A stretch of DNA of 64,000 nt, taken from NCBI RefSeq assembly GCF_009931435.1, contig NZ_CP043414.1. One strand, written 5' to 3'. This DNA is from Escherichia coli. Its GTDB lineage: Bacteria; Pseudomonadota; Gammaproteobacteria; Enterobacterales; Enterobacteriaceae. Position numbers and translations under genes: made by a program. Shown here one piece after another: positions 1-64,000 of this stretch. The stretch's first letter is position 1, and the number at the start of each line of letters is the position of its first letter. Below the pieces are notes generated by a model. The model was given only the letters and a program-made list of their open reading frames with translations, made no database searches and was not told where the DNA came from.

Positions 1-119
1 TTGAGTAACAGCGAAGGATTGGTGGTGGCATCCTGGGGATGATAATGGCGAATGGATTCAATATCGCCGCTGTCTGCCACGACAGTGGTGAACTGTTTGA
101 TGCCGTCTAACTCGTTCAT
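1..119 (-). CDS. talA: transaldolase A, N-terminal part; gene continues beyond window start
   Basis: Reverse complement of 1-119 translates [26 protein letters not shown]..., a transaldolase N-terminus; ATG at 117-119; divergent from maeB. Confidence 0.8.
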
Positions 120-407
120 AGGAAATACTCCTTGAAAAGTAAAGTGTTAGATGAGTGCGTTAATTCACACTTCTGAGAAATTTCGCTAAACGCATCAAAA
201 AAGCATAGCAGACAGGCATGGTATTGCTGGATTAAGCAGGTAACATCAGTGTTATAGGATTATTACCAAAACATTATGTTAATGGTGAGAGTTTGGACTT
301 GCTCAAAGTCTGTAGACTCCGGCAAGGTAATAATGTGCGCCACGTTGTGGGCAGGGGCTGTTGCCCACACACTTTATTTGTGAACGTTACGTGAAAGGAA
401 CAACCAA

Positions 408-2687
408 ATGGATGACCAGTTAAAACAAAGTGCACTTGATTTCCATGAATTTCCAGTTCCAGGGAAAATCCAGGTTTCTCCAACCAAGCCTCTGGCAACG
501 CAGCGCGATCTGGCGCTGGCCTACTCACCAGGCGTTGCCGCACCTTGTCTTGAAATCGAAAAAGACCCGTTAAAAGCCTACAAATATACCGCTCGTGGTA
601 ACCTGGTGGCGGTGATCTCTAACGGTACGGCGGTGCTGGGGTTAGGCAACATTGGCGCGCTGGCAGGCAAACCGGTGATGGAAGGCAAGGGCGTTCTGTT
701 TAAGAAATTCGCCGGGATTGATGTATTTGACATTGAAGTTGATGAACTTGACCCGGACAAATTTATTGAAGTTGTCGCTGCGCTCGAACCGACCTTCGGC
801 GGCATCAACCTCGAAGACATTAAAGCGCCAGAATGTTTCTATATTGAACAGAAACTGCGCGAGCGGATGAATATTCCAGTATTCCACGACGATCAGCACG
901 GCACGGCAATTATCAGCACTGCAGCCATCCTCAACGGATTGCGCGTGGTGGAGAAAAACATCTCCGACGTGCGGATGGTGGTTTCCGGCGCGGGTGCAGC
1001 AGCAATTGCCTGTATGAACCTGCTGGTGGCGCTGGGGCTGCAAAAACATAACATCGTGGTTTGTGATTCAAAAGGCGTTATCTATCAGGGCCGTGAGCCA
1101 AATATGGCGGAAACCAAAGCCGCATATGCGGTGGTAGATGACGGCAAACGTACCCTCGATGATGTAATTGAAGGCGCGGATATTTTCCTGGGCTGTTCCG
1201 GCCCGAAAGTGCTGACCCAGGAAATGGTTAAGAAAATGGCTCGTGCGCCGATGATCCTGGCGCTTGCGAACCCGGAACCAGAAATTCTGCCGCCGCTGGC
1301 GAAAGAAGTGCGTCCGGATGCCATCATCTGTACCGGCCGTTCCGACTACCCGAACCAGGTTAATAACGTGCTTTGCTTCCCATTCATCTTCCGTGGCGCG
1401 TTGGACGTTGGTGCAACTGCCATCAACGAGGAAATGAAACTGGCGGCGGTACGCGCGATTGCAGAACTGGCCCATGCGGAACAGAGCGAAGTCGTTGCTT
1501 CGGCGTATGGCGATCAAGATCTGAGCTTCGGCCCGGAATACATCATTCCAAAACCGTTTGATCCGCGTTTGATCGTTAAGATCGCTCCTGCGGTCGCTAA
1601 AGCGGCGATGGAGTCGGGTGTGGCGACGCGTCCGATTGCTGATTTCGACGTCTACATCGACAAGCTGACTGAGTTCGTTTACAAAACCAACCTGTTTATG
1701 AAGCCGATTTTCTCCCAGGCCCGCAAAGCGCCGAAGCGCGTTGTTTTACCGGAAGGGGAAGAGGCACGCGTTCTGCATGCTACTCAGGAACTGGTGACTC
1801 TGGGACTGGCGAAACCGATCCTTATCGGTCGTCCGAACGTGATCGAAATGCGCATTCAAAAACTGGGCTTGCAGATCAAAGCGGGCGTTGATTTTGAGAT
1901 CGTCAATAACGAATCCGATCCGCGTTTTAAAGAATACTGGACCGAATACTTCCAGATCATGAAGCGCCGTGGTGTAACTCAGGAGCAGGCGCAGCGGGCA
2001 CTGATCAGTAACCCGACAGTGATCGGCGCGATCATGGTTCAGCGTGGCGAAGCCGATGCAATGATTTGCGGTACGGTGGGCGATTATCATGAACACTTCA
2101 GCGTGGTGAAAAATGTCTTTGGTTATCGCGATGGCGTTCACACCGCAGGCGCAATGAACGCGCTGCTATTGCCGAGTGGTAACACTTTTATTGCCGATAC
2201 CTACGTCAATGACGAGCCAGACGCAGAAGAGTTGGCGGAGATCACCTTGATGGCGGCAGAAACTGTTCGTCGTTTTGGTATTGAGCCGCGTGTGGCTCTG
2301 TTGTCACACTCCAACTTTGGTTCTTCTGACTGCCCGTCGTCGAGCAAAATGCGTCAAGCGCTGGAACTGGTCAGAGAGCGTGCGCCAGAACTGATGATTG
2401 ATGGTGAAATGCACGGCGATGCAGCGCTGGTGGAAGCGATTCGCAGCGATCGTATGCCGGACAGCCCTTTGAAAGGTTCCGCCAATATTCTGGTGATGCC
2501 GAACATGGAAGCTGCCCGTATTAGTTACAACTTACTGCGCGTTTCCAGCTCGGAAGGTGTGACTGTCGGTCCGGTGCTGATGGGTGTGGCGAAACCGGTT
2601 CACGTGTTAACACCAATCGCATCCGTACGTCGTATCGTCAACATGGTGGCGCTGGCCGTGGTTGAAGCGCAAACCCAACCGCTGTAA
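408..2687 (+). CDS. maeB: NADP-dependent malic enzyme with C-terminal phosphotransacetylase-like domain
   Basis: 759 aa ORF; malic enzyme N-terminal domain and PTA-like C-terminal domain recognisable in translation. Confidence 0.93.
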
Positions 2688-2705
2688 TTCATTCTTAACT
2701 CTCAC

Positions 2706-2738
2706 GCTTACCCTGAATATTCAGGGTAAGCGGTTTTA
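2706..2738 (+). terminator. intrinsic terminator downstream of maeB
   Basis: Inverted repeat gcttaccctgaa/tat/tcagggtaagc followed by ggtttt, 19 nt after the maeB stop codon. Confidence 0.6.
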
Positions 2739-2739
2739 C

Positions 2740-2978
2740 TGCAATATATTAGTAAAGCTTATTACTAAGTTTTCGAGTAATAAAAAAGCAGCATATAAAC
2801 TATCTCGATATTATTTTATTTATATTCATGCGTCGCATATGAAAGTTTATTCATAACAGTAAATATCTCTCCATTCTTAGTGATCTATCTCACCTTTTAA
2901 ACGCGCTTGCCGAATTTTGTTATTTACTCTGACGAAAAATTGTCACGATACACGAAAGTTTTTCACAGGCGGCGACTC
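2740..2978 (+). promoter_or_regulatory. AT-rich region upstream of eutS, expected position of main eut operon promoter
   Basis: AT-rich 240 bp between the maeB terminator and eutS start; individual -35/-10 or EutR site not resolved. Confidence 0.3.
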
Positions 2979-3314
2979 ATGGATAAAGAACGCATCATTC
3001 AGGAATTTGTGCCCGGCAAACAGGTCACGCTGGCGCATCTCATCGCGCATCCCGGCGAGGAACTGGCGAAGAAAATCGGCGTTCCGGATGCGGGCGCAAT
3101 CGGCATTATGACGCTAACTCCCGGCGAAACGGCGATGATCGCCGGTGATTTAGCGCTGAAAGCTGCCGATGTGCATATCGGTTTCCTCGACCGTTTTAGC
3201 GGCGCACTGGTGATTTATGGTTCGGTGGGCGCAGTAGAAGAAGCGTTATCACAAACCGTCAGCGGTTTAGGACGCTTATTAAATTATACGCTGTGTGAAA
3301 TGACCAAAAGTTAA
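2979..3314 (+). CDS. eutS: ethanolamine utilisation microcompartment shell protein EutS
   Basis: 111 aa from internal ATG at 2979 ([10 protein letters not shown]...); BMC-domain shell protein; first gene of eut cluster. Confidence 0.88.
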
Positions 3315-3326
3315 TACGAGGCATTC

Positions 3327-3806
3327 ATGAAACGAATTGCGTTTGTGGGTGTCGTCGGGGCAGGAAAAACAACGTTATTTAATGCGTTGCAGGGGAATTA
3401 TACCCTCGCCAGAAAAACACAGGCCGTGGAATTTAATGATAAGGGCGATATTGATACGCCGGGTGAATATTTTAGCCATCCCCGCTGGTATCACGCCTTA
3501 ATTACCACGCTACAGGATGTGGACATGCTGATTTATGTCCACGGCGCGAATGACCCGGAAAGCCGATTGCCTGCCGGGTTGCTGGATATTGGTGCCAGCA
3601 AACGGCAAATCGCCGTCATCAGTAAAACGGACATGCCGGATGCTGACGTCGCAGCAACGCGAAAGTTATTGCTTGAAACTGGTTTTGAAGAGCCGATTTT
3701 CGAGCTAAACAGCCACGACCCGCAAAGCGTGCAGCAACTGGTGAATTATCTGGCATCTCTCACCGAACAGGAGGAAGCAGGTGAAAAAACTCATCACAGC
3801 GAATGA
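3327..3806 (+). CDS. eutP: ethanolamine utilisation GTPase/acetate kinase-like protein EutP
   Basis: 159 aa; P-loop GVVGAGKTT near N-terminus; eut operon position. Confidence 0.88.
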   Translation: MKRIAFVGVVGAGKTTLFNALQGNYTLARKTQAVEFNDKGDIDTPGEYFSHPRWYHALITTLQDVDMLIYVHGANDPESRLPAGLLDIGASKRQIAVISKTDMPDADVAATRKLLLETGFEEPIFELNSHDPQSVQQLVNYLASLTEQEEAGEKTHHSE

Positions 3807-4482
3807 TATTCGTGAAGCACATGCGCGCGGCGAACAGGCAATGTCTGTGGTTCTGCGCGCCAGCATTATTACCCCGGAAGCCCGCGAAGTGGCGGACTTG
3901 CTGGGGTTTACCATCACCGAATGCACTGAATCGACGCCAGTAGCGGCATCTGTTCCCGTCAGCGTGCCTGCCGATAAAACTGAAAGCCAGCGTATCCGCG
4001 AAACCATCATCGCCCAGCTGCCGGAAGGCCAGTTTACCGAAAGCCTGGTCGCGCAGCTGATGGAAAAAGTGATGAAGGAAAAACAGTCGCTGGAGCAGGG
4101 GGCAATGCAGCCGAGTTTTAAATCGGTGACCGGCAAAGGCGGCATCAAAGTTATTGATGGCAGCAGCGTGAAGTTTGGTCGTTTCGATGGCGCGGAACCG
4201 CACTGCGTAGGCTTGACTGATCTCGTGACCGGAGACGACGGCAGCAGCATGGCCGCCGGTTTTATGCAGTGGGAGAACGCCTTCTTCCCGTGGACCCTGA
4301 ACTACGACGAAATCGACATGGTACTGGAAGGGGAGCTTCATGTTCGCCATGAAGGCGAAACCATGATCGCCAAAGCGGGCGACGTGATGTTTATCCCGAA
4401 AGGCTCCAGCATCGAATTTGGTACGACATCCAGCGTGAAATTCCTGTATGTCGCCTGGCCGGCTAACTGGCAATCCCTATGA
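3781..4482 (+). CDS. eutQ: ethanolamine utilisation cupin-domain protein EutQ
   Basis: 233 aa ORF overlapping the eutP 3' end by 26 nt; operon position. Confidence 0.85.
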   Translation: MKKLITANDIREAHARGEQAMSVVLRASIITPEAREVADLLGFTITECTESTPVAASVPVSVPADKTESQRIRETIIAQLPEGQFTESLVAQLMEKVMKEKQSLEQGAMQPSFKSVTGKGGIKVIDGSSVKFGRFDGAEPHCVGLTDLVTGDDGSSMAAGFMQWENAFFPWTLNYDEIDMVLEGELHVRHEGETMIAKAGDVMFIPKGSSIEFGTTSSVKFLYVAWPANWQSL

Positions 4483-5282
4483 AAGATTTCATCACCGAAG
4501 CATGGCTAAGAGCGAACCATACGCTCAGCGAAGGCGCAGAGATCCATCTCCCTGCGGACAGTCGCCTGACGCCCTCTGCCCGGGAGTTACTGGAAAGCCG
4601 CCATCTGCGCATCAAGTTTATTGACGAGCAGGGCCGCCTGTTTGTTGACGATGAACAGCAGCAGCTACAGCCCGTTCACGTGCTGACCAGTAGTGATGAA
4701 CATCCGCAGGCGTGCTGCGAACTGTGTCACCAGCCAGTGGCGAAAAAGCCGGACACGCTGACTCACCTGTCGGCGGAAAAAATGGTCGCCAAAAGCGATC
4801 CGCGCCTGGGTTTTCGCGCTGTTCTCGACAGCACCATTGCGCTGGTAGTGTGGCTGCAAATTGAACTGACAGAACCGTGGCAGCCGTGGCTGGCGGATAT
4901 CCGTTCGCGTCTTGGCAACATTATGCGTGCCGATGTGTTGGGCGAACCGCTGGGCTGCCAGGCGATTGTCGGGTTTTCTGACGAAGATCTGCATCGACTT
5001 TCTCACCAGCCACTACGTTATCTCGACCACGATCATCTGGTGCCGGAAGCCAGCCACGGACGTGATGCGGCGTTGCTGAATCTGCTACGCACCAAAGTGC
5101 GGGAAACCGAAACCGTAGCGGCGCAGGTGTTTATCACCCGCAGTTTTGAAGTATTACGCCCGGACATCTTACAGGCGCTGAACCGCCTTTCCAGCACGGT
5201 CTACGTGATGATGATTTTGAGCGTAACGAAGCAGCCGCTAACGGTGAAACAGATCCAACAACGACTGGGAGAGACGCAATGA
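4479..5282 (+). CDS. eutT: ethanolamine utilisation cob(I)alamin adenosyltransferase EutT
   Basis: 267 aa; 4-nt start/stop overlap with eutQ and eutD; operon position. Confidence 0.88.
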
Positions 5283-6295
5283 TTATTGAACGTTGTCGTG
5301 AACTGGCGTTGCGAGCGCCCGCCAGAGTAGTTTTTCCGGATGCGTTAGATCAACGTGTGCTGAAAGCTGCGCAATATTTACATCAACAAGGTCTGGCAAC
5401 GCCCATTCTGGTCGCCAATCCGTTTGAACTTCGTCAGTTTGCGCTCAGCCACGGCGTGGCGATGGACGGGCTACTGGTGATTGATCCTCATAGCAACCTC
5501 GCAATGCGGGAAGAATTTGCTCATCGCTGGCTGGCCCGCGCGGGCGAAAAAACGCCGCCGGATGCGCTGGAAAAACTTACCGATCCGCTGATGTTCGCCG
5601 CCGCAATGGTCAGCGCCGGTAAAGCGGATGTCTGTATCGCGGGCAACCTCTCTTCCACGGCGAATGTGCTGCGTGCCGGATTACGCATTATCGGCTTGCA
5701 GCAAGGCTGTAAAACGCTCTCCTCCATTTTCCTGATGCTGCCACAGTACAGCGGTCCAGCGTTGGGCTTTGCCGATTGCAGCGTAGTGCCACAGCCGACG
5801 GCGGCACAACTGGCGGATATCGCGCTTGCCAGCGCCGAAACCTGGCGAGCCATCACCGGAGAAGAGCCGCGGGTGGCGATGTTGTCGTTCTCCAGTAACG
5901 GCAGCGCCCGTCACCCCTGCGTTGCCAACGTCCAGCAAGCGACAGAAATCGTCCGTGAGCGCGCACCGCAGCTGGTCGTCGATGGCGAGTTGCAGTTTGA
6001 CGCCGCCTTTGTGCCAGAAGTGGCGGCGCAAAAAGCGCCAGCCAGCCCGCTACAGGGCAAAGCCAATGTGATGGTTTTTCCGTCGCTGGAGGCGGGAAAT
6101 ATTGGCTACAAAATCGCACAACGACTTGGCGGATATCGTGCCGTCGGGCCATTGATACAAGGACTTGCCGCGCCGATGCACGATCTTTCTCGTGGTTGTA
6201 GCGTGCAGGAAATTATCGAGCTGGCGCTGGTGGCAGCTGTGCCGCGTCAGACAAAAGTGAACCGCGAAAGCAGTTTACAAACACTGGTTGAATGA
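5279..6295 (+). CDS. eutD: phosphotransacetylase EutD
   Basis: 338 aa; PTA family sequence; operon position. Confidence 0.9.
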
Positions 6296-6333
6296 ACGGT
6301 CCCGTTCTGGACCCCTATAAAGAGGAAAACACA

Positions 6334-6627
6334 ATGGAAGCATTAGGAATGATCGAAACCCGGGGCCTGGTTGCACTGATTGAGGCTTCTGACGCGATGG
6401 TGAAAGCTGCGCGCGTCAAGCTGGTTGGTGTTAAGCAGATTGGCGGCGGCCTGTGTACTGCCATGGTTCGTGGTGATGTTGCAGCCTGTAAAGCCGCAAC
6501 CGATGCCGGTGCCGCAGCGGCACAGCGTATCGGTGAACTGGTATCCGTACATGTTATTCCGCGTCCGCACGGCGATCTGGAAGAGGTCTTCCCGATCGGC
6601 CTGAAAGGCGATAGCAGCAACCTGTAA
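6334..6627 (+). CDS. eutM: microcompartment shell protein EutM (BMC-H)
   Basis: 97 aa from ATG at 6334 ([26 protein letters not shown]...), canonical BMC domain; RBS agagga at 6321-6326. Confidence 0.9.
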
Positions 6628-6733
6628 TCACCCTGTGTGACGTCGATCCGGGCGTCACGCTCTCTCCTTTTTCAGTTTACCTTCCGCGGAGGGTAGGGGG
6701 AGCTTTTACCTGAAATACGCCACGGAGGCGGGT

Positions 6734-7021
6734 ATGAAACTGGCAGTCGTCACTGGACAAATTGTTTGTACCGTACGCCATCACGGACTGGCGCATGACA
6801 AATTGCTGATGGTGGAAATGATTGATCCACAAGGTAATCCTGACGGGCAATGCGCCGTCGCCATCGACAATATTGGCGCGGGAACCGGGGAGTGGGTGTT
6901 GCTGGTGAGTGGCAGTTCCGCCCGCCAGGCGCATAAAAGCGAAACGTCACCGGTCGATCTGTGCGTAATTGGCATTGTCGATGAGGTGGTCTCTGGCGGT
7001 CAGGTAATTTTCCACAAATAA
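6734..7021 (+). CDS. eutN: microcompartment vertex protein EutN (BMV/pentamer family)
   Basis: 95 aa; EutN/CcmL-like sequence; operon position. Confidence 0.88.
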   Translation: MKLAVVTGQIVCTVRHHGLAHDKLLMVEMIDPQGNPDGQCAVAIDNIGAGTGEWVLLVSGSSARQAHKSETSPVDLCVIGIVDEVVSGGQVIFHK

Positions 7022-7032
7022 GGCAGAACATC

Positions 7033-8436
7033 ATGAATCAACAGGATATTGAACAGGTGGTGAAAGCGGTACTGCTGAAAATGCAAAGCAGTGACACGCC
7101 GCCCGCCGCCGTTCATGAGATGGGCGTTTTTGCTTCCCTGGATGACGCCGTTGCGGCAGCCAAAATTGCCCAGCAAGGGTTAAAGAGCGTGGCAATGCGC
7201 CAGTTAGCCATTGCCGCTATTCGTGAAGCAGGCGAAAAACACGCCAGAGATTTAGCGGAACTTGCCGTCAGTGAAACGGGTATGGGCCGCGTAGAAGATA
7301 AATTTGCCAAAAACGTCGCTCAGGCACGCGGTACGCCAGGCGTTGAGTGCCTCTCTCCACAGGTGCTGACCGGTGACAACGGCCTGACTTTAATTGAAAA
7401 CGCGCCCTGGGGCGTGGTGGCTTCGGTGACGCCTTCCACTAACCCGGCGGCAACCGTAATTAATAACGCCATCAGCCTGATTGCCGCGGGCAACAGCGTC
7501 ATTTTTGCCCCGCATCCGGCGGCGAAAAAAGTCTCTCAACGGGCTATTACGCTGCTCAACCAGGCGATTGTTGCCGCAGGCGGGCCGGAAAACTTACTGG
7601 TTACTGTGGCCAATCCGGATATCGAAACCGCGCAACGTTTGTTCAAGTTCCCGGGTATCGGCCTGCTGGTGGTGACCGGCGGCGAAGCGGTAGTGGAAGC
7701 GGCGCGTAAACACACCAATAAACGTCTGATTGCCGCAGGCGCTGGCAACCCACCGGTAGTGGTGGATGAAACCGCCGACCTCGCCCGTGCCGCTCAGTCT
7801 ATCGTCAAAGGCGCTTCTTTCGATAACAACATCATTTGTGCCGATGAAAAGGTGCTGATTGTTGTTGATAGCGTAGCCGATGAACTAATGCGTCTGATGG
7901 AAGGCCAGCATGCGGTGAAACTGACCGCAGAACAGGCACAGCAGTTACAACCGGTGTTGCTGAAAAATATCGATGAGCGCGGAAAAGGCACCGTCAGCCG
8001 TGACTGGGTGGGTCGCGATGCGGCGAAAATCGCGGCGGCAATCGGCCTGAACGTGCCGCAAGAAACGCGCTTGCTGTTTGTAGAAACCCCCGCAGAACAT
8101 CCGTTTGCCGTGACCGAACTGATGATGCCAGTGCTGCCGGTCGTGCGCGTCGCCAACGTGGCGGATGCCATTGCGCTGGCGGTGAAACTGGAAGGCGGTT
8201 GCCACCACACGGCGGCAATGCACTCGCGCAATATCGAGAACATGAACCAAATGGCGAACGCCATTGATACCAGTATTTTCGTTAAGAACGGACCGTGCAT
8301 TGCCGGGCTGGGGCTGGGCGGGGAAGGCTGGACCACGATGACCATCACCACGCCAACCGGTGAAGGGGTAACCAGCGCGCGTACGTTTGTCCGTCTGCGT
8401 CGCTGTGTATTAGTCGATGCGTTTCGCATTGTTTAA
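7033..8436 (+). CDS. eutE: CoA-acylating acetaldehyde dehydrogenase EutE
   Basis: 467 aa aldehyde dehydrogenase family ORF; operon position. Confidence 0.9.
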   Translation: MNQQDIEQVVKAVLLKMQSSDTPPAAVHEMGVFASLDDAVAAAKIAQQGLKSVAMRQLAIAAIREAGEKHARDLAELAVSETGMGRVEDKFAKNVAQARGTPGVECLSPQVLTGDNGLTLIENAPWGVVASVTPSTNPAATVINNAISLIAAGNSVIFAPHPAAKKVSQRAITLLNQAIVAAGGPENLLVTVANPDIETAQRLFKFPGIGLLVVTGGEAVVEAARKHTNKRLIAAGAGNPPVVVDETADLARAAQSIVKGASFDNNIICADEKVLIVVDSVADELMRLMEGQHAVKLTAEQAQQLQPVLLKNIDERGKGTVSRDWVGRDAAKIAAAIGLNVPQETRLLFVETPAEHPFAVTELMMPVLPVVRVANVADAIALAVKLEGGCHHTAAMHSRNIENMNQMANAIDTSIFVKNGPCIAGLGLGGEGWTTMTITTPTGEGVTSARTFVRLRRCVLVDAFRIV

Positions 8437-8446
8437 GGAGTAACCG

Positions 8447-9283
8447 ATGGCGCACGACGAACAATGGCTTACCCCGCGTCTGCAAACGGCGGCAACGCTG
8501 TGTAACCAGACGCCCGCCACCACGGAGTCTCCGTTGTGGTTAGGGGTGGATCTGGGCACCTGCGATGTGGTGTCGATGGTTGTCGACGGCGACGGTCAGC
8601 CGGTGGCGGTATGCCTCGACTGGGCCGATGTGGTCCGCGACGGCATCGTCTGGGATTTCTTCGGTGCAGTTACGATTGTTCGTCGCCATCTCGATACCCT
8701 CGAGCAGCAATTTGGTCGCCGTTTTAGCCGTGCGGCGACTTCATTTCCACCAGGTACGGATCCGCGTATTTCCATCAATGTGCTGGAGTCTGCCGGGCTG
8801 GAAGTGAGCCATGTGCTGGATGAGCCAACCGCAGTCGCGGATCTACTGCAACTGGACAACGCCGGTGTAGTGGATATTGGCGGCGGCACTACCGGAATTG
8901 CCATCGTGAAAAAGGGCAAGGTGACTTATTCAGCGGATGAAGCGACCGGCGGACATCACATTTCTCTGACTCTCGCCGGAAATCGCCGTATTTCGCTGGA
9001 AGAGGCAGAGCAGTACAAGCGCGGTCACGGTGACGAGATTTGGCCTGCGGTGAAGCCGGTGTACGAAAAAATGGCGGACATTGTTGCCCGGCATATTGAA
9101 GGGCAGGGCATTACTGATTTATGGCTGGCGGGCGGCTCCTGTATGCAACCGGGCGTGGCGGAACTGTTTTGCAAACAATTCCCGGCGTTACAGGTGCATC
9201 TACCGCAGCACAGTTTGTTTATGACCCCGCTGGCGATCGCCAGTAGCGGGCGAGAGAAAGCGGAGGGGATCTATGCAAAATGA
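8447..9283 (+). CDS. eutJ: ethanolamine utilisation chaperone-like protein EutJ (actin/Hsp70 fold)
   Basis: 278 aa; DLGTCDV and DIGGGTTG ATPase motifs. Confidence 0.88.
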   Translation: MAHDEQWLTPRLQTAATLCNQTPATTESPLWLGVDLGTCDVVSMVVDGDGQPVAVCLDWADVVRDGIVWDFFGAVTIVRRHLDTLEQQFGRRFSRAATSFPPGTDPRISINVLESAGLEVSHVLDEPTAVADLLQLDNAGVVDIGGGTTGIAIVKKGKVTYSADEATGGHHISLTLAGNRRISLEEAEQYKRGHGDEIWPAVKPVYEKMADIVARHIEGQGITDLWLAGGSCMQPGVAELFCKQFPALQVHLPQHSLFMTPLAIASSGREKAEGIYAK

Positions 9284-10460
9284 ATTGCAGACCGCGCTCT
9301 TTCAGGCGTTCGATACCCTGAATCTGCAACGGGTAAAAACATTTAGCGTTCCACCGGTGACGCTTTGCGGTCCGGGCGCGGTGAGCAGTTGCGGACAGCA
9401 AGCGCAAACGCGTGGGCTGAAACATCTGTTCGTGATGGCAGACAGCTTTTTGCATCAGGCAGGGATGACCGCCGGGCTGACGCGTAGCCTGGCCGTTAAA
9501 GGTATCGCCATGACGCTCTGGCCATGTCCGGTGGGCGAACCGTGCATCACTGACGTGTGTGCCGCCGTGGCGCAGTTGCGTGAATCAGGCTGTGATGGGG
9601 TGATCGCGTTTGGCGGTGGCTCGGTGCTGGATGCGGCAAAAGCCGTGGCGTTGCTGGTAACGAATCCCGATAGCACGCTGGCAGAAATGTCAGAAACCAG
9701 CGTTCTGCAACCGCGCCTGCCGTTGATTGCCATTCCAACTACCGCCGGAACCGGCTCTGAAACCACCAATGTAACGGTGATTATCGACGCGGTGAGCGGG
9801 CGCAAGCAGGTGTTAGCACATGCCTCGTTGATGCCGGATGTGGCGATTCTCGACGCCGCGCTGACCGAAGGTGTGCCGTCGCATGTCACGGCAATGACCG
9901 GTATCGACGCGTTAACTCATGCCATTGAAGCGTACAGCGCGCTGAACGCTACACCGTTTACAGACAGCCTGGCGATTGGCGCAATTGCGATGATTGGTAA
10001 ATCACTGCCGAAAGCAGTGGGTTACGGTCATGACCTTGCCGCGCGCGAGAGTATGTTGCTGGCTTCATGCATGGCGGGAATGGCATTTTCCAGTGCCGGA
10101 CTTGGGTTATGTCACGCGATGGCGCATCAGCCGGGGGCGGCGCTGCATATTCCGCACGGTCTGGCGAACGCCATGCTGCTGCCCACGGTGATGGAGTTTA
10201 ACCGGATGGTCTGTCGCGAACGGTTTAGTCAGATTGGTCGGGCGCTGCGAACTAAAAAATCCGACGATCGTGACGCTATTAACGCGGTAAGTGAGCTGAT
10301 TGCGGAAGTCGGGATTGGTAAACGACTGGGCGATGTTGGTGCGGCATCTGCGCATTACGGCGCATGGGCGCAGGCCGCGCTGGAAGATATTTGTCTGCGC
10401 AGCAACCCGCGTACCGCCAGCCTGGAGCAGATTGTCGGCTTGTACGCAGCGGCGCAATAA
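9273..10460 (+). CDS. eutG: iron-containing alcohol dehydrogenase EutG
   Basis: 395 aa Fe-ADH family ORF; operon position. Confidence 0.9.
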   Translation: MQNELQTALFQAFDTLNLQRVKTFSVPPVTLCGPGAVSSCGQQAQTRGLKHLFVMADSFLHQAGMTAGLTRSLAVKGIAMTLWPCPVGEPCITDVCAAVAQLRESGCDGVIAFGGGSVLDAAKAVALLVTNPDSTLAEMSETSVLQPRLPLIAIPTTAGTGSETTNVTVIIDAVSGRKQVLAHASLMPDVAILDAALTEGVPSHVTAMTGIDALTHAIEAYSALNATPFTDSLAIGAIAMIGKSLPKAVGYGHDLAARESMLLASCMAGMAFSSAGLGLCHAMAHQPGAALHIPHGLANAMLLPTVMEFNRMVCRERFSQIGRALRTKKSDDRDAINAVSELIAEVGIGKRLGDVGAASAHYGAWAQAALEDICLRSNPRTASLEQIVGLYAAAQ

Positions 10461-10676
<216 letters not shown>

Positions 10677-11903
10677 ATGGGAATTAACGAAATCATCATG
10701 TACATCATGATGTTCTTTATGCTGATAGCTGCCGTAGACAGGATCTTGTCGCAGTTCGGCGGTTCGGCTCGTTTCCTCGGTAAGTTTGGTAAAAGTATCG
10801 AAGGATCGGGCGGCCAGTTCGAAGAAGGCTTTATGGCAATGGGCGCACTGGGCCTGGCGATGGTCGGTATGACCGCACTGGCACCAGTACTGGCCCACGT
10901 ACTTGGGCCGGTGATTATCCCGGTTTACGAAATGCTCGGCGCAAACCCGTCAATGTTCGCTGGAACACTGCTGGCGTGCGACATGGGCGGCTTCTTCCTC
11001 GCGAAAGAGCTGGCGGGCGGCGATGTGGCAGCGTGGCTATACTCTGGGTTAATTCTCGGATCGATGATGGGGCCAACGATTGTGTTTTCCATTCCGGTGG
11101 CGCTCGGCATTATCGAACCTTCTGACCGTCGTTATCTGGCGCTCGGCGTGCTGGCGGGCATTGTGACCATTCCGATTGGCTGTATTGCTGGTGGTCTGGT
11201 GGCTATGTACTCCGGTGTGCAGATCAACGGTCAGCCGGTGGAATTCACCTTTGCCCTGATCCTGATGAACATGATCCCGGTACTTATCGTTGCGGTGCTG
11301 GTGGCGCTGGGGCTGAAATTCATCCCGGAAAAAATGATCAACGGCTTCCAGATCTTCGCCAAATTCCTCGTTGCATTGATCACCCTCGGTCTTGCTGCCG
11401 CGGTAGTGAAATTCCTCCTTGGCTGGGAACTGATCCCCGGTCTGGATCCTATCTTTATGGCCCCTGGCGATAAACCCGGTGAAGTGATGCGCGCCATTGA
11501 AGTTATCGGTTCTATCTCCTGCGTGCTGTTAGGGGCGTATCCGATGGTGCTGCTGCTGACCCGCTGGTTTGAAAAACCGCTGATGAGCGTCGGTAAAGTG
11601 CTGAATATGAACAACATCGCGGCAGCCGGCATGGTGGCAACGCTTGCCAACAACATCCCGATGTTCGGCATGATGAAGCAGATGGATACCCGCGGCAAAG
11701 TGATCAACTGTGCCTTCGCCGTTTCCGCTGCTTTCGCCCTGGGTGACCATTTAGGCTTCGCCGCTGCCAACATGAACGCCATGATCTTCCCGATGATTGT
11801 CGGCAAGTTGATCGGCGGCGTTACGGCGATTGGCGTGGCGATGATGCTGGTGCCAAAAGAAGACGCGACCGCGGCTAAAACCGAAGCGGAGGCACAATCG
11901 TGA
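10677..11903 (+). CDS. eutH: ethanolamine permease EutH
   Basis: 408 aa polytopic membrane protein; operon position. Confidence 0.9.
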   Translation: MGINEIIMYIMMFFMLIAAVDRILSQFGGSARFLGKFGKSIEGSGGQFEEGFMAMGALGLAMVGMTALAPVLAHVLGPVIIPVYEMLGANPSMFAGTLLACDMGGFFLAKELAGGDVAAWLYSGLILGSMMGPTIVFSIPVALGIIEPSDRRYLALGVLAGIVTIPIGCIAGGLVAMYSGVQINGQPVEFTFALILMNMIPVLIVAVLVALGLKFIPEKMINGFQIFAKFLVALITLGLAAAVVKFLLGWELIPGLDPIFMAPGDKPGEVMRAIEVIGSISCVLLGAYPMVLLLTRWFEKPLMSVGKVLNMNNIAAAGMVATLANNIPMFGMMKQMDTRGKVINCAFAVSAAFALGDHLGFAAANMNAMIFPMIVGKLIGGVTAIGVAMMLVPKEDATAAKTEAEAQS

Positions 11904-13303
11904 ACACTCGCCAGCTACTGAGCGTCGGTATCGATATCGGCACTACCACCACCCAGGTGATCTTCTCCCACCTGGAGCTGGTTAACCGTGCGGCGGTGTC
12001 GCAGGTGCCGCGCTACGAATTCATCAAACGCGAAATTAGCTGGCAAAGCCCGGTGTTCTTTACCCCTGTCGATAAACTGGGCGGTTTAAAAGAAGCGGAA
12101 CTGAAAACCTTAATCCTCGAGCAATATCAGGCTGCGGGCATTGCGCCGGAAAGCGTTGATTCTGGTGCCATCATCATCACCGGTGAAAGCGCGAAAACCC
12201 GCAATGCTCGCCCGGCGGTGATGACGCTCTCCCAGTCGCTTGGCGATTTTGTCGTCGCCAGCGCCGGGCCGCATCTCGAATCCGTGATCGCCGGTCACGG
12301 TGCCGGGGCGCAAACCCTTTCTGAACAACGGCTGTGTCGGGTACTGAATATCGATATTGGCGGTGGCACCGCGAACTACGCTTTGTTCGATGCCGGAAAA
12401 ATCAGCGGCACCGCTTGCCTCAACGTCGGCGGTCGCCTGCTGGAAACCGACAGCCAGGGGCGCGTGGTTTACGCTCATAAACCGGGGCAGATGATAGTGG
12501 ATGAGTGCTTCGGTGCAGGCACTGACGCCCGTTCGCTGACCGGCGCGCAGCTGGTGCAGGTTACCCGGCGGATGGCGGAACTGATTGTCGAAGTGATTGA
12601 CGGAACGCTCTCGCCGCTCGCGCAGGCATTGATGCAAACCGGTTTGCTGCCCGCAGGTGTTACGCCCGAAATCATTACGCTTTCTGGCGGCGTGGGCGAA
12701 TGTTATCGCCACCAGCCCGCCGACCCGTTCTGTTTTGCCGATATCGGCCCGCTTCTGGCAACGGCGCTGCATGAGCATCCTCGTCTGCGTGAGATGAACG
12801 TGCAGTTTCCGGCGCAAACCGTACGCGCCACGGTGATTGGCGCGGGTGCACATACCCTTTCGCTCTCTGGCAGCACAATCTGGCTGGAGGGCGTACAACT
12901 GCCGCTGCGCAATTTGCCGGTGGCGATCCCAATTGATGAAACGGATCTGGTGAGTGCCTGGCAACAGGCGCTGATTCAGCTGGATCTTTGCCCCAAAACT
13001 GACGCGTACGTGCTGGCGCTTCCCGCCTCGCTGCCTGTGCGTTACGCCGCGGTACTGACGGTCATCAACGCGCTGGTCGATTTCGTCGCGCGTTTTCCGA
13101 ATCCGCATCCCCTGCTGGTGGTGGCCGGGCAGGATTTTGGTAAAGCTCTGGGCATGTTGTTGCGCCCACAGCTACAACAACTCCCGTTGGCAGTCATTGA
13201 CGAAGTGATTGTCCGCGCGGGGGACTATATCGACATTGGTACGCCTCTTTTTGGCGGATCGGTTGTGCCGGTGACGGTGAAATCACTCGCATTTCCTTCC
13301 TGA
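11900..13303 (+). CDS. eutA: ethanolamine ammonia-lyase reactivase EutA
   Basis: 467 aa; operon position; followed 11 nt later by eutB with no intervening element. Confidence 0.9.
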   Translation: MNTRQLLSVGIDIGTTTTQVIFSHLELVNRAAVSQVPRYEFIKREISWQSPVFFTPVDKLGGLKEAELKTLILEQYQAAGIAPESVDSGAIIITGESAKTRNARPAVMTLSQSLGDFVVASAGPHLESVIAGHGAGAQTLSEQRLCRVLNIDIGGGTANYALFDAGKISGTACLNVGGRLLETDSQGRVVYAHKPGQMIVDECFGAGTDARSLTGAQLVQVTRRMAELIVEVIDGTLSPLAQALMQTGLLPAGVTPEIITLSGGVGECYRHQPADPFCFADIGPLLATALHEHPRLREMNVQFPAQTVRATVIGAGAHTLSLSGSTIWLEGVQLPLRNLPVAIPIDETDLVSAWQQALIQLDLCPKTDAYVLALPASLPVRYAAVLTVINALVDFVARFPNPHPLLVVAGQDFGKALGMLLRPQLQQLPLAVIDEVIVRAGDYIDIGTPLFGGSVVPVTVKSLAFPS

Positions 13304-13314
13304 GGGAACGACTT

Positions 13315-14676
13315 ATGAAACTAAAGACCACATTGTTCGGCAATGTATATCAGTTTAAGGATGTAAAAGAGGTGCTGGCTAAAGCCAACGAACTGCGTTC
13401 GGGGGATGTGCTGGCGGGCGTTGCAGCGGCAAGCTCACAGGAGCGCGTGGCTGCAAAGCAGGTGTTGTCGGAAATGACCGTAGCGGACATCCGCAATAAT
13501 CCGGTGATTGCCTATGAAGATGACTGCGTGACGCGACTGATTCAGGACGACGTTAACGAAACGGCCTACAACCAGATTAAAAACTGGAGCATCAGCGAAC
13601 TGCGTGAGTATGTGCTGAGTGATGAAACCAGCGTTGACGACATTGCTTTTACCCGCAAAGGGCTGACCTCGGAAGTGGTCGCGGCGGTAGCGAAGATTTG
13701 CTCTAACGCGGACCTGATCTACGGCGCGAAGAAAATGCCGGTAATCAAAAAGGCCAATACAACTATTGGTATTCCGGGCACCTTCAGCGCCCGTTTGCAG
13801 CCAAACGATACCCGCGACGACGTGCAAAGTATCGCCGCGCAAATCTACGAAGGGCTTTCTTTCGGGGTGGGCGATGCGGTGATCGGCGTTAACCCGGTGA
13901 CTGACGACGTGGAAAACTTAAGCCGCGTGCTGGATACCATCTATGGCGTGATCGACAAATTCAACATTCCAACCCAGGGCTGCGTGCTGGCGCACGTCAC
14001 CACCCAGATCGAAGCGATTCGTCGCGGTGCGCCGGGCGGGCTGATTTTCCAGAGTATCTGCGGCAGTGAAAAAGGGCTGAAAGAGTTTGGCGTAGAGCTG
14101 GCGATGCTCGATGAAGCACGCGCAGTGGGCGCAGAGTTTAACCGTATCGCCGGGGAAAACTGCCTCTACTTCGAAACCGGGCAGGGTTCTGCGCTATCGG
14201 CGGGCGCTAACTTCGGTGCAGATCAGGTAACGATGGAAGCGCGTAACTACGGGCTGGCACGTCATTACGATCCGTTTATCGTCAACACCGTAGTGGGCTT
14301 TATTGGGCCAGAGTATCTCTACAACGACCGGCAGATTATCCGTGCGGGCTTAGAAGATCACTTTATGGGCAAACTGAGCGGCATTTCTATGGGCTGTGAC
14401 TGCTGCTACACCAACCACGCTAACGCTGACCAGAACCTCAACGAAAACCTGATGATCCTGCTCGCCACCGCAGGCTGCAACTACATCATGGGGATGCCGC
14501 TGGGCGATGACATCATGCTCAACTATCAGACTACGGCCTTCCACGACACCGCCACTGTGCGTCAGTTACTCAACCTGCGCCCGTCACCGGAGTTTGAACG
14601 CTGGCTGGAAAGCATGGGCATTATGGCAAACGGTCGCCTGACCAAACGGGCGGGCGATCCGTCACTGTTCTTCTGA
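13315..14676 (+). CDS. eutB: ethanolamine ammonia-lyase large subunit EutB
   Basis: 453 aa; RBS gaggga upstream; operon position. Confidence 0.92.
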   Translation: MKLKTTLFGNVYQFKDVKEVLAKANELRSGDVLAGVAAASSQERVAAKQVLSEMTVADIRNNPVIAYEDDCVTRLIQDDVNETAYNQIKNWSISELREYVLSDETSVDDIAFTRKGLTSEVVAAVAKICSNADLIYGAKKMPVIKKANTTIGIPGTFSARLQPNDTRDDVQSIAAQIYEGLSFGVGDAVIGVNPVTDDVENLSRVLDTIYGVIDKFNIPTQGCVLAHVTTQIEAIRRGAPGGLIFQSICGSEKGLKEFGVELAMLDEARAVGAEFNRIAGENCLYFETGQGSALSAGANFGADQVTMEARNYGLARHYDPFIVNTVVGFIGPEYLYNDRQIIRAGLEDHFMGKLSGISMGCDCCYTNHANADQNLNENLMILLATAGCNYIMGMPLGDDIMLNYQTTAFHDTATVRQLLNLRPSPEFERWLESMGIMANGRLTKRAGDPSLFF

Positions 14677-14696
14677 TGACGCGGAGATAACACATC

Positions 14697-15584
14697 ATGG
14701 ATCAAAAACAGATTGAAGAAATTGTACGCAGCGTGATGGCGTCAATGGGACAAGCGGCCCCCGCGCCGTCAGAAGCAAAATGCGCCACTACCACCTGTGC
14801 GGCACCGGTGACCTCGGAAAGCTGCGCGCTGGATTTAGGTTCCGCGGAAGCAAAAGCGTGGATTGGCGTTGAAAACCCGCATCGCGCAGACGTATTAACA
14901 GAACTGCGCCGCAGCACCGTGGCTCGCGTCTGTACCGGTCGTGCTGGTCCGCGTCCGCGTACCCAGGCGCTGTTGCGTTTCCTGGCCGATCACTCTCGTT
15001 CGAAAGACACCGTACTGAAAGAAGTGCCGGAAGAGTGGGTGAAAGCGCAGGGCTTGCTGGAAGTCCGCTCTGAAATTAGCGACAAAAATCTCTATCTGAC
15101 TCGCCCGGATATGGGCCGCCGCTTGTGTGCAGAGGCTGTTGAAGCGCTGAAAGCGCAGTGTGTTGCCAATCCGGACGTACAGGTGGTTATTTCCGATGGT
15201 CTGTCTACTGATGCGATCACCGTGAACTATGAAGAGATTCTGCCACCGCTGATGGCGGGCCTGAAACAGGCCGGGTTGAAAGTCGGCACACCGTTCTTTG
15301 TGCGTTACGGTCGCGTGAAGATTGAAGATCAGATTGGCGAACTTCTTGGCGCGAAAGTGGTGATCCTGCTGGTGGGTGAACGTCCGGGGTTGGGGCAGTC
15401 AGAAAGTCTCTCCTGCTACGCCGTTTACTCGCCGCGTATGGCAACCACCGTTGAGGCCGACCGTACCTGTATCTCTAACATTCACCAGGGCGGCACGCCG
15501 CCGGTTGAAGCCGCAGCCGTCATTGTGGATTTGGCGAAACGTATGCTGGAGCAGAAAGCATCCGGCATCAACATGACCCGATAA
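14697..15584 (+). CDS. eutC: ethanolamine ammonia-lyase small subunit EutC
   Basis: 295 aa; operon position. Confidence 0.92.
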
Positions 15585-15593
15585 GGAGGCATC

Positions 15594-16253
15594 ATGCCAG
15601 CTTTAGATTTGATTCGACCGTCGGTAACCGCCATGCGGGTGATTGCCTCTGTTAACGCCGAATTTGCGCGTGAACTGAAATTGCCGCCGCATATTCGTAG
15701 CCTCGGGCTGATTTCTGCTGATTCCGATGACGTCACCTACATTGCGGCTGACGAAGCGACCAAGCAGGCGATGGTTGAAGTCGTGTATGGTCGCTCGCTG
15801 TATGCGGGAGCCGCACACGGCCCGTCACCGACTGCCGGTGAAGTGCTGATTATGCTCGGGGGGCCAAACCCGGCGGAAGTGCGTGCTGGTCTGGATGCGA
15901 TGGTTGCGCATATTGAAAATGGCGCGGCTTTCCAGTGGGCTAACGACGCGCAAGATACGGCATTCCTGGCACATGTAGTTTCGCGTACCGGTTCTTATCT
16001 CTCATCAACCGCCGGGATCACGCTTGGCGATCCGATGGCGTATTTGGTGGCACCGCCGCTGGAAGCGACCTACGGCATTGATGCAGCGTTGAAATCTGCC
16101 GACGTGCAGCTGGTGACCTATGTCCCGCCACCGTCTGAAACCAACTACTCGGCAGCATTTTTAACCGGTAGCCAGGCCGCGTGTAAAGCAGCCTGTAACG
16201 CCTTTACCGATGCAGTGCTGGAAATCGCGCGTAATCCAATCCAGCGTGCGTAA
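15594..16253 (+). CDS. eutL: microcompartment shell protein EutL (tandem BMC)
   Basis: 219 aa; operon position. Confidence 0.9.
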
Positions 16254-16265
16254 CGGAGGTTGCCG

Positions 16266-16766
16266 ATGATCAATGCACTGGGATTGCTGGAAGTGGACGG
16301 CATGGTCGCCGCGATAGATGCAGCTGATGCCATGCTCAAAGCAGCTAACGTTCGTCTGCTCAGTCACGAAGTGCTTGACCCTGGTCGCCTAACGCTGGTG
16401 GTGGAAGGCGATCTGGCGGCGTGTCGTGCGGCGCTGGACGCAGGTTGTGCTGCCGCGATGCGTACCGGGCGTGTCATCAGCCGTAAGGAGATCGGTCGGC
16501 CAGACGATGACACCCAGTGGCTGGTTACTGGCTTTAACCGCCAGCCGAAGCAATCCGTAAAGGAACCCGACGCGCCAGTTATCGTCGCGGAATCTGCTGA
16601 CGAGTTGTTGGCGCTGTTAACATCAGTACGTCAGGGAATGACGGCAGGAGAAGTGGCTGCCCACTTTGGCTGGCCGCTGGAAAAAGCCAGAAATGCGCTC
16701 GAACAGCTCTTTTCTGCCGGGACGTTACGTAAACGCAGTAGTCGTTATCGTCTCAAGCCCCATTAA
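16266..16766 (+). CDS. eutK: microcompartment shell protein EutK (BMC domain plus C-terminal helix-turn-helix-like tail)
   Basis: 166 aa from ATG at 16266 (MINALGLLEVDGMVAAIDAADAM...), RBS ggagg at 16255-16259. Confidence 0.88.
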   Translation: MINALGLLEVDGMVAAIDAADAMLKAANVRLLSHEVLDPGRLTLVVEGDLAACRAALDAGCAAAMRTGRVISRKEIGRPDDDTQWLVTGFNRQPKQSVKEPDAPVIVAESADELLALLTSVRQGMTAGEVAAHFGWPLEKARNALEQLFSAGTLRKRSSRYRLKPH

Positions 16767-16811
16767 CCTGTCGGAGGTGCCGGGTGTCCTACAACACCCG
16801 GCATTAACATC

Positions 16812-17864
16812 ATGAAAAAGACCCGTACAGCCAATTTGCACCATCTTTATCATGAACCCTTACCCGAAAACCTGAAGCTCACGCCGAAGGTCGAAGTGGA
16901 TAATGTTCATCAACGGCAAACAACGGATGTCTATGAACATGCTTTGACGATTACCGCCTGGCAGCAGATTTACGATCAGCTGCATCCGGGCAAGTTTCAT
17001 GGTGAATTTACGGAAATTCTACTCGATGATATTCAGGTTTTTCGTGAATACACCGGTCTGGCGCTGCGTCAGTCGTGCCTGGTCTGGCCGAACTCGTTCT
17101 GGTTTGGCATTCCGGCGACACGCGGTGAGCAGGGATTTATCGGTTCGCAATGTCTGGGAAGCGCAGAAATAGCGACGCGCCCTGGAGGAACCGAGTTTGA
17201 ATTAAGTACGCCGGACGATTACACGATCCTTGGCGTGGTGCTTTCTGAAGATGTCATCACCCGTCAGGCTAACTTTTTGCATAACCCGGAAAGGGTGCTG
17301 CATATGTTACGTAACCAGTCGGCGCTGGAAGTGAAAGAGCAGCATAAAGCCGCGCTGTGGGGCTTTGTCCAACAGGCTCTGGCGACATTTTGCGAGAACC
17401 CGGAAAATCTCCATCAGCCTGCAGTGCGAAAAGTGCTGGGGGATAATTTGCTAATGGCGATGGGGGCGATGCTGGAAGAAGCGCAGCCAATGGTGACGGC
17501 GGAAAGTATCAGCCACCAGAGTTACCGTCGCTTGTTGACCCGCGCGCGTGAATATGTGCTGGAGAATATGTCCGAACCGGTAACCGTGCTGGATTTGTGC
17601 AATCAACTGCATGTCAGCCGCCGCACGCTACAAAACGCGTTTCACGCTCTTTTAGGCATTGGCCCAAACGCGTGGCTGAAACGCATTCGCCTGAACGCCG
17701 TGCGCCGCGAACTGATAAGCCCGTGGTCGCAAAGTACAACGGTCAAAGATGCCGCCATGCAGTGGGGATTCTGGCATCTGGGGCAATTCGCCACGGATTA
17801 CCAGCAACTGTTTGCCGAGAAGCCGTCTCTGACGCTACATCAGCGGATGCAGGAACTGGAGTGA
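16812..17864 (+). CDS. eutR: AraC-family transcriptional activator of the eut operon
   Basis: 350 aa; AraC-type HTH in C-terminal region; last gene of the cluster. Confidence 0.9.
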
Positions 17865-17940
17865 GGGTGAGGGCCGGATGAGGATGGTGTTTGATCCGGT
17901 CCATAGTGAAGTTACAAATTACGTTGAATTGCTATGTATT

Positions 17941-18258
17941 TTATTGCCCAACGGGATAGGCGATAAACAAACCGACAATTGTCAGAATACACGCCAGCAG
18001 GAATACCAACATACAATTTACGCGCTTTCGCGAAATTTTAAATAAATAGCAAAATAGTGTTGTTACCACGATCACTACCGGGATAGTCATAAAATTAATA
18101 ACGATGAGTGCTATCAATCCAAAACTTGCTCCTCCACCGTGGGGAATAAAAATGTGTTCTTCAAAATAAACTTCTATAGCAAATGCCAGCACACATCCCA
18201 GAAAACTCATATCCAGATGAGGGTGCCATTTACTTTCTTTATTTGATGTGTCTGACAT
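17941..18258 (-). CDS. hypothetical small membrane protein (three predicted TM helices), AT-rich
   Basis: 105 aa ORF with three hydrophobic stretches; gggag RBS ~10 nt upstream of ATG; clearly AT-rich by eye against flanking genes; sits in an interval I do not recognise as conserved core. Confidence 0.5.
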   Translation of the reverse strand: MSDTSNKESKWHPHLDMSFLGCVLAFAIEVYFEEHIFIPHGGGASFGLIALIVINFMTIPVVIVVTTLFCYLFKISRKRVNCMLVFLLACILTIVGLFIAYPVGQ

Positions 18259-18298
18259 TCTTAAATGCTCCCGTGAGCAAACTGGCGCAAAATAATTT

Positions 18299-19561
18299 CT
18301 AAGATTGCTGATAAGACGTCGCTGTTGTCCGGCACTCCGGGCAGATAAACGCGTAAATTATCCCTTCGCCATATTGTTCAATATCGGCATAATCCAGTTG
18401 CGCAAGAAACATCATTGTGTGGGAACATTGCGGACAGAGAGGATATTCCGCGTCCTGAATCCAGGTTGGATGCCCGCCAAGTTGCGAGAAAGAGACAGGT
18501 AAAAATGGGTCTGCGGCAAATAACGGTGACCTAAGGTTTCCCTGTCTCATGCTGTTTACAGGGAGTCGACGCCATTCCGATACATCATCCGGCAGCTAGG
18601 CAGGCGGGATATTTTTTGCAGACAAATGAGCGTTACCCTTTGAGTCCATGTAGCCGAAAATGGTGCTGTAGGCGGTGCAACATTCGCAAGTCACGACGCG
18701 AAAACTGCCGTTATCGCTAAGACCCGTTGCCTTCAGGTCAACGTCGAAAAGATTTGTTAGGGGCAATGCGCACTTTGGACAGGTATCGCTGCGTTCATCA
18801 ACAACACGCAAAGCTTCGCAAGACCCGGTGCTTTTCATCTCCAGATGAAAACATTGAGGAAAATAGAGATTACGCCTTTGATCTTCAGCGGTTAACTCCC
18901 AACCGGCCTCATGCGCATATTCTTCTGGCGCGATGTAAAGTGAACTGCGCCACAGCGGCGGGTTATTGCGCCAGTAGGCAAAACGTTCAACAACAACGTC
19001 ATCCCCAATCCATGCCAGACATTGCAGAATACAATTTCTGTTTTCTGCATCATCCTCAACCCGTTCTAACAGCGTATCGCGAACATCCGCTGGGGCGCGG
19101 TGGAAAGGCAGAGGAGAATAAGCGTCTAAATCATCATAAGAGATCCACTCTCGTAAATATGCATCCAGATTTGCCTGGGTAAACGCCGCCAGACAAAGAC
19201 AAATCTCCTGAGCGTGTTCATATTCACCAGACGCAAAGCGTTCTGTGGCGTAATCAGCCATCAGCTGCGCTTGATCGGCGGTCAACTGTTGATACAGGGC
19301 ATCGGTGGGAGCGGGGCAGGGAGTCCAGTCGATTAACGCATCGAATTTCCGTGGCTGGTGAACTAATTTCAGCATGGCAATCGGATCGCTTAGCCCAGCA
19401 AACACATTCACGGTCTTTTTATTTTTCCTGATATATTCATCGTGCTCACGCTGCTGTTGTGCCTGAACGCAGGGCATACAGTATCCGTCAGTACGCGCAG
19501 CGGTTTCCGGAAGAATGGTTGATGTACAAGCGGGGCTTTTACAGGGAATACGGTGAGTCAT
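18299..19561 (-). pseudogene. DUF1963 (YwqG-like) family gene interrupted by one in-frame TAG at 18596-18598
   Basis: 321 aa ORF (19561..18596) and 83 aa ORF (18550..18299) are in the same frame, separated by TAG plus 15 sense codons; downstream part carries GGHPTWIQDAEYPLCPQCSHTMMFLAQLD...GEGIIYAFICPEC, matching the conserved DUF1963 core; strong RBS aaggag before the ATG at 19561, none before the internal ATG. Confidence 0.6.
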
Positions 19562-19698
19562 AGAGGCGCTCCTTGCCTGAGGATATTAAGTCGAAAGAGA
19601 TTATTATTAGATATTAGGGTGTCACTATGGCACACAAATTAAACAGAATTAATTTCAAGCCACAAACATAGGGTTATTTTTCTTTTATTTTCATGATA

Positions 19699-20601
<903 letters not shown>

Positions 20602-21471
20602 TTACCGCTTTCTCGAGTGTGCTTTCTGGTTGTCAAACCAGTGGAAATAACTGATCACGCCTTCGGCAATGGCTGTGGCGATTTTCTGGCGAAATGCCGC
20701 CGTGCCTAACAGCCGCTCTTCTTCCGGGTTGGTGATAAAAGAAGTTTCCACCAGCACCGAAGGAACAGATGGCGATTTCAACACTACAAACGCGGCTTGT
20801 TCGGTGTTGCGACTGTGCAGCTTATGCACCGGCTTAATCTTCTTCAGAATATGTGAGCCGAGCGTCAGGCTGTTTTTAATAGTATCGGTTTGTACCAGAT
20901 CAAACAGCACTTGTTGCAATAGGTGATCCTTGTCAGTCGCTTTTTTACCGGCAACTTCATCAGCGCGGTTTTCGCGTTCAGACAAGTATTTCGCCATTGC
21001 GCTACTTGCGCCGCGGTTCGAGAGAGCAAATACCGAAGCACCGGCAGCTTTCGGGTTAGTAAAGCCGTCGGCGTGAATTGACATAAACAGGTCAGCGCCA
21101 TGTTTATGGGCGATTTCAACGCGATCGTACAGCGGGATAAACGTATCGCCAGAACGCGTTAAACGCGCATCAATGCCATGATTACGCAAAATGGAACGGA
21201 CGTTTTTGGCAATCGCCAGCACCACATGTTTTTCTTTCGATCCATTGCGACCAATCGCTCCGGTATCAATTCCGCCGTGGCCTGGATCGAGAACAACGAC
21301 ACGTTTGCCGCCGCTTTTTTTGGCTTTCGGCTTACTGTGTCCGTTACTGGTTTTTAAAGGTTCTTCTTTGGCGATGGCTTGCGACATTCCTGACAACGTC
21401 AGGGCAGCCAATCCGGCTTTCAGCACCTGGCGGCGCGAAGTGAGTGTTTTTAGTGGTTTAAAAGTGCTCAT
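20602..21471 (-). CDS. amiA: N-acetylmuramoyl-L-alanine amidase AmiA (Tat-exported)
   Basis: 289 aa; twin-arginine signal SRRQVLKAG; amidase_3 domain. Confidence 0.92.
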   Translation of the reverse strand: MSTFKPLKTLTSRRQVLKAGLAALTLSGMSQAIAKEEPLKTSNGHSKPKAKKSGGKRVVVLDPGHGGIDTGAIGRNGSKEKHVVLAIAKNVRSILRNHGIDARLTRSGDTFIPLYDRVEIAHKHGADLFMSIHADGFTNPKAAGASVFALSNRGASSAMAKYLSERENRADEVAGKKATDKDHLLQQVLFDLVQTDTIKNSLTLGSHILKKIKPVHKLHSRNTEQAAFVVLKSPSVPSVLVETSFITNPEEERLLGTAAFRQKIATAIAEGVISYFHWFDNQKAHSRKR

Positions 21472-21684
21472 ACGGCCTGAGTTGTAATAATAAAGTTCCA
21501 GATGTTATATCGTATCGCGTAATCCGTTACGACCGTTTGCTGTTGAGAATTGTTTTACTTTTCATTTCAATAGTTGACAACTCCCCATTATGCCACTTTT
21601 TCAACCGATTTTCGTCAGATATTGGCTAATTCGACCGTTCACGCCATAATCAGCCTTTTAATCCGCAAAAAGGTAACCAATACC

Positions 21685-22110
21685 ATGGAGATACGCGTAT
21701 TTCGCCAGGAAGATTTCGAAGAGGTCATTACCCTTTGGGAGCGTTGCGACTTGCTGCGTCCGTGGAACGATCCGGAAATGGACATCGAGCGCAAAATGAA
21801 CCATGACGTCAGTCTGTTTCTGATCGCTGAGGTGAACGGTGAAGTGGTCGGAACGGTGATGGGCGGTTATGACGGGCATCGCGGATCCGCTTATTATCTT
21901 GGCGTGCATCCTGAGTTTCGTGGGCGTGGCATTGCCAATGCGTTGCTTAATCGGCTGGAGAAAAAACTGATTGCTCGCGGCTGTCCGAAAATTCAGATCA
22001 ATGTGCCGGAAGATAACGACATGGTGCTCGGAATGTATGAACGCCTTGGATATGAACACGCCGACGTGCTGAGTCTGGGCAAGCGTTTGATTGAAGATGA
22101 AGAGTACTGA
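21685..22110 (+). CDS. ypeA: GNAT family N-acetyltransferase YpeA
   Basis: 141 aa from ATG at 21685 ([14 protein letters not shown]...); GNAT motifs. Confidence 0.85.
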
Positions 22111-22546
22111 GTTTCATCCTGCCCATTATGATGCGCACGGACGCCTGCGTTTACCTTTTCTCTTCTGGCTTGTGCTGTTGCTTCAGGCGCGAACCTGGGT
22201 GCTGTTTGTCATTGCCGGTGCGTCGCGCGAGCAGGGTACTGCGCTGCTAAATCTGTTTTATCCCGATCACGATAATTTCTGGCTGGGGTTGATTCCCGGT
22301 ATTCCGGCGGTGCTGGCGTTTTTGCTGAGTGGTCGGCGGGCTTCATTTCCCCGTATCTGGCATGTACTCTATTTTCTGTTGCTGTTGGCGCAGCTTGTTT
22401 TGCTTTGCTGGCAACCGTGGCTGTGGCTGAACGGTGAATCCGTTAGCGGTATCGGTCTGGCGCTGGTAGTGGCGGATATTGTGGCGTTAATCTGGCTGCT
22501 GACCAATCGACGTTTACGCGCTTGTTTTAATGAAGAAAAAGAATAA
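22097..22546 (+). CDS. yfeZ: inner membrane protein YfeZ
   Basis: 149 aa hydrophobic ORF overlapping the ypeA 3' end. Confidence 0.8.
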
Positions 22547-22606
22547 CGGCACTTTTTGGTGAATTTGCACTCCAAGCAACGTTATTGAATAACCAAAGGA
22601 AGTGAC

Positions 22607-23182
22607 ATGAAATCGCTGCGTTTAATGTTATGCGCTATGCCGTTGATGCTGACCGGCTGTTCAACGATGTCGTCAGTTAACTGGTCTGCCGCTAATCCGT
22701 GGAACTGGTTTGGGTCGTCCACCAAAGTGAGCGAGCAGGGCGTGGGTGAATTAACGGCGTCCACACCACTGCAAGAACAAGCTATTGCCGATGCGCTTGA
22801 TGGTGATTATCGCCTGCGCAGCGGAATGAAAACCGCGAACGGCAACGTGGTGCGCTTTTTTGAAGTGATGAAAGGCGACAACGTGGCGATGATAATTAAC
22901 GGCGATCAGGGCACGATCAGCCGCATTGATGTGCTGGATAGCGATATTCCTGCTGACACCGGTGTTAAAATCGGTACACCGTTTAGCGACCTTTACAGCA
23001 AAGCATTTGGCAATTGCCAAAAAGCTGATGGTGATGATAATCGTGCCGTCGAATGTAAAGCTGAAGGCAGTCAACATATTAGCTACCAGTTCAGCGGGGA
23101 ATGGAGTGGTCCTGAAGGGTTAATGCCTTCGGACGATACCTTGAAAAACTGGAAAGTCAGTAAAATTATCTGGCGGCGTTAA
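22607..23182 (+). CDS. yfeY: lipoprotein YfeY
   Basis: 191 aa; lipobox LTGC in signal peptide. Confidence 0.85.
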   Translation: MKSLRLMLCAMPLMLTGCSTMSSVNWSAANPWNWFGSSTKVSEQGVGELTASTPLQEQAIADALDGDYRLRSGMKTANGNVVRFFEVMKGDNVAMIINGDQGTISRIDVLDSDIPADTGVKIGTPFSDLYSKAFGNCQKADGDDNRAVECKAEGSQHISYQFSGEWSGPEGLMPSDDTLKNWKVSKIIWRR

Positions 23183-23193
23183 TTTGCGTCTGA

Positions 23194-24177
<984 letters not shown>

Positions 24178-24234
24178 GCGCTTCTGATTCGATGATTAAA
24201 GGCCAGCCAGTAACACAACTGGCTGGCCTTTTTA

Positions 24235-25539
24235 TTACTTCTGCTTTAACGCCGCATACACCTGATCCACCACCCAACCATAAGTTGCAATCGGTAACTG
24301 ACCGCTTTCGAACATATTGGGATTTTTTTGTGGATCGGCAACTGGCGAATGTGGCTTGTTGCTTAACATCACAATCGCCATATGATTCACCGGATCGATA
24401 ACGGTCACCGTCCCGGTCCAGCCAGTGTGACCGTAGGTTTGCGGGCTTGCCAACGTGCCAAACGTCGGCGTCATGATGGCATTACCATTCACGCGCCAGC
24501 CGAGGCCAAAAGTGGCGTCTTCCTTTGAGCTGGTGGTGAACATCTTAACCGTTTCCGCACTGAACAGCGTCACATCACCATAGCCGCCGCCGTTCAGCAT
24601 CGTTTGCATTAACACCGCAATATCACCGGTATTGGAAAACAAACCTGCGTGCCCGGAAACGCCGCCCATCGAATAGAATGCTTTTTCATCGTGCACCTGA
24701 CCCCAGAGAGTGGAGGTGCGGATATTCGGGAAGTGAATCACGCCATCGCGGGTATTGCCGTTCAGTTCCGTGGCGGCAATTTGCTGTGGTTTAAAGCCTT
24801 TCAGCAGCGGATTAAACACCGTATGCGTCAGGCCGAGCGGGCGATAAATCGACTCTTCAACATAGCGGTCAAGCGGCTGACCGGTGACCGACTCGACGAT
24901 AAATCCAAGCAGCATATAATCGACATCGCTGTAGATATGCTTGCTGCCGGGCTGATACTCCAGCGGCGTGCGCTTGATCATCTCCAGCGTCTGGCCTTTA
25001 TCCTGGGAATATAACGCGCCCGCGACCGCTTTATTCGGATATTGCGGATCTGCCGGGAAACCGCCGCTGTGATGCAGCAGATCAGAAATCCGCAGCGTGT
25101 TTTTGCCTTTGATCGCATCGTTCGGGCTGTCGGCAAACCCTGGGATATATTTCGCAATCAGATCGTCAGGATGTAGTTTGCCTTCGCTCATCAGCTTTTG
25201 CAGGGCGAAGTTAGTGGCGTACATCTTGGTGTTTGAGGCCAGATCATACAGCGTCCCGGTGGTGGCTTTTAACGGCTGCGCCATTAACGCGCTGCCATCG
25301 TACTTTTTCGCCGCGCCCCAGGCTTTGCGATAAACAATCTGATTATCTTTTATAATCAGCAGGTTTACGCCGGGATAACCATCATCAACTTGCTGGCTAA
25401 TCCAGCGATCCATCTGATTAAGCCGTTCGACGTTAAACCCTGCTTTCTCTGGCGAACTTTCTGTCAGAACAGGGTATTTTGCGGCGCTGACGCTACAGCT
25501 GACAGCCAGCAGAGAAAAATAGAGCATTGTCCGTTTCAT
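24235..25539 (-). CDS. yfeW: penicillin-binding protein 4B-like beta-lactamase-fold protein
   Basis: 434 aa; signal peptide; class C beta-lactamase / PBP fold sequence. Confidence 0.85.
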   Translation of the reverse strand: MKRTMLYFSLLAVSCSVSAAKYPVLTESSPEKAGFNVERLNQMDRWISQQVDDGYPGVNLLIIKDNQIVYRKAWGAAKKYDGSALMAQPLKATTGTLYDLASNTKMYATNFALQKLMSEGKLHPDDLIAKYIPGFADSPNDAIKGKNTLRISDLLHHSGGFPADPQYPNKAVAGALYSQDKGQTLEMIKRTPLEYQPGSKHIYSDVDYMLLGFIVESVTGQPLDRYVEESIYRPLGLTHTVFNPLLKGFKPQQIAATELNGNTRDGVIHFPNIRTSTLWGQVHDEKAFYSMGGVSGHAGLFSNTGDIAVLMQTMLNGGGYGDVTLFSAETVKMFTTSSKEDATFGLGWRVNGNAIMTPTFGTLASPQTYGHTGWTGTVTVIDPVNHMAIVMLSNKPHSPVADPQKNPNMFESGQLPIATYGWVVDQVYAALKQK

Positions 25540-25541
25540 AA

Positions 25542-26966
<1,425 letters not shown>

Positions 26967-26969
26967 GGG

Positions 26970-27866
26970 TTATTCCTTGTCTAAAACCTGACGAATAAAG
27001 CCGCCGTGTTGATCCAGGCGTTTTTTTGCTTCTGCGGCATCGAGATTTTTCAGCACCATCACAATGGCCGTTTTACAGTTGCGCTCGCAAGCAATTAACG
27101 CCGCTTCCGCTTGTTCGGCGTTACATCCGGTGGCGTTTTTAACGATATTGACCTGGCGCACATGCAATTTTTCGTTGGTGGCGACCACATCGACCATCAG
27201 GTTGCCGAACACTTTGCCGGATTTAATCATCAGCCCGGTAGAGAGCATATTGAGCACCAGTTTCTGCGCTGTGCCTGCTTTCATTCGCGAAGAACCGGTA
27301 ACCACTTCGGCACCAACCACCGGAGTAATAGCAAACTCAGCGGTGGTTGAAACGGCGCTCCCCGGATTACAGGAAATGCCCACTGTGCGGCAACCGAGTT
27401 GGCGTGCGTATTCCAGCCCGGCAATCACATACGGTGTGCGACCGCTGGCAGCAATACCAACCACCACATCCTGTGCGGTTAAGCCGATATTTTTTAGATC
27501 GTTAACGCCACCTTCCCGGCTATCTTCTGCGCCTTCCACCGCGTGCTGAATGGCATATTCACCGCCAGCAATCAAACCAACCACCAGGCCCGGTTTGACG
27601 CCGTAGGTCGGCGGACATTCGCTGGCATCAAGAATACCCAGACGACCGGAAGTCCCCGCACCGATGTAAATCAGTCGACCGCCGCCGCTTACCTGGGCGT
27701 GGATAACATCGATCGCTGCGGCGATATCCGGCAGTACACGCTCAACGGCAAGTGGTACGGTTTTATCTTCATTGTTGATAATCCGGCACATTTCCAGCGT
27801 TGATACGCGGTCAATTTCAGCCGAAGCGGCATTCGAGCCTTCGGTAATCATCTTTTCAAGTTGCAT
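26970..27866 (-). CDS. murQ: N-acetylmuramic acid 6-phosphate etherase
   Basis: 298 aa SIS-domain protein directly upstream of murP. Confidence 0.9.
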
Positions 27867-28029
27867 CGGTGGTGACCTTACTATTTACGATCAAATAATT
27901 GCAGATGGATGGAATCATATATCCCGAATTGACAGACTTAAAGGAATCATTGAGTCTACACTCGCAGAGTGTGAAGAGCGTCATAAGAACTTAAGCGGAA
28001 TTTTTGCTGCCAGCCCAGGAGAGTGGAAG

Positions 28030-28887
28030 ATGTTGTACCTGACGAAAATACGCAATGCAGAAAGTGAATTTACCGAGAACGAGCAAAAAATAGCTGACTT
28101 TCTGCAGGCTAAAGTGAGTGAGCTGAAATCCGTCTCTTCGCGCAAGATGGCGAAACAGCTCGGCATCAGCCAGTCGAGTATTGTGAAGTTTGCCCAGAAG
28201 CTCGGCGCGCAAGGATTTACTGAATTGCGTATGGCGTTAATTGGCGAATACAGTGCCAGCCGGGAGAAAACGAATGCCACGGCGCTGCACTTGCACAGTT
28301 CGATTACCAGTGACGATTCGCTGGAAGTGATTGCCCGCAAACTGAATCGCGAAAAAGAGCTGGCACTGGAGCAAACCTGCGCCTTACTCGATTACGCGCG
28401 GCTGCAAAAAATCATTGAGGTCATCAGTAAAGCGCCGTTTATCCAGATAACAGGCCTGGGCGGGTCGGCGCTGGTGGGGCGCGATCTTTCATTCAAACTG
28501 ATGAAAATTGGTTATCGCGTGGCCTGTGAAGCCGACACGCACGTACAAGCTACCGTTTCCCAGGCGTTGAAAAAAGGTGATGTACAAATCGCTATCTCTT
28601 ACAGCGGCAGTAAAAAAGAGATTTTGCTATGCGCCGAGGCAGCGCGAAAGCAGGGGGCAACGGTGATTGCCATTACTTCACTGACTGACTCTCCGCTGCG
28701 GCGGTTGGCACATTTCACCCTCGATACCGTTTCTGGTGAAACCGAATGGCGTAGCTCGTCGATGTCCACCCGCACGGCGCAAAATTCGGTTACCGATTTA
28801 CTGTTTGTTGGGCTGGTACAACTTAATGATGTCGAGTCATTGAAAATGATTGAGCGCAGCAGTGAGCTAACACAACGCCTGAAATGA
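28030..28887 (+). CDS. murR: RpiR-family transcriptional repressor MurR
   Basis: 285 aa from ATG at 28030 ([14 protein letters not shown]...); HTH plus SIS domain; divergent from murQP. Confidence 0.88.
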
Positions 28888-29015
28888 TGCATAAAGCAGC
28901 GACTGGATTGAGATTTTCCTGAATTAGTGAGCTGATCCGCAGCAATATTTTGTTTATCCTGTATTTTCAGAGGGAATGGAGTGTAACGCTCTGTATTAAC
29001 AAGGAGAGCATTAAA

Positions 29016-29807
29016 ATGGGTAAACTCACGGGCAAGACAGCACTGATTACGGGCGCATTGCAGGGAATTGGCGAAGGAATTGCCAGAACTTTTGCGCGTC
29101 ATGGCGCAAACCTAATCTTGCTGGATATCTCCCCTGAGATCGAAAAGCTGGCGGACGAACTGTGTGGTCGTGGTCATCGCTGTACGGCGGTTGTCGCCGA
29201 TGTGCGTGACCCGGCATCGGTAGCCGCAGCTATCAAGCGCGCAAAGGAAAAAGAAGGGCGCATTGATATCCTGGTGAATAACGCAGGCGTTTGTCGTCTG
29301 GGCAGTTTCCTCGATATGAGCGATGAAGATCGCGATTTCCATATTGATATCAATATAAAAGGCGTATGGAACGTCACAAAGGCGGTGCTGCCGGAGATGA
29401 TTGCCCGCAAAGATGGTCGCATTGTGATGATGTCTTCGGTCACTGGCGATATGGTGGCCGATCCGGGCGAAACGGCGTATGCCTTAACGAAAGCGGCGAT
29501 TGTTGGCCTGACTAAATCGCTGGCGGTGGAGTACGCGCAGTCTGGTATTCGCGTTAACGCCATCTGCCCAGGATATGTTCGCACGCCAATGGCGGAAAGC
29601 ATCGCGCGTCAGTCGAACCCGGAGGATCCGGAATCGGTGCTGACTGAAATGGCGAAAGCAATCCCGTTGCGTCGCCTCGCCGATCCGCTGGAAGTTGGCG
29701 AACTGGCGGCCTTCCTCGCATCCGATGAATCCAGCTATTTAACCGGTACACAGAATGTGATTGATGGCGGCAGCACACTGCCGGAGACGGTTAGCGTCGG
29801 CATCTGA
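29016..29807 (+). CDS. ucpA: short-chain dehydrogenase/reductase UcpA
   Basis: 263 aa from ATG at 29016 (MGKLTGKTALITGALQGIG...), Rossmann TGxxxGxG motif. Confidence 0.88.
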   Translation: MGKLTGKTALITGALQGIGEGIARTFARHGANLILLDISPEIEKLADELCGRGHRCTAVVADVRDPASVAAAIKRAKEKEGRIDILVNNAGVCRLGSFLDMSDEDRDFHIDINIKGVWNVTKAVLPEMIARKDGRIVMMSSVTGDMVADPGETAYALTKAAIVGLTKSLAVEYAQSGIRVNAICPGYVRTPMAESIARQSNPEDPESVLTEMAKAIPLRRLADPLEVGELAAFLASDESSYLTGTQNVIDGGSTLPETVSVGI

Positions 29808-29819
29808 TTCACCTCTGTT

Positions 29820-29852
29820 TCCTCCCTGCATGTGTGGGGAGGATTTCGTCTT
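29820..29852 (+). terminator. putative intrinsic terminator after ucpA
   Basis: tcctccc / tgcatgtgt / ggggagga hairpin followed by U-rich tract, 13 nt after the ucpA stop. Confidence 0.4.
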
Positions 29853-29899
29853 GAACTAAGTTCACCAGGCTATTTTATTTGTCATTTTGGCCCCGGGCA

Positions 29900-30110
29900 G
29901 TGCTCGAAATCCTCACGTACTATGTGTACGCTCCGGTTTCTCCGCGCTGTTCGTGTCCAAACTGACTGCAACAATTACGCCTGTTGAACCAAGTTCTTAT
30001 TCCCTTTTCAACTTCCAAATCACCAAACGGTATATAAAACCGTTACTCCTTTCACGTCCGTTATAAATATGATGACTAATAGAAAGTCATTTAATTAATA
30101 AGGGTGCGCA
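29900..30110 (+). promoter_or_regulatory. cysP promoter region (expected CysB-dependent); exact sites not resolved
   Basis: AT-rich 200 bp upstream of cysP; by established knowledge the cysPUWAM promoter is CysB-activated. Confidence 0.3.
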
Positions 30111-31127
30111 ATGGCCGTTAACTTACTGAAAAAGAACTCACTCGCGCTGGTCGCTTCTCTGCTGCTGGCGGGCCATGTACAGGCAACGGAACTGCTGAAC
30201 AGTTCTTATGACGTCTCCCGCGAGCTGTTTGCTGCCCTGAATCCGCCGTTTGAGCAACAATGGGCCAAAGACAACGGCGGCGATAAACTGACGATAAAAC
30301 AATCTCATGCCGGGTCATCAAAACAGGCGCTGGCGATTTTGCAGGGCTTAAAAGCGGACGTTGTCACTTATAACCAGGTGACCGACGTACAAATCCTGCA
30401 TGATAAAGGCAAGCTGATCCCGGCTGACTGGCAGTCGCGCCTGCCGAATAACAGCTCGCCGTTTTACTCCACCATGGGCTTCCTGGTGCGTAAGGGCAAC
30501 CCGAAGAATATCCATGACTGGAACGATCTGGTGCGCTCCGACGTGAAGCTGATTTTCCCGAACCCAAAAACCTCCGGTAACGCGCGTTATACCTATCTGG
30601 CGGCATGGGGCGCAGCGGATAAAGCTGACGGTGGCGATAAAGCCAAAACCGAACAGTTTATGACCCAGTTCCTGAAAAACGTGGAAGTGTTCGATACCGG
30701 CGGTCGTGGCGCAACTACCACCTTTGCCGAGCGCGGGCTGGGCGATGTGCTGATTAGCTTCGAATCGGAAGTGAACAACATCCGCAAGCAGTATGAAGCG
30801 CAGGGCTTTGAAGTGGTGATTCCGAAAACCAACATTCTGGCGGAATTCCCGGTGGCGTGGGTCGATAAAAACGTGCAGGCCAACGGCACGGAAAAAGCGG
30901 CAAAAGCTTACCTGAACTGGCTCTACAGCCCACAGGCGCAAACGATCATTACCGATTATTACTACCGCGTGAATAACCCGGAAGTCATGGACAAACTGAA
31001 AGACAAATTCCCGCAGACCGAGCTGTTTCGCGTGGAAGATAAATTTGGCTCCTGGCCGGAAGTGATGAAAACCCACTTCAACAGCGGCGGCGAGTTAGAC
31101 AAGCTGTTAGCGGCGGGGCGTAACTAA
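30111..31127 (+). CDS. cysP: thiosulfate/sulfate-binding periplasmic protein
   Basis: 338 aa; signal peptide; sulfate-binding protein family. Confidence 0.92.
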
Positions 31128-31960
31128 TGTTTGCAGTTTCTTCCAGACGCGTGCTGCCGGGCTTTACCTTAAGCCTCGGCACCAGTCTGCTGTTTGTGTG
31201 CCTGATTTTGCTGCTGCCGCTCTCCGCGCTGGTGATGCAACTGGCTCAGATGAGCTGGGCGCAGTACTGGGAGGTGATCACCAACCCGCAGGTGGTCGCG
31301 GCCTATAAAGTGACGCTGCTGTCGGCGTTTGTGGCATCGATTTTTAACGGCGTTTTCGGCCTGCTGATGGCGTGGATTTTAACCCGCTATCGCTTTCCGG
31401 GCCGCACGCTGCTTGATGCGCTGATGGATTTACCGTTTGCGCTACCAACGGCGGTAGCAGGTTTAACGCTGGCCTCGCTCTTTTCCGTGAACGGTTTTTA
31501 CGGTGAATGGCTGGCGAAGTTTGATATCAAAGTCACCTATACGTGGCTTGGAATCGCGGTGGCGATGGCCTTTACCAGCATTCCATTTGTGGTGCGTACC
31601 GTTCAGCCGGTGCTGGAAGAGTTAGGCCCGGAATATGAAGAAGCGGCGGAAACGCTCGGCGCAACGCGCTGGCAGAGTTTCTGCAAAGTGGTGCTGCCGG
31701 AGCTTTCTCCGGCGCTGGTGGCGGGCGTGGCGCTGTCGTTTACCCGTAGTCTCGGTGAGTTTGGTGCGGTGATTTTTATCGCCGGGAACATCGCCTGGAA
31801 GACGGAAGTGACGTCGCTGATGATTTTTGTTCGCTTACAGGAGTTTGATTACCCGGCGGCGAGCGCAATTGCTTCGGTGATACTCGCGGCATCACTGCTG
31901 CTGCTGTTCTCAATTAACACTCTGCAAAGTCGCTTTGGTCGGCGTGTGGTAGGTCATTAA
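31127..31960 (+). CDS. cysU: sulfate/thiosulfate ABC transporter permease CysU (CysT)
   Basis: 277 aa ABC permease; stop/start overlap with cysP. Confidence 0.92.
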   Translation: MFAVSSRRVLPGFTLSLGTSLLFVCLILLLPLSALVMQLAQMSWAQYWEVITNPQVVAAYKVTLLSAFVASIFNGVFGLLMAWILTRYRFPGRTLLDALMDLPFALPTAVAGLTLASLFSVNGFYGEWLAKFDIKVTYTWLGIAVAMAFTSIPFVVRTVQPVLEELGPEYEEAAETLGATRWQSFCKVVLPELSPALVAGVALSFTRSLGEFGAVIFIAGNIAWKTEVTSLMIFVRLQEFDYPAASAIASVILAASLLLLFSINTLQSRFGRRVVGH

Positions 31961-32835
31961 TGGCGGAAGTGACACAGTTGAAGCGTTATGACGCGCGCCC
32001 GATTAACTGGGGCAAATGGTTTCTGATTGGCATCGGGATGCTGGTTTCGGCGTTCATCCTGCTGGTGCCGATGATTTACATCTTCGTGCAGGCATTCAGC
32101 AAAGGGCTGATGCCGGTGTTACAGAATCTTGCTGACCCGGACATGCTGCACGCTATTTGGCTGACGGTGATGATCGCGCTGATTGCCGTCCCGGTAAACC
32201 TGGTGTTCGGGATTCTGCTGGCGTGGCTGGTGACGCGCTTTAACTTCCCCGGACGCCAGTTATTGCTGACGCTGCTGGACATTCCGTTTGCCGTGTCGCC
32301 GGTGGTTGCCGGTCTGGTCTATCTGCTGTTCTACGGCTCTAATGGCCCGCTCGGCGGCTGGCTGGATGAACATAATCTGCAAATTATGTTCTCCTGGCCG
32401 GGAATGGTGCTGGTCACCATCTTCGTGACCTGTCCGTTTGTGGTGCGCGAGCTGGTGCCAGTGATGTTAAGCCAGGGCAGCCAGGAAGACGAAGCGGCGA
32501 TTTTGCTTGGCGCGTCTGGCTGGCAGATGTTCCGCCGCGTCACGCTGCCGAACATCCGCTGGGCGCTGCTTTATGGCGTGGTGCTGACCAACGCCCGCGC
32601 GATTGGCGAGTTTGGCGCGGTGTCGGTGGTTTCCGGCTCGATTCGCGGTGAAACACTTTCGCTGCCGTTACAGATTGAATTGCTGGAGCAGGACTACAAC
32701 ACCGTCGGCTCCTTTACCGCCGCGGCGCTGTTGACGCTGATGGCGATTATCACCCTGTTTTTAAAGAGTATGTTGCAGTGGCGCCTGGAGAATCAGGAAA
32801 AACGCGCGCAACAGGAGGAACATCATGAGCATTGA
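31960..32835 (+). CDS. cysW: sulfate/thiosulfate ABC transporter permease CysW
   Basis: 291 aa ABC permease. Confidence 0.92.
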
Positions 32836-33922
32836 GATTGCCAATATTAAGAAGTCGTTTGGTCGCACCCAGGTGCTGAACGATATCTCACTGGATATTC
32901 CTTCTGGTCAGATGGTCGCGTTGCTGGGGCCGTCCGGTTCCGGGAAAACCACGCTGCTGCGGATTATCGCCGGGCTGGAGCATCAAACCAGCGGGCATAT
33001 TCGTTTCCACGGCACCGACGTCAGCCGCCTGCATGCACGCGATCGCAAAGTCGGTTTTGTGTTCCAGCACTATGCGCTGTTCCGCCATATGACGGTATTC
33101 GACAATATCGCCTTCGGCCTGACGGTGCTGTCGCGTCGCGAGCGCCCGAATGCCGCAGCCATCAAAGCGAAAGTGACAAAATTGCTGGAAATGGTGCAGC
33201 TTGCGCATCTGGCGGATCGTTATCCGGCCCAGCTTTCCGGCGGGCAGAAACAGCGTGTGGCACTGGCGCGCGCGCTGGCTGTGGAACCGCAAATTCTGCT
33301 GCTTGATGAACCGTTTGGTGCGCTGGATGCGCAGGTGCGTAAAGAGCTGCGTCGCTGGCTGCGTCAACTCCATGAAGAGCTGAAATTCACCAGCGTGTTC
33401 GTGACCCATGACCAGGAAGAAGCGATGGAAGTCGCCAACCGCGTGGTGGTCATGAGCCAGGGCAATATCGAACAGGCCGATGAACCGGATCAGGTTTGGC
33501 GCGAGCCGGCGACCCGTTTTGTGCTGGAGTTTATGGGCGAAGTGAACCGCTTGCAGGGAACGATTCGCGGTGGGCAGTTCCACGTTGGTGCGCACCGCTG
33601 GCCGCTGGGATACACCCCTGCGTATCAGGGGCCGGTGGATCTCTTCCTGCGCCCGTGGGAAGTGGATATCAGCCGCCGCACAAGCCTCGATTCGCCGCTG
33701 CCGGTGCAGGTGCTGGAAGCCAGCCCGAAAGGTCACTACACCCAATTAGTCGTGCAGCCGCTGGGGTGGTATGAAGATCCGCTCACCGTAGTAATGCGTG
33801 GTGATGATGCGCCGGTGCGCGGCGATCGTTTGTTCGTCGGGCTACAACATGCTCGACTGTATAACGGCGACGAGCGTATTGAAACACGCGATGAGGAACT
33901 TGCTCTCGCACAAAGCGCCTGA
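32825..33922 (+). CDS. cysA: sulfate/thiosulfate ABC transporter ATP-binding protein CysA
   Basis: 365 aa; Walker [18 protein letters not shown] signature. Confidence 0.93.
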
Positions 33923-33943
33923 TAGGTTGAGTTAATGTTAAAC

Positions 33944-33977
33944 GCCCGGAGGCGCTTCCCGCGATCCGGGCTTTTTA
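33944..33977 (+). terminator. intrinsic terminator after cysA
   Basis: gcccggaggcgcttcccgcgatccgggc hairpin followed by ttttt. Confidence 0.55.
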
Positions 33978-33997
33978 ATGGCAAGGTTTTGTAACCT

Positions 33998-34034
33998 GTA
34001 GGCCTGATAAGACGCGTAAACGTCGCATCAGGCA
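33998..34034. repeat. REP element between cysA and cysM
   Basis: gtaggcctgataagacgcg...cgtcgcatcaggc palindromic REP. Confidence 0.75.
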
Positions 34035-34056
34035 ACACCACGTATGGACAGAGATC

Positions 34057-34968
34057 GTGAGTACATTAGAACAAACAATAGGCAATACGCCTCTGGTGAA
34101 ATTACAACGAATGGGGCCGGATAACGGCAGTGAAGTGTGGTTAAAGCTGGAAGGCAATAATCCGGCCGGTTCGGTGAAAGATCGTGCGGCGCTTTCGATG
34201 ATCGTCGAGGCGGAAAAGCGCGGGGAAATTAAACCGGGTGATGTGTTAATCGAAGCCACCAGTGGTAACACCGGGATTGCGCTGGCAATGATTGCCGCGC
34301 TAAAAGGCTATCGCATGAAATTGCTGATGCCCGATAACATGAGCCAGGAGCGTCGCGCGGCGATGCGTGCCTACGGTGCGGAGCTGATTCTGGTCACCAA
34401 AGAGCAGGGCATGGAAGGTGCGCGCGATCTGGCGCTGGAGATGGCGAATCGTGGCGAAGGCAAGCTGCTCGATCAGTTTAATAATCCCGATAATCCTTAT
34501 GCGCATTACACCACCACCGGGCCGGAAATCTGGCAGCAAACCGGCGGTCGCATTACCCATTTTGTCTCCAGCATGGGGACGACCGGTACGATTACCGGCG
34601 TGTCGCGCTTTATGCGCGAGCAATCCAAACTGGTGACCATTGTTGGTCTGCAGCCGGAAGAGGGCAGCAGCATTCCCGGCATTCGTCGCTGGCCTGAGGA
34701 ATATCTGCCAGGCATCTTCAACGCTTCGCTGGTGGATGAGGTGCTGGATATTCATCAGCGTGATGCGGAAAACACCATGCGCGAACTGGCAGTGCGGGAA
34801 GGGATTTTCTGCGGTGTAAGTTCCGGTGGCGCGGTTGCCGGAGCACTGCGGGTGGCAAAAGCCAACCCCGGCGCTGTAGTGGTGGCGATCATCTGCGATC
34901 GCGGCGATCGCTACCTTTCTACCGGGGTGTTTGGGGAAGAGCACTTTAGTCAGGGGGCGGGGATTTAA
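34057..34968 (+). CDS. cysM: cysteine synthase B (O-acetylserine sulfhydrylase B)
   Basis: 303 aa; PLP-enzyme motifs SVKDR, GNTG. Confidence 0.93.
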   Translation: MSTLEQTIGNTPLVKLQRMGPDNGSEVWLKLEGNNPAGSVKDRAALSMIVEAEKRGEIKPGDVLIEATSGNTGIALAMIAALKGYRMKLLMPDNMSQERRAAMRAYGAELILVTKEQGMEGARDLALEMANRGEGKLLDQFNNPDNPYAHYTTTGPEIWQQTGGRITHFVSSMGTTGTITGVSRFMREQSKLVTIVGLQPEEGSSIPGIRRWPEEYLPGIFNASLVDEVLDIHQRDAENTMRELAVREGIFCGVSSGGAVAGALRVAKANPGAVVVAIICDRGDRYLSTGVFGEEHFSQGAGI

Positions 34969-34970
34969 GA

Positions 34971-35363
<393 letters not shown>

Positions 35364-35364
35364 G

Positions 35365-35406
<42 letters not shown>

Positions 35407-35442
35407 GATGCGATGAGGATCATCGGCAAGGAGAAAAATTAA

Positions 35443-36294
35443 ATGAGTAGTTTGTTGTTGTTTAACGATAAGAGCAGAGCGTTGCAGGCGGATGTTGTCG
35501 CGGTGCAGTCGCAGGTGGTGTATGGCAGCGTAGGCAACAGCATCGCCGTGCCTGCTATTAAACAGAACGGCCTGAATGTCTTTGCCGTGCCGACCGTGTT
35601 GCTGAGCAATACGCCGCATTATCACACGTTCTACGGTGGTGCGATTCCGGACGAATGGTTTAGCGGCTATTTGCGTGCGCTTCAGGAGCGTGATGCGCTG
35701 CGCCAGCTGCGCGCTGTCACCACGGGCTATATGGGAACGGCATCGCAAATCAAAATCCTTGCCGAGTGGCTGACTGCGCTACGCAAAGACCATCCTGACT
35801 TATTGATTATGGTCGATCCGGTGATTGGCGATATTGATAGCGGAATTTATGTCAAACCTGACCTTCCTGAGGCATACCGACAATATTTACTGCCTCTGGC
35901 GCAGGGTATTACGCCTAATATCTTTGAGCTGGAAATCCTGACCGGTAAAGATTGCCGCGATCTCGACAGTGCCATTGCCGCAGCAAAAAGTTTGCTTTCA
36001 GACACCTTAAAATGGGTGGTCATTACCAGCGCCTCCGGTAACGAAGAAAATCAGGAGATGCAGGTGGTGGTGGTCAGTGCCGACAGCGTGAATGTCATTT
36101 CCCATTCCCGGGTTAAAACTGACCTGAAAGGGACTGGCGACCTGTTTTGTGCTCAGCTTATCAGTGGTTTGCTGAAAGGGAAGGCGTTAACCGATGCGGT
36201 GCACCGCGCGGGGTTGCGCGTACTGGAAGTGATGCGCTATACCCAGCAGCATGAGAGCGATGAATTGATTTTGCCGCCGCTGGCTGAAGCATAA
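35443..36294 (+). CDS. pdxK: pyridoxal/pyridoxine/pyridoxamine kinase
   Basis: 283 aa ribokinase-fold PdxK sequence. Confidence 0.9.
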
Positions 36295-36325
36295 AAAAAT
36301 GGCGCCGATGGGCGCCATTTTTCTC
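36294..36325. terminator. bidirectional intrinsic terminator shared by pdxK (+) and crr (-)
   Basis: aaaaaaa-tggcgcc-gatg-ggcgcca-ttttt: perfect hairpin flanked by A-tract and T-tract between convergent genes. Confidence 0.7.
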
Positions 36326-36336
36326 TGCGGCAAGAA

Positions 36337-36846
36337 TTACTTCTTGATGCGGATAACCGGGGTTTCACCCACAGTCACGCTACCGGACAGTTTGATCAGT
36401 TCTTTGATTTCGTCCATGTTGGAGATAACAACCGGAGTCAGGGTAGACTTGGCTTTCTCTTCCAGCAGCGGCAGATCGAATTCAATCACGGTATCACCAA
36501 CTTTCACGCGCTGACCTTCTTCAGCAATACGCTTGAAGCCTTCGCCTTTCAGTTCAACGGTGTCGATACCGAAGTGGACGAACAGTTCAACGCCGCTATC
36601 AGATTCGATAGAGAACGCGTGGTTGGTCTCAAAGATTTTACCAATGGTGCCGTCTACAGGCGCGACCATTTTGTTTCCAGTTGGTTTGATAGCAATGCCA
36701 TCACCAACGATTTTTTCCGCAAAAACGACATCCGGCACGTCTTCGATATTGACGATCTCGCCAGAGAGCGGAGCAATGATCTCAATAGTTCCGGTATCCT
36801 TCTTGTCGTCGGAAACCAGAGATTTCAGTTTATCGAACAAACCCAT
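36337..36846 (-). CDS. crr: PTS glucose-specific EIIA (EIIA-Glc)
   Basis: 169 aa; EIIA-Glc sequence. Confidence 0.95.
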
Positions 36847-36886
36847 GATCTTCTCCTAAGCAGTAAATTGGGCCGCATCTCGTGGA

Positions 36887-38614
36887 TTAGCAGATTGTTT
36901 TTTCTTCAATGAACTTGTTAACCAGCGTCATTAACTCGTCCGTTGTCGGTTGAGCAAGAGCCTGCTCTGCTAACACCTTCGCATCTTCGAAGTTCGTGTT
37001 ACGGATAATCTTCTTAATGCGCGGGATAGAAATGGCGCTCATAGAGAATTCGTCCAGACCCATCCCCAGCAACAGAAGTGTAGCACGTTCATCGCCAGCA
37101 AGCTCACCACACATGCCAGTCCATTTGCCTTCAGCATGAGAAGCATCAATAACTTGCTTGATCAAGTTCAGCACGGACGGTGACATTGGCTGGTAAAGGT
37201 GTGAAATCATATCATTACCACGGTCAACTGCCAGAGTGTACTGCGTTAAATCATTGGTGCCGATACTAAAGAAATCAACTTCTTTGGCTAAATGACGTGC
37301 AATTGTTGCGGCAGCCGGTGTTTCCACCATTACGCCGATTTCAATTGACTCGTCAAACGCTTTACCTTCGTCGCGCAGTTCCTGTTTGTAGATTTCGATC
37401 TCTTTGCGCAGTGCACGCACTTCTTCAACAGAGATGATCATCGGGAACATGATGCGCAATTTACCGAAAGCAGAGGCACGCAGGATAGCGCGGAGCTGAT
37501 CGCGCAGGATCTCTTTACGATCCATCGCGATACGGATAGCGCGCCAGCCGAGGAACGGGTTCTCTTCTTTCGGGAAGTTCATGTATGGCAGCTCTTTGTC
37601 GCCGCCGATGTCCATGGTACGAACGATAACCGCCTGAGAGCCACACGCTTCAGCTACTGCTTTGTAAGCAGCAAACTGTTCTTCTTCAGTGGGCAGCGTG
37701 TCGCGGTCCATGAACAGGAACTCAGTACGATAAAGACCAACGCCTTCAGCGCCGTTACGCTCAGCACCTTCAACGTCACGAACCGTACCGATGTTAGCGC
37801 ACACTTCTACCTGGTGACCGTCCAGCGTAATAGCTGGCAGATCTTTCAGTTTAGCAAGCTCTGCTTTTTCAGAAGCTACTTGCTCCTGAACAGCGCGCAT
37901 TTTATCAATAACTTCGTTGGTTGGATTGACGTAAACCTGATTATTTACGGCATCCAGAATCAGATAGTCGTCATTTTTCACCTGAGAGGTGACGCTACCG
38001 GTACCCACGATAGCAGGCAGTTCCAGAGAACGCGCCATGATAGAGGTGTGGGAAGTACGGCCACCCGCGTCGGTGATGAAACCCAGCACCTTCTTCAGGT
38101 TCAGCTGTGCGGTTTCGGACGGCGTCAGGTCAGCGGCAACCAGAATGACTTCATCCTGAATAGCGCTCAGGTCGATAATCTTCAGGCCCAGGATGTTGCG
38201 CAGCAGGCGCTTACCGATATCACGTACGTCAGCCGCACGCTCTTTCAGGTATTCATCATCCAGCTCTTCCAGGGCAGAAGCCTGACCTTCGATAACTTCA
38301 TGAGCAGCTGCGTCAGCTGTCATGTGCTTATCTTTAATCAGGGCTATGATTTCCTGCTCCAGCTCCTCATCTTCGAGCAGCATAATATGCCCTTCAAAGA
38401 TGGCTTCTTTTTCTTCACCGAACGTTTCACCAGCTTTCGTTTTGATCGTTTCCAGCTGGGCTGATGCCTTGGCACGACCGCTCAGAAAACGTTCAACTTC
38501 CTGATCAACCTGGTCGGCAGAAATTTTTTTCCGGTCAATGACAATTTCGTCTTCTTTCAGAAGCAGAGCTTTACCGAAAGCGATACCCGGGGATGCTAAA
38601 ATGCCTGAAATCAT
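36887..38614 (-). CDS. ptsI: PTS enzyme I
   Basis: 575 aa; PEP-utilising enzyme family. Confidence 0.95.
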
Positions 38615-38658
38615 AACCCTACCTTACTTGTGACTGATTTTTAAAAGAACCCGGGAAA

Positions 38659-38916
38659 TTACTCGAGTTCCGCCATCAGTTTAACCAGATGTTCAACCGC
38701 TTTCTGTTCGTCTTCGCCTTCTGCGGAGATAGTCACAACGGTACCTTGAGTCAGGCCCAGAGTCTGCAGTTTAAACAGGCTTTTCGCGCTGGCGCTTTTG
38801 CCGTTGGAAGTCACAGTAATTTCAGAAGTGAAGCCCTTAGCTTCTTTTACAAACTGGGCAGCAGGGCGGGTGTGCAGACCGTTCGGAGCGGTAATGGTAA
38901 CTTCTTGCTGGAACAT
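38659..38916 (-). CDS. ptsH: PTS phosphocarrier protein HPr
   Basis: 85 aa [23 protein letters not shown]... with active-site His15. Confidence 0.95.
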
Positions 38917-39249
38917 TGTATTTCCCCAACTTATAGGTTTAGTGTTGTGGAACTAAAGTCTAGCCTGGCGGTTCGACTTTAGCCTGTATTGTTAGCGCCA
39001 GTTTTTAACAGACGCGACGCACGAAGAGCGCAATACAGTCCTTTGCTGGCGGGTGTTGACCGCTGACGTTTCGTACGTCATTAAACATTATGCCGCTAAA
39101 GGAAGAATTGAACCAAATCATAAAATCGATTCAGCTATGGCTTTTCCTGTAACGATTAATTTCGCGCATCAAAATAATTAGTCTGGTTAAATACCAGTTC
39201 CGACAGGCTGAATCAATGCCAGGAGGGGCGAAAGTTTGAAGCAGGCCAC
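38917..39249 (-). promoter_or_regulatory. ptsH-ptsI-crr promoter region; sites not individually resolved
   Basis: 330 bp noncoding region upstream of ptsH; by established knowledge it contains CRP- and Mlc-controlled promoters. Confidence 0.3.
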
Positions 39250-39278
39250 AAAAAAGCACCTGAAAAGGTGCTTTTTTA
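39250..39278 (-). terminator. intrinsic terminator after cysK
   Basis: aaaaagcacc-tgaaaa-ggtgctttttt hairpin 22 nt downstream of the cysK stop on the minus strand. Confidence 0.65.
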
Positions 39279-39299
39279 CGCATTTTTAACAAGCTGGCA

Positions 39300-40271
39300 T
39301 TACTGTTGCAATTCTTTCTCAGTGAAGAGATCGGCAAACAATGCGGTGCTTAAATAACGCTCACCCGATGACGGTAGAATAACCACAATATTCTTGTTGG
39401 TAAAGCTTTCATCTTCTTGTAGTTTCAACGCTGCAGCAACAGCTGCTCCAGAAGAGATACCTGCAAGAATACCTTCCTCTTCCATCAGACGACGCGCGGT
39501 AGAAATAGCTTCTTCATTGGTGATGCCAATGACTTTATCGACCAGCTTGAGATCAAGGTTAGCCGGGATAAAACCAGCGCCAATCCCCTGAATTTTATGC
39601 GGGCCAGGTTTAATCTCTTCACCTGCCAGCGCCTGGGCGATAACCGGAGAATCGGTTGGCTCCACGGCGACAGAGATGAGATCAGTCTTGCCTTTGGTGC
39701 CTTTAATGTAGCGGCTGACGCCGGTCAGCGTACCGCCAGTCCCAACACCAGCAATAAATACATCAACCTGACCGTCGGTATCTTCCCAGATCTCCGGACC
39801 GGTGGTTTTTTCGTGAATTTCAGGGTTTGCCGGATTGCTGAATTGTTGCAGCAGTAGGTATTTCTCTGGATTGCTGGCGACAATTTCTTCTGCTTTTTGG
39901 ATTGCGCCTTTCATGCCTTTAGCACCTTCGGTCAGCACCAGGTTTGCACCTAACGCTTTCAGCAGCTTGCGGCGTTCAATACTCATGGTTTCTGGCATGG
40001 TCAGGGTGAGTTTGTAACCGCGAGCGGCAGCCACATAGGCCAGTGCAATCCCGGTATTACCGCTGGTTGGTTCAACCAGTTCAACGCCTGGTTTCAGCAC
40101 GCCGCGCTTTTCGGCATCCCAAATCATATTGGCACCGATACGGCACTTAACGCTGAAGCTGGGGTTACGAGATTCCACCTTCGCCAGAATGCGTCCGTTA
40201 CCGATGCGATTCAGGCGAACCAGCGGTGTGTGACCGATAGTCAGCGAGTTATCTTCAAAAATCTTACTCAT
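39300..40271 (-). CDS. cysK: cysteine synthase A (O-acetylserine sulfhydrylase A)
   Basis: 323 aa; PLP-enzyme sequence. Confidence 0.95.
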
Positions 40272-40455
40272 GGCCTGTCCTTAACTGTATGAAATTGGGA
40301 TACAACAGGTAGCATACCCGCTCAGAGAATATGCGGAAGTAAGGATTTAGCATATCTATATGCAGAAGGGAAATAATGACATGCAAGATGGAATAAGGGG
40401 TGGCATAAGCCACCCCTGTTTCACACAAACGGTTTACAAAATAACCGGTAGATTG

Positions 40456-41217
40456 TTACCGCCACATCGCGTGTTTATCGCGATAGCAATCGACCCACAT
40501 CGCCGTCGCGCCACAAACGGCAACGGGCATAATGAACAGATTAAGCAGCGGGATCATCGTAAACAGGCTGGTTAAAGCACCAAACTGCATATTGGTGATT
40601 TTGCGTGTGCGCAGGGCGGTGCGCATCTCTTTAAACGGCACTTTGTGGTTATCGAAGGGGTAATCGCAATACTGGATGGCTAACATCCAGGCACTAAACA
40701 GGAACCACAGTACCGGCGCGACGGTTTGCCCAATGCCAGGGATGAAGTAAAGAATTAGCAATACAATCGCCCGTGGCAGATACCAGGCAAATTTTTGCCA
40801 TTCGCGTTTCATGATTCGCGGCACATCTTTCATGATACCGAAAATTCCGGTATCTGGCGGTGTAGCGCCAGTCAGTCTTGCTTCCAGTTGTTCAGCCAAT
40901 AAGCCGTTGAACGGAGCAGCAATCCAGTTAGCAATCGTTGAGAAGAAATAGCCAAACACTAACAGCACAGAGATGACAGCCAGGGGCCACAACAGATAGC
41001 TCAGCCATTGTAACCAGTCCGGAACATAACTCATGAGAGTCGGGATCCAGACATCGAGTTGCGTAAAGAGCCACCAGAATGCGCCCCCCATCAACAAAAT
41101 ATTGACCAACAGCGGTAAAATAACAAAACGCCGAATCCCAGGTTGCGAGACGAGCTTCCAGCCTTGCGCAAAATAGTAAAAACCGCTGCGTGGGGCAGAT
41201 GTGAATGATGAAACCAT
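40456..41217 (-). CDS. cysZ: sulfate transporter CysZ
   Basis: 253 aa polytopic membrane protein. Confidence 0.9.
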
Positions 41218-41446
41218 AATCAGGATGAGCTCCTTTTGACCAATCCCAGGAAAATTCTGCGTATTTTACCGGGTAATTGCGCAATGGACAGTTAGGATAT
41301 GTTCGAAAAAACAGCAAAAAGCACGATTTCATCTATCTTTGTGCTGTGAAAGTTAATAGTGCACTTGCACTTGAGGTAATCGGCAAATACTCTTAGTGAG
41401 TAAATGTTTGCCGTGGTGGCAAGGTGTTAGAACAACAGAGAATATA

Positions 41447-42445
41447 ATGATGCAGGATTTGCGTCTGATATTAATCATTGTTGGCGCGATCGCCATAATC
41501 GCTTTACTGGTACATGGTTTCTGGACCAGCCGTAAAGAACGATCTTCTATGTTCCGCGATCGGCCATTAAAACGAATGAAGTCAAAACGTGACGACGATT
41601 CTTATGACGAGGATGTCGAAGATGATGAGGGCGTTGGTGAGGTTCGTGTTCACCGCGTGAATCATGCCCCGGCTAACGCCCAGGAGCATGAGGCTGCTCG
41701 TCCGTCGCCGCAACACCAGTACCAACCGCCTTATGCGTCTGCGCAGCCGCGTCAACCGGTCCAGCAGCCGCCTGAAGCGCAGGTACCGCCGCAACATGCT
41801 CCGCGTCCAACGCAGCCGGTGCAGCAACCCGTGCAGCAGCCTGCCTATCAGCCTCAGCCTGAACAGCCGTTGCAGCAGCCAGTTTCGCCACAGGTCGCGT
41901 CAGCGCCGCAGCCAGTGCATTCAGCACCGCAACCGGCACAACAGGCTTTCCAGCCTGCAGAACCTGTAGCGGCACCACAGCCTGAGCCTGTAGCGGAACC
42001 GGCTCCAGTTATGGATAAACCGAAGCGCAAAGAAGCGGTGATTATCATGAACGTCGCGGCGCATCACGGTAGCGAGTTAAACGGTGAACTGCTTCTTAAC
42101 AGCATTCAACAAGCGGGCTTCATTTTTGGCGATATGAACATTTACCATCGTCATCTTAGCCCGGATGGCAGCGGCCCGGCGTTATTCAGCCTGGCGAATA
42201 TGGTGAAACCGGGAACCTTCGATCCTGAAATGAAGGATTTCACTACTCCGGGTGTCACTATCTTTATGCAGGTACCGTCTTACGGTGACGAGCTGCAGAA
42301 CTTTAAGCTGATGCTGCAATCTGCGCAGCATATTGCCGATGAAGTGGGCGGTGTAGTGCTTGACGATCAGCGCCGTATGATGACTCCGCAGAAATTGCGC
42401 GAGTACCAGGACATCATCCGCGAAGTCAAAGACGCCAACGCCTGA
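41447..42445 (+). CDS. zipA: cell division protein ZipA
   Basis: 332 aa from ATG at 41447 ([26 protein letters not shown]...): N-terminal TM anchor, long P/Q-rich linker, C-terminal FtsZ-binding domain. Confidence 0.9.
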
Positions 42446-42506
42446 TACACTTAAGGCAAATTAACTCCTCTTCGAACCCCCGCTTGTCGGGGGTTTTTAG
42501 CATTGA

Positions 42507-44531
<2,025 letters not shown>

Positions 44532-44532
44532 G

Positions 44533-44751
44533 ATGGAAAAAGAGCAGCTGATTGAAATAGCCAATACGATAATGCCGTTTGGCAAATACAAAGGGCGTCG
44601 CTTAATCGACCTGCCGGAGGAGTATCTTCTGTGGTTTGCCCGCAAAGATGAGTTCCCGGCAGGGAAGCTCGGTGAGCTAATGCAAATCACGCTGCTGATT
44701 AAAACCGAGGGGCTGACGCAACTGGTCCAGCCCCTGAAACGCCCACTTTAA
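44533..44751 (+). CDS. ypeB: small protein YpeB (DUF3820-like)
   Basis: 72 aa from ATG at 44533 immediately after the ligA stop (MEKEQLIEIANTIMPFGKYKGRRL...). Confidence 0.75.
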   Translation: MEKEQLIEIANTIMPFGKYKGRRLIDLPEEYLLWFARKDEFPAGKLGELMQITLLIKTEGLTQLVQPLKRPL

Positions 44752-45746
44752 GCTTTATCGGCGCTGCTTTCCTGCTGCGCCTGTAACTGTTCGGTCTGGC
44801 GTTTGTATCGACGCGCCAGCACCGCACAGACCATCAATTGGATCTGATGGAAAATCATCAGAGGCAGCACCATCATACCGATCACCGATGTGGGGAACAG
44901 AATGTTTGCCATCGGGATGCCATTTGCCAGACTCTTTTTCGAACCACAAAAGACGATAGTAATTTCATCTGCCTTATTGAAGCCCAGTCGGCGTGCCATA
45001 AAGACGTTAACTACAATCACGATAGCCAGAAGAACGCAGCTAACCACCACGATAAATAGCAATGATCCCCAGCCAACTTTATGCCAGATGCCGTTAACGA
45101 CGGCTTCGCTGAACGCAGTATAAACCACCAACAGAATGGACGTCTGGTCAGTTTTCGCAATCCATTTTTTATTTCGTGACACCCAGTTGCCAATCCAAGG
45201 GCGAGAAAGATGTCCCAGCACAAACGGCAGCAGCAGTTGCAGCATTATCTTACCTACCTGCTCAAGGCTGCCCCCTGCACCGTGAACATTCATCACCAGG
45301 CCAACCAGCAACGGTGAAAGGAAAATCCCCAGTAGGCTGGATGCTGACGCAGAACAAACCGCCGCCGCGACGTTACCGCCCGCCATTGACGTGAAGGCGA
45401 TTGCAGACTGCACGGTCGCGGGGAGAATGCACAAGTAGAGAAAACCGGAGTAGAGCATCGGGTCGACATTTACCGGTTTCCACCAGGCAAACAGCACGCC
45501 CAGAATTGGAAACAGCACGAAGGTGCTGCACATTACCCACAAATGCAGTCGCCAGTGACCACCGCCAGCAATAATCGCCTCACGCGACAACTTCGCGCCG
45601 TGCATAAAGAACAGCAGAGCAATAGCTGCGGTAGTCAGATTTTCAAAGAAGGGAACGAAATCGCCCCTGGCCGGAAAGAAAGAGGCCAGCAACACCACCG
45701 TGATCAGGGTTAAGGTGAAAGGATCGAGGATACGAAAAAGTTTCAT
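44748..45746 (-). CDS. yfeH: bile acid:sodium symporter family membrane protein YfeH
   Basis: 332 aa polytopic membrane protein. Confidence 0.88.
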   Translation of the reverse strand: MKLFRILDPFTLTLITVVLLASFFPARGDFVPFFENLTTAAIALLFFMHGAKLSREAIIAGGGHWRLHLWVMCSTFVLFPILGVLFAWWKPVNVDPMLYSGFLYLCILPATVQSAIAFTSMAGGNVAAAVCSASASSLLGIFLSPLLVGLVMNVHGAGGSLEQVGKIMLQLLLPFVLGHLSRPWIGNWVSRNKKWIAKTDQTSILLVVYTAFSEAVVNGIWHKVGWGSLLFIVVVSCVLLAIVIVVNVFMARRLGFNKADEITIVFCGSKKSLANGIPMANILFPTSVIGMMVLPLMIFHQIQLMVCAVLARRYKRQTEQLQAQQESSADKA

Positions 45747-45984
45747 AAAGACTCCAGATGAACGATGCTTTCATTGTGCGTTCTTCTGATTGATAAATAA
45801 AACTGAATTGCTTAACAATTTGTGCGCGATAATGGAGAGTGAGTGGGGGCTCGCTTCGACTGGCGGGCTGAGTTGGGCAAGCAAATCCGAACGAATCAAA
45901 TAAGGGCGGTCAATGAGTGCGCTTGATGACCGCTGTAATATTATTGCTGACGACCGTAGCCGTTTTAGTGTTATCAACGCAGGC

Positions 45985-46752
45985 TTAGAACTGATATTTT
46001 ATTGAATAAATAATGCCATCCTGGAGGAAGGCTTCACCCAGTTTATTATCTGCGTAGCGATATTGAATCCCTGCCGTAAAATGCGGTGTCGCATTCCACC
46101 AAAACGCTACTGCTCCGTTTATACCTTCTTTTCCGCCATTACCTGCTGCATATGTAGCGTCGCGGTCAAATTCGTATTCATTCCAGTTAGTCAGGCTGAA
46201 TTTTTCGCTACCAAGCGTGAAACTGTATCCGGCAACCCAGCCCAAAACATAGCCATTGTCACCGGTATAATAGGTTTGATCGGTGTAACGTTTCGCGAAG
46301 AATGGCTTAAACCAGTAACCATTTCCCGTAAAATTGTATCCAAGCCCGTAAAGGAATGTATCATCATAGAAGTTAACACGTTCAGGTGAACCGTAAGTCC
46401 CGTAAGCGTGAAGATAAAGATTCAGTCCTGTATCACCAAGATAAATGCGGTTGGTACTTTTAAAAGTATAACGTTGTTCACTGCCAGATTTTGAATGTCG
46501 GCCATTATAGAAGTTCTCCCAATCGAAGAACCCGTACATTTCTCCCCAACTAAAGTTAGCACCACCTTCTAATTCCAGATAGCCAAAATCATCTTTATGG
46601 GACTTATTACTGGTTTTCTCTGTCGTGCGGGATGTCCAGTCAAGATAATGCAGACCAATGTCAGCAAAGCCCCCTTTAAACTCGGCATAAGACATTTGCG
46701 GAAAAGCCATGGGAACCAGACCAAGGCTTAATGCAAGAAGCTGTTTTTTCAT
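45985..46752 (-). CDS. yfeN: Tsx-family outer membrane nucleoside channel-like protein YfeN
   Basis: ATG at 46752 (MKKQLLALSLGLVPMAFPQMSYA signal peptide), Tyr/Gly-rich beta-barrel sequence ending ...YQF. Confidence 0.85.
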   Translation of the reverse strand: MKKQLLALSLGLVPMAFPQMSYAEFKGGFADIGLHYLDWTSRTTEKTSNKSHKDDFGYLELEGGANFSWGEMYGFFDWENFYNGRHSKSGSEQRYTFKSTNRIYLGDTGLNLYLHAYGTYGSPERVNFYDDTFLYGLGYNFTGNGYWFKPFFAKRYTDQTYYTGDNGYVLGWVAGYSFTLGSEKFSLTNWNEYEFDRDATYAAGNGGKEGINGAVAFWWNATPHFTAGIQYRYADNKLGEAFLQDGIIYSIKYQF

Positions 46753-47005
46753 AGTATGTTCCACTTAAGTAATAAATTTAATGAATGTGATATGCTTACA
46801 TATTTATGCTGTAATTATTTGGCATGTCTATTTTATTAGATTTATGACAGCTCTAACCAATACATAATTATCACGTAATGATAGGGTGTCGATCTGAATG
46901 TCTTCAGGATTGATATCAAATTGCAATTGATATCCGTGGTAAAAAGTATTGGTAAATGTGATGAATTTCCGGTTATTTAAAGGGGGCTCAAAGTCGAAGG
47001 AGAAG

Positions 47006-48262
47006 ATGGTGAATCTAAAACTACAATTAAAAGTACTTTCATTTCTGCAATTCTTTTTGTGGGGAAGTTGGCTCAATACATTCGGTTCCTATATGTTTAT
47101 CACGCTGCGTTTTAAAGGCGAGGATATTGGTGCAGTCTATAGTACCTTGGGTATTGCAGCATTAATAACATCAACGTTATTTGGTATCGTGGCCGATAAA
47201 TGGATTAGTGCTAAATGGATATATGCCGCTTGTCATTTATTTGGCGCGATAACATTATTTGTCGCTGCATCGGTTACCACGCCTTCGGCAATGTTCATTG
47301 TCATTTTACTTAACTCTCTCGTGTATATGCCAACGCTCGGTTTGAGTAATACAATTTCCTATTACCGCATACAAACTGCGGGGATGGATATTGTGACAGA
47401 ATTTCCACCAATCCGTATTTGGGGCACGATTGGATTTATTGTCGCGATGTGGGCGGTGAGTTTGGCAGGTTTTGAATTAAGTCATATGCAATTGTATATC
47501 GGCGCGGCAGCTTCGTTAGGCTTGAGCCTGTTCACGTTGACATTACCGACTGTACCAGTGGCGAAATCTAACCAGGCGCAAGGAATGATAGACGTGCTCG
47601 GACTGCGTGCATTTGCACTGTTTAAGAACAGCAAAATGGCGATTTTCTTTATCTTTGCCATGCTGCTCGGGGCAGAACTACAAATTACCGGGATGTTTGG
47701 TAATACATTTCTCCACAGTTTTGAGAGTGTTCCAGAGTTTGCCAATAGCGTTGTTGTAACTCATGCTTCTATTTTGTTATCAATTTCTCAGATATCCGAA
47801 GTCTGCTTCATTCTTGCCATTCCCTTTTTCCTGAAAAAATACGGTATCAAAAATGTCATGCTGATGAGCATGGTGGCCTGGACGCTGCGTTTTGGTTTAT
47901 TCGCTTATGGCGATCCTTCATTCGGCGGTACCATTCTGTTAATTCTTTCGATGATTGTTTATGGCTGTGCTTTTGACTTCTTCAATATATCTGGCTCGGT
48001 ATTTGTTGAACAAGAAGTTGATCCATCGATTCGTAACAGCGCTCAGGGCGTTTTCCTGATGATGGCCAATGGTTTTGGTTGTATTCTGGGCGGTTTTATC
48101 AGTGGTAAAGTCGTCGATTATTTAACAACGGATGGCAATCCACAGTGGTCAACCATTTGGCTGGTATTTGCCGGATATTCACTGGTTCTGGCTCTCGCAT
48201 TTATGGTGTTGTTTAAATATAAACACAACAGTAACCCGACAACATCCGGTCATTTCGCCTGA
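47006..48262 (+). CDS. nucleoside:H+ symporter (NHS) family MFS transporter, NupG-like paralog additional to xapB
   Basis: 418 aa from ATG at 47006 with RBS aaggag at 46997-47002; MVNLKLQLKVLSFLQFFLWGSW... and conserved MIVYGCAFDFFNISGSVFVEQEV block shared with NupG/XapB; AT-rich by eye. Confidence 0.8.
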   Translation: MVNLKLQLKVLSFLQFFLWGSWLNTFGSYMFITLRFKGEDIGAVYSTLGIAALITSTLFGIVADKWISAKWIYAACHLFGAITLFVAASVTTPSAMFIVILLNSLVYMPTLGLSNTISYYRIQTAGMDIVTEFPPIRIWGTIGFIVAMWAVSLAGFELSHMQLYIGAAASLGLSLFTLTLPTVPVAKSNQAQGMIDVLGLRAFALFKNSKMAIFFIFAMLLGAELQITGMFGNTFLHSFESVPEFANSVVVTHASILLSISQISEVCFILAIPFFLKKYGIKNVMLMSMVAWTLRFGLFAYGDPSFGGTILLILSMIVYGCAFDFFNISGSVFVEQEVDPSIRNSAQGVFLMMANGFGCILGGFISGKVVDYLTTDGNPQWSTIWLVFAGYSLVLALAFMVLFKYKHNSNPTTSGHFA

Positions 48263-48316
48263 TACGGAATTTATCAAAATTAATAATGTTTTATAGGATT
48301 AGCAAAGGAGGATATT

Positions 48317-49246
48317 ATGGCAAATCAATTGTATAACCAGTGTCGGGTTTATTGTGCACCCTGGCGATTAGATGCTTTGAATTTAAATGATATCATTGAT
48401 CAATGGATTGACGAGGGGCTGTTGCCGCCCCTGATCCATACTTTTCTTCCATATCGTGATGATGCCGGTGCCTCCAGTGAAGAAGAGATTTTTGTTAATG
48501 ATGTCGCGAATATGGACAATAGTGTTGGGGTTATCGGTTATTTCGATGGTGGAACCTATGATTCCGGTTGTGCATGGGAAGTAGGCTATGCATGGGCTTT
48601 AGGGATGCCTGTTCACTTGGTAACGACAGACTTTCTTATATGGGCAGCGGGGAATTCTTCAGAGTTTTACCCTATAAGTAAGCTGATGAATTATGTGGCA
48701 AAAGTGGTTTCGGTGTCAGATTCCGATGCTAGCATCAGCAACTATCGTGAACAAACCAACGATATCATCAAGCGTGCGTTGCAAATTCTTCAACAAAATT
48801 TAATCGCCGACTTCGGCACGACGATTACTCCCGCTGTACCGATTACGCCATTTCCGATTGAGTATGACTATTATCTTGATCCTAACTTTATGTATACCGA
48901 ACCCTCTCGGGGCTTACTGGAGAAAATCAAAGATGCGATCATTAGTGCAGGTAAGACTTTCATCGTTGGCGACAATATGAATGATATTGCGACTGATATT
49001 GATAACTTAAGAAAATCCAGACAGGCCATCTTTTATTCCGATACCTTTGAGCCGAATGTCGACACCGGTATTATGAATGGTATTGCCTATGCATTAGGAC
49101 AGCAATCGATAGTTTATTGTAGCAAGCAACAAAAGTATCAATCTGCGCTCGCGACAGATTATTTGAATTTAATGATTACCTGGTCGTCAACGGTGGCGCA
49201 TTCATTTGCGGAGCTTGAAACATTGATTGGTAACACAGAAAAATAA
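48317..49246 (+). CDS. hypothetical protein with two tandem nucleoside 2-deoxyribosyltransferase (NDT/Rcl)-like domains
   Basis: 309 aa; domain 1 has GYFDGGTYDSGCAWEVGYAWALGMPV (NDT/Rcl-like ExGYAxALGxP core with the Glu), domain 2 has DTGIMNGIAYALGQQ (same core, Asn in place of Glu); RBS aaggagg upstream; AT-rich by eye. Confidence 0.6.
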   Translation: MANQLYNQCRVYCAPWRLDALNLNDIIDQWIDEGLLPPLIHTFLPYRDDAGASSEEEIFVNDVANMDNSVGVIGYFDGGTYDSGCAWEVGYAWALGMPVHLVTTDFLIWAAGNSSEFYPISKLMNYVAKVVSVSDSDASISNYREQTNDIIKRALQILQQNLIADFGTTITPAVPITPFPIEYDYYLDPNFMYTEPSRGLLEKIKDAIISAGKTFIVGDNMNDIATDIDNLRKSRQAIFYSDTFEPNVDTGIMNGIAYALGQQSIVYCSKQQKYQSALATDYLNLMITWSSTVAHSFAELETLIGNTEK

Positions 49247-49258
49247 TAGTTAATTTTA

Positions 49259-49298
49259 CTGATTATCAGGTGAGTGATTGCCTGATAATCAGCTTTTG
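49259..49298 (+). terminator. intrinsic terminator closing the permease/NDT-like gene pair, upstream of xapA
   Basis: ctgattatcagg / 10-nt loop / cctgataatcag perfect 12-bp stem followed by cttttgg. Confidence 0.65.
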
Positions 49299-49474
49299 GT
49301 TAACCTCCAAAGATAATTATACGGCCGTTATATTTCTCTGCTGGGGAACGATATGATCGATTTCATAATCATATTGAATATCACAGAAAAATGTATTGGT
49401 CACTCGCGACTTTTTCTAGTTATAAAAAGATGCGACTCATATCTTACGAATAATGCATATTATAAGGACTTTCC

Positions 49475-50308
49475 ATGACCCAACCTCATTTTTCACAAAA
49501 CCCGTGGTATTGCGCAGATATCATTCGTCGACATAAACCAGATTTTACCCCACGCGTGGTGTTTATTTTGGGATCGGGGCTGGGAGCGTTAGCTGAACAA
49601 ATAGAAGATGCTGTTGCCATTTCTTATAGCGATTTGCCGGGGTTTCCGGTGAGCACCGTACATGGCCATGCAGGAGAGTTGGTCCTCGGAGTGCTCTCTG
49701 GTGTGCCTGTAGCCTGCATGAAAGGTCGCGGTCATTTTTATGAGGGCCGGGGAATGACAGTCATGACTGATGCTATTCGCACGTTCAAGTTGTTGGGCTG
49801 TGAATTGTTGTTCTGCACCAACGCTGCAGGTTCGCTTCGTCCAGAAGTCGGTGCGGGTAGTCTGGTTGCGCTGAAAGATCACATTAATACGATGCCAGGC
49901 ACACCGATGACAGGCCTTAATGATGAGCGTTTTGGCGAACGCTTTTTTTCATTAGCGAATGCTTACGATGCTGATTACCGCGCCGTTTTACAAACCGTCG
50001 CGCAGGAAGAAGGTTTTCCGCTGACAGAAGGGGTTTTTGTTTCTTATCCGGGCCCGAACTTCGAAACGGCGGCAGAAATTCGCATGATGCAGCTGATTGG
50101 TGGCGATGTTGTGGGTATGTCTGTAGTGCCTGAAGTGATTAGCGCACGTCATTGCGAAATGAAAGTCGTTGCCGTGTCCGCAATAACCAATATGGCAGAA
50201 GGCTTAAGTGATGTGAAATTGTCGCATGCCCAAACCCTGGCTGCAGCAGAGTTATCACGGCAAAACTTTATTAATCTGATTTGCGGATTCTTACGCAAAA
50301 TCGCCTGA
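49475..50308 (+). CDS. xapA: purine nucleoside phosphorylase II (xanthosine phosphorylase)
   Basis: 277 aa PNP family sequence (GSGLGALAEQIE..., GHAGELVLG...). Confidence 0.9.
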   Translation: MTQPHFSQNPWYCADIIRRHKPDFTPRVVFILGSGLGALAEQIEDAVAISYSDLPGFPVSTVHGHAGELVLGVLSGVPVACMKGRGHFYEGRGMTVMTDAIRTFKLLGCELLFCTNAAGSLRPEVGAGSLVALKDHINTMPGTPMTGLNDERFGERFFSLANAYDADYRAVLQTVAQEEGFPLTEGVFVSYPGPNFETAAEIRMMQLIGGDVVGMSVVPEVISARHCEMKVVAVSAITNMAEGLSDVKLSHAQTLAAAELSRQNFINLICGFLRKIA

Positions 50309-50365
50309 AAACAATAAAAATGGCCTCGCGGATGGGGCCATCTCACTGCGATAAGGAAATAAAAC

Positions 50366-51622
50366 ATGAATATCGCAACGCGTTTAAAGGTAATGTCTTT
50401 CTTACAATACTTTATCTGGGGGAGTTGGTTAGTTACCCTCGGCTCTTACATGATTAACACCTTACATTTTACCGGGGCTGATGTCGGTATGGCATACAGT
50501 TCTAAAGGTATTGCGGCCATTATTATGCCAGCCGTTATGGGCATTATTGCCGATAAATGGTTACGGGCTGAACGTACCTATATGCTGTGTCACTTAATTT
50601 GTGCCGGGGTGCTTTTTTATGCCGCCTCTGTAACTGAACCGAATATGATGTTCTGGGTGATGTTGCTTAACGCGATGGCTTTCATGCCCACGATTGCGTT
50701 ATCCAACAGTGTTTCCTATTCGTGTTTGGCGCAGGCCGGATTAGATCCGGTCACCAGTTTTCCGCCAATCCGTGTTTATGGTACCGTGGGATTTATTGTC
50801 GCAATGTGGCTGGTGAGTTTATTGCATCTGGAGTTAAGCAGTGTGCAATTGTATATCGCCTCCGGAGCATCTCTAGTGCTAGCGGTCTATGCGTTAACGT
50901 TACCGAAAATTCCAGTGGCGGAACATAAGGCCAGTACGACGCTTTCCAGTAAATTAGGTCTGGATGCGTTTGTGTTATTTAAAAATCCACGTATGGCGAT
51001 TTTCTTTTTATTTGCCATGTTATTAGGGGCGGTCCTGCAAATTACTAACGTTTTTGGTAATCCTTTTCTGCATGATTTTGCCCGCAACCCTGAGTTTGCT
51101 GATAGCTTCGTGGTGAAATATCCTTCCATTCTGCTCTCGGTATCACAAATGGCGGAAGTCGGCTTCATTCTGACTATTCCTTTCTTTCTGAAGCGTTTTG
51201 GCATCAAAACCGTCATGTTGATGAGTATGGTAGCGTGGACATTACGTTTTGGATTCTTTGCTTTTGGAGATCCGTCACCAGGTGGCTTTGTATTATTGCT
51301 GCTGTCGATGATTGTGTATGGCTGCGCGTTCGACTTTTTCAATATTTCCGGTTCAGTGTTTGTCGAGCAAGAAGTGGACTCCAGGATTCGCGCCAGCGCC
51401 CAGGGATTATTTATGACCATGGTCAATGGCGTTGGGGCGTGGGTTGGTTCTCTTCTGAGTGGCATGGCGGTTGACTATTTCACGGTTGATGGTGTTAAAG
51501 ACTGGCAAACCATCTGGCTGGTATTTGCTGCGTATGCACTGGCCTTGGCGGTGATTTTTGCCCTGTTCTTCCGTTATAAACATGAACCTGAAAAAATGGC
51601 ACAGAAATCATTGGCTCACTGA
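50366..51622 (+). CDS. xapB: xanthosine permease (NHS family MFS)
   Basis: 418 aa MNIATRLKVMSFLQYFIWGSWLVTLGSYMINTLHFTGA...; follows xapA. Confidence 0.9.
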   Translation: MNIATRLKVMSFLQYFIWGSWLVTLGSYMINTLHFTGADVGMAYSSKGIAAIIMPAVMGIIADKWLRAERTYMLCHLICAGVLFYAASVTEPNMMFWVMLLNAMAFMPTIALSNSVSYSCLAQAGLDPVTSFPPIRVYGTVGFIVAMWLVSLLHLELSSVQLYIASGASLVLAVYALTLPKIPVAEHKASTTLSSKLGLDAFVLFKNPRMAIFFLFAMLLGAVLQITNVFGNPFLHDFARNPEFADSFVVKYPSILLSVSQMAEVGFILTIPFFLKRFGIKTVMLMSMVAWTLRFGFFAFGDPSPGGFVLLLLSMIVYGCAFDFFNISGSVFVEQEVDSRIRASAQGLFMTMVNGVGAWVGSLLSGMAVDYFTVDGVKDWQTIWLVFAAYALALAVIFALFFRYKHEPEKMAQKSLAH

Positions 51623-51696
51623 TGTAAACAGGGTTTTCCTTGATTGCAATGTGCTAAGTTTGCAGCCTTACCCATACCGTATGGAGCGCAATAATT

Positions 51697-52581
51697 ATGG
51701 AAAGTACACATCGTATTGATCTCAAGTTATTGCGCTATTTTCTTGCGGTCGCAGAAGAACTTCACTTTGGGCGGGCCGCTGCGCGGCTGAATATGTCGCA
51801 ACCGCCATTAAGTATTCATATCAAAGATCTGGAACAACAGTTGGGCACTTTGCTGTTCGTTCGGCATTCGCGCAGTGTGGCGCTCACTCATGCAGGAAAA
51901 ATTTTATTGGAAGAGTCACGTCGATTGCTGGCTAACGCCAGCCAGGCGCTGGCTCGAGTAGAACAGATTGGTCGTGGTGAAGCAGGGCGTATTGAGCTGG
52001 GCGTGGTGGGAACCGCGATGTGGGGGCGAATGCGTCCGGCAATGCGGCGGTTTTTGAAAGAGTGCCCTAATGTTCATGTCTCATTTCGTGAAAAATCCCC
52101 AGGGATGCAAATGGCGTTGCTTGAGCGGCGGGAACTGGACGCTGGTATCTGGCGGATGGCGATTGAACCAACAGTAGGATTTACCAGCCTGCGATTACAC
52201 GAATCATCGTTTCTGGTAGCAATACCGGAAGATCATTATCTGGCTTGCGAAAACGCTATCCCGTTAATGGCATTACGCAATGAATACTTTGTGACGCTGC
52301 CATCGGTCCATTCCGACTGGGCGTTTTTACAGCGTGTCTGTCAGCAGGCGGGGTTTTCACCGATGATCGTCCGCGAGGCCGTAGAGCCGCAAACCGTACT
52401 GGCGATGATCAGTATGGGGCTGGGTGTAACATTAATGGCAGATAGCTATGCCCAAATGAGCTGGCCGGGGGTGGTATTTCGTCCACTCGAGGAACGTATT
52501 CCAGCAGACTTGTATATTGTTTATGAACAGCAACAGGCAACACCAGCGCTGGAGAGATTAGTTAATGCTTTGATAGCATGA
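51697..52581 (+). CDS. xapR: LysR-family transcriptional activator of xapAB
   Basis: 294 aa; LysR HTH LKLLRYFLAVAEELHFGRAAARLNMSQPPLS. Confidence 0.88.
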   Translation: MESTHRIDLKLLRYFLAVAEELHFGRAAARLNMSQPPLSIHIKDLEQQLGTLLFVRHSRSVALTHAGKILLEESRRLLANASQALARVEQIGRGEAGRIELGVVGTAMWGRMRPAMRRFLKECPNVHVSFREKSPGMQMALLERRELDAGIWRMAIEPTVGFTSLRLHESSFLVAIPEDHYLACENAIPLMALRNEYFVTLPSVHSDWAFLQRVCQQAGFSPMIVREAVEPQTVLAMISMGLGVTLMADSYAQMSWPGVVFRPLEERIPADLYIVYEQQQATPALERLVNALIA

Positions 52582-52601
52582 AAGAAAATATCGCAGATAG
52601 C

Positions 52602-52628
52602 AAAAAAGCGCCTTTAGGGCGCTTTTTT
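52602..52628. terminator. bidirectional intrinsic terminator between xapR (+) and lysV (-)
   Basis: aaaaaagcgcc-ttta-gggcgctttttt hairpin with A- and T-tracts. Confidence 0.65.
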
Positions 52629-52631
52629 ACA

Positions 52632-52707
52632 TTGGTGGGTCGTGCAGGATTCGAACCTGCGACCAATTGATTAAAAGTCAACTGCTCTACCAACTGAGCT
52701 AACGACC
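52632..52707 (-). tRNA. lysV: tRNA-Lys (anticodon UUU)
   Basis: Reverse complement gives 76-nt tRNA GGGTCGTTAGCTCAGTTGGTAGAGCAGTTGACTTTTAATCAATTGGTCGCAGGTTCGAATCCTGCACGACCCACCA. Confidence 0.95.
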
Positions 52708-52711
52708 CGAA

Positions 52712-52787
52712 GTGGTGGGTGATGACGGGATCGAACCGCCGACCCCCTCCTTGTAAGGGAGGTGCTCTCCCAGCTGAGCTAATCACC
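52712..52787 (-). tRNA. valY: tRNA-Val (anticodon UAC)
   Basis: Reverse complement gives GGGTGATTAGCTCAGCTGGGAGAGCACCTCCCTTACAAGGAGGGGGTCGGCGGTTCGATCCCGTCATCACCCACCA. Confidence 0.95.
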
Positions 52788-52833
52788 CACTTCGGTACTT
52801 CACATTGTTACAAGAAATCTAGCTGGCGAGAAA

Positions 52834-52909
52834 GTGGTGGGTGATGACGGGATCGAACCGCCGACCCCCTCCTTGTAAGGGAGGTGCTCTCCCAGCTGAG
52901 CTAATCACC
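52834..52909 (-). tRNA. valX: tRNA-Val (anticodon UAC)
   Basis: Identical 76-nt tRNA-Val copy on the minus strand. Confidence 0.95.
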
Positions 52910-52952
52910 CACTTCTCAATTTCTTGCTACACGGCGGAGACTACATAAGTAG

Positions 52953-53028
52953 TTGGTGGGTGATGACGGGATCGAACCGCCGACCCCCTCCTTGTAAGGG
53001 AGGTGCTCTCCCAGCTGAGCTAATCACC
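52953..53028 (-). tRNA. valU: tRNA-Val (anticodon UAC)
   Basis: Identical 76-nt tRNA-Val copy on the minus strand; first gene of the operon. Confidence 0.95.
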
Positions 53029-53287
53029 CCCGCTGTGTGGAGTCGCATTATAGGGAGAGTTCAAAATGAGTCAACGCATTTTCTAAAGAAATTGTTCGTT
53101 CGTCGTAAATTTAAGCAAGATGATCGCAAAACAGACCGTGTTGCGCAATTTGTCAACGAAAACAATAATGCGTAAGGTTGCAACCCGAACTACATTGAGG
53201 AATCAGGCGGGAGTGATAGAATATCGCCCACTCAATTTTTCCAGGATTTGCCGGTTGTCGGCATCTTTCTAAACGTAAGGCCATTTC

Positions 53288-54703
53288 ATGAAAATCAAAA
53301 CTCGCTTCGCGCCAAGCCCAACAGGCTATCTACACGTTGGCGGCGCGCGTACTGCTCTTTACTCCTGGCTTTTTGCACGTAACCACGGCGGTGAGTTCGT
53401 GCTGCGTATTGAAGACACCGATCTTGAGCGTTCCACGCCGGAAGCTATCGAAGCCATTATGGATGGCATGAACTGGCTGAGTCTGGAGTGGGATGAAGGT
53501 CCGTACTACCAGACCAAACGTTTTGATCGCTACAACGCGGTGATCGATCAGATGCTGGAAGAGGGCACAGCTTATAAATGCTATTGCTCTAAAGAGCGCC
53601 TGGAAGCGCTGCGCGAAGAGCAAATGGCGAAAGGTGAGAAGCCGCGTTATGACGGTCGCTGCCGCCACAGTCATGAGCATCACGCTGATGATGAGCCGTG
53701 TGTCGTACGTTTTGCTAACCCGCAGGAAGGTTCTGTTGTTTTTGACGATCAGATCCGTGGTCCGATCGAGTTCAGCAACCAGGAGCTTGATGATCTGATT
53801 ATCCGTCGTACCGATGGTTCCCCGACCTATAACTTCTGTGTGGTTGTCGATGACTGGGATATGGAAATCACCCACGTTATCCGTGGCGAAGACCATATCA
53901 ACAACACGCCACGCCAGATCAACATTCTTAAAGCCCTGAAAGCGCCGGTACCGGTTTACGCGCACGTTTCTATGATCAACGGCGATGACGGTAAAAAACT
54001 GTCCAAACGTCACGGGGCGGTCAGCGTAATGCAGTATCGTGATGACGGTTATCTGCCAGAAGCACTGCTGAACTATCTGGTGCGTCTGGGCTGGTCCCAC
54101 GGCGATCAGGAAATCTTCACTCGTGAAGAGATGATCAAATACTTCACTCTGAATGCCGTCAGCAAATCTGCCAGTGCGTTCAACACCGACAAGCTGCTGT
54201 GGCTGAACCATCACTACATTAACGCGTTGCCGCCGGAGTATGTTGCTACTCATTTACAGTGGCACATTGAGCAGGAAAATATCGATACCCGTAACGGCCC
54301 GCAGCTGGCTGATCTGGTGAAACTGCTAGGCGAACGCTGCAAGACGCTGAAAGAGATGGCACAGAGCTGCCGTTATTTCTACGAAGATTTTGCTGAGTTC
54401 GATGCTGACGCCGCGAAAAAACATCTGCGTCCGGTTGCGCGTCAGCCGCTGGAAGTGGTTCGTGACAAACTGACTGCGATTACTGACTGGACCGCTGAAA
54501 ACGTTCATCACGCTATTCAGGCGACGGCGGATGAGCTGGAAGTGGGTATGGGTAAAGTTGGTATGCCGCTGCGTGTCGCCGTAACCGGTGCGGGGCAGTC
54601 TCCGGCGCTGGATGTTACCGTTCACGCAATCGGTAAGACCCGCAGTATCGAGCGTATCAACAAAGCGCTGGCTTTTATTGCTGAACGCGAAAATCAGCAG
54701 TAA
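53288..54703 (+). CDS. gltX: glutamyl-tRNA synthetase
   Basis: 471 aa; class I HIGH-type motif ([14 protein letters not shown]) and KMSKS-type motif (KLSKR). Confidence 0.95.
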
Positions 54704-54721
54704 TTAGCGCATAAAAGATAA

Positions 54722-54752
54722 ACGGCAGGAGAGATCCCCCTGCCGTTTTTTA
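54722..54752. terminator. intrinsic terminator after gltX, probably also serving convergent yfeD
   Basis: acggcagg-agagatccc-cctgccgt hairpin followed by tttttt. Confidence 0.7.
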
Positions 54753-54753
54753 T

Positions 54754-55146
54754 TTATTCTGATTCATCTATGTCGAGACGAGCAAGGAAATGACGAATTC
54801 CTTCACGTGACAAAAATTGCGCAACTTTTTCCTGCTCACTGTGAGTCATGTTGTCTATTGCGCTGATGATTTGCCGATAAGCGGGAGTGCGAATCCCCGG
54901 TGCGTATTCGGCAAGGGGTTCTTCGGCTTCCAGAAGCATCGGCGTGTTATGGAAGGCTGGCGTGTTCTGAATAAACTCGCAAACTTGCGTATCGACCAGA
55001 ATAAGTCTGGCGCGACCGCCTTTCACCCCGGGAAATTTTTCCGTTTTCCAGCCTTTCTCTCTGATCCAACGGTTAACAGTTTGTTTAGCCACACCGAGGC
55101 ATTCCGCCAGTTCTTCGGTGGTCATTTTATTGCGTAATCTTTTCAT
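54754..55146 (-). CDS. yfeD: putative DNA-binding protein YfeD (HTH)
   Basis: 130 aa; N-terminal HTH MTTEELAECLGVAKQTVNRWIREKGW. Confidence 0.82.
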   Translation of the reverse strand: MKRLRNKMTTEELAECLGVAKQTVNRWIREKGWKTEKFPGVKGGRARLILVDTQVCEFIQNTPAFHNTPMLLEAEEPLAEYAPGIRTPAYRQIISAIDNMTHSEQEKVAQFLSREGIRHFLARLDIDESE

Positions 55147-55147
55147 A

Positions 55148-55507
55148 TTATTTGCTATCGCGAATCCCTAAGCGTTGTAATAACCCGATAATCCCTTCCC
55201 GCAGAAGCAAGGATGTAAACTGTTTTTGTTCAACTGGCGTCATCTCTTTCGCCAGTGTCACCAGTAACACTTCAAGCGGCGTATCACCAGACAGGGCAGG
55301 TGCTTCTCCCTGACCTTCCGGACGCTCTGCATTCCGAATATATTCACGAACCTGTTCATTGACGTGAACCAGTCTGGCTTTGCCACCCTGGACGCCTGGT
55401 TTTGGTGATGTCGTCCAGCCTTCCTTGCGTACCCATTTATTAATGGTCTGACGGCTATAACCGGTCAGTCTGGCAAGTTCATCTGGCGTCATCCTCTCCT
55501 TGAACAT
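55148..55507 (-). CDS. yfeC: putative DNA-binding protein YfeC (HTH), paralog of YfeD
   Basis: 119 aa; N-terminal HTH MTPDELARLTGYSRQTINKWVRKEGW. Confidence 0.82.
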   Translation of the reverse strand: MFKERMTPDELARLTGYSRQTINKWVRKEGWTTSPKPGVQGGKARLVHVNEQVREYIRNAERPEGQGEAPALSGDTPLEVLLVTLAKEMTPVEQKQFTSLLLREGIIGLLQRLGIRDSK

Positions 55508-55727
55508 AACAATTCCCTGAATGTATGTAGGTCTATTAGCGGTTCATTTTATAACACCACTTTACAGGAAACCGTGACATGAATAACTACTGAATGCGAG
55601 CGGTTTTCCAAAATTGTTCATTTGCCTGATTTTTCAGCGATTGAAACTACACGCTGCAATTTGCCGTTGACACATTCGGGCGGAATTCATATGATGCCGC
55701 CCGTCAACTCGACAAGCTTTACGTGAT

Positions 55728-55803
<76 letters not shown>

Positions 55804-55842
55804 AATTTTGCACCCAGCAAATTTGGTACGTAAACGACTCGT

Positions 55843-55918
<76 letters not shown>

Positions 55919-55924
55919 AATTTC

Positions 55925-55954
55925 AAACCCTCGCTGCAAAGCGGGGGTTTTTTG
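55925..55954 (+). terminator. intrinsic terminator after the tRNA-Ala pair
   Basis: ccctcgct-gcaa-agcggggg hairpin followed by tttttt. Confidence 0.65.
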
Positions 55955-56124
55955 TCTCTGCCTTTTGCCGCTTTTGTAATACAGTCTACATCCTGGCAGT
56001 GCCGTGTGGTGAATGCATCACTGACTGAAAAAACAGCAACAGGCTGGCCCCTGTTTGCTTCGCGATGCGAATAAACTTATTATTTGTGTGCCTGAAAACC
56101 CCGATCAGTGAGAGTAGTGTACTC

Positions 56125-58323
56125 ATGTTTGTGGAGCATAACCTGATAAAAAATATCAAGATATTCACACTAGCGTTTACGCTCACCGTGGTACTTATTC
56201 AGCTATCCCGTTTTATTTCGCCACTTGCCATTATCCATTCCAGTTATATCTTTCTGGCGTGGATGCCACTGTGCGTAATGCTGTCAATCTTGTTTATCTT
56301 TGGCTGGCGCGGTGTCGTTCCCGTTTTATGCGGGATGTTTTGCACCAATCTGTGGAACTTTCATCTCTCTTTTTTACAGACCGCGGTCATGCTCGGCAGC
56401 CAGACGTTTGTGGTGTTGTGTGCCTGCGCAATATTACGCTGGCAGCTGGGGACGCGTTGGCGTTATGGATTGACCAGCCGATACGTCTGGCAACGTCTGT
56501 TCTGGCTTGGTTTGGTGGCGCCGATTGGCATCAAATGCAGCATGTATCTTGTGGGAAATTTCTTTGATTTTCCGCTAAAGATATCTACCTTTTTCGGCGA
56601 TGCGGATGCCATTTTCACGGTCGTTGATTTGCTAAGCCTTTTCACCGCAGTGCTGATTTACAACATGCTTTTTTACTATCTCACCCGCATGATTGTAAGT
56701 CCCCACTTTGCACAGATATTGTGGCGTAGGGATATCGCTCCGTCGTTGAGCAAAGAGAAACGCGCATTTACCTTAAGCTGGCTGGCAGCTCTTAGCGTGC
56801 TGCTACTTCTGATGTGCACACCGTATGAAAATGACTTTATTGCCGGTTACCTGGTACCTGTTTTCTTTATCATCTTTACCCTCGGGGTCGGTAAGCTTCG
56901 CTATCCGTTTTTAAATCTCACCTGGGCTGTTTCAACGCTTTGCCTTCTGAATTACAACCAGAACTTTTTGCAAGGGGTACTAACCGAATATTCGCTGGCA
57001 TTTATTCTCGCGGTGCTGATTTCCTTTAGTGTTTGCCTGCTCTATATGGTGCGCATTTATCATCGTAGTGAATGGCTTAACCGACGCTGGCATTTGCAGG
57101 CGCTGACCGATCCGTTAACGCTCTTACCCAACTTTCGCGCGTTGGAACAAGCACCAGAGCAAGAGGCTGGCAAGAGTTTTTGCTGCCTGCGTATTGATAA
57201 CCTTGAGTTTATGAGTCGTCATTACGGGTTAATGATGCGCGTTCACTGTATCCGCTCAATTTACCGTACGTTAATGCCGCTGATGCAGGAAAACGAAAAG
57301 TTGTATCAATTGCCGGGGAGTGAACTGCTGTTAGTGCTGAGCGGGCCGGAAACGGAAGGGCGACTCCAGCATATGGTTAACATCCTGAATAGTCGGCAAA
57401 TTCACTGGAACAATACCGGGCTGGATATGGGCTATGGTGCTGCCTGGGGGCATTTCGATGGAAATCAGGAAACCCTGCAACCAATGCTCGGGCAGTTAAG
57501 CTGGCTGGCGGAACAATCCTGCGCACATCATCATGTGCTGGCGCTGGATAGCAGAGAGGAGATGGTTTCCGGGCAAACCACTAAACAGGTGCTATTGCTG
57601 AATACCATTCGCACGGCGTTAGATCAGGGTGATTTGCTGCTCTACGCCCAGCCAATTCGCAACAAAGAGGGTGAAGGTTATGATGAGATCCTCGCGCGAC
57701 TGAAGTATGACGGCGGCATTATGACCCCGGATAAGTTTCTGCCCCTTATTGCTCAGTTTAACCTTAGCGCGCGTTTTGATTTGCAAGTGCTGGAATCCTT
57801 GTTGAAGTGGCTGGCAACACACCCTTGCGACAAAAAAGGTCCGCGCTTTTCAGTCAATTTAATGCCGCTCACGCTGCTGCAAAAAAATATCGCCGGGCGG
57901 ATTATTCGTCTGTTTAAGCGTTATCACATCTCCCCGCAGGCGGTCATTCTTGAGATCACCGAGGAACAGGCGTTTTCTAACGCAGAAAGCAGTATGTACA
58001 ACATCGAGCAGCTGCATAAGTTTGGTTTCCGGATTGCGATTGATGATTTTGGCACCGGCTATGCCAACTACGAACGGCTAAAGCGTTTGCAGGCTGATAT
58101 CATCAAAATTGATGGCGTCTTTGTGAAAGATATCGTCACGAACACGCTGGATGCGATGATTGTGAGATCAATTACCGATCTGGCGAAAGCGAAGTCATTG
58201 AGTGTGGTCGCGGAGTTTGTCGAAACGCCACAGCAGCAGGCGCTATTGCATAAGCTCGGGGTGCAATATCTGCAAGGGTATTTGATTGGTCGCCCTCAGC
58301 CATTAACTGATGAACAGGCGTAA
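56125..58323 (+). CDS. yfeA: membrane-anchored GGDEF-like/EAL domain protein (putative c-di-GMP phosphodiesterase)
   Basis: ATG at 56125 (MFVEHNLIKNIKIF...); multi-TM N-terminal region; C-terminal EAL-type domain (...IAIDDFGTGYANYERLKRLQADIIKIDG...). Confidence 0.85.
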   Translation: MFVEHNLIKNIKIFTLAFTLTVVLIQLSRFISPLAIIHSSYIFLAWMPLCVMLSILFIFGWRGVVPVLCGMFCTNLWNFHLSFLQTAVMLGSQTFVVLCACAILRWQLGTRWRYGLTSRYVWQRLFWLGLVAPIGIKCSMYLVGNFFDFPLKISTFFGDADAIFTVVDLLSLFTAVLIYNMLFYYLTRMIVSPHFAQILWRRDIAPSLSKEKRAFTLSWLAALSVLLLLMCTPYENDFIAGYLVPVFFIIFTLGVGKLRYPFLNLTWAVSTLCLLNYNQNFLQGVLTEYSLAFILAVLISFSVCLLYMVRIYHRSEWLNRRWHLQALTDPLTLLPNFRALEQAPEQEAGKSFCCLRIDNLEFMSRHYGLMMRVHCIRSIYRTLMPLMQENEKLYQLPGSELLLVLSGPETEGRLQHMVNILNSRQIHWNNTGLDMGYGAAWGHFDGNQETLQPMLGQLSWLAEQSCAHHHVLALDSREEMVSGQTTKQVLLLNTIRTALDQGDLLLYAQPIRNKEGEGYDEILARLKYDGGIMTPDKFLPLIAQFNLSARFDLQVLESLLKWLATHPCDKKGPRFSVNLMPLTLLQKNIAGRIIRLFKRYHISPQAVILEITEEQAFSNAESSMYNIEQLHKFGFRIAIDDFGTGYANYERLKRLQADIIKIDGVFVKDIVTNTLDAMIVRSITDLAKAKSLSVVAEFVETPQQQALLHKLGVQYLQGYLIGRPQPLTDEQA

Positions 58324-58451
58324 AAAAAGCAGGGAATTATCCCCGGCTTTTGTGGCTGATGACAAACAGAAAAATGCCTGATGCGCTACGCTTATCAGGC
58401 CTACATGGAATTGAAGCCGGGGAATTATCCCCGGCTTTTTTATGTATGGTT
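58324..58451. repeat. yfeA-nupC intergenic: REP element flanked by two copies of a GC-rich terminator hairpin
   Basis: REP gcctgatgcgctacgcttatcaggcctac (58376-58404); hairpin gccggggaattatccccggc + T-tract at 58416-58442; related copy agcagggaattatccccggcttttg at 58329-58351. Confidence 0.7.
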
Positions 58452-59654
58452 TTACAGCACCAGTGCTGCGATTGACGCAGACAGCACACTCACCAGAGTA
58501 GAGCCGTAAACCAGTTTCAGACCGAAGCGAGAAACCACGTTACCTTGCTCTTCATTCAGGCCTTTAACCGCACCGGCGATAATCCCGATAGAAGAGAAGT
58601 TAGCGAAGGAAACCAGGAACACGGAGATGATGCCTTCAGCACGCGGAGAGAGCGTGGAAGCGATTTTCTGCAGATCCATCATCGCAACGAACTCGTTGGA
58701 AACCAGTTTGGTCGCCATAATACTGCCCACCTGCAGTGCTTCACTGGAAGGAACACCCATCACCCAAGCAACCGGATAGAAGATGTAGCCCAGGATGCCC
58801 TGGAAGGAGATGCTGTAGCCAAACCAGCCAGTCACAGTGGCAAACAGTGCGTTCAGCGCAGCGATCAGGGCGATAAAGCCGATCAGCATCGCGGCAACGA
58901 TAATAGCAACTTTGAAACCTGCCAGAATGTATTCACCCAGCATTTCGAAGAAGCTCTGACCTTCGTGCAGGTTGGACATCTGAATATTTTCTTCACTGGC
59001 ATCAACACGGTAAGGGTTGATCAGCGACAGCACGATAAAGGTGCTGAACATGTTCAGTACCAGCGCCGCAACGACGTATTTCGGCTCCAGCATCGTCATG
59101 TATGCACCAACGATGGACATCGACACGGTGGACATCGCCGTAGCTGCCATGGTGTACATACGATTGCGGGAGATTTTGCCGAGGATATCTTTATAGGCAA
59201 TAAAGTTTTCAGACTGACCCAGAATCAGAGAGCTGACGGCGTTGAAGGATTCCAGTTTGCCCATACCGTTGACTTTGGAGAGCAGGAAACCAATTGCGCG
59301 GATAATCACCGGCAACACGCGAATGTGCTGGAGAATACCAATCAGCGCAGAGATAAAGACGATTGGGCACAGCACTTTCAGGAAGAAGAATGCCAGGCCT
59401 TGATCATTCATGCTACCAAAGACGAAGTTAGTCCCTTCGTTGGCAAATCCGAGCAGTTTCTCAAACATTTCGGAGAAGCCTTTCACGAAGCCCAAACCAA
59501 CGTCGGAGTTCAGGAAGAACCACGCCAGTAACACTTCGATAACAAGCAGTTGAATAACATAACGGATACGAATTTTTTTGCGGTCGCTGCTTACCAGCAG
59601 TGCGAGAATCGCAACAACGGCAAGTGCCAGTACAAAATGAAGGACGCGGTCCAT
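58452..59654 (-). CDS. nupC: concentrative nucleoside transporter (CNT family)
   Basis: 400 aa from ATG at 59654 ([21 protein letters not shown]...). Confidence 0.9.
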
Positions 59655-59920
59655 ATTTGCTCCAAATATGAGGCAGGTTAAATTTCCGTGCACATTCTAT
59701 GTAACATGGTTAAGGAAAACGAGATCTGACACACACTATAATGACGTCCTGTGACAAGCTTCAAAAATAGTGAGCTGTCATACATTTCTGCTATGTTGTG
59801 TATGGAAGCTGAAAGTTATGTAAATGTGCTAACATTAAACATAATCACAACATTCAAGTCATCAATCTTTTCGTCGTCATAATTCTGGTCTATCAAAGAA
59901 ATCATCACAATCCACTTAAA

Positions 59921-59939
59921 TGAATTTGATAATCATTCT
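59921..59939 (+). promoter_or_regulatory. putative Fur box in mntH promoter
   Basis: tgaatttgataatcattctc resembles Fur consensus GATAATGATAATCATTATC; mntH is Fur-regulated by established knowledge. Confidence 0.45.
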
Positions 59940-59955
59940 CGTTTGACATAGCATG

Positions 59956-59977
59956 AAACATAGCAAAGGCTATGTTT
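59956..59977 (+). promoter_or_regulatory. MntR operator palindrome upstream of mntH
   Basis: Perfect inverted repeat aaacatagc-aaag-gctatgttt 13 nt upstream of the mntH ATG. Confidence 0.65.
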
Positions 59978-59980
59978 TAG

Positions 59981-61228
<1,248 letters not shown>

Positions 61229-61255
61229 CTGAATGAGCGTCGCATTTGGTACCAT

Positions 61256-61344
<89 letters not shown>

Positions 61345-61368
61345 ATTGTGCTCCATTGGCGAATGTGT

Positions 61369-61695
61369 TTAATGGCGGTGTCCATGTCCGCGGCCTTTTC
61401 CGCGATGATCGTCACGATCGCGCCAGCCTTCACGATAGCCACGCTCATAAGCTTTACGCTTATCCCAGCCACGGTGGTAGCCATTATCATGACGCCACCA
61501 GCGGTTTTTACGCCATTCATAATTGCGATGCCAGTAGTCACGGTCGCGCCAGTGACCACCGTCCCAGTAATTACCGTAATGATCGCGATCGCCAATTTGT
61601 AATTTGATTGATGGCAGTAGGGTGATTTCACCTGCGTTTGCCACAAGTGGGGTAAATGCCATCAGGGCGGCCGCCAGAAACAGTGACCTGAACAT
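61369..61695 (-). CDS. ypeC: secreted His/Arg/Trp-rich small protein YpeC
   Basis: 108 aa with signal peptide and repetitive R/D/W/H-rich mature part. Confidence 0.8.
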
Positions 61696-61809
61696 TGTTA
61701 TTCTCCTTCACGATCGAAGCCGTCAGCGGCCTGTTAACGCAATATTACGGGGAGGTAAAGCCCCGTATCATCGCCATAACTCTTAAATCATAAAGGAGAG
61801 CATTTTTTG

Positions 61810-63066
61810 CTAAATGTTATCGTGAGGTGGCTGTTGCTTCGGACGATTGACCATCATCATCGGCTTACCGGCTAATAACAGCCATGCAGGAAGCATGACG
61901 ATACAGAGCAGCGGTAGCAATGTGGTGTTAGGGACAACAACCGCAGCCATAAATAGACTTAACCAGCCATCGCGTGTTACCACCAGCACGATGCCGAGAA
62001 TAGCGCAGGAAACGGTTATTGCCGCTGGAACGGCGGGAACGTGCTCATGCAGCATCAATCCTAATGCCACGCCGACAAACACTGCCGGGAATATTCGCCC
62101 ACCGCGAAAGCCGCTGGCGGCAGCAACCACGAGAGCGGCAAGTTTAATCACTGCCAGCAAAAAGTAATCGCTGGTGCTGAAAGCCTGATTTGCCACCATC
62201 TGCTGCATCTCATCCAGCCCTTTAAATAGCGAAACCGGTCCAGCAATAACCCCCAGAATACCGAGAATAAATCCGCCAACTCCCAGCATTAGCACCGGAT
62301 TTTTAATCTGATGCATCATCGCGTGCAACCGTGGCAGACACCATACGGCAACCATCCCTGCTGCGATGGCAATAGCCGCCACAATTGCACCGCTGAGAAT
62401 ATCGGTCATCTCCATCTGCCCATAATGCGCAATGGGCAGTGAAAAATGAGGATGGAAAAATAATCCGGTAGTAAGTGCACCAGCTGCTGCCGCCATTAAC
62501 GGCGCAAAGAGACGGTCCCATAGCGGAACCTCATTACTGCCATTTAAGGTTTGCGAAAATATCAACGCCGCCGCAACAGGTGTGCCAAACAGCGCGCCGA
62601 TGGTTCCGGCAGAGGCTAAAATAGTCCATTCCATCCGGTTGACGCGTGGTAACAGACGAGCGCCTATCGCAACCGCAAGGGCGATATTGACGGTCATGAT
62701 CGGATGTTCCGGCCCGAGACTGACGCCGCCAGCAAGACCAAGAATTAATGCTACGATAAGTCCTGGTAGCGCAGAGGGCGGAACGGGTGCGCCGATCAGC
62801 GGTTCACAGGCGGGGTCTGGCCCGGCATGCCCCTGGCTGAAACGGATAACCAACCCCACCGCAATACCTGTTAGCGTTAATATGGCGATGATCCAGAAAG
62901 GTGAATCCTGGGCTATCCCCAGAGTTCCCGGCAGTCGTTGCCAGAGCAGAGTCTGTAATACCGAGGCGATTTTCATCACCACAATCAGAATAAGACTGGA
63001 CGCAATCCCAATTGCCACGGCGGGGAGTGATAATAACAACATGGTTCTGGCTCGCGGATGGAGCAT
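61810..63066 (-). CDS. yfeO: ClC-family-like putative ion channel protein YfeO
   Basis: 418 aa polytopic membrane protein. Confidence 0.85.
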
Positions 63067-63269
63067 GGTCTATTCCTTATGCGGGGTCAGATACTTAGTT
63101 TGCCCAGCTTGCAAAAAGGCATCGCTGCAATTGGTGCTGAAACGATAAAGTAATTGTGTGACCCAGATCGATATTTACAGGGAGCCTGCCTTTCCGGCGT
63201 TGTTGTTATGCCCCCAGGTATTTACAGTGTGAGAAAGAATTATTTTGACTTTAGCGGAGCAGTTGAAGA

Positions 63270-64000
63270 ATGACAAAGTATGCATTAGTCGGTGATGTGG
63301 GCGGCACCAACGCACGTCTTGCTCTGTGTGATATTGCCAGTGGTGAAATCTCGCAGGCTAAGACCTATTCAGGGCTTGATTACCCGAGCCTCGAAGCGGT
63401 TATTCGCGTTTATCTTGAAGAACATAATGTCGAGGTGCAAGACGGCTGTATCGCCATCGCGTGCCCAATTACCGGTGACTGGGTGGCAATGACCAACCAT
63501 ACCTGGGCGTTCTCAATTGCCGAAATGAAAAAGAATCTCGGTTTTAGCCATCTGGAAATTATTAACGATTTTACCGCTGTATCGATGGCGATCCCGATGC
63601 TGAAAAAAGAGCATCTGATTCAGTTTGGTGGCGCAGAACCGGTCGAAGGTAAGCCTATTGCGGTTTACGGTGCCGGAACGGGGCTTGGGGTTGCGCATTT
63701 GGTCCATGTCGATAAGCGTTGGGTAAGCTTGCCAGGCGAAGGTGGTCACGTTGATTTTGCGCCGAATAGTGAAGAAGAGGCCATTATCCTCGAAATACTG
63801 CGTGCAGAAATTGGTCATGTTTCGGCAGAGCGCGTGCTTTCTGGTCCTGGGCTGGTGAATTTGTATCGCGCGATTGTGAAAGCCGACAACCGCCTGCCAG
63901 AAAATCTCAAGCCAAAAGATATTACCGAACGTGCGCTGGCTGACAGCTGCACCGATTGCCGCCGCGCGTTGTCGCTGTTTTGCGTCATTATGGGCCGTTT
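63270..64000 (+). CDS. glk: glucokinase, N-terminal ~243 codons; gene continues beyond window end
   Basis: ATG at 63270; [21 protein letters not shown]... ROK/glucokinase ATP-binding N-terminus; open to end of window. Confidence 0.88.

Follow-up and report, generated by a model that had tools for sequence, protein, structure and literature searches.

Partial intrinsic terminators are known inside operons, among them the rplL–rpoB attenuator and the terminator T1 between rpsU and dnaG. As for REP elements, REP-dependent differential expression has reportedly been found at malE–malF, and transcription attenuation is said to be associated with BIMEs. Here we analyse the junction of cysA and cysM in a stretch of 64,000 nt of Escherichia coli DNA (contig NZ_CP043414.1; the whole stretch is called the window below). 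cysP, cysU and cysW precede the two genes on the plus strand, and the 134-nt spacer between cysA and cysM (33923–34056) contains a GC-rich hairpin, a tract of five T residues and a REP (Table 1). The initial annotation noted that cysM is usually counted in the cysPUWAM operon, which is indeed how RegulonDB lists it, and read the hairpin and the REP together as a sign of partial termination, with cysM expressed at a lower level or from its own start.

Table 1. Features of the cysA–cysM junction and of three comparison loci. Positions refer to the window unless a locus is named.
Feature	Position	Strand	Basis
cysA coding sequence	32825–33922	+	ORF list; RefSeq annotation of matching E. coli records
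−35-like hexamer TTGCTC	33900–33905	+	inside the cysA codons CTT GCT CTC; 17 nt before TAGGTT
Candidate extended −10, TGaTAGGTT	33920–33928	+	cysA stop TGA plus 6 nt; order-wide conservation
Inferred cysM transcription start	33935	+	homology transfer from MG1655 2539704 (minus strand)
Intrinsic-terminator-like hairpin and T5	33944–33971 and 33972–33976	+	fold, K-12 identity, order-wide conservation
Single REP	33997–34034		z = −4.6; second copy in window; partial naRNA4 matches
cysM translation-initiation region, weak Shine-Dalgarno GGACAGAG and GTG	34035–34059	+	sequence
cysM coding sequence (cysteine synthase B), GTG start	34057–34968	+	ORF list; annotation of matching records
Loci with an alpha-L-rhamnosidase gene as neighbour	L013 1–2430; L022 1–2433; L018 1–1842		

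The counterpart of the spacer in MG1655 (2539584–2539716, minus strand) differs from it at few positions, three of them in the REP and none in the hairpin or T tract, and there are no indels around the inferred cysM start. Since the spacer is nearly identical to that of K-12, findings made in K-12 were carried over to the window. Relative to the window, 5/134 spacer positions differ in an E. coli representative and 8/134 in E. albertii, compared with ~30% of flanking 4-fold degenerate sites. Conservation of the whole spacer and leader within Escherichia would fit functional constraint.

The surroundings of the spacer also differ from MG1655. The stops of cysM (34968) and of the convergent gene yfeK (34971, minus strand) are 2 nt apart, and no terminator was evident between the two (window 34966–34973); in MG1655 the gap is ~190 nt and contains two REPs and yfeS, all missing in the window. 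Identity to MG1655 is mosaic, at 94.7% from 24200 to 34973 (the murR side through cysM) and 97.6% from 34978 to 42691 (yfeK to the cysK side). Only 1 of 5426 complete E. coli genomes matches 33823–34156 with ≥99% identity. These observations suggest that the cys region of the window may be an imported or an ancient divergent allele.

The hairpin begins 22 nt past the cysA stop. Its GC-rich stem of 7 bp is formed by GCCCGGA (33944–33950) pairing with TCCGGGC (33965–33971), and encloses an inner 3-bp helix (GCG/CGC). TTTTTAAT abuts the 3′ side of the stem from 33972, giving a short tract of 5 U, which would fit a partial termination efficiency. The initial annotation had placed hairpin and T tract at 33944–33977; both are present, and the T run ends at 33976, one base earlier. 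By itself the fold is only marginal (ΔG −19.1 kcal/mol; z = −1.96; 9/200 shuffles fold equally well). A generic terminator scan did not call it, because the rule used required loops of 3–8 nt and the stem has an internal loop. It is the position of the hairpin and its conservation that set it apart from chance.

Conservation was assessed on 80 CysM loci from species-representative genomes, in 59 of which cysA lies directly upstream. In these 59 loci the cysA–cysM spacer is at least 50 nt long, mostly ~66–140 nt, and the genes are never coupled. A terminator was scored as a hairpin with ΔG ≤ −9 abutting a T-run (≥5 T in 7) in spacers of ≤400 nt (n = 57). By this measure at least 45/57 spacers (≥79%) contain a hairpin and T-run, compared with 3.4% of mononucleotide shuffles, and on inspection several of the 12 scan-negative spacers also show a hairpin with a T-rich tail. 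The distance from T-run to cysM start has a median of 25 nt. The stems vary by genus: GCCCGG in Escherichia, Citrobacter and Lelliottia, GCGGCC in Cedecea, Siccibacter and Shimwellia, GGCAACCC in Serratia, GGGCGGGA in Pantoea-type loci, TGCTCATCTC in Photorhabdus and GGTGGCC in Yersinia. A compensatory change is seen at stem pair 7, which is A–T in Escherichia and T–A in Citrobacter and Lelliottia. As the stems differ while their place and fold are kept, it is the structure that is conserved, not the sequence. A hairpin and T-run conserved in this way is the signature expected of a selected intrinsic terminator.

Some loci depart from the common layout. In Pectobacterium zantedeschiae (L064, upstream of 2501), the end of a CysW-like ORF (..FIKSAIQWRVKRQMNKH*) is followed by a hairpin, T7 and cysM, with no cysA between. 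The spacers of three Yersinia and Serratia plymuthica loci (L037, L041 and L050) are 227–233 nt long. A mobile repeat of another kind separates their cysA stop from the terminator, as a GC-rich insertion of ~100–130 nt that includes ..CGCTCCG(A/G)CGGC..GCCG(T/C)TACGACCC....

The REP reported by the initial annotation is borne out. Its core (34002–34033) has z = −4.6, with 0/200 shuffles as stable, and is flanked by a TGTAG tail from 33997. The arms (GCCTGATAAGACGCG/CGTCGCATCAGGC) are those of the MG1655 REPs downstream of cysM, and the element, which agrees with the published REP consensus, is of the Z type. A further copy with 1 mismatch lies at 61313–61344, where 0 are expected by chance, so that the 64-kb window has two copies in total. 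Rfam naRNA4, a REP-derived family, gives sub-threshold matches to the element. The REP is extragenic yet lies on the transcribed strand, between cysA and cysM.

A REP of the E. coli type between terminator and cysM is found only in Escherichia-like loci; it is absent from the 66–72 nt spacers of several Citrobacter, Lelliottia, Cedecea, Siccibacter, Shimwellia and Pantoea/Erwinia loci. From this distribution, the REP is best seen as a later insertion in the Escherichia lineage, which would place it outside the conserved arrangement and corrects the earlier pairing of terminator and REP. Enterobacter, some Citrobacter, Pseudescherichia and relatives have spacers of 115–127 nt with an inverted pair of genus-type REPs (GCCCGGTGGCGCTGCGCTTACCGGGCCTACA ... 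TGTAGGCCGGGTAAGCG..CCCGGC; loci L012, L014, L017, L020, L054, L019, L015 and L004), in which the T tract sits on the second arm; here the REP itself appears to serve as the terminator. Pseudocitrobacter faecalis DSM 27453 (L005, 1407–1565) has an Escherichia-like spacer, in which the terminator hairpin is identical and two REPs of the E. coli type occur, and CysA and CysM of this locus are 97–98% identical to those of the window, which points to horizontal transfer or else to a mislabelled or contaminated assembly.

A candidate sigma-70 promoter of the extended −10 type, weak by its sequence, overlaps the cysA stop codon and was overlooked by the initial annotation. It fits the consensus poorly, at 3/6 positions in both the −35 and the −10 hexamer, and a generic promoter scan of 33000–35000 found nothing, TTGCTC-17-TGaTAGGTT included. 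A search of the literature on a cysM promoter or terminator in E. coli also returned nothing relevant. The motif is conserved across the order. cysA ends in TGA in 55/59 loci, and after the stop the pattern TAnnTT is kept (T1 51/59, A2 51/59, T5 50/59 and T6 48/59; further positions, 0.28–0.43). The key positions of the extended −10 (TGn, T−12, A−11 and T−7) are conserved in 48–52 of 60 sequences. The −35 region, TTGC(T/C)n, lies 17 nt upstream within cysA codons; its middle T is a synonymous position and is kept in 45/60 sequences (0.75), compared with 0.33–0.57 for the other third positions of the last 16 cysA codons, the final GCC excepted. TTG-N20-TGnTAnnnT stands in register in 41/60 sequences. 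The final codon, GCC (33917–33919), has the most conserved synonymous site of the last 16 codons, with a third-position C in 54/60 sequences (0.90), and this base directly precedes the TG of the extended −10.

The motif also persists before cysM in four loci that lack cysA as the adjacent gene (L013, L018, L022 and L063), three of them from Enterobacteriaceae and one from a Pectobacterium. An alpha-L-rhamnosidase gene replaces cysA upstream of cysM in Kluyvera genomosp. 1, Enterobacteriaceae RIT691 and Enterobacter sp. ENT03, and these loci (L013, L018 and L022) keep the motif as TAGACC-17-TGATA(G/A)(G/C)TT, in which TAGACC is the −35-like hexamer, together with the hairpin, the T tract and the GTG. 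A tandem stop codon was considered as the cause of the TA after TGA and rejected: 17/60 sequences have T rather than G or A at the third base, Pantoea/Erwinia-type loci read TAT, which is not a stop, and T5/T6 and the motif persist where no cysA ends.

Published transcripts of MG1655 bear on both promoter and terminator. SMRT-Cappable-seq, which captures 5′-triphosphate ends and reads full-length cDNA, was applied to MG1655 in M9 and rich medium (PMC6131387). Its Supplementary Data 2 lists cysM (b2421) alone as a ‘novel’ operon with a transcription start site (TSS) at 2539704 on the reverse strand, and cysPUWA (b2425–b2422) from a TSS at 2543558, flagged as ‘ShorterEnd’ relative to the cysPUWAM operon of RegulonDB (PMC6131387). 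Position 2539704 is the thirteenth base past the cysA stop, exactly 7 nt past TAGGTT and 9 nt before the hairpin. Thus the suggestion that cysM has a start of its own agrees with a mapped site, although this lies upstream of the hairpin and not after it. We infer that the promoter is active in this strain too.

These data have a defined reach. Starts needed >4 reads, and operons lacking a defined termination site were delimited by their longest read (PMC6131387), so that even the longest cysP-initiated read did not include a complete cysM. The cDNA was size-selected for >1 kb, which makes short terminated products invisible and leaves 5-kb molecules under-sampled (PMC6131387); the absence of a cysPUWAM read therefore weighs little. 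The cysM start comes from one dataset, and its coordinates (U00096.3 and U00096.2) are absent from the Cappable-seq 2016 files, a possibly incomplete TSS list.

Mapped 3′ ends are silent on the terminator. No 3′ end is found at MG1655 2539663–67 in the curated Term-seq (Adams 2021; LB and M63) or TRS tables, and the 3′-end tables of Adams et al. 2021 list none for cysA or cysM; low cys expression or calling thresholds could be the reason. Termination at the T tract is nevertheless probable from the anatomy of the site, its conservation across the order and the short cysPUWA transcript. The interpretation given in the initial annotation is partly supported and holds in the main, apart from the place of the start and of the REP. 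Further upstream, the same study reported a strong Rho-dependent termination region inside cysP, at MG1655 2543521 (minus strand; ~30118 in the window), with a Rho score of 17 and p = 5.6e-46 (Adams et al. 2021).

Expression data from other strains suggest a transcriptional uncoupling of cysM. In an APEC lsrR mutant cysUWA increased ~9-fold while cysM was unchanged, and in Salmonella overexpressing oatA, cysB, cysK, cysD and cysI increased 3–5-fold and cysM did not. In contrast, cysM decreased together with other cys genes in an RNase III mutant, and thus some co-regulation with the cys genes persists. At the level of translation, 56/59 Enterobacterales loci begin cysM with GTG and 2/59 with TTG (loci L003–L074). 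The Shine-Dalgarno sequence is weak throughout, and the use of a non-ATG start is conserved across the order.

We propose, with a probability of about 0.6, that cysM is held at a low level, and in part uncoupled from the rest of the operon, by a leaky internal terminator together with a weak internal promoter. A rho-independent terminator after cysA would stop part of the polymerase arriving from the CysB-activated cysP promoter, yielding cysPUWA mRNA. The sigma-70 extended −10 promoter (TTGCTC-17-TGaTAGGTT), with the cysA stop as its TG, would start transcripts at ~33935 and, being weak and constitutive, would supply a basal flow into cysM. Every cysM message, from either route, would then have to read through the terminator, while the GTG start and weak Shine-Dalgarno sequence would hold translation low. 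The net outcome would be a low level of cysM, buffered against swings of the transport genes. The REP would be at most an additional stable stem-loop that may protect 3′ ends or add pausing, presumably dispensable to the arrangement; any role of the REP here is itself conjectural.

Because the start lies upstream of the hairpin, and the T-run is ~25 nt from cysM in most genera, read-through is needed, and the terminator must be incomplete. An efficient block of transcripts from cysP is hard to square with the passage of those begun 9 nt upstream, and this puzzle leaves a small probability for promoter-specific or regulated read-through. Thus it is conceivable, though quite improbable, that the hairpin stops polymerases from cysP and passes those that began ~9 nt upstream (through retained sigma-70, perhaps, or because there is almost no upstream RNA), or that a factor acting in trans, and linked to the supply of thiosulfate or sulfide, modulates read-through. 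Were this so, induction of the operon would leave cysM output unaffected, and an RNA of ~42 nt would arise as by-product.

The same elements can be read in other ways. The hairpin could be a stability or processing element within a true five-gene cysPUWAM transcript that is read through fully, where hairpin and REP block 3′-to-5′ exonucleases after endonucleolytic cleavage and the cysPUWA segment outlives the cysM segment, as at malE–malF. REPs and GC-rich stem-loops are established barriers that protect 3′ ends, the Term-seq tables have no 3′ end at the T tract, and the short cysPUWA transcript could be a decay product, since SMRT-Cappable-seq reads 3′ ends of any origin. An exonuclease barrier, however, needs no T-run, and one follows the stem in at least 45/57 loci; the REP is missing from most genera, and cysM mRNA did not track cys induction in two studies. 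We therefore regard a pure stability element as unlikely, if credible. If the operon ended at cysA in an efficient insulating terminator, cysM would be served by a separate, unrecognised promoter after it, possibly in or beside the REP. This would agree with the ‘ShorterEnd’ flag of cysPUWA, and there is room for it in Escherichia, where owing to the REP 80 nt separate the T tract from cysM. Such a promoter was looked for and rejected: the scan of 33000–35000 was empty, the mapped start is upstream of the hairpin and in most genera only ~25 nt remain between T-run and GTG, which makes an insulator highly improbable. It is harder still to believe that the sequences are chance passengers, the hairpin a REP-like palindrome that has decayed and the T tract fortuitous. 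The hairpin of Enterobacter, Citrobacter and Pseudescherichia is one arm of a genus-type REP pair, and the E. coli hairpin alone reaches only z = −1.96, yet hairpin and T-run recur in ≥79% of loci with unrelated stems (3.4% of shuffles), and synonymous sites vary far more than the spacer does.

Attenuation that is conditional or promoter-specific, through a leader-type switch controlled by a protein, a small RNA or a metabolite signal (thiosulfate or sulfide, for instance), would explain why the promoter is always upstream of the terminator, with no room downstream in most genera, why full-length reads of cysM alone begin upstream of the hairpin while cysP-initiated reads stop short, and why cysM stays flat when cysUWA increases ~9-fold. 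In a variant of this idea polymerases that begin 9 nt upstream have an intrinsically greater chance of read-through, again with a by-product of ~42 nt; early transcribed sequences can reportedly alter termination efficiency. Against a switch, no anti-terminator structure fits a 9-nt leader, the stretch from start to hairpin lacks sequence conservation across genera and ranges from ~4 to >170 nt, no short RNA or 3′ end has been reported, and a constitutively leaky terminator accounts for the same data. A comparison with leader-type attenuators found the 9-nt leader in Escherichia, leaders of unconserved sequence and length elsewhere, and a REP match as the only one in Rfam. We consider an attenuator distinctly unlikely, and a riboswitch-like leader was rejected on similar grounds (no Rfam match other than the REP, and no space for an alternative structure).

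Two further ideas about the short leader were set aside. An ATG at the inferred start (33935–37) opens a leaderless frame of 19 codons through the hairpin, where a ribosome might block termination. In place of this unconserved ATG, E. albertii has ATC and C. werkmanii and E. cloacae (L009 and L012) have ATA, while in L005 a stop follows directly (ATG TAA); the end of the frame also shifts between the window and MG1655. The hairpin might also act as a 5′-terminal stabiliser of cysM mRNA, and in Escherichia an extended A-tract/U-tract stem would leave 2 unpaired 5′ nt; in other genera, the distance of ~4 to >170 nt from promoter to hairpin argues against this.

The leaky terminator and weak promoter that we favour are ordinary operon fine-tuning and introduce no new kind of element or mechanism; the added finding is the conserved weak promoter. 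If the proposal holds, cysPUWAM is better described as cysPUWA plus a semi-independent cysM, with expression of a distal gene limited more than once, by a promoter on the stop codon and a terminator and then by a weak ribosome-binding site with its GTG start, an arrangement conserved across the order. This is relevant to operon annotation, to the reading of cys-regulon transcriptomes, where cysM often fails to follow cysPUWA, and to the engineering of thiosulfate-based cysteine production.

How does the junction compare with the systems described earlier? The REP resembles the REP and BIME elements of Enterobacteriaceae, as it is an imperfect palindrome of ~35 nt (GCCTGAT...ATCAGGC) with a CTAC tail, extragenic and repeated in the window. 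Unlike a BIME, it is a single REP and not a pair, and it lies in the 5′ leader of cysM behind a separate terminator, 79 nt from the cysA stop. As at malE–malF, a REP stands between an abundant upstream and a presumably less abundant downstream cistron; in contrast to malE–malF, the conserved element is the hairpin with its T tract, and most genera have the same layout without this type of REP. The candidate promoter is built like other extended −10 (TGn) sigma-70 promoters, with a TG one base before TAnnnT, a weak −35 spaced by 17 nt and transcription beginning 7 nt further on. It differs from typical ones in that a stop codon supplies the TG with its first two bases and the −35 lies in coding sequence. 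There is also a likeness to the rplL–rpoB attenuator and to T1 of rpsU–dnaG, where a GC-rich hairpin with a U tract likewise lies between co-directional genes of one annotated operon, the distal gene is lowered and an internal promoter contributes, as would be the case at cysA–cysM. Unlike in those two systems, the putative internal promoter of cysM precedes the probable terminator and shares bases with the stop codon of the gene before it.

Follow-up and report, generated by a model that had tools for sequence, protein, structure and literature searches.

The window, by which is meant the whole 64,000-nt stretch of Escherichia coli DNA that was analysed, contains zipA as an ORF running on the plus strand from the ATG at 41447 to the stop codon at 42445 (332 aa plus stop), flanked by cysZ and ligA (Table 1). 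A mechanical ORF call starts earlier, at GTG 41396, but ATG 41447 was the annotated start in all RefSeq records examined. The RefSeq CDS, annotated zipA, spans 999 nt identical to the window and encodes protein WP_001305210.1; the zipA gene of strain R32_14_1F also showed 100% identity to these 999 nt, and the ZipA protein of strain Nissle is the same as that of the window (WP_001305210.1). The Pfam ZipA_C family (PF04354) matched aa 198-321 with E = 3.2e-46 (156.8 bits against a cut-off of 23), and the chains of the solved ZipA C-terminal domain (1F46, 1F47 and 1F7W) matched aa 189-332 with E = 1e-88 to 6e-93. The gene is divergent from cysZ and upstream of ligA, a context that was the same in every E. 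coli genome examined, and it was present in 5,425 of 5,426 complete E. coli genomes. The C-terminal domain of the window's ZipA is identical to that of K-12, as is the N-terminal domain; K-12 ZipA binds the FtsZ C-terminal peptide and is required for division (PMC8669495, PMC6904479). The C-terminal domain, a single N-terminal transmembrane helix, a charged region followed by a P/Q linker, and the genomic context were all found. The feature is ZipA itself, with all testable defining features present, and the annotation of the window is hardly affected: this is a normal zipA allele.

Table 1. Features of zipA and its linker in the window (positions are those of the window)
Feature	Position	Strand	Evidence or remark
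zipA coding sequence, 332 aa plus stop	41447..42445	+	ORF, Pfam, RefSeq identity
N-terminal membrane anchor, aa 1-28, hydrophobic	41447..41530	+	Sequence; AlphaFold2 helix 2-28
Charged region, aa 29-85, basic then acidic	41531..41701	+	Sequence; limits from PMC6904479
P/Q-rich linker, aa 86-189	41702..42013	+	Composition; domain limits as PMC6904479
C-terminal FtsZ-binding domain, aa 189-332	42011..42442	+	Pfam ZipA_C; structures 1F46, 1F47, 1F7W
QPVQQP motif copy 1, aa 103-108	41753..41770	+	26-nt repeat family
Two overlapping QPVQQP motifs, aa 123-132, copy-number hot spot	41813..41842	+	Allele comparison
QPLQQP motif copy 4, aa 140-145	41864..41881	+	26-nt repeat family
12 nt GTGCAGCAACCC (one PVQQ unit)	41819..41830	+	Absent from the K-12-type 328-aa allele
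8-nt direct repeat GTGCAGCA	41819-41826 and 41831-41838	+	Bounds the 12-nt indel
Direct repeat pair CGCAGCCG, 69 nt apart	41742-41749 and 41811-41818	+	Breakpoints of the 309-aa allele
Direct repeat pair CAGCAGCC, 111 nt apart	41762-41769 and 41873-41880	+	Breakpoints of the 295-aa allele (EM10-18-28)
Direct repeat pair CAGCCG, 51 nt apart	41813-41818 and 41864-41869	+	In a longer stretch with 15/20 matches
Perfect 10-nt direct repeat CGCCGCAACA, 81 nt apart	41706-41715 and 41787-41796	+	Fits the 355-aa allele
Spurious ORF, 101 aa, frame +1 of zipA	41664..41969	+	Stops, SNPs
Spurious antisense ORF, 101 aa	41673..41978	-	Stops, SNPs
Spurious antisense ORF, 81 aa	41582..41827	-	Stops, SNPs
Spurious antisense ORF, 64 aa	41854..42048	-	Stops, SNPs

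The hydrophobic stretch of the membrane anchor covers aa 5-25, and the anchor was invariant across 20 Enterobacteriaceae sequences. The solved ZipA structures cover aa 189-332 only, except for 9iue, which was deposited with the full-length sequence. An AlphaFold2 model gave a helix at residues 2-28, no helix or strand at 29-194 (pLDDT 35-50) and an alpha/beta domain at 195-331; it was computed from a shallow 20-sequence alignment and is poor overall (mean pLDDT 49.5), and so lends weak support to disorder. Residues 86-185 of K-12 ZipA are called the P/Q domain and have been described as a flexible, probably unstructured tether leading from the anchor to the FtsZ-binding domain (PMC6904479). 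Biophysical evidence of disorder or extension of this tether was reported by Ohashi et al. (2002), as cited in that paper, which argues for its part that the P/Q domain is more compact than a free chain. In the window's protein the linker has a low-complexity composition and no predicted secondary structure, and its length and sequence vary between alleles and species while the flanking domains are fixed. The P/Q region is the tether between the ZipA membrane anchor and the FtsZ-binding domain, and is most likely intrinsically disordered. A preliminary description of the window had placed the linker at 41660-42010, which is about right apart from a start lying 42 nt ahead of the literature limit of the P/Q domain, on the upstream side.

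The same description had called the linker repetitive and rich in Pro and Gln, and the composition bears this out. Residues 86-189 comprise 29.8% Pro, 25% Gln and 14% Ala, the G+C content is 65% compared with 51% in the rest of zipA, and CAG and CCG account for 34 of the 104 codons. The motif QP(V/L)QQP occurs four times (aa 103, 123, 127 and 140), against a mean of 0.014 in amino-acid shuffles for QP[VL]QQP, a motif picked with the data already in view. Repeated peptide 4-mers numbered 12 (4.7 +/- 2.3 in amino-acid shuffles) and repeated 5-mers numbered five (0.9 +/- 1.1). At the DNA level the repeats form an imperfect four-copy family of 26 nt with 65-73% identity, and the linker also holds several exact direct repeats of 8-10 nt. 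These exact repeats were not enriched (17 compared with 12 +/- 5 in codon-shuffled linkers) and therefore follow largely from the extreme codon composition. Tandem Repeats Finder (TRF) detected no array between 41400 and 42500, even at score 30, and a regular tandem array was dropped as a description of the linker. There are two adjacent 12-nt units that match at 10 of 12 positions, together with dispersed imperfect copies, rather than a head-to-tail array of near-identical units; the copy number of units does differ between strains (one or two for PVQQ, one to three for QPVQQP and zero to three for a 13-aa unit). The microhomologies of the linker are mostly due to composition, laid over traces of old duplications of peptide units, and the linker is an indel hot spot as a property of its low complexity, not of a dedicated repeat array.

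Comparison with the K-12-derived gene (987 nt, 328 aa) agreed with the lengths of 332 aa and about 328 aa that had been given for the two proteins in the preliminary description, and with its proposal that repeat number underlies length polymorphism. The alleles were aligned and proved not to be identical: relative to K-12 the window carries a 4-aa insertion, which is one 12-nt PVQQ unit lying between GTGCAGCA repeats, and three further substitutions in the linker (R120/H, T122/A and S152/P, window/K-12). At the indel site the window reads CAG CCG GTG CAG CAA CCC GTG CAG CAG CCT and K-12 reads CAG CCG GTG CAG CAG CCT, with a single 12-nt gap in the alignment. When a 70-nt probe spanning the indel was searched against the 5,427 complete E. 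coli records with zipA, about 2,345 (about 43%) matched ungapped and carry the 332-aa form, and about 3,050 (about 56%) matched with the 12-nt gap and carry the 328-aa form, counts that are approximate to about 40 records. Carriers of the longer form include Nissle, O25b:H4-ST131, O6:K2:H1, O157:H7, O55:H7, O145 and SMS-3-5, and those of the shorter form include K-12 derivatives and O111; the split presumably runs along phylogroups, with the longer form in B2, E and F and the shorter in A and B1. The 332-aa form is no peculiarity of a strain but one of the two major E. coli alleles, and the zipA allele of the window is common to more than a thousand finished genomes. In practice, about 43% of E. 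coli strains have a ZipA whose numbering, beyond residue 122, is offset by +4 from that of K-12. According to our own simple flexible-chain estimate, the 4-aa difference changes the r.m.s. extension of the tether by about 2%, and it is therefore unlikely to matter functionally.

Length variation in E. coli extends well beyond these two forms, with in-frame alleles ranging overall from 295 to 375 aa. Among the complete genomes, a 309-aa allele produced by a 69-nt deletion at the repeat CGCAGCCG was found in 22 genomes, with a junction that was 100% identical in all of them; its carriers include O25:H4 CU568-3, SaT040 and ZH063. A 308-aa allele (72- or 60-nt deletion) was found in three genomes, and a 315-aa allele (51- or 39-nt deletion at the repeat CAGCCG or TGCAGCAGCC) in nine records, on at least three haplotype backgrounds and with two different crossover points. 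Single genomes carried a 325-aa allele (N47; 21-nt deletion at CCGCA), a 321-aa allele (PSJ-23; 21-nt deletion at GCAGCC) and a 295-aa allele (EM10-18-28 only; 111-nt deletion at CAGCAGCC), and MS14386 carried a 341-aa allele with a 39-nt tandem duplication of the same interval that is lost in the 39-nt deletion. Carriers were counted with single 60-nt junction queries at E <= 1e-14. Junction BLAST at E <= 1e-5 was unfit for counting since normal alleles match as two joined pieces, and a concatenated query of three junctions gave long low-identity gapped alignments to normal alleles, the top rows of which listed 315-aa carriers. In junction BLAST against complete E. coli genomes the 111-nt deletion was a singleton. 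About 31 records had less than 80% coverage of the linker; deletions of 69, 72/60 and 111 nt account for 22, three and one of them, leaving a few others.

A large protein collection contained further alleles labelled E. coli, of 301, 303, 304, 305, 310, 314, 349, 351, 354, 355 and 375 aa. The 349-aa allele is a duplication of exactly the 17 aa that are missing from the 315-aa allele, and the 355-aa allele has a tandem duplication of the 27 aa that lie between the perfect 10-nt repeats CGCCGCAACA (41706 and 41787). A 13-aa unit is present three times in the 354-aa allele, and the 315-, 328-, 341- and 354-aa alleles form a series with zero, one, two and three copies of it. In the same collection 827 contigs carried one 309-aa sequence, and 371 carried one of 308 aa. 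Some of the rare protein alleles that come from metagenomes or drafts could be assembly artefacts, as two of them (P0013 and P0101) clearly are. All E. coli ZipA indels fall in the linker or in the adjacent charged region, and all alleles that could be checked at the DNA level are in frame. The proposed length polymorphism was thus found both as alleles of 295-375 aa, with pairs of deletions and duplications, and as a range of one to three QPVQQP units across Escherichia.

Among viable isolates the linker measures from about 66 to about 146 residues, which bounds the tether length tolerated by an essential divisome anchor. With a persistence length set at 0.5 nm, the flexible-chain estimate used above would give the extreme alleles r.m.s. 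extensions between roughly 5.0 and 7.4 nm. The natural alleles of 295-375 aa set indirect bounds on the range of lengths that ZipA tolerates, a range not known to have been mapped by experiment, and are usable for testing models of tether length. Nothing specific on natural zipA length polymorphism was found in the limited literature searched, which is no proof of novelty. The P/Q tether is textbook knowledge and the allele of the window was already in RefSeq, so that nothing here is new in kind, and the natural series of zipA lengths is an ordinary population-level consequence of low-complexity coding DNA.

All nine deletions that were verified at the DNA level break within exact direct repeats of 5-10 nt. 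The mean length of the breakpoint repeat was 7.4 nt, compared with 1.75 +/- 0.68 for a null of deletions of matching size placed at random in the linker; in 20,000 simulations 7.4 was never reached, although the nine deletions that enter this comparison did not all arise independently. The deletions of 12, 69, 111 and 39 nt used the longest repeat that their spacing offers, the 39-nt deletion in two of the three carriers examined. The CAGCCG pair (41813 and 41864) provides the breakpoints of both the 315-aa deletions and the reciprocal 349-aa duplications. From this breakpoint anatomy we infer that slipped-strand mispairing or short-homology recombination has left its signature in the repeat-bounded deletions and reciprocal duplications. 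A few codons (CAG, CCG, CCT, CAA and GCG) make up the linker, which also carries relics of QP(V/L)QQP duplication, so that its DNA is full of short direct repeats. Replication slippage or RecA-independent recombination at short homologies between these repeats may then remove or duplicate the intervening sequence. As zipA is essential, only in-frame products would be expected to survive, and many of them would be tolerated if, as we presume, the tether works by its flexibility and approximate length and not by its exact sequence. We consider it highly probable, taking all parts together, that the feature is the P/Q tether of ZipA in a 332-aa allele with two overlapping QPVQQP units, that its length varies by slippage between short repeats, that the K-12 form is derived and that the overlapping ORFs are compositional. 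For users of such data, the in-frame indels that recur in the linker can mislead alignments and variant callers, and the region is error-prone in assemblies.

The polarity of the 12-nt difference was judged from four Escherichia relatives, which came from a degenerate-pattern scan with one genome per species; the scan did not recover E. fergusonii or the main representatives of E. marmotae and E. ruysiae. At the site of the indel E. albertii has QPVQQP-QPVPQS (ZipA of 331 aa), SCPM-O-B-8794 has QPVQQP twice (320 aa), Escherichia sp. E1V33 has QPVQQP three times (326 aa) and MOD1-EC7003 has a single QPGQQP (321 aa), so that the hot spot holds 1, about 1.7, 2 or 3 QPVQQP units across Escherichia lineages. 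A search of complete E. coli genomes with the divergent linker of SCPM-O-B-8794 found no such allele, the best identity being below 95%, and despite its E. coli label this strain is probably a member of a cryptic Escherichia lineage. The search also brought up rare E. coli deletion alleles by chance.

In the relatives with multiple units (E. albertii, E1V33 and SCPM-O-B-8794) CAA closes the first unit and CAG closes the last, which is also the arrangement in the 332-aa allele of E. coli. The single unit of K-12 ends in CAG and that of MOD1-EC7003 in CAA. Most likely, as judged from this codon pattern, two or more units were present in the ancestor, the older form in E. coli is the one of 332 aa and the 328-aa form of K-12 is derived by a 12-nt deletion. 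The opposite polarity, in which 328 aa is ancestral and the 332-aa form arose recently when a K-12-like single unit was duplicated in tandem, is unlikely. In its favour, the extra 12 nt adjoin a near-identical copy (10/12 positions), duplication by slippage is mechanistically as feasible as deletion, real tandem duplications at the hot-spot site are seen in MS14386, P0002 and P0011, and a single unit is present in one relative, MOD1-EC7003. A fresh duplication would be expected to give identical copies, however, and all 332-aa alleles examined show two synonymous differences between their two units (CAA/CAG, and CCC/CCT versus CCG). The sharing of the CAA-first, CAG-last pattern with relatives that have two or three units also speaks against it, as does the presence of the 332-aa form in several deep lineages (Nissle, ST131, O157:H7 and SMS-3-5). 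The CAA ending of the single unit of MOD1-EC7003, which differs from the ending in K-12, suggests that this unit arose by an independent deletion.

Between species the variation in ZipA length is again located in the linker. In 24 Enterobacteriaceae species the total ranged from 317 to 350 aa, made up of an N-terminal part of 71-73 aa, a C-terminal part of 139-140 aa and a linker of 104-138 aa, and the variance of the linker (62) accounts for that of total ZipA length (59). Linker length might be under lineage-specific selection that tunes the spacing between Z-ring and membrane, or its dynamics, instead of being near-neutral. Such a view could draw on the high frequency at which each of the two length classes is kept, on the range of 104-138 aa within which the linker stays between species, suggesting bounds, and on the 309-aa allele, which is clonal in its 22 complete genomes. 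Two carriers of this allele belong to ST131, SaT040 being fimH22 and ZH063 fimH35 (PMC4933990). Yet the 4-aa difference corresponds to only about 2% of r.m.s. extension in our own polymer estimate, shared descent within phylogroups explains the frequency of the two major alleles, and the same deletions have appeared, as rare singletons, on more than one background, which is what a mutation-driven polymorphism would lead one to expect. We regard selection of this kind as improbable, and the stronger proposition, that the length of the ZipA tether is a tunable trait on which selection acts lineage by lineage, as more doubtful still. If it were true, the 309-aa allele, which is 23 aa shorter and fixed in the ST131 fimH22/H35 sublineage, might alter Z-ring-to-membrane spacing, division timing or the response to inhibitors of division that depend on ZipA, for instance Kil of phage lambda, and the natural series of 295-375 aa would amount to an existing scan of linker length in an essential division protein.

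That errors of sequencing or assembly, or the choice of start codon, produced the length difference or the repeat structure is very improbable. GC-rich repeats of low complexity do attract errors, the complete genome of FCI23 has garbled, frameshifted sequence exactly at the hot spot and the database proteins P0013 and P0101 are plain artefacts; against this, the 332- and 328-aa forms were found in about 2,345 and 3,050 independent finished genomes, respectively, with the same start and stop in all, and all variants examined were in frame. For the two major alleles an artefact is thereby already refuted.

The long overlapping ORFs that cover the linker on both strands, listed here at >= 60 aa, had been called spurious in the preliminary description, and codon shuffles and SNP synonymy agree with that. 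The linker has 13 stop codons in six frames, compared with a mean of 23 in 312-nt tiles of the window (5th percentile), and codon-shuffled linkers have 11.0 +/- 2.2 alternative-frame stops against the 13 observed; the alternative-frame ORFs are long because the codons of the linker rarely create stops in any frame. Of the 12 linker SNP variants among five alleles, eight were synonymous when read as zipA. Read as the alternative ORFs, three and two of the 12 were synonymous for the two 101-aa ORFs, three for the 81-aa ORF and seven for the 64-aa ORF, the last of which is attributed to third codon positions shared with zipA. That one of them should be a real overlapping gene, as the presence of two 101-aa ORFs plus 81- and 64-aa ones and the low density of stops in the linker might invite one to think, is scarcely credible, given that shuffled linkers have as few stops, that the SNPs are mostly synonymous in the zipA frame and not in those of the 101-, 101- and 81-aa ORFs, that natural deletions remove large parts of the overlapping ORFs, and that a promoter/terminator scan of 41150-42600 found nothing inside the linker, including any promoter-like site. 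The overlapping ORFs are by-products of composition and should not be annotated.

The nearest known system is the P/Q domain of K-12 ZipA, with which the window shares the gene, the locus (cysZ / zipA-ligA) and the domain order; the window's copy differs by the additional PVQQ unit (12 nt) and the three linker substitutions. Within the same division machinery, the disordered C-terminal linker of FtsZ, the nearest analogue in behaviour, is likewise a low-complexity spacer that joins a folded domain to a binding or anchoring element and varies in length between species with conserved flanks, as ZipA does in the 24 species compared, but it belongs to another protein and has another composition. 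Its function reportedly depends on disorder and a range of lengths and not on sequence, as Gardner et al. in 2013 and Buske and Levin in 2013 are said to have found. Like VNTR or contingency loci of surface proteins, zipA shows variation between strains in the copy number of a peptide unit, the 13-aa unit; unlike them, its common alleles are without a long near-identical array (TRF negative) and without frameshift on/off switching, and ZipA is cytoplasmic. The nearest parallel for the mutational pattern is offered by direct-repeat-mediated deletions, for which the lacI deletion hot spots that Albertini et al. reportedly described in 1982 are the classical case of RecA-independent events at short direct repeats. 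In zipA, too, the breakpoints lie in exact repeats of 5-10 nt, often the longest available, and one repeat pair has yielded reciprocal deletion and duplication products; the difference from lacI is that only in-frame events are seen, because zipA is essential.

The 309-aa form of ZipA, which arises by a deletion of 23 aa in the linker, was clonal and was found in 22 complete E. coli genomes (records H389-H410 among the matches in the ecoli_genomes collection). The carriers included SaT040 (ST131, fimH22), ZH063 (ST131, fimH35) and CU568-3 (O25:H4), and a full-length linker was present in two O25b:H4-ST131 genomes, those of strains 2017_APHA and 4993. The 309-aa allele could be used as a lineage marker. 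The full-length 328-aa ZipA sequence has been deposited for 18 chains in PDB entry 9iue.

The zipA of strain FCI23, annotated as a frameshifted pseudogene, carried a scrambled CAGCCG-GGCGCC-CGTGCAG (-5 nt net) located precisely at the QPVQQP hot spot, the site of variable copy number in the linker. As zipA is essential, the most likely cause of this frameshift is that the low-complexity site was misassembled or wrongly basecalled. Searching the ecoli_genomes collection with zipA also gave matches in two plasmid-labelled records and two copies in one genome, and one of the 5,426 genomes gave no match; these cases probably represent mis-assigned replicons or assembly problems. Among the database proteins, P0013 (a 348-aa variant) possessed an odd hydrophobic insertion, RISLFFFVVLFSPPS, downstream of the membrane anchor, and P0101 (298 aa, 82 member sequences) was an N-terminally truncated gene call starting at Met35. 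Both look artefactual and are not to be counted among the linker length alleles.

A 320-aa ZipA was encoded by SCPM-O-B-8794, a genome labelled as E. coli. Its divergent linker was similar to that of Escherichia sp. E1V33; a search of the 5,426 complete E. coli genomes revealed no counterpart, as the highest identity over the linker was <95 %. Strain SCPM-O-B-8794 is probably a member of a cryptic Escherichia lineage.

Features located in the window and zipA loci of other genomes
Feature	Sequence	Position	Strand	Details
naRNA4 / CssrE (nucleoid-associated noncoding RNA 4)	window	10515-10596	+	Rfam, 73 bits (gathering score 59.5)
G+C-rich hairpin	window	42475-42498	+	CCCCCG-CTTGT-CGGGGG, then TTTTT; between zipA stop and ligA start (42516)
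tRNA cluster Lys(UUU)-Val(UAC) x3	window	52633-53029	-	
tRNA cluster Ala(GGC) x2	window	55728-55918	+	
zipA, annotated frameshifted pseudogene	NZ_CM172721.1 (L006)	508-1501		strain FCI23
zipA, 320-aa ZipA	NZ_JAATUR010000016.1 (L013)	3690-4652	-	'Escherichia coli strain SCPM-O-B-8794'

Downstream of zipA, the hairpin and the T-tract that follows it have the appearance of an attenuator or intrinsic terminator. This hairpin was not called by the consensus scan, and the fold z-score of the 70-nt zipA-ligA intergenic piece was only -1.4.

Positions 21627-62444 of the window were collinear with R32_14_1F, the annotated strain that has an identical zipA. The identity was 98.3-98.9 %, and the alignment was interrupted by an indel of ~150 nt near 24200 (about 24200-24229). 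The region around zipA is therefore more diverged than zipA itself, which was 100 % identical in this strain. The yfeH-xapA interval was placed at about 45990-49250 of the window by collinearity with positions 24539-27800 of locus L008, from the related strain. In the annotation of that strain, the interval encodes an outer-membrane protein of the OmpK family, a nucleoside permease and a nucleoside 2-deoxyribosyltransferase. The gltX gene was flanked by the Lys(UUU)-Val(UAC) and Ala(GGC) tRNA clusters, the same arrangement as that annotated in R32_14_1F.

Follow-up and report, generated by a model that had tools for sequence, protein, structure and literature searches.

The Escherichia coli DNA analysed here, a stretch of 64,000 nucleotides from contig NZ_CP043414.1 (the window), carries yfeH next to a gene of the Tsx family, and yfeR, the gene for a LysR-type regulator that lies beside yfeH in nearly all complete E. 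coli genomes, is missing from this place. Judging from the sequence, the lineage really appears to lack yfeR. The identity profile of the region and the presence of extra genes show this absence to be one feature of a 6.8-kb alternative haplotype that extends from yfeH to a tRNA cluster. The absence probably goes back to an early loss of the gene from this haplotype, which would be moving by recombination between conserved flanks. The genes of the region and the right end of the divergent block are listed below.

41396-42445, zipA
42516-44531, ligA
between ligA and yfeH, ypeB
44748-45746, minus strand, yfeH, SBF-like transporter (ORF; Pfam PF13593, E 2.5e-113; RefSeq annotation of strain R32_14_1F, 99.8% identical)
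45985-46752, minus strand, Tsx/OmpK-family outer-membrane channel gene, 255 aa (Pfam PF03502, E 1.4e-43)
47009-48262, plus strand, extra NupG/XapB-family nucleoside permease (TIGR00889, 633.8 bits; R32_14_1F annotation)
48317-49246, plus strand, nucleoside 2-deoxyribosyltransferase-like gene, 309 aa (Pfam PF05014, E 1.7e-16)
49475-50308, plus strand, divergent xapA (77.1% identical to the K-12-type gene)
50366-51622, plus strand, divergent xapB (78.4% identical to the K-12-type gene)
51697-52581, plus strand, xapR-like LysR gene (72.6% identical to the K-12-type gene), the single LysR-family gene found in the window
52590-53029, minus strand, right end of the divergent block, where identity returns just ahead of tRNA-Lys
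52633-52708, tRNA-Lys
52633-53029, tRNA-Lys and three tRNA-Val genes, then gltX

Between the yfeH start codon (on the complement), whose last position is 45746, and the first position of the Tsx-family stop codon, 45985, lies a noncoding gap of 238 bp (45747-45984). An earlier note on this DNA had described exactly this interval as free of a LysR gene, and its coordinates are exact; we detected no YfeR-like sequence in the gap. The longest ORF there encodes 68 aa and starts with TTG (45771-45977, minus strand; no Pfam match), while a 43-aa ORF (45643-45774, minus strand) overlaps the yfeH start out of frame. A LysR-type reading frame, ~300 aa long and with the helix-turn-helix domain (PF00126) at its N-terminus, is not present in 45747-45984; the YfeR protein of E. 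coli locus L002, used as a control, matches this domain with E 7.7e-24. When the same protein (308 aa) served as the query, TBLASTN against the gap returned noise (best E 0.3 across 14 aa), and blastn-short of the gap against yfeR gave nothing beyond 8-11-mers. A yfeR pseudogene remnant in the gap was rejected, since the protein and nucleotide similarity is limited to such 8-11-mers.

The same note had given the order yfeH-yfeR-yfeN for K-12 and Salmonella, with some doubt. This order is correct: yfeH(-) yfeR(+) yfeN(-) xapA xapB xapR is annotated in strain 2017-02-2CC and in K-12 MG1655 (b2410 to b2405), and one Salmonella enterica genome has yfeH-yfeR-yfeN with a YfeR 79.5% identical to that of E. 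coli. The reference thus has yfeR in between, rather than yfeH adjoining yfeN. Among 5426 complete E. coli genomes, 5409 (99.7%) carry yfeR, beside yfeH.

With YfeR as the query, a six-frame phmmer search of the whole 64-kb window identified a single relative of the LysR family; this is the XapR-like gene (51697-52581; 26% identity, E 1.6e-19), by its sequence a paralogue. The window-wide TBLASTN search with YfeR, which had no match, was discarded as a negative because it missed this paralogue, found by BLASTP and phmmer at E 1e-19 to 1e-21, and the six-frame phmmer search was relied on. The 5426 complete genomes were searched by BLASTN (word size 11, sensitive down to ~65-70% nucleotide identity) with a chimeric query composed of the deoxyribosyltransferase-like gene and yfeR. 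It matched 5424 genomes, 5409 through yfeR and 15 through the deoxyribosyltransferase-like gene. Each of these 15 chromosomes, including that of R32_14_1F, has one matching place, namely that gene, and hence yfeR-like DNA is absent chromosome-wide from all 15, down to ~65-70% identity. In particular, no yfeR-like DNA was found at another site on the whole chromosome of R32_14_1F, a strain near-identical to that of the window, at the DNA level.

The window is 99.8% identical to R32_14_1F over 41000-53000 and 100% over 45700-49400. Compared with yfeR-bearing E. coli, the identity is ~99% from 41000 up to ~45779-45809, then 72-78% across the Tsx gene and xapA, xapB and xapR (aligned over 45987-52552) until 52589, and again 99.8% from 52590. 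The same is seen gene by gene: ligA (99.3%), yfeH (99.6%) and gltX (98.2%) are nearly identical to those of yfeR-bearing E. coli at the nucleotide level, whereas the Tsx gene (76.6%; 83.9% at the amino acid level), xapA (77.1%), xapB (78.4%) and xapR (72.6%) are strongly diverged from the K-12-type genes. The GC content is 37-44% across 46000-49500 and 51-57% in the flanks. In place of ~990 bp comprising yfeR and its spacers there are ~150-177 bp of unrelated DNA. The sharp switches from ~99% to below 80% identity at both ends, the conserved flanks and the occurrence of the same haplotype in other lineages and species are the marks of recombinational replacement with a divergent haplotype. The suggestion in the earlier note of a lineage-specific deletion holds insofar as yfeR is absent; but the DNA has been replaced, the Tsx allele is a different one, the whole interval 45780-52589 is divergent, and the loss is probably old.

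The K-12-type locus resembles that of the window in its position between ligA/ypeB/yfeH and the tRNA-Lys/Val cluster with gltX, with flanks 98-99.6% identical, and in having a Tsx-family gene, xapA, xapB and a XapR-like LysR gene in matching order and orientation. It differs in that it has yfeR and lacks counterparts of the permease and the deoxyribosyltransferase-like gene, while the window has a Tsx protein of 84% identity and xap genes of 72-78% nucleotide identity. In addition, K-12-type E. coli and Salmonella have a 52-aa DUF1427 ORF between xapB and xapR, which is missing in the window.

A six-way alignment of the region upstream of yfeH divides the gap into the following parts.

45747-45779, yfeH-proximal part, near-identical in all Escherichia, yfeR-bearing E. 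coli included (alignments)
45780-45834, diverged remainder of the yfeH-yfeR spacer, ~70% identity, in a version common to the window, a second yfeR-less E. coli group (locus L003) and E. albertii
45797-45811, decayed dyad counterpart ATAAAACTGAATTGC (alignment; intact form ATAAAATTGATTTAT)
45835-45984, filler of ~150 bp without yfeR similarity (blastn, alignments)
45906-45933, minus strand, 7-bp GC-rich hairpin (GCGGUCA...UGACCGC) followed by the U-rich CCUUAUUUGAUU (centroid structure), ~50 nt past the Tsx stop codon

In the blastn-short comparison, the match to yfeR-bearing E. coli spans 45700-45767 (97%). At ~45834 the homology stops, both with yfeR-bearing genomes and with E. albertii; in the former, the yfeR ATG is located at the corresponding position. 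Upstream of yfeH, ~85 bp in all are thus retained as a decayed yfeH-yfeR spacer. The intact spacer contains a 26-bp core with the dyad ATAAAATTGATTTAT, which is identical in K-12-type E. coli, in a cryptic-clade strain filed as E. coli (locus L004) and in Salmonella. LysR regulators bind motifs of the T-N11-A kind. As a T-N11-A motif the dyad resembles a LysR box; it overlaps the -35 element of the predicted K-12 yfeH promoter, TTCTCA-17-TAGAAC (PMC3946193). It can be regarded as a putative YfeR operator, which would have decayed in the yfeR-less genomes. The corresponding yfeH promoter hexamers of the window (45750-45815, minus strand) are TTATCA-17-TGAAAG. The -10 variant is common to the window and E. 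albertii, while L003 has the K-12 version, which points to mosaicism even inside 60 bp.

The filler is single-copy, occurring in 16 of the 5426 complete E. coli genomes at one place each. The two yfeR-less groups of E. coli differ in it by indels and have 75-81% identity, and E. albertii does not have it; by its sequence it behaves as unconstrained spacer would. No repeated element, IS end or target-site duplication was found at the junction, in view of the single-copy filler and the lack of an Rfam match. Several candidates were considered for the gap and rejected: a known RNA (no Rfam match at E <= 1), an unusually structured RNA (fold z-score -0.66, no better than shuffled sequence) and, for the filler, a repeated or mobile element, as it is single-copy. 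IS1 is seen only in some derived copies of the haplotype and not in the window. Consensus scans of the gap called 0 terminators and 4 promoter-like sites against 4.2 expected, i.e., no enrichment. Given that the terminator scan made no call, the hairpin at 45906-45933, taken from the folding model, is a weak candidate for the terminator of the Tsx-family gene.

The Tsx-family gene, called yfeN in the earlier note, scores 434.8 bits against the NCBIfam YfeN equivalog model (PRK11528/NF008574; cut-off 282; residues 1-254 of 254 covered). At the nucleotide level, however, it is 76.6% identical to K-12 yfeN, compared to 99.3-99.6% for ligA and yfeH, and it did not qualify as an orthologue; by its sequence it is a divergent yfeN allele of the Tsx family. 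Along the gene, the 3' ~520 bp are 68-80% identical to K-12-type yfeN (sliding identity), and the 5' ~200 bp, together with the DNA upstream of the gene, share 93-98% identity with locus L004 of the cryptic clade. The proteins nearest to the divergent 3' part are Salmonella YfeN (89%) and K-12-like YfeN (84-85%), all of them in yfeR-bearing contexts, and no donor was found for this part or for the filler. A total of 933 public assembly blocks list the Tsx protein in exactly the form of the window; yfeH adjoins this exact allele in all 25 contigs taken from the 23 longest of these blocks. For annotation this means that the Tsx gene beside yfeH should not be taken as the orthologue of K-12 yfeN, and that xapABR is a divergent allele as well.

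The haplotype is rare. The filler search identified the junction in 16 of the 5426 complete E. coli genomes. Seven of them (R32_14_1F, 2020CK-00188, AR_0013, IAI39, CE10, N32 and OZ546943) have the exact arrangement of the window; eight (the L003 group, represented by Z1323HEC0423) have the junction as in the window but have lost 647 bp from within the Tsx gene; and one (VE-T9) has an IS1-associated deletion removing most of the cluster. IAI39 and CE10 (both O7:K1), AR_0013, N32, 2020CK-00188 and R32_14_1F share the gene order and the 238-bp gap with the window at 98.9-100% identity, and the window is another copy of an arrangement that is already public and annotated, for example in IAI39. 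In VE-T9 (L021, IS1 at 5280-5977), the Tsx remnant, the permease, the deoxyribosyltransferase-like gene, xapA and part of xapB have been lost. In the L003 locus (1-6360, compared with window 39700-46049), ligA and yfeH are 96.5-96.8% identical both to the window and to K-12-type genes, and gltX ~99%; this low identity of ligA and yfeH indicates that the divergent tract of the Z1323HEC0423 group reaches leftward past yfeH.

Outside E. coli, the E. albertii loci (L015-L017) have yfeH, ~620 bp, the permease, the deoxyribosyltransferase-like gene and xapA'B'R', with neither yfeR nor a Tsx gene. Like the L003 group, they lack yfeR and have the window-type spacer upstream of yfeH; in E. albertii it continues up to 45834, so that the left side of the junction is present. 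The block composed of the permease, the deoxyribosyltransferase-like gene and xapA'B'R' is 86-88% identical to that of the window in E. albertii and 95-97% in L003. Unlike the window, E. albertii is devoid of a Tsx gene and its filler of ~365 bp is a different one, in L003 the Tsx gene is internally shortened by 647 bp, and some copies in these groups contain IS1; in some E. albertii genomes IS1 disrupts the extra permease (L015/L016, 8888-9585).

The cryptic-clade strain (L004) has flanks of ~90-91% identity, and a yfeR of 92.9% nucleotide and 98% amino acid identity. It combines yfeR and a K-12-like yfeN 3' part with the window-type permease, deoxyribosyltransferase-like gene and xap genes. 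Its yfeN is chimeric (L004 7670-8450, equal to window 45987-46760), the 3' 520 bp being 95-100% identical to the K-12 type and the 5' 200 bp 93-98% identical to the window allele; the switch lies at window positions 46505-46560, where all alleles are 87-95% alike, and the rest of the cluster is window-like. This strain may represent either the ancestral arrangement or a recombinant, and the near-identity of the yfeN 3' part (95-100%, against 90-91% in the flanks) favours the latter.

These observations suggest the following history. The gap is the left junction of a yfeR-less haplotype spanning yfeH to the tRNA-Lys/Val cluster. From the site of the yfeR start codon onward, the yfeR frame and its 3' spacer would have gone, while the yfeH-yfeR spacer would persist as a diverged ~85-bp remnant in which the putative operator over the yfeH -35 element has decayed. 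The ~150 bp of apparently unconstrained filler, perhaps supplying a terminator, would join this remnant to the divergent Tsx-family allele. As Salmonella and most Escherichia carry yfeR with the same spacer, yfeR is presumably ancestral, and it would have been lost once on this haplotype; one old loss is the most economical explanation for the shared conserved spacer and its decayed copy ending at the yfeR start. Since the left junction is also found in E. albertii, the loss would be old and linked to the haplotype rather than recent in the window strain. The haplotype would have persisted, or moved, among E. albertii, a divergent group of E. coli and the group around IAI39 and CE10, to which the window belongs, by means of homologous recombination in the conserved flanks. 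The sequences establish that yfeR is missing, where the breakpoints lie, how the haplotype is distributed and how identity switches along it; we infer a loss rather than a gain, as well as a single origin, and consider this history probable.

Other explanations have less to recommend them. A recent simple deletion of yfeR in a K-12-like locus, specific to a strain or clone, would agree with the shortness of the gap and with a yfeH that is 99.6% identical to the reference although yfeR is missing. It would leave unexplained that identity to the right of the junction drops to 72-78% for 6.8 kb containing two extra genes, that ~150-177 bp of the gap match nothing in yfeR or its spacers, and that the junction is common to two E. 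coli groups 4-5% apart here, with its left side in E. albertii; moreover, the spacer remnant is ~30% off the reference, far beyond what a recent event would leave, and such a deletion is very improbable. A mis-assembly, or a relocation of yfeR within the genome, has nothing but the absence itself in its favour and is hardly credible, given that the arrangement is identical in seven complete genomes and in 25 of 25 contigs (from the 933 blocks) and that the 15 haplotype chromosomes have no second yfeR-like place at the DNA level (BLASTN, word size 11). Both the recent strain-specific deletion and the artefact are effectively excluded.

The opposite direction of change, with the yfeR-less state being original to Escherichia and yfeR, yfeN and K-12-type xapABR imported from another enterobacterium, seems unlikely to us. 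Such an import of the K-12-type block with yfeR could be assumed on the grounds that E. albertii, an early-branching Escherichia, has no yfeR at the locus and that identity to Salmonella is slightly higher for the window-type (B-type) xapR (78.5%, against 73.5% for the K-12 type) and xapA (78.0%, against 76.7%); also, the B-type genes are 85-88% identical to those of E. albertii and the flanks 88-92%, which is about equal divergence. On the other hand, Salmonella has the yfeH-yfeR-yfeN order and a 26-bp spacer core identical to that of E. coli, the yfeR-less genomes retain a decayed spacer ending at the would-be yfeR ATG, as a loss leaves it, and the L004 yfeR (92.9%) is near the divergence of its own flanks (90-91%). 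An old loss on an alternative haplotype accounts better for the spacer. The locus is a case of ordinary genome mosaicism, not a new kind of element, and will not surprise specialists in E. coli genome evolution. A more far-reaching idea is that the haplotype is an ancient trans-species Escherichia polymorphism kept by selection, which swaps the YfeR circuit for an expanded nucleoside-scavenging module; we regard it as quite doubtful. If it were true, the swapped circuit would be that from YbfA to YfeR to fnr, bearing on biofilm formation and low-osmolarity fitness, and carriers such as IAI39 and CE10, extra-intestinal strains of type O7:K1, would be naturally without yfeR, with changes in the regulation of yfeH, fnr and biofilm formation.

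YfeR has been described in Salmonella as a regulator with osmoregulated expression and a role in growth at low osmolarity (Banos et al. 2011, as cited in PMC11227560), and for K-12, repression of fnr by YfeR, acting downstream of YbfA, has been reported during the formation of anaerobic biofilms (PMC11227560, 2024). Given the absence of yfeR from the window lineage, these K-12 functions would not be performed there by any YfeR. Strains with the haplotype appear from their sequences to lack the regulator and to have an altered yfeH promoter region, and effects on the regulation of yfeH or fnr may follow. We found no experiment or paper on naturally yfeR-less strains in the literature; the natural lineages without YfeR, IAI39 and CE10 among them, offer ready tests of how general the YfeR-fnr biofilm circuit (PMC11227560) is. 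The practical value of the locus is modest, yet it provides a clean case of a small interval that occurs, across the species of Escherichia, in mosaic haplotypes of deep divergence.

None of the complete E. coli genomes has both yfeR and the pair formed by the permease and the deoxyribosyltransferase-like gene (15 genomes against 5409), but the pair and yfeR are found together in the cryptic-clade L004. An incompatibility between yfeR and the deoxyribosyltransferase-like gene was rejected on this account, and the mutual exclusivity in E. coli reflects haplotype linkage. The xapA, xapB and xapR genes of the window are about as distant from the K-12-type genes as those of Salmonella are. In the 309-aa deoxyribosyltransferase-like protein, the Pfam match is confined to residues 41-106, and similarity to deoxyribosyltransferases in the PDB is weak (7m5h, E 6.5e-4). 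A BLASTP comparison of its halves was not significant (E 0.12); the halves align in register at D-x-G-x3-E-x-G-x-A-x-A-x-G, with Asn for Glu in the second one, and the protein may, to judge from this motif, have a tandem fold with a degenerate second copy.

Follow-up and report, generated by a model that had tools for sequence, protein, structure and literature searches.

A NupG paralog and a tandem nucleoside 2-deoxyribosyltransferase-like protein encoded in a divergent xap locus of Escherichia coli

Two annotated yet uncharacterized genes that lie between yfeN and xapA in a divergent xap locus of Escherichia coli appear, on balance, to belong to an XapR-controlled route in which deoxynucleosides would be imported and then subjected to a base-exchange or hydrolysis step that feeds XapA, an arrangement that would be native to Escherichia. 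The first gene encodes a paralog of NupG and the second a 309-aa protein with two fused nucleoside 2-deoxyribosyltransferase (NDT)-like domains. The DNA analyzed (the window) is a 64,000-nt stretch of E. coli sequence (assembly GCF_009931435.1, contig NZ_CP043414.1). The features of the locus are listed in Table 1.

Table 1. Features of the divergent xap locus, in positions of the window
Feature	Position	Strand	Model match or remark
Divergent haplotype block, yfeN to xapR-like gene	45810-52588		Flanks: yfeH and tRNA-Lys
yfeN, Tsx/OmpK-family outer-membrane nucleoside channel, divergent allele	45985-46752	-	NCBIfam NF008574, 435 bits
45-bp xapA-promoter-type element, copy 1	46909-46953	+	Putative XapR operator
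NupG-paralog nucleoside:H+ symporter, 417 aa	47009-48262	+	N228G in base-contacting pocket
Tandem NDT-like protein, domain 1 (residues 1-168)	48317-48820	+	Predicted catalytic
Tandem NDT-like protein, domain 2 (residues 169-309 plus stop)	48821-49246	+	
Intrinsic-terminator-like hairpin closing the permease-NDT unit	49259-49298	+	
45-bp promoter element, copy 2	49356-49400	+	Upstream of xapA
xapA (xanthosine/purine nucleoside phosphorylase II), divergent allele	49475-50308	+	TIGR01699 equivalog, 512 bits (cut-off 371)
xapB-like NHS permease	50366-51622	+	TIGR00889, 720 bits
xapR-like LysR regulator	51697-52581	+	NF007439, 514 bits

The presence of the 2.7-kb module across E. coli was checked as an earlier note on this DNA had proposed, and the module was found in 15 of 5,426 complete genomes. 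Both ORFs are annotated as CDS by RefSeq in the 15 carriers and are intact in all of them. The earlier note had placed a permease ORF and a 309-aa ORF (48317-49246 in the ORF list of the window) between yfeN and xapA, and both are present as described. The identities that it assigned, a NupG-like permease of the NHS family and a protein with tandem NDT-like domains, are right according to the Pfam and NCBIfam models and the predicted fold, and the adjacency of yfeN and xapA that it gave for K-12 is seen in the K-12 sequence. For the permease, which it had drawn from 47006 to 48262, the gene and its end stand and the start is moved. E. albertii lacks the ATG at 47006, whereas the GTG at 47009 is conserved and is also the RefSeq start.

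The permease was identified using Pfam PF03825 (Nuc_H_symport, 4e-165) and NCBIfam TIGR00889, for which a full-length match of 634 bits is obtained against a cut-off of 446. The protein is 74% identical to NupG (PDB 7DL9) in a gap-free alignment. Nine of the 10 residues of the NupG uridine site are kept (R136, T140, F143, Q225, Q261, E264, Y318, F322, and D323), among them the ribose-binding residues R136, T140, and E264. The exception is N228, which is replaced by glycine. In NupG this asparagine touches the base in a docking model, and the N228A substitution abolishes uridine binding (PMC8042404). The residue G228 is conserved in both E. coli variants, in E. albertii, in Citrobacter, and in all of the NDT-linked permeases. 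The dN/dS of the permease gene relative to E. albertii is 0.025. The paralog also differs from NupG in that its gene sits in the xap locus behind a xapA-type promoter element.

The 309-aa protein is covered by no NCBIfam model. Pfam family PF05014 matches residues 41-106 at 6e-11 and residues 225-286 at just 0.03. The full-length structure model has a pLDDT of 90.8 and a pTM of 0.92; its top specific PDB matches are NDTs, and each half matches solved NDTs. The family and structure-prediction checks suggested earlier returned the NDT family for the protein and NDT folds in both halves. The profile of domain 1 matches solved NDTs at 3e-9 to 1e-3, and its hhalign comparison with L. leichmannii NDT (1F8X) gives an E of 3e-5. 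In the L. leichmannii enzyme, E98 is the nucleophile, D72 contacts the base, and Y7, at the end of strand 1, positions the nucleophile. The residues D72, D92, and E98 of 1F8X align with D62, D82, and E88 of domain 1 (codons 48500-48502, 48560-48562, and 48578-48580, respectively), which are invariant in 20 family members. D82 and E88 fit the glutamate-nucleophile motif D-x-G-x-x-x-E-x-G. Residue Y6 is at least 90% conserved and is located in a predicted strand (residues 5-7), in a region outside all of the profile alignments to solved NDTs. Domain 1 is the only domain that retains the NDT catalytic Asp/Asp/Glu set, and it is the predicted catalytic domain. Strong purifying selection acts on both domains (dN/dS of 0.03-0.05).

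Domain 2 was folded alone using AF2, which provided a pLDDT of 84. The top 31 PDB matches of this model are all NDT-family chains, including one CMP N-glycosidase, with TM values of 0.56-0.68. The relationship was detected by fold comparison alone: the sequence of domain 2 gave nothing significant against solved structures or, by hhalign, against 1F8X. The hhalign match between domains 1 and 2 is weak (E = 0.0015, probability 16%). The position of domain 2 that corresponds to E88 is variable, with Met/Leu or Asn/Gln and no Glu nucleophile, and the counterpart of D62 is not conserved, being G, E, or T in some members. The dN/dS of 0.05 for domain 2 is that of a sequence under purifying selection. 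Known NDTs are chains of 140-170 aa that form homo-oligomers in which the neighboring subunit completes the active site (N123' and the C-terminal Y157' in L. leichmannii NDT). An L-N-x-M motif of domain 2 resembles N123-L-M125, and the order of the predicted secondary structure elements is alike, with an hhalign match to 1F8X that is nonsignificant. Since domain 2 has the NDT fold without the nucleophile, the modeled 309-aa protein has the appearance of a pseudo-dimer that is built from one chain and has a single active site. The literature search retrieved nothing relevant on a characterized tandem NDT or on an NDT in a xap or deo context, and no biochemical work on members of the tandem family. 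NDTs are widely used to make nucleoside analogs, and a form fused in nature, with a single active site and strongly selected, would be a new architecture to study and engineer.

The NDTs of PF05014 (1F8X, the L. helveticus PDT 1S2D, and the Chroococcidiopsis NDT 8PQT) share their fold with both halves of the protein and have the Asp/Asp/Glu set in register with domain 1. They differ in that the 309-aa protein consists of two fused domains with a nucleophile in just one, at a sequence identity of 12-22%, and in that its context is catabolic (phosphorylase, DeoC, transporter), whereas characterized NDTs are known from salvage. The enzymes DNPH1/Rcl, MilB, BlsM, and BcmB are single-domain dimers that hydrolyze the N-glycosidic bond of 5'-monophosphates. 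They also share the fold and the Glu nucleophile, and 8rps and 4jen are found among the structural matches. The tandem protein differs from DNPH1/Rcl and the CMP N-glycosidases in having no evident phosphate-binding loop, the Gly-rich loop of DNPH1 (GSIRGG) having no visible equivalent in the domain 1 sequence, and in having nucleoside transporters as partners.

The 45-bp element occurs just twice in the window, before the permease gene and before xapA. Copy 1 precedes the permease start by about 100 nt and leads into TTGGTA (46949-46954), 19 nt, and TATTTA (46974-46979). The local alignment of copy 1 to the upstream element of K-12 xapA has a score of 42, compared with 18.9 ± 2.7 (maximum 32) for shuffled sequences, and the match of the 45-bp element to the K-12 region has a z of about 8. 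Copy 2 aligns with the same K-12 element (L002 4507-4551). The layout TTGGTA-19 nt-TAT(A/T)(A/T)A is common to the permease promoter and the K-12 xapA promoter region. In the second E. coli carrier copy 1 is conserved, and in E. albertii it is largely so. Two XapR sites, one of which overlaps the -35 region, were reported upstream of K-12 xapA (PMC7205307). Because that report gives no XapR site sequences, the 45-bp element is linked to these sites by position, and it is designated here as a putative XapR operator. The search of the region upstream of the permease using Rfam returned tRNAs alone, even at E ≤ 0.1, with no riboswitch or other known RNA, and inspection by eye gave no convincing match to CRP, CytR, or DeoR sites.

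The strong terminator that the earlier note had assigned to the two-gene unit is supported by a hairpin at 49259-49292 with a folding energy of -21.4 kcal/mol (z = -6.2 relative to shuffled sequences) and perfect 12-bp arms, followed by CUUUUGG. Both E. albertii and the second E. coli carrier have kept the hairpin. With this terminator between them, the enzyme gene and xapA are assigned to separate transcription units; the permease and enzyme genes would be cotranscribed.

The genomes that carry the module and those that carry the divergent xapA are the same 15 (complete linkage). The nucleotide identity to K-12 is 96.6% in the flank up to 45809, 68-77% within the block, and back at 99% from 52589 on. 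A low G+C content spans the entire block, of which the two extra genes are just part. The block shares with K-12 its flanks, the order xapA-xapB-xapR, and the 45-bp promoter element. It differs in protein identity (78-90% for XapABR), in the two extra genes and the second copy of the element, and in that yfeR and the DUF1427 ORF of K-12 are missing. The identities to the K-12 and E. albertii proteins are 89.5% and 96% for XapA, 89% and 97.6% for the XapB-like permease, and 77.9% and 95.6% for the XapR-like regulator, respectively. YfeN is 83.5% identical to K-12 YfeN; its gene has an internal deletion in the 94% E. coli variant and is missing in E. albertii. The XapR of K-12 is 89% identical to that of Salmonella, 85% to Klebsiella, 78% to E. 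albertii, and 76% to E. fergusonii.

The dS values relative to E. albertii are 0.71-0.78 for the block and 0.50-0.68 for the flanking core genes, and the dS of the block also tracks that of the flanks in the comparison with the second E. coli carrier. The dS relative to the K-12-type xapABR is saturated. From these two observations, the window-type haplotype is probably ancestral in Escherichia and was lost or replaced in most E. coli, and the K-12-type xapABR probably came from a foreign source and took the place of the native Escherichia locus. The earlier view of a two-gene insertion into a K-12-like backbone is not sustained, because the whole block from yfeN to xapR is a different haplotype. 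What survives of its accessory insertion is the rarity of the module in E. coli; the insertion itself is opposed by the dS of the block and by the absence of repeats and IS elements. No flanking repeats, IS elements, integrase, or other mobile genes were found around the module, no copies were found in phages, and plasmids gave just one distant relative, from Deinococcus. Mobile insertion was ruled out on these grounds, and a horizontally inserted islet was rejected from the lack of repeats and mobile genes together with a block dS like that of the flanks. The probably native form of xap persists in E. albertii and in ~0.3% of complete E. coli genomes, the ExPEC strains IAI39 and CE10 among them. 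These observations bear on the choice of K-12 as a reference in work on nucleoside metabolism and on nucleoside-drug metabolism by gut bacteria.

Close relatives of the tandem enzyme are rare and occur in Escherichia, Citrobacter, and gut Clostridia. Their genes always adjoin a nucleoside or nucleobase transporter and usually a purine nucleoside phosphorylase, DeoC, or DeoB as well. The order in E. coli and E. albertii is NHS permease, enzyme, xapA, xapB, and xapR, and in Citrobacter the same permease-enzyme pair adjoins an adenine deaminase. The loci of Lachnospiraceae contain DeoR beside a series of enzyme, DeoD, DeoC, DeoB (in one of the two loci), and a Bmp-type ABC transporter. Another lineage of Clostridia has DeoR beside enzyme, DeoC, PunA, and an ABC transporter, and Enterocloster has PunA, an ABC transporter, and the enzyme. 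The neighbors of other relatives are a ribokinase-like PfkB, an IU nucleoside hydrolase, or an NCS1 transporter with a cytidine-type deaminase. Most of the Clostridia operons contain no pyrimidine-type phosphorylase; one Udp-like gene falls below the cut-off. The Clostridia operons resemble the deo operon (deoCABD) in their DeoC, DeoB, DeoD- or PunA-type phosphorylases, and DeoR-family regulator, whereas none of the deoCABD genes corresponds to the tandem enzyme. The recurrence of this enzyme in gut Clostridia and Enterobacteriaceae next to transporters, purine nucleoside phosphorylase, DeoC, and DeoB points to a possible missing step, one for which the textbook deo pathway makes no provision. 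The contexts of the relatives and the shared xapA promoter element agree with the proposal made earlier of a nucleoside or deoxynucleoside utilization unit that includes XapA, XapB, and YfeN. The riboswitch scan of the related loci gave one cobalamin riboswitch, in one Clostridia locus.

In the favored pathway, the two genes would constitute a small operon of a XapR-type nucleoside-utilization locus. The Tsx-like channel YfeN and the NupG paralog would import a (deoxy)nucleoside. Domain 1 would cleave the N-glycosidic bond via a covalent deoxyribosyl-Glu88 intermediate and transfer the sugar either to a different base (base exchange) or to water, with domain 2, its nucleophile lost, acting in place of the partner subunit found in conventional NDT dimers. 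By base exchange, deoxynucleosides that XapA cannot use would be converted to 6-oxopurine deoxynucleosides and phosphorolyzed by XapA; the purine base would be recycled, and deoxyribose-1-phosphate would pass to DeoB and DeoC. The base-exchange idea comes from the lack of a pyrimidine-type phosphorylase in most of the deo-like operons of the relatives. E. coli degrades all canonical deoxynucleosides using DeoA, DeoD, and Cdd, so such a step may not be needed. The PfkB kinase and IU hydrolase neighbors are no less compatible with hydrolysis to the free sugar than with transfer.

The enzyme may instead be a hydrolase proper, which we regard as possible but rather unlikely. It would act as a deoxynucleoside N-hydrolase that releases free deoxyribose, or as a 5'-monophosphate N-glycosidase like DNPH1/Rcl or MilB/BcmB that releases (deoxy)ribose-5-phosphate directly for DeoC. 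The fold and Glu chemistry are those of DNPH1 and BcmB, both of which are among the structural matches; ribokinase-like PfkB genes flank relatives, several operons have DeoC without DeoB, and one lineage has the IU nucleoside hydrolase neighbor. The lack of a visible Gly-rich loop in domain 1 argues against a monophosphate substrate of the DNPH1 type, and a nucleoside product is favored over free sugar because the partner transporters are of the nucleoside/nucleobase type and the enzyme partner seen most often is a purine nucleoside phosphorylase. It is doubtful, in turn, that the pair is specialized for a noncanonical or modified (deoxy)nucleoside, such as a 5-substituted pyrimidine from phage, host, or dietary DNA, whose sugar would pass to XapA and the Deo enzymes. 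Such a specialization would explain why E. coli keeps the pair beside the canonical deo enzymes. It agrees with the loss of uridine binding in N228A NupG and the glycine in every NDT-linked permease, and with the restriction of the close family to gut bacteria. The relatives DNPH1 and MilB, represented by the match to PDB 8rps, act on 5-hydroxymethyl pyrimidine nucleotides. One relative's operon ends in a GH116 glycosidase, and a distant relative adjoins UDG, thymidylate kinase, Nmad3, and a radical-SAM gene. All of this support is circumstantial; the E. coli locus has no modified-base enzyme, and its regulator, phosphorylase, and promoter element are all of the xanthosine type. We are equally hesitant about the bolder proposition that the tandem protein is the first natural single-chain pseudo-dimeric NDT and, with a NupG paralog whose pocket is enlarged by N228G, defines a new gut-bacterial route for the salvage or catabolism of noncanonical deoxynucleosides, for example those with modified bases that come from phage, host, or dietary DNA. 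On this route a 6-oxopurine would take the place of the original base, making the sugar accessible to XapA or PNP together with DeoB and DeoC.

A nucleotide-depleting stress or antiphage defense module, the alternative offered in the earlier note, is highly improbable. A distant relationship links the NDT fold to TIR-type domains, and TIR-domain proteins appear among the weak structural matches. Against this, PADLOC matched neither protein, phage copies are absent and plasmid copies limited to the Deinococcus relative, the chromosomal position is fixed with vertical descent, and the neighbors are catabolic in all close relatives. There is similarly very little to recommend a decaying relic without present function in E. 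coli. The rarity of the module, the deletion of yfeN in one variant and its absence from E. albertii, and shorter, possibly truncated forms in databases would suit decay; the intact ORFs in every carrier, the dN/dS of 0.025-0.05 for both genes and both domains, and the conserved promoter element and terminator oppose it.

Recombination between the two copies of the 45-bp element would delete exactly both genes and yield the K-12 layout, and a lenient global alignment was uninformative on this point. Apart from the 45-bp element itself, no significant similarity links the intergenic region of K-12 to the left flank. A weak similarity to the right flank is detected, with a z of 2.8 (10 of 500 shuffles).

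The gene order at this locus was obtained from an ORF listing together with the RefSeq annotation of IAI39. The window is E. coli; over this region identity is 100% with strain R32_14_1F and 99.7% with IAI39 and CE10. The earlier note had described, between yfeN and xapA, an NHS permease gene, an ORF for a 309-residue protein with tandem nucleoside 2-deoxyribosyltransferase (NDT)-like domains (tNDT) and a strong terminator, and all three are confirmed by the ORFs, the Pfam/TIGR matches and folding of the hairpin. The start of the permease ORF, previously placed at 47006, is revised; GTG at 47009 is the conserved start, whereas E. albertii has not kept the ATG at 47006. The two genes are 54 nt apart, no terminator-like site was found in this spacer, and co-transcription is therefore plausible. 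Rfam gave a weak sraL-like match on the plus strand (52517-52631; E = 0.016, 26 bits where the gathering score is 39) that spans the end of the xapR-like gene and part of the interval up to tRNA-Lys; it is probably due to chance.

Features of the permease-tNDT locus (window positions)
Feature	Position	Strand	Evidence or remark
ligA, ypeB, yfeH			upstream flank, in that order; yfeH on minus strand
yfeN	45985-46752	-	ORF listing, IAI39 RefSeq annotation
45-bp element, copy 1	46909-46953		about 100 nt upstream of permease start
NHS permease	47009-48262	+	full-length PF03825/TIGR00889
tNDT, 309 aa	48317-49246	+	PF05014 twice, 6e-11 and 0.03
Hairpin	49259-49292		-21.4 kcal/mol, z = -6.2, then CUUUUGG
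45-bp element, copy 2	49356-49400		about 119 nt upstream of xapA
xapA	49475-50308		ORF listing, IAI39 RefSeq annotation
xapB	50366-51622		ORF listing, IAI39 RefSeq annotation
LysR regulator (xapR-like)	51697-52581		ORF listing, IAI39 RefSeq annotation
tRNA-Lys, tRNA-Val, then gltX			downstream flank

The structure of tNDT was predicted using AlphaFold2 with a 20-sequence alignment. The model (pLDDT 90.8, pTM 0.92) contains two alpha/beta domains linked by a long helix (residues 143-166), and its top PDB matches are NDTs, each spanning one domain. When domain 2 (residues 169-309) was modeled alone (pLDDT 84), the best 31 matches were all NDT-family chains; the proposal of two NDT-like domains therefore holds despite the weak Pfam score of domain 2 (0.03). 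The profile of domain 1 (residues 1-168) matches solved NDTs at 3e-9 to 1e-3. Alignment of domain 1 with the L. leichmannii NDT using hhalign (E = 3e-5; reference sequence checked against PDB 1F8X) places D62, D82, and E88 on D72, D92, and E98, respectively, the last being the covalent nucleophile of that enzyme. These three residues are invariant in 20 of 20 family members (41-94% identity). The position of the glutamate in domain 2 is occupied by Met/Leu or Asn/Gln, according to a one-residue gap, and the counterpart of D62 is likewise variable. Domain 2 is strongly constrained though it lacks the glutamate (dN/dS of 0.05, and 0.03 for domain 1), and it carries an invariant motif of its own, Y-D-Y-Y-L-D-P-N-F-x-Y-T-E; a pseudogene is unlikely. 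Because the active sites of ordinary NDTs are completed by the neighboring subunit, we infer that tNDT would be a pseudo-dimer formed by a single chain, with only one active site.

The permease is 74% identical to NupG, without gaps, and about 61% identical to XapB. Ten residues form or affect the uridine site of NupG (PMC8042404), and nine of these are kept, including the ribose-binding R136, T140, and E264. The exception is N228, a base contact in the docking model of NupG that is required for uridine binding (PMC8042404), which is replaced by glycine (codon 228, 47690-47692). G228 is present in every NDT-linked permease examined (both E. coli variants, E. albertii, and Citrobacter). The substitution suggests an altered base preference and does not indicate which base is preferred.

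The close tNDT family is small. It comprises 35 clusters among 5.8 billion proteins, and an exhaustive profile search returned 19 representatives below 1e-30. Approximately 80 of the 150 representatives listed are more distant proteins of tandem length (290-400 aa), whose sources include Thermus-group bacteria, Streptomyces, and CPR. Of 100,044 species genomes, 6 encode a close full-length relative (E. coli, E. albertii, two Enterocloster-type, one Lachnospiraceae, and one Clostridiales MAG); those of Citrobacter were found by protein search. A transporter adjoins tNDT in every informative neighborhood, and the commonest enzyme partners are purine nucleoside phosphorylase (PNP) and DeoC. The DeoC and DeoB neighbors point to a 2'-deoxyribose substrate.

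Gene neighborhoods of tNDT relatives
Lineage	Neighborhood
Citrobacter	NHS permease, tNDT, adenine deaminase (different locus)
Lachnospiraceae	DeoR; tNDT, DeoD-type PNP, DeoC, (DeoB), Bmp ABC transporter
Another Clostridia lineage	DeoR; tNDT, DeoC, PunA-type PNP, ABC transporter, GH116
Enterocloster	PunA-type PNP, ABC transporter, tNDT
Clostridia with eut genes	Udp-like, GntR, tNDT, Bmp ABC transporter, ribokinase-like PfkB
Clostridiales MAG	tNDT, IU nucleoside hydrolase, LacI
Metagenomic lineage	PfkB, tNDT, NCS1 transporter, Fe-ADH, cytidine-type deaminase

In a Clostridia relative (locus L005), a cobalamin riboswitch (110 bits, 5863-6056) is located between the end of a eut operon and the operon with the Udp-like, GntR, tandem-NDT, Bmp-ABC, and PfkB genes; a search of seven further loci gave no riboswitch of any kind. 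One tandem NDT-like protein that is only distantly related (loci L101, 897-7223, and L102; E = 1e-34 against the family profile) is encoded together with radical-SAM/SPASM, Nmad3, thymidylate kinase, UDG, and NCS1 transporter genes. This context is of a nucleotide-modification type and differs from the catabolic operons in which the close relatives lie. On the Deinococcus aquaticus plasmid pDATS03 (L103, 6306-7903), the gene of a 355-aa tandem NDT-like protein (23% identity) and the end of a gene for a DMT-family transporter overlap. Even relatives this distant thus show a transporter paired with a tandem NDT.

RefSeq names both genes by family, and they are therefore not unknown; no curated NCBIfam model covering tNDT and no literature on a tandem NDT or a characterized family member were found. 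What would be new here is a pseudo-dimeric NDT built from fused domains and placed in a catabolic setting of XapR type. By a modest balance of probability, nucleosides would be imported via YfeN and the NupG paralogue, the N-glycosidic bond would be cleaved through Glu88 with the sugar passed to a purine base or to water, and phosphorolysis by XapA would follow, with DeoB and DeoC acting last. A serious competing reading, of distinctly lower probability, is that tNDT would only hydrolyze its nucleoside or nucleotide substrate; it is favored by the PfkB kinases beside relatives and by operons with DeoC but without DeoB. Specialization for a modified nucleoside is rather improbable, and it would explain why E. 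coli keeps the two genes in addition to DeoA, DeoD, and Cdd. The earlier alternative of a nucleotide-depleting stress or defense function gained no support and is unlikely; neither protein matches a defense model, no phage copies were found, and the sole plasmid relative is the distant Deinococcus gene beside a DMT transporter.

The 64-kb window contains exactly two copies of the 45-bp element (ATYGATWTC...ATTGA...GTATTGGT), and a single copy lies upstream of xapA in the K-12 xap locus (L002, 4507-4551). The copy upstream of the permease scores 42 against the K-12 element (18.9 +/- 2.7 for shuffles), and both of these run into TTGGTA, 19 nt, and TAT(A/T)(A/T)A, as read from the sequence. A published study (PMC7205307) reports a pair of XapR sites at the xapAB promoter, one over the -35 and the other upstream; judged by position, the element would cover both. 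The permease-tNDT operon would thus be a second XapR-type-activated unit. Since the regulator in the window is only 78% identical to K-12 XapR, its inducer may differ.

The order in K-12 is yfeH, yfeR, yfeN, xapA, xapB, a DUF1427 ORF, and xapR, so that yfeN directly adjoins xapA there, as the earlier note stated. The reading of the two genes as an insertion was not upheld; the whole yfeN-xapR block is a divergent haplotype. The window is 96.6% identical to K-12 up to 45809 and 99% from 52589 on, and the sequence between is 68-77% identical or unalignable. The haplotype lacks yfeR, which in K-12 encodes a LysR protein and is oriented divergently to yfeH (L002, 2637-3563), leaving only about 240 bp between yfeH and yfeN (45747-45984), and likewise lacks the small DUF1427 ORF between xapB and xapR.

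Among 5,426 complete E. coli genomes, the two-gene stretch is present in 15, and window-type xapA in the same 15. K-12-type xapA is present in 4,074, with one group of alleles at no less than 99% (2,416 genomes) and another at 90-95% (1,642), and about 1,340 matched neither type. In several genomes, O157:H7 and derivatives of strain B among them, yfeN and the xap genes were not seen at the locus and a FlxA-like gene occupies the yfeR/tRNA-Lys interval. The xap locus is a hotspot of variation in E. coli. The 15 carriers form two variants, seven at no less than 99% and eight at about 94%. An internal deletion in yfeN of the 94% variant removes window 46050-46696, and E. albertii, where the genes are arranged as in the window and at the corresponding position, has no yfeN (L004, 5613-6246, and L017, 6082-6705, for these two observations); the permease and tNDT can therefore do without the outer-membrane channel.

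Synonymous divergence was compared with that of three flanking core genes (ligA, yfeH, gltX). For the window versus E. albertii, dS is 0.71-0.78 in the block and 0.50-0.68 in the flanks; versus the second E. coli variant (LHM10-1), the values are 0.10-0.24 and 0.10-0.15, respectively. Versus the K-12 type, block dS is saturated (>3 or incalculable) and that of yfeH is 0.14. XapA, XapB, and XapR of the window are 96, 97.6, and 95.6% identical to those of E. albertii and 89.5, 89.2, and 77.9% identical to those of K-12. Outside E. coli, K-12 XapR is nearest to Salmonella (89%) and Klebsiella (85%); for E. albertii the identity is 78-79%, and for E. fergusonii 76%. Low G+C extends across the entire block, and no repeats, IS elements, or integrase genes were found flanking it. 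The simplest reading of these sequences is vertical descent of the permease-tNDT-xapA'B'R' order in Escherichia, with a xenologous replacement or a deletion in the majority of E. coli. The K-12 xap locus is thus probably the foreign one, a separate and solid evolutionary finding.

The K-12 element is nearer to the permease-upstream copy than to the window xapA copy (local score of 33 for the latter), and the -10 region downstream of it weakly resembles the window xapA copy (z = 2.8). This pattern would fit, though weakly, with an ancestor of the K-12-type cassette in which the two promoter copies recombined and both genes were lost.

Follow-up and report, generated by a model that had tools for sequence, protein, structure and literature searches.

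A tandem nucleoside 2-deoxyribosyltransferase-like protein at the xap locus of Escherichia coli: a candidate single-chain mimic of the catalytic dimer

Composite active sites of NDTs and a tandem relative in E. coli

Nucleoside 2-deoxyribosyltransferases (NDTs) are important biocatalysts for the synthesis of nucleoside-analogue drugs and, to our knowledge, their active sites have always been described as common to identical subunits. Both chains of the dimeric catalytic unit contribute to every NDT active site, and NLM is a conserved motif of the family (PMC12372993). The closest described enzymes are DpNDT of Desulfotalea psychrophila (PDB 7O62) and EfPDT of Enterococcus faecalis (PDB 7M5H), whose chains of ~150 aa pair into symmetric catalytic dimers, each having two equivalent composite sites, which in turn build tetramers. 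Residues given as catalytically important are Tyr5, Asp60, Asp80 and Glu86 in EfPDT, plus the differently marked Asn130 and Tyr132, and Tyr16, Asp74, Asp94 and Glu100 in DpNDT, where Asn127 and Met129 are marked likewise (PMC12372993); we read these marks as "from the partner subunit". EfPDT Asp60 and DpNDT Asp74 occupy the position of the general acid/base in a Tyr-Asp-Glu triad. In CtNDT, the neighbouring subunit supplies residues 111 and 118 (PMC12645435), the latter being, by alignment, the Asn of NLM.

The Lactobacillus enzymes LlNDT (1F8X/1F8Y) and LhPDT (1S2D) have the same fold and NLM motif, with a Glu (Glu98 in LlNDT) as nucleophile, and are built as hexamers of single-domain chains; LlNDT also uses the C-terminal carboxylate of Tyr157 of a neighbouring subunit. 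The hydrolases DNPH1/Rcl and MilB/BlsM share the fold, the Tyr-Asp-Glu triad and the covalent glycosyl-Glu mechanism, and are likewise dimers with a helical extension acting in trans. The 5'-phosphate of the DNPH1 substrate is held by S98, six residues before the Glu, together with S128' of the adjacent subunit (PMC10603095), and MilB likewise uses the Ser, here combined with an Arg. A Tyr on strand b1 and an Asp at the gatekeeper position go with a preference for 2'-deoxy substrates, and their exchange for Phe and Asn, respectively, favours ribonucleosides (PMC10603095, PMC12645435), and nucleoside hydrolysis uncoupled from base transfer has been described for NDTs (PMC12645435). Finally, the metagenomic P0078 is a symmetric tandem NDT with two domains in one chain of ~330 aa. 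Its halves both keep the YxxGPxF, DxDxGTxWExGYA and NxM motifs, and the protein would therefore have two active sites.

Here, we describe a tandem NDT-like protein encoded in a window of 64,000 nucleotides of E. coli DNA (GCF_009931435.1 NZ_CP043414.1), to which an earlier note, made from the sequence alone, had drawn attention (Table 1). The open reading frame is present and translates to 309 aa, including the two motif strings quoted in that note, GCAWEVGYAWALGMPV at residues 84–99 and GIMNGIAYALGQQ at residues 251–263, and the opposite strand holds no competing open reading frame of note. An identical copy exists in E. coli R32_14_1F, where the region is 100% identical, and the counterpart in strain IAI39 (ECIAI39_RS12840, protein WP_000013329.1) has 99.7% nucleotide identity. 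RefSeq/PGAP names WP_000013329.1 "nucleoside 2-deoxyribosyltransferase", and no NCBIfam model matched the 309-aa protein. That the earlier note knew of no characterised protein with such an architecture in E. coli agrees with the absence of the gene from K-12 and with our literature searches, in which we found no paper on it. Queries for tandem or fused NDTs, for the protein accession and for the locus tags, and likewise for NDTs in the nucleoside catabolism of Lachnospiraceae, returned nothing relevant within an incomplete literature coverage, and no biochemical data on any two-domain member were found in the searchable papers.

A nucleoside:H+ permease gene, whose product is 61% identical to XapB, lies 54 nt upstream of the NDT gene in the same orientation. 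As the same pair is found at a different locus in Citrobacter, both genes are probably operon partners in a two-gene cassette. Directly 3' of the NDT stop codon follows a terminator-like hairpin with a T-run and then xapA-xapB-xapR; judged from its sequence, this hairpin probably ends the permease-NDT operon ahead of xapA. A promoter scan at the cassette performed no better than on the shuffled control, so that no promoter is claimed, and an Rfam search of the intergenic regions of the cassette gave no match. The GC content of the cassette is 42%, compared to 51.6% for the whole window. The upstream neighbour, a divergently transcribed gene for a channel of the YfeN/OmpK/Tsx family, is missing in 8 of the 15 genomes of E. 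coli in which the NDT gene occurs.

Table 1. Features of the NDT gene and its surroundings (positions counted from the first nucleotide of the window)
Feature	Position	Strand	Basis or remark
YfeN/OmpK/Tsx-family outer-membrane channel	45985..46752	-	NF008574, E 1.3e-130; context only
Nucleoside:H+ permease, 417 aa	47009..48262	+	TIGR00889, E 1.4e-190; PGAP coordinates
Ribosome-binding site AGGAGG	48306..48311	+	Sequence; 5 nt 5' of ATG
Tandem NDT-like protein gene	48317..49246	+	ORF translating to 309 aa; PGAP name "nucleoside 2-deoxyribosyltransferase" (NDT)
Domain 1, putative catalytic NDT domain, residues 1-168	48317..48820	+	Strands b1-b5 and long C-terminal helix (143-166)
Tyr6 codon	48332..48334	+	Aligned to 7m5h and 7o62; equivalent of the strand-b1 catalytic Tyr (EfPDT Tyr5, DNPH1 Tyr24; PMC12372993, PMC10603095)
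Asp62 codon	48500..48502	+	Alignment; equivalent of EfPDT Asp60, DpNDT Asp74
Motif D82-S-G-C-A-W-E88-V-G90	48560..48586	+	Aligned to EfPDT Asp80/Glu86; Glu88 codon 48578-48580
Inter-domain linker, residues 169-182	48821..48862	+	No secondary structure in the model; poorly conserved
Domain 2, residues 183-309, NDT fold without nucleophile	48863..49243	+	
Degenerate counterpart of the catalytic motif, N247-V-D-T-G-I-M253-N254-G255	49055..49081	+	Three alignments; Met253 codon 49073-49075
NLM motif N284-L-M286	49166..49174	+	Aligned to DpNDT N127-P-M129, LhPDT NLM, CtNDT N118-L-M120
Terminator-like hairpin, 15-pair stem, then CTTTTGG (T-run)	49259..49292	+	Consensus scan only
xapA (xanthosine/purine nucleoside phosphorylase II)	49475..50308	+	Directly downstream of the cassette; context only

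Two NDT domains with complementary motifs

The tandem NDT-like domains proposed in the earlier note were borne out by Pfam, by profile searches and by the predicted fold. PF05014 matches domain 1 over residues 41–106 (E 5.9e-11, model positions 30–100 of 117) and domain 2 over residues 225–286 (E 0.03, model positions 54–117; E 0.0046 when domain 2 is scanned alone), and the same model matches 21 of 36 homologous domain-2 sequences at E<=0.1, the best of them at E 1.1e-5. When a profile of domain 2 only was run against all PDB sequences, the 14 best matches were NDT chains (E 1.5e-4 to 0.04), and the whole-family profile found L. helveticus PDT twice, with one match per domain (E 2e-4 and 5e-4). 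A PHROGs search matched domain 1 only, to an NDT family. A BLASTP comparison of one half with the other was not significant (E 0.12), so that profile and structure methods were needed. The pairwise alignment of the halves suggested in the earlier note nevertheless came out in the expected register when the two domain profiles were compared with hhalign (E 0.003, at a probability of only 10%). In an AlphaFold2 model computed from a 63-sequence alignment (pLDDT 95.9, pTM 0.94), the same b-a-b order of secondary-structure elements appears in both halves, which have the flavodoxin-like NDT fold with a five-stranded parallel sheet and b-a repeats. Chance similarity to NDTs is excluded, and the tandem NDT-like nature of the protein is far beyond chance. 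About 100 cluster representatives share the two-domain arrangement. Within the close family, mean pairwise identity is 54% for domain 2 vs. 51% for domain 1, and by this sequence measure domain 2 is constrained to the same level as domain 1; residues 136–182, by comparison, have a mean identity of 12% in the wide family.

Domain 1 carries the full set of residues that an NDT site draws from its own chain. HMMER alignments place Tyr6, Asp62, Asp82 and Glu88 onto Tyr5, Asp60, Asp80 and Glu86 of EfPDT, and the Tyr/Asp/Asp/Glu set, with identical spacing, is common to this protein, EfPDT and DpNDT. Among the two-domain homologues, position 6 is Tyr in 93 of 94 aligned sequences, position 62 is Asp in 99/99, Asp82 is present in 99/99 and Glu88 in 98/98; Asp82, Gly84, Glu88 and Gly90 show no variation in 63/63 sequences and occur in 98–99 of 100 homologues. 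By equivalence, Asp82 would be the ligand of the 5'-OH and Glu88 the nucleophile, as the earlier note had supposed for the Glu of the first half. Furthermore, residues conserved specifically in this family are Arg17 and Arg47-Asp48 in a FLPYRD motif, which DpNDT and EfPDT lack.

In domain 2, the D-x5-E-x-G motif with its Tyr and Asp partners, complete in domain 1, is not kept intact. Three independent alignments place Met253 opposite the catalytic Glu, and this position is L/I/M in 94/100 homologous sequences, with a single case of Glu. The absence of a nucleophile from the second half, as claimed in the earlier note, hence stands, whereas the Asn that had been put at the Glu position is rejected: the register was off by one, and Asn254 aligns with Val89, the residue after Glu88, followed by Gly255 opposite the invariant Gly. 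Position 254 is Q/N/H/F/L among the homologues, while Gly255 is kept in 100/100. Tyr185, the counterpart of the catalytic Tyr, varies in the wider family (Val, Tyr, Ile, Phe).

What domain 2 does keep is the NLM loop of DpNDT and EfPDT, with Asn284 and Met286 each present in 97 of 100 homologues and GVM in place of NLM in a few family members. This motif is found in domain 2 only. At the equivalent positions 121–123, domain 1 has S121-K-L, which across the family reads D/S-P/K-L, and its Pfam match ends at model position 100, ahead of the NLM region. A search of the loop ahead of NLM for a conserved acidic residue that would correspond to CtNDT Asp111' gave a negative result. Conserved acidic residues of domain 2 are Asp188 (D/E in 96%), Glu195, Asp227 and Glu245 (E/D in 98%), each present, if D/E exchanges are included, in 81–98 of 100 homologues, and the domain profile-profile alignment identifies Asp227 as the counterpart of catalytic Asp62. 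Since donation of the NLM loop does not explain these four residues, the domain-2 pocket may serve a separate function.

Taken together, the sequences point to a complementary asymmetry, in our view the main new point, in which domain 1 keeps the contribution that an NDT subunit makes in cis and domain 2 the one it makes in trans. The earlier idea of a catalytic plus degenerate pseudo-dimer is supported by the fold, by the residues and by their conservation, except that domain 2 is not simply degenerate, being as conserved as domain 1 and retaining the NLM motif.

Proposed mechanism, gene context and alternatives

We propose, with a probability of roughly 65%, that the protein is an NDT-family enzyme duplicated within a single chain, which mimics the catalytic dimer and has one working active site. 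In this mechanism, Glu88 would act as nucleophile and form a covalent deoxyribosyl-enzyme ester, with Tyr6 positioning Glu88, Asp62 serving as acid/base and Asp82 binding the 5'-OH. Domain 2 would have exchanged its own Glu for Met/Leu/Ile and its own Tyr for variable residues, and its Asn284-Leu-Met286 loop would take the part of a homodimer's partner subunit by completing, in trans, the site of domain 1. This role of the loop could account for the selection under which domain 2 is kept, and the loop could have been lost from domain 1 because the domain-2 site that it would serve is dead. On motifs and model alike, the simplest reading is that the protein looks like an NDT "heterodimer" fused into a single chain that has one composite active site. 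With a pTM of 0.94, the predicted model places the two domains confidently relative to each other; from this value and the complementary retained motifs we infer a pseudo-twofold geometry, and the trans role of Asn284 is likewise suggested by analogy to the described enzymes.

The N-glycosidic bond would be cleaved and the deoxyribose passed to another base by a transferase, or to water by a hydrolase. The residues suggest free 2'-deoxynucleosides rather than dNMPs as substrate, since the positions of DNPH1 S98/S128' are Asp82/Asn284 here, as in true NDTs with their free-5'-OH nucleosides, and since Tyr6 and Asp62 are both in the "2'-deoxy" state.

The NDT gene is rare in its host, with 15 carriers, in two locus configurations, among 5426 complete genomes of E. 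coli; K-12 lacks both permease and NDT gene and has yfeR instead. E. albertii and Citrobacter also have the gene, and in the latter the permease-NDT pair adjoins adenine deaminase. Full-length relatives among 100,044 species-representative genomes were restricted to E. coli, E. albertii, one Clostridiales MAG, two Enterocloster-type genomes and one Lachnospiraceae isolate, in a scan made with a narrower family alignment. On a metagenomic Clostridia-type contig, the arrangement is DeoR | NDT-deoD-deoC-deoB-Bmp-ABC transporter, with no pyrimidine nucleoside phosphorylase in the operon. A second metagenomic contig combines a udp-like phosphorylase, GntR, NDT, a Bmp ABC transporter and a ribokinase, and on a third, two paralogous tandem NDTs are accompanied by GntR, a Bmp ABC transporter and two udp-like phosphorylases. 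What these contexts have in common is the import of (deoxy)nucleosides together with their catabolism or salvage. Considering the permease partner and the xapA neighbour in E. coli as well as the deo and ABC operons of gut Clostridia, we infer a physiological role in deoxynucleoside catabolism or salvage, in which imported deoxynucleosides would most likely be fed into phosphorolytic catabolism or into salvage. A possible route would be a shuttling of deoxyribose from pyrimidine to purine bases, after which a purine nucleoside phosphorylase would release dRib-1-P.

The operon with DeoR, deoD, deoC and deoB but no pyrimidine nucleoside phosphorylase gives rise to a more specific and clearly speculative version, namely that the one-site single-chain NDT is the pyrimidine-to-purine deoxyribosyl shuttle of such deo-type operons. 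The nucleosides dThd, dUrd or dCyd would hand their deoxyribose to a purine base, present in catalytic amounts, and the purine deoxynucleoside so formed would be phosphorolysed by DeoD or XapA. DeoA would thus be replaced in gut Clostridia and, via horizontal transfer with the permease, also in a small number of lineages of Escherichia and Citrobacter, and the travelling base might sit in the domain-2 pocket with its conserved acidic residues.

The same architecture could also belong to a physiological deoxynucleoside N-hydrolase, in which water attacks the deoxyribosyl-Glu88 intermediate, free deoxyribose passes to a sugar kinase and the base to salvage or deamination. Dedicated hydrolases, DNPH1 and MilB, exist among the relatives with NDT fold, and the uncoupled hydrolysis described for NDTs would be in line with such an activity. 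Consistently, one of the operons includes a kinase of the ribokinase family (TIGR02152, 299.4 bits vs. the cutoff of 299.65), and the adenine deaminase beside the Citrobacter cassette could process the base. However, several operons pair the NDT with a phosphorylase, deoB and deoC and hence with the handling of dRib-1-P, not of free deoxyribose, and in sequence and structure the protein is nearest to the true transferases DpNDT, EfPDT and CtNDT. We consider this reading less probable than not, yet a serious possibility.

A different role for the second half would be that of a ligand-binding pseudoenzyme module for a nucleobase, nucleoside or effector, serving allosteric control or holding the acceptor base. 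That domain 2 is as conserved as domain 1, and that the polar residues Asp188, Glu195, Asp227 and Glu245 are conserved around the former site, among them the counterpart of Asp62, would fit such a module. It appears doubtful to us, as variable or hydrophobic residues stand opposite Tyr6 and Glu88, domain 1 lacks the NLM loop needed to complete a domain-2 pocket, and the acidic residues could equally belong to the interface or be structural.

A nucleotide N-glycosidase acting on dNMPs or NMPs, which would sanitise or degrade nucleotides like DNPH1/Rcl, MilB and BlsM, is highly improbable. The fold and the Tyr-Asp-Glu triad are the same, the family profile weakly matches Rcl, MilB and DNPH1 (E 0.011–0.76), and some distant two-domain relatives adjoin thymidylate kinase, a YfbR-like gene and dCTP deaminase. 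Yet NDTs score far better than the hydrolases, the two Ser of the DNPH1/Rcl-type phosphate pocket are not found, their places being taken by Asp82 (99/99) and Asn284 (97/100), and the gene is paired with a nucleoside permease, whereas nucleotides are not imported. An anti-phage or conflict protein of TIR/SLOG type, e.g., an NADase or a nucleotide-depleting effector, could be imagined from distant two-domain relatives near resolvases and SMODS/SLATT genes, but has next to no credibility given the intact NDT-specific catalytic set, the lack of a PADLOC match and a context formed by the xap nucleoside locus and, in Clostridia, by deo and ABC nucleoside operons.

Place in the NDT family and significance

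Our preferred reading, the single-chain mimic of a catalytic dimer, sets the E. coli protein apart from DpNDT and EfPDT in that its halves are fused and asymmetric, with the nucleophile in one and the trans loop in the other. Compared to DNPH1 and MilB, which bind the 5'-phosphate via Ser at the Asp82 position, the combination of Asp82 and Asn284 is a nucleoside-type pair. The C-terminus of the two-domain family varies in length and sequence, unlike the Tyr157 end of LlNDT. As the symmetric P0078 illustrates, fusion alone also occurs, and it is the asymmetry that is specific to the E. coli-type family. According to its sequences, this family would represent an asymmetric, subfunctionalised tandem NDT that belongs to the NDTs by its fold, its motifs and, probably, its chemistry. 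The basic understanding of the NDT family is unchanged by this, and database pipelines already give the family name.

The protein would nonetheless stand for a single-chain NDT in which nucleophile and trans loop are split over two diverged domains, making it a clear example of an internal duplication followed by subfunctionalisation. Within one chain, either half of the active site could be mutated independently of the other, which is impossible in a homodimer. In addition, the family may point to an uncharacterised step in the uptake and catabolism of deoxynucleosides by gut Clostridia, and it marks a rare accessory cassette of permease and enzyme at the xap locus of E. coli.

Divergence of the xap locus and its transport genes

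In the window, the entire xap locus (45810-52590) is an allele diverged from its counterpart in the E. coli reference K-12. Nucleotide identity to K-12 is only 77% for xapA-xapB, 72% for xapR and 77% for yfeN (86% at the amino acid level), whereas the flanks, from ligA to yfeH and from the tRNAs to gltX, are 96.6–98.4% identical. Since the diverged segment, which also lacks the yfeR gene of K-12, lies between near-identical flanks, sequence comparison suggests that the locus was swapped in by recombination from a diverged lineage.

Besides XapB, the locus encodes a second nucleoside permease of the NupG/XapB family, with 61% identity to XapB, whose own gene follows 2 kb downstream. In both Escherichia and Citrobacter this second permease gene accompanies that of the nucleoside 2-deoxyribosyltransferase (NDT). 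Just 7 complete E. coli genomes have the window's allele of the yfeN/Tsx-family channel gene; the remaining 8 NDT gene-bearing genomes carry no yfeN at all at the xap locus.

Features of the xap locus and of other loci with NDT homologues
Feature	Position	Strand
NupG/XapB-family nucleoside permease	47009-48262	+
yfeN/Tsx-family channel	45985-46752	-
Adjacent tandem-NDT paralogues	L009:6026-6973; L009:7001-7957	
Distant two-domain relatives, ~20-26% identity	L011:2546-3484; L012:1080-2123	
Two-domain relative P0047, 28% identity	L095:6001-6939	
P0078, metagenomic protein, 330 aa	L096:4915-5907	

Variation among tandem NDT proteins

In contrast to the asymmetric family of the E. coli NDT gene, P0078 is a symmetric tandem NDT retaining the motifs YxxGPxF, DxDxGTxWExGYA and NxM in each half, and should therefore possess two active sites, as predicted from these intact motifs. 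The paralogue pair of locus L009 lies within a single GntR/udp/Bmp-ABC nucleoside cluster, and its upstream copy, like P0031 and P0032, carries G-V-M in place of the family's N-L-M.

Gene settings of distant relatives

Downstream of the P0047 gene, a PCC-domain protein and an SDF-family transporter are encoded along with a thymidylate kinase and a PfkB kinase, as well as a YfbR-like 5'-deoxynucleotidase and a dCTP deaminase; this neighbourhood is a deoxynucleotide-metabolism cluster. At L011 and L012 the NDT homologue shares its cluster with two kinases, one of them a deoxynucleoside kinase, with a UDG-superfamily protein and with either a methyltransferase or a phosphoribosyltransferase, a setting unlike that of the catabolic operons. 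Both clusters are adjoined by resolvases, and the L011 cluster also by SMODS/SLATT genes; these clusters may be tied to mobile elements or conflict systems.

Follow-up and report, generated by a model that had tools for sequence, protein, structure and literature searches.

Why does the same terminator-like hairpin occur twice, on the same strand, on either side of a REP in the spacer between the convergent genes pdeA and nupC? The question is raised by a 64,000-nt stretch of Escherichia coli DNA (contig NZ_CP043414.1), called the window hereafter. We consider it highly probable that the two hairpins derive from one ancestral bidirectional terminator hairpin, copied to both sides of an inserted BIME-1 that has since decayed.

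Layout of the pdeA-nupC spacer

A repeat search of the window returned GGGAATTATCCCCGGCTTTT as a maximal exact direct repeat of 20 nt (58332-58351 and 58420-58439), the two copies being 88 nt apart from start to start. With up to 3 mismatches allowed, they remain the only 2 matches in the window, against a mean of 0.01 in 100 dinucleotide shuffles, none of which contained two or more; chance is no explanation for the presence of both copies in the spacer. If one indel/substitution cluster is tolerated, the similarity extends to about 26 bp, AAGC(A/CG)GGGAATTATCCCCGGCTTTT (58327-58351 versus 58414-58439). The spacer measures 128 bp in the window, and 62 bp, including the 29-nt REP, separate the two hairpin copies. 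Its features are as follows.

56065..58323, + strand: pdeA (yfeA) coding region, with stop codon TAA at 58321-58323 (from the list of open reading frames; homologous loci are annotated pdeA)
58327..58351, no strand assigned: hairpin copy 1, AAGCAGGGAATTATCCCCGGCTTTT (from the sequence, the direct repeat and a terminator-like call on the - strand)
58352..58375, + strand: probable BIME-1 left terminal motif, GTGGCTGATGACAAACAGAAAAAT (aligns with the left ends of full BIME-1 copies)
58376..58404, + strand: REP, or palindromic unit, of the z1 type, 29 nt, GCCTGATGCGCTACGCTTATCAGGCCTAC (from the sequence and a REP motif scan)
58405..58413, + strand: probable remnant of the interior and right end of BIME-1, ATGGAATTG (from alignment with the complete E. 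whittamii element)
58414..58441, + strand: hairpin copy 2, AAGCCGGGGAATTATCCCCGGCTTTTTT, a perfect stem followed by U6 (terminator-like call on the + strand)
58452..59693, - strand: nupC coding region, with stop codon at 58452-58454 (from the list of open reading frames; named after homologous annotated loci)

The two genes are convergent in the window, and both names are taken from the annotation of homologous loci, where pdeA is described as a bifunctional diguanylate cyclase/phosphodiesterase; the nupC interval is a mechanical open reading frame, the annotated homologues being 1203 nt long. In copy 1 the 5' arm is degenerate, with GCAGGG where GCCGGGG is expected. An A-run (58322-58328) precedes this copy, so that on the - strand the hairpin is followed by U7; on the + strand, directly past the pdeA stop, the same copy gives a weaker hairpin followed by UUUU. 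The repeat part of copy 2 is AAGCCGGGGAATTATCCCCGGCTTTT (58414-58439).

An earlier note on this DNA had described two same-strand copies of a motif around a REP between convergent yfeA and nupC, and the exact 20-mer pair, together with the z1 REP at 58376-58404, bears it out. The repeat itself thus stands, with positions corrected by at most 2 nt (the 19-mer in fact starts at 58333 and 58421). The duplicated unit had been drawn too short at 19 nt, however: there are indeed two copies, of the whole palindrome of about 26 bp. The second copy had also been credited with a perfect stem and a T-tract, and it has both, with a stem of 10-11 bp, 7 G-C pairs and T6.

Predicted folding of the hairpins

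The stem of copy 2 closes on a 4-nt loop, ATTA, and has an energy of -20.4 kcal/mol; followed by its T6 run, it is terminator-like on the + strand. Copy 1 forms a bulged stem of 5-6 pairs (-11.4 kcal/mol on the + strand and -12.6 on the - strand), and is terminator-like on the - strand, where it has a T7 tail. The elements of an intrinsic terminator (GC-rich stem, short loop and U-tract) are therefore found in copy 2 on the + strand and in copy 1 on the - strand. Both strands of the whole interval fold far better than shuffled sequences (z = -5.5 and -5.9), and the REP at 58376-58404, whose stem has an internal mismatch, reaches about -13 kcal/mol whichever strand is folded. From these predicted structures, copy 2 is a candidate terminator for read-through from pdeA, and copy 1, on the - strand, a candidate terminator for nupC. 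An Rfam scan of 58100-58700 gave nothing above threshold; the only matches, to MicX, anti-hemB and SCARNA6, lay far below it.

The same interval in other genomes

Queried with 501 bp around the spacer, most E. coli genomes match in two pieces spanning 413 bp, exactly 88 bp less than in the window; the 88 extra bases consist of the 62-bp insert and a second hairpin copy of about 26 bp. In O157:H7 the spacer is 49 bp long and holds a single hairpin, TAAAAAAGCCGGGGAATTATCCCCGGCTTTTTTATG. The goat strain R32_14_1F has the arrangement of the window. Of 5,426 complete E. coli genomes, only 17 match a 79-nt query covering both junctions at 100% identity, and these are the nearest relatives of the window (98.6-99.4% identity over a neutral 10 kb, versus at most 97.8% for other E. 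coli). Since the filled genomes are the closest relatives of the window, the filled allele is, judging from the sequences, a marker of a deep-branching lineage and not an assembly error.

Outgroups were fetched by means of the PdeA C-terminus. A single hairpin is found in Escherichia sp. MOD1-EC7003, SCPM-O-B-8794 and Escherichia sp. E1V33, as well as in three Citrobacter, including Citrobacter amalonaticus and C. sedlakii, whose hairpin sequences are their own. Because the outgroups carry a single hairpin, we take one bidirectional hairpin to be the ancestral state.

A comparison of the interval between strains had been proposed in the earlier note, which suspected a composite of terminator and REP, possibly produced by REP-associated duplication. 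The single-hairpin alleles, common in the species and found in outgroups, support that suspicion with respect to the predicted terminator and the REP, the window having the hairpin twice and a REP insert; the insert is best seen as a BIME-1 remnant and not as a bare REP. The loss of one copy in a corrected assembly, named there as the result that would overturn the observation, did not occur, both junctions being identical in 17 independent complete genomes.

The insert as a decayed BIME-1

In E. whittamii Sa2BVA5, a complete element of about 151 bp lies between the same two hairpin copies, with the same junctions as in the window. It begins with the left terminal motif and a z1 REP; a linker of about 35 nt, in which TATTGAATTT occurs, separates these from an inverted y REP and the right terminal motif. 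Over its full length the element is collinear with the BIME-1 found between gudD and barA in E. coli. BIME-1 is defined as a z1 and a y REP separated by a long linker L, present in single copy (PMC3333891), and the E. whittamii insert is assigned to this family because its composition matches that definition.

The window insert retains part of this structure. Its left motif, GTGGCTGATGACAAACAGAAAAAT, aligns with those of E. whittamii pdeA-nupC, E. coli gudD-barA and 12 other loci, while the right outer motif is reduced to its last 2-4 nt. As expected of a z1 REP, for which a length of 29 nt is given (PMC8266576), the REP is a GC-rich, imperfectly palindromic stretch of about that length, with CTAC at its end (GTAG on the - strand). 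The high intergenic copy number of REPs is also seen: the median number of places that REP-containing queries match in an E. coli genome is 16-19. Only one REP is found in the window, the inverted z1 and y pair being present in E. whittamii, and about 9 nt follow it in place of the long conserved linker, which, with its TATTGAATTT, is present in E. whittamii and at other loci. In BIME-1 generally, this linker often has an IHF site.

Since the full element occupies the same junctions in E. whittamii, the window allele is best read, from these alignments, as a BIME-1 with an internal deletion. One such deletion of about 90 bp (from 151 to 62 bp), together with a 1-nt change, suffices to derive the window insert from the E. 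whittamii form. REP singlets are in general regarded as decayed doublets (PMC3116915). A donor for the 62-bp insert was sought, but no exact copy turned up beyond the 17 genomes with the filled allele; the gudD-barA BIME-1 comes closest (91.5% identity over 59 nt). The pdeA-nupC locus itself is rated as an ordinary, decayed BIME-1 insertion.

Further internal decay is seen in a BIME-1 variant between glpD and yzgL on a metagenomic contig, where most of the z1 REP is deleted and GCCTGATGCG is joined straight to the linker.

Hairpin duplication at other BIME-1 loci

Other BIME-1 loci were collected in two ways. Metagenomes scanned for a z REP with the left terminal motif attached yielded 23 contigs from about six sites, and a similarity search with the BIME-1 body alone, blind to the flanks, added further sites. 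At 9 of the 15 BIME-1 loci inspected (pdeA-nupC, mog-satP, tdh-waaH, ridA-mgtA, artJ-rlmC, uspB-pitA, yacH-lpdA, aspC-gloC and ydgA-uidC), a local terminator-like hairpin is directly repeated against both ends of the element. For five of these (pdeA-nupC, mog-satP, tdh-waaH, artJ-rlmC and ydgA-uidC), an empty allele with the hairpin present once was recovered from other E. coli; at mog-satP, K-12 is empty and strain Q5 filled. The repeat at tdh-waaH is limited to the loop and the 3' arm, 13 bp in all. The duplicated segment is derived from the target and differs at every locus, the ends of the element being constant. Its length tracks that of the hairpin (about 13-30 bp), and its boundaries, read by eye, lie 0-4 nt from the base of the stem.

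A control was made by local alignment of flanks. Cognate left and right flanks scored 13-21.5 at 6 of 12 loci, whereas the maximum over 132 non-cognate pairs was 10.5, with a mean of 5.4; the cognate matches begin at the element boundary on both sides. The element is also of regular size, with 149-152 bp between its conserved ends at 11 of 12 loci; ridA-mgtA, with 142 bp, is the exception. In full BIME-1 copies, as distinct from the window remnant, the ends are inverted: left TGAGACTGATGACAAA and the reverse complement of right TCAGATTGTTGACAAA agree at 13 of 16 positions, read by eye. The five filled/empty pairs present a MITE-like trait, a flanking duplication that is missing from the empty allele, with a length, variable between 13 and 30 bp, that is atypical of such elements.

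A flanking repeat was undetectable at the other 6 of the 15 loci, namely gudD-barA, glpD-yzgL, dppA-dppB, yajD-tsx and two metagenomic loci. The left end of the BIME-1 at yajD-tsx is truncated, and rearrangements at glpD-yzgL are too extensive for an empty allele to be defined there. The gudD-barA BIME-1 is found in 5,202 of 5,426 genomes (counting places that cover at least 80% of the query), and is therefore probably an old insertion; no clear empty allele was recovered. A decayed flanking repeat was considered at this locus (15 matches out of 26 by eye), and is unsupported, its flanks being at background similarity in the control.

The two copies of a hairpin often differ in their loops. 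At artJ-rlmC, ydgA-uidC and mog-satP, the right copy has the same loop as the hairpin of the empty site, and at the first two it is identical to that hairpin throughout, whereas the left copy, at the z1-REP end, keeps the stem with a different loop (ACCT versus AACC, GTTTTTCT versus AATTTTCA, and GAGC versus AGGC). Several other BIME-1 loci likewise have matching stems and divergent loops. Such a pattern could result from selection on the stem, from survivorship against repeat-mediated deletion, or from the way in which the new copy is made. At tdh-waaH, the loop is TATT in the empty allele and its reverse complement, AATA, in the filled one, a sequence difference that suggests a loop inversion between the arms; the right copy at this locus is without its 5' arm, and has AAATCCAA in its place.

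Other REPs in the window

The window contains other REP loci, at about 10460-10650, at 33998-34033 and at 61257-61344; these are not BIME-1, and no duplicated hairpin was found flanking them, so that the signature is not a property of all REPs. The first is a tandem BIME placed directly after a stop codon, with two units of inverted REP pairs and a period of about 100 bp. The last, downstream of mntH, consists of a y REP and an inverted z REP separated by a short linker, with CCATTGGCG on both sides; the left CCATTGGCG overlaps the head of the REP, so that it looks like a truncated extra REP and not like a target duplication. The RefSeq annotation of MG1655, as retrieved, lists no REP or RIP features.

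IS186 and the hairpin as a hot spot

Insertion sequence IS186 has the target consensus GGGG(N6/N7)CCCC (PMC5009759). The motif GGGG-N6-CCCC occurs in the window only in copy 2 (58419-58432), copy 1 having GGG only. In K-12, IS186 lies between nupC and pdeA inside GGGGAATTATCCCC, and is annotated IS186C in MG1655; in NZ_CP098226.1, it lies inside copy 2 of a filled allele. The pdeA-nupC hairpin is thus a hot spot for several elements: two lineages have a BIME-1 there, K-12 has IS186, and in E. albertii the junction is a different one.

The last case is that of strain NBRC 107761, in which the pdeA-proximal hairpin is broken after GCCGGGGAATAT and followed by unrelated sequence with only small unannotated ORFs (contig span 1905-3391); nupC was not found before the end of the contig. 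As far as the sequence goes, this is an insertion or a rearrangement at the same hairpin.

Record NZ_CP098226.1 (pZ0117EC0005-3, 23237-29315) is itself unusual, being a 50-kb plasmid-labelled record with a chromosomal segment (yfeC, three tRNA-Ala genes and pdeA) and many frameshifted genes. This segment is possibly an assembly artefact, or else an excised or duplicated chromosomal segment; the chromosome of the same strain also carries the filled allele. IS186 is present at the pdeA-nupC hairpin in the non-K-12 strain GB089 as well. About 967 of 5,425 E. coli genomes have no contiguous match across the spacer, and IS186 insertion of the K-12 type is one cause of this. The possibility that the 62-bp insert is an IS186 excision scar was ruled out, as it aligns with BIME-1 and not with the ends of IS186.

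Alternative histories of the locus

Several other histories could leave a hairpin on both sides of an insert. An assembly or sequencing artefact, by which a repeat was collapsed or expanded, comes to mind for short and strongly structured repeats, which can mis-assemble; yet 17 complete genomes, assembled independently, agree exactly at the junction, and E. whittamii has a related allele, so that we give this explanation practically no credence. Two unrelated events, in which the hairpin was duplicated in tandem by slippage and a REP landed later between the copies, are very improbable in our view. Tandem duplications of short segments are common, and the order of events cannot be told from the final structure by itself, but no allele with two adjacent hairpins and no insert was seen among the strains and species opened at the locus. 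Moreover, the succession of hairpin, element and hairpin recurs at eight other loci with different hairpins, always abutting the conserved ends of the element, which would be unexpected if the two events were independent. An origin in replication or repair appears less far-fetched, and still unlikely: a strand stalled at the hairpin would have switched template to a BIME-1 elsewhere, then back to a point upstream of the hairpin. Hairpins do stall replication, the length of the duplication varies with the hairpin (13-30 bp), and the copies often differ in their loops while their stems match. Against such a switch, the ends of the element are constant within 1-2 nt at more than 12 loci and its length is 149-152 bp at 11 of 12, which points to termini recognised by an enzyme and not to random switch points.

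The alternative that deserves most attention, even if we hold it to be rather improbable, concerns the polarity of the change. The flanks of the window are about 97% identical to those of E. coli and 91-95% identical to those of E. whittamii, with empty alleles in the lineages between. This patchy distribution of filled alleles, in the lineage of the window and in E. whittamii, requires two insertions, precise losses via the 26-bp repeats, or recombination. The two-hairpin state may accordingly be older than the split between E. coli and E. whittamii, the single hairpin having arisen by deletion between the 26-bp repeats, that is, by scarless excision. This would explain why the junctions of the filled alleles are identical in two lineages that have empty ones between them; direct repeats of 18-30 bp lying 150 bp apart are good substrates for slippage deletion, and presence/absence polymorphism of BIME-1 is widespread (PMC1187871). 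A single hairpin is nevertheless found in Citrobacter and in three other Escherichia lineages, so that even then the history must start with an insertion that made the duplication; the reversed polarity alters only the timing of this insertion, not its nature.

A possible mechanism

The insertion of a BIME-1 with duplication of its target hairpin would have proceeded as follows. The ancestral spacer would have held a single bidirectional intrinsic-terminator hairpin (A-tract, GCCGGGGAATTATCCCCGGC and T-tract), at which a BIME-1 (RIB/RIP) of about 151 bp, with its z1 REP, long linker, inverted y REP and terminal inverted motifs, was presumably inserted. The insertion would have placed the whole palindrome of about 26 bp on both sides, leaving the A-tract with the left copy and the T-tract with the right one. 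Later, in the lineage of the window, an internal deletion of about 90 bp would have cut the element down to 62 bp, at the expense of the linker, of the y REP and of most of the right end, and the 5' arm of the left hairpin would have decayed as well.

How could an insertion duplicate a whole hairpin? The simplest reading, we infer, is that the target palindrome, extruded as a hairpin or cruciform, is cut on the two strands at both its feet, with a stagger of its own length; a defined element would then be joined, and gap filling would copy the palindrome. A candidate enzyme would be TnpA-REP, the REP-associated HUH transposase, a hairpin-recognising enzyme that cuts 5' or 3' of REP structures (PMC8266576). 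The 3'-OH products of its cleavage could prime the synthesis (PMC8266576). The usual model for the mobility of REPs and REPINs, transposition of the IS200/IS605 type by HUH enzymes, gives no target duplication (PMC2817692).

For transcription, the insertion would have split a bidirectional terminator, one hairpin copy being left with the A-tract and the other with the T-tract. Transcripts of pdeA would run through a weak hairpin followed by U4, then the REP, then a strong hairpin followed by U6, and would be expected to stop at copy 2. Those of nupC would first pass the strong hairpin, which on this strand lacks a U-tract, and after the REP would reach the weaker one with its U7; copy 1 is where they would be expected to stop. 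On the folding predictions, each gene would retain a predicted terminator and acquire a REP-containing 3' UTR. The REP is a structure known from the literature (PMC3333891, among others) to influence mRNA decay.

Relation to known systems

The E. whittamii allele and 14 other loci fit the description of BIME-1 (also RIB or RIP), which comprises a z1 REP, a conserved linker, an inverted y REP, a length of about 150 bp, a single copy per locus, outer motifs and a position at the 3' ends of transcription units (PMC3333891). The window copy differs in keeping only the left terminal motif and one REP, and the flanking duplication of the target hairpin is missing from the accessible descriptions. 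REPINs, inverted REP doublets, are thought to be mobilised by a domesticated HUH transposase (RAYT, or TnpA-REP) that cuts at the feet of hairpins (PMC3116915, PMC8266576), which resembles the present case; the related IS200/IS605 transposases, however, leave no sizeable duplication (PMC2817692), whereas the duplications seen here measure 13-30 bp and follow the structure of the target. IS186, of the IS4 family, targets the very same hairpin, but it is an autonomous IS of 1.3 kb, duplicates about 10 bp of the loop region, and has a sequence unrelated to the 62-bp insert. The empty allele is like other bidirectional intrinsic terminators, in that a GC-rich hairpin, preceded by an A-tract and followed by a T-tract, lies in the 49 bp between the two stop codons; in the window, by contrast, the A-tract goes with one hairpin copy and the T-tract with the other, 88 bp away and beyond a REP.

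The target duplication of the Correia elements of Neisseria is TA. The duplications made by MITEs are short and of fixed length, whereas here the length is that of the target palindrome. Correia elements, which are MITEs, are otherwise similar in their size of about 100-150 bp, their terminal inverted repeats, their target duplications and their folding into long hairpins, and an IHF binding site is found in both Correia units and BIMEs (PMC3184786). The same review states that REPs do not display MITE signatures (PMC3184786), and the mechanism by which REPs and BIMEs are disseminated was called unresolved in 2021 (PMC8266576).

A BIME-1 flanked by a duplicated target terminator is not described in the literature accessible to us, to which the key papers of the 1990s do not belong, and an earlier description is possible. 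REPs, BIME-1, their polymorphism (PMC1187871) and their position at 3' ends are known already; what is new here, we hold with moderate confidence, is the duplication as long as the hairpin, and it may hint at the way in which these repeats spread.

Significance

A first consequence concerns annotation: paired terminator predictions around a REP may represent one duplicated terminator and not two independent ones. More generally, an element with constant ends, a target that is a terminator hairpin, and a duplication as long as this hairpin together form a footprint that makes the question of dissemination testable, and that would explain the location bias of BIME-1 as well as its presence/absence polymorphism.

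We tentatively propose, with slightly more doubt than belief, that BIME-1 are discrete mobile units of about 150 bp, which insert specifically at intrinsic-terminator hairpins, for the most part bidirectional and lying between convergent genes, by cuts at the feet of the hairpin, and duplicate it over its length (13-30 bp). If this is true, insertion would be close to neutral, as either flanking gene is left with a hairpin and a U-tract of its own, and reversible, because the direct repeats permit scarless excision. It would explain why BIME-1 are found at the 3' ends of transcription units and are so highly polymorphic, and the hairpin-length duplication would be the first sequence footprint of the mechanism by which REPs and BIMEs are disseminated.
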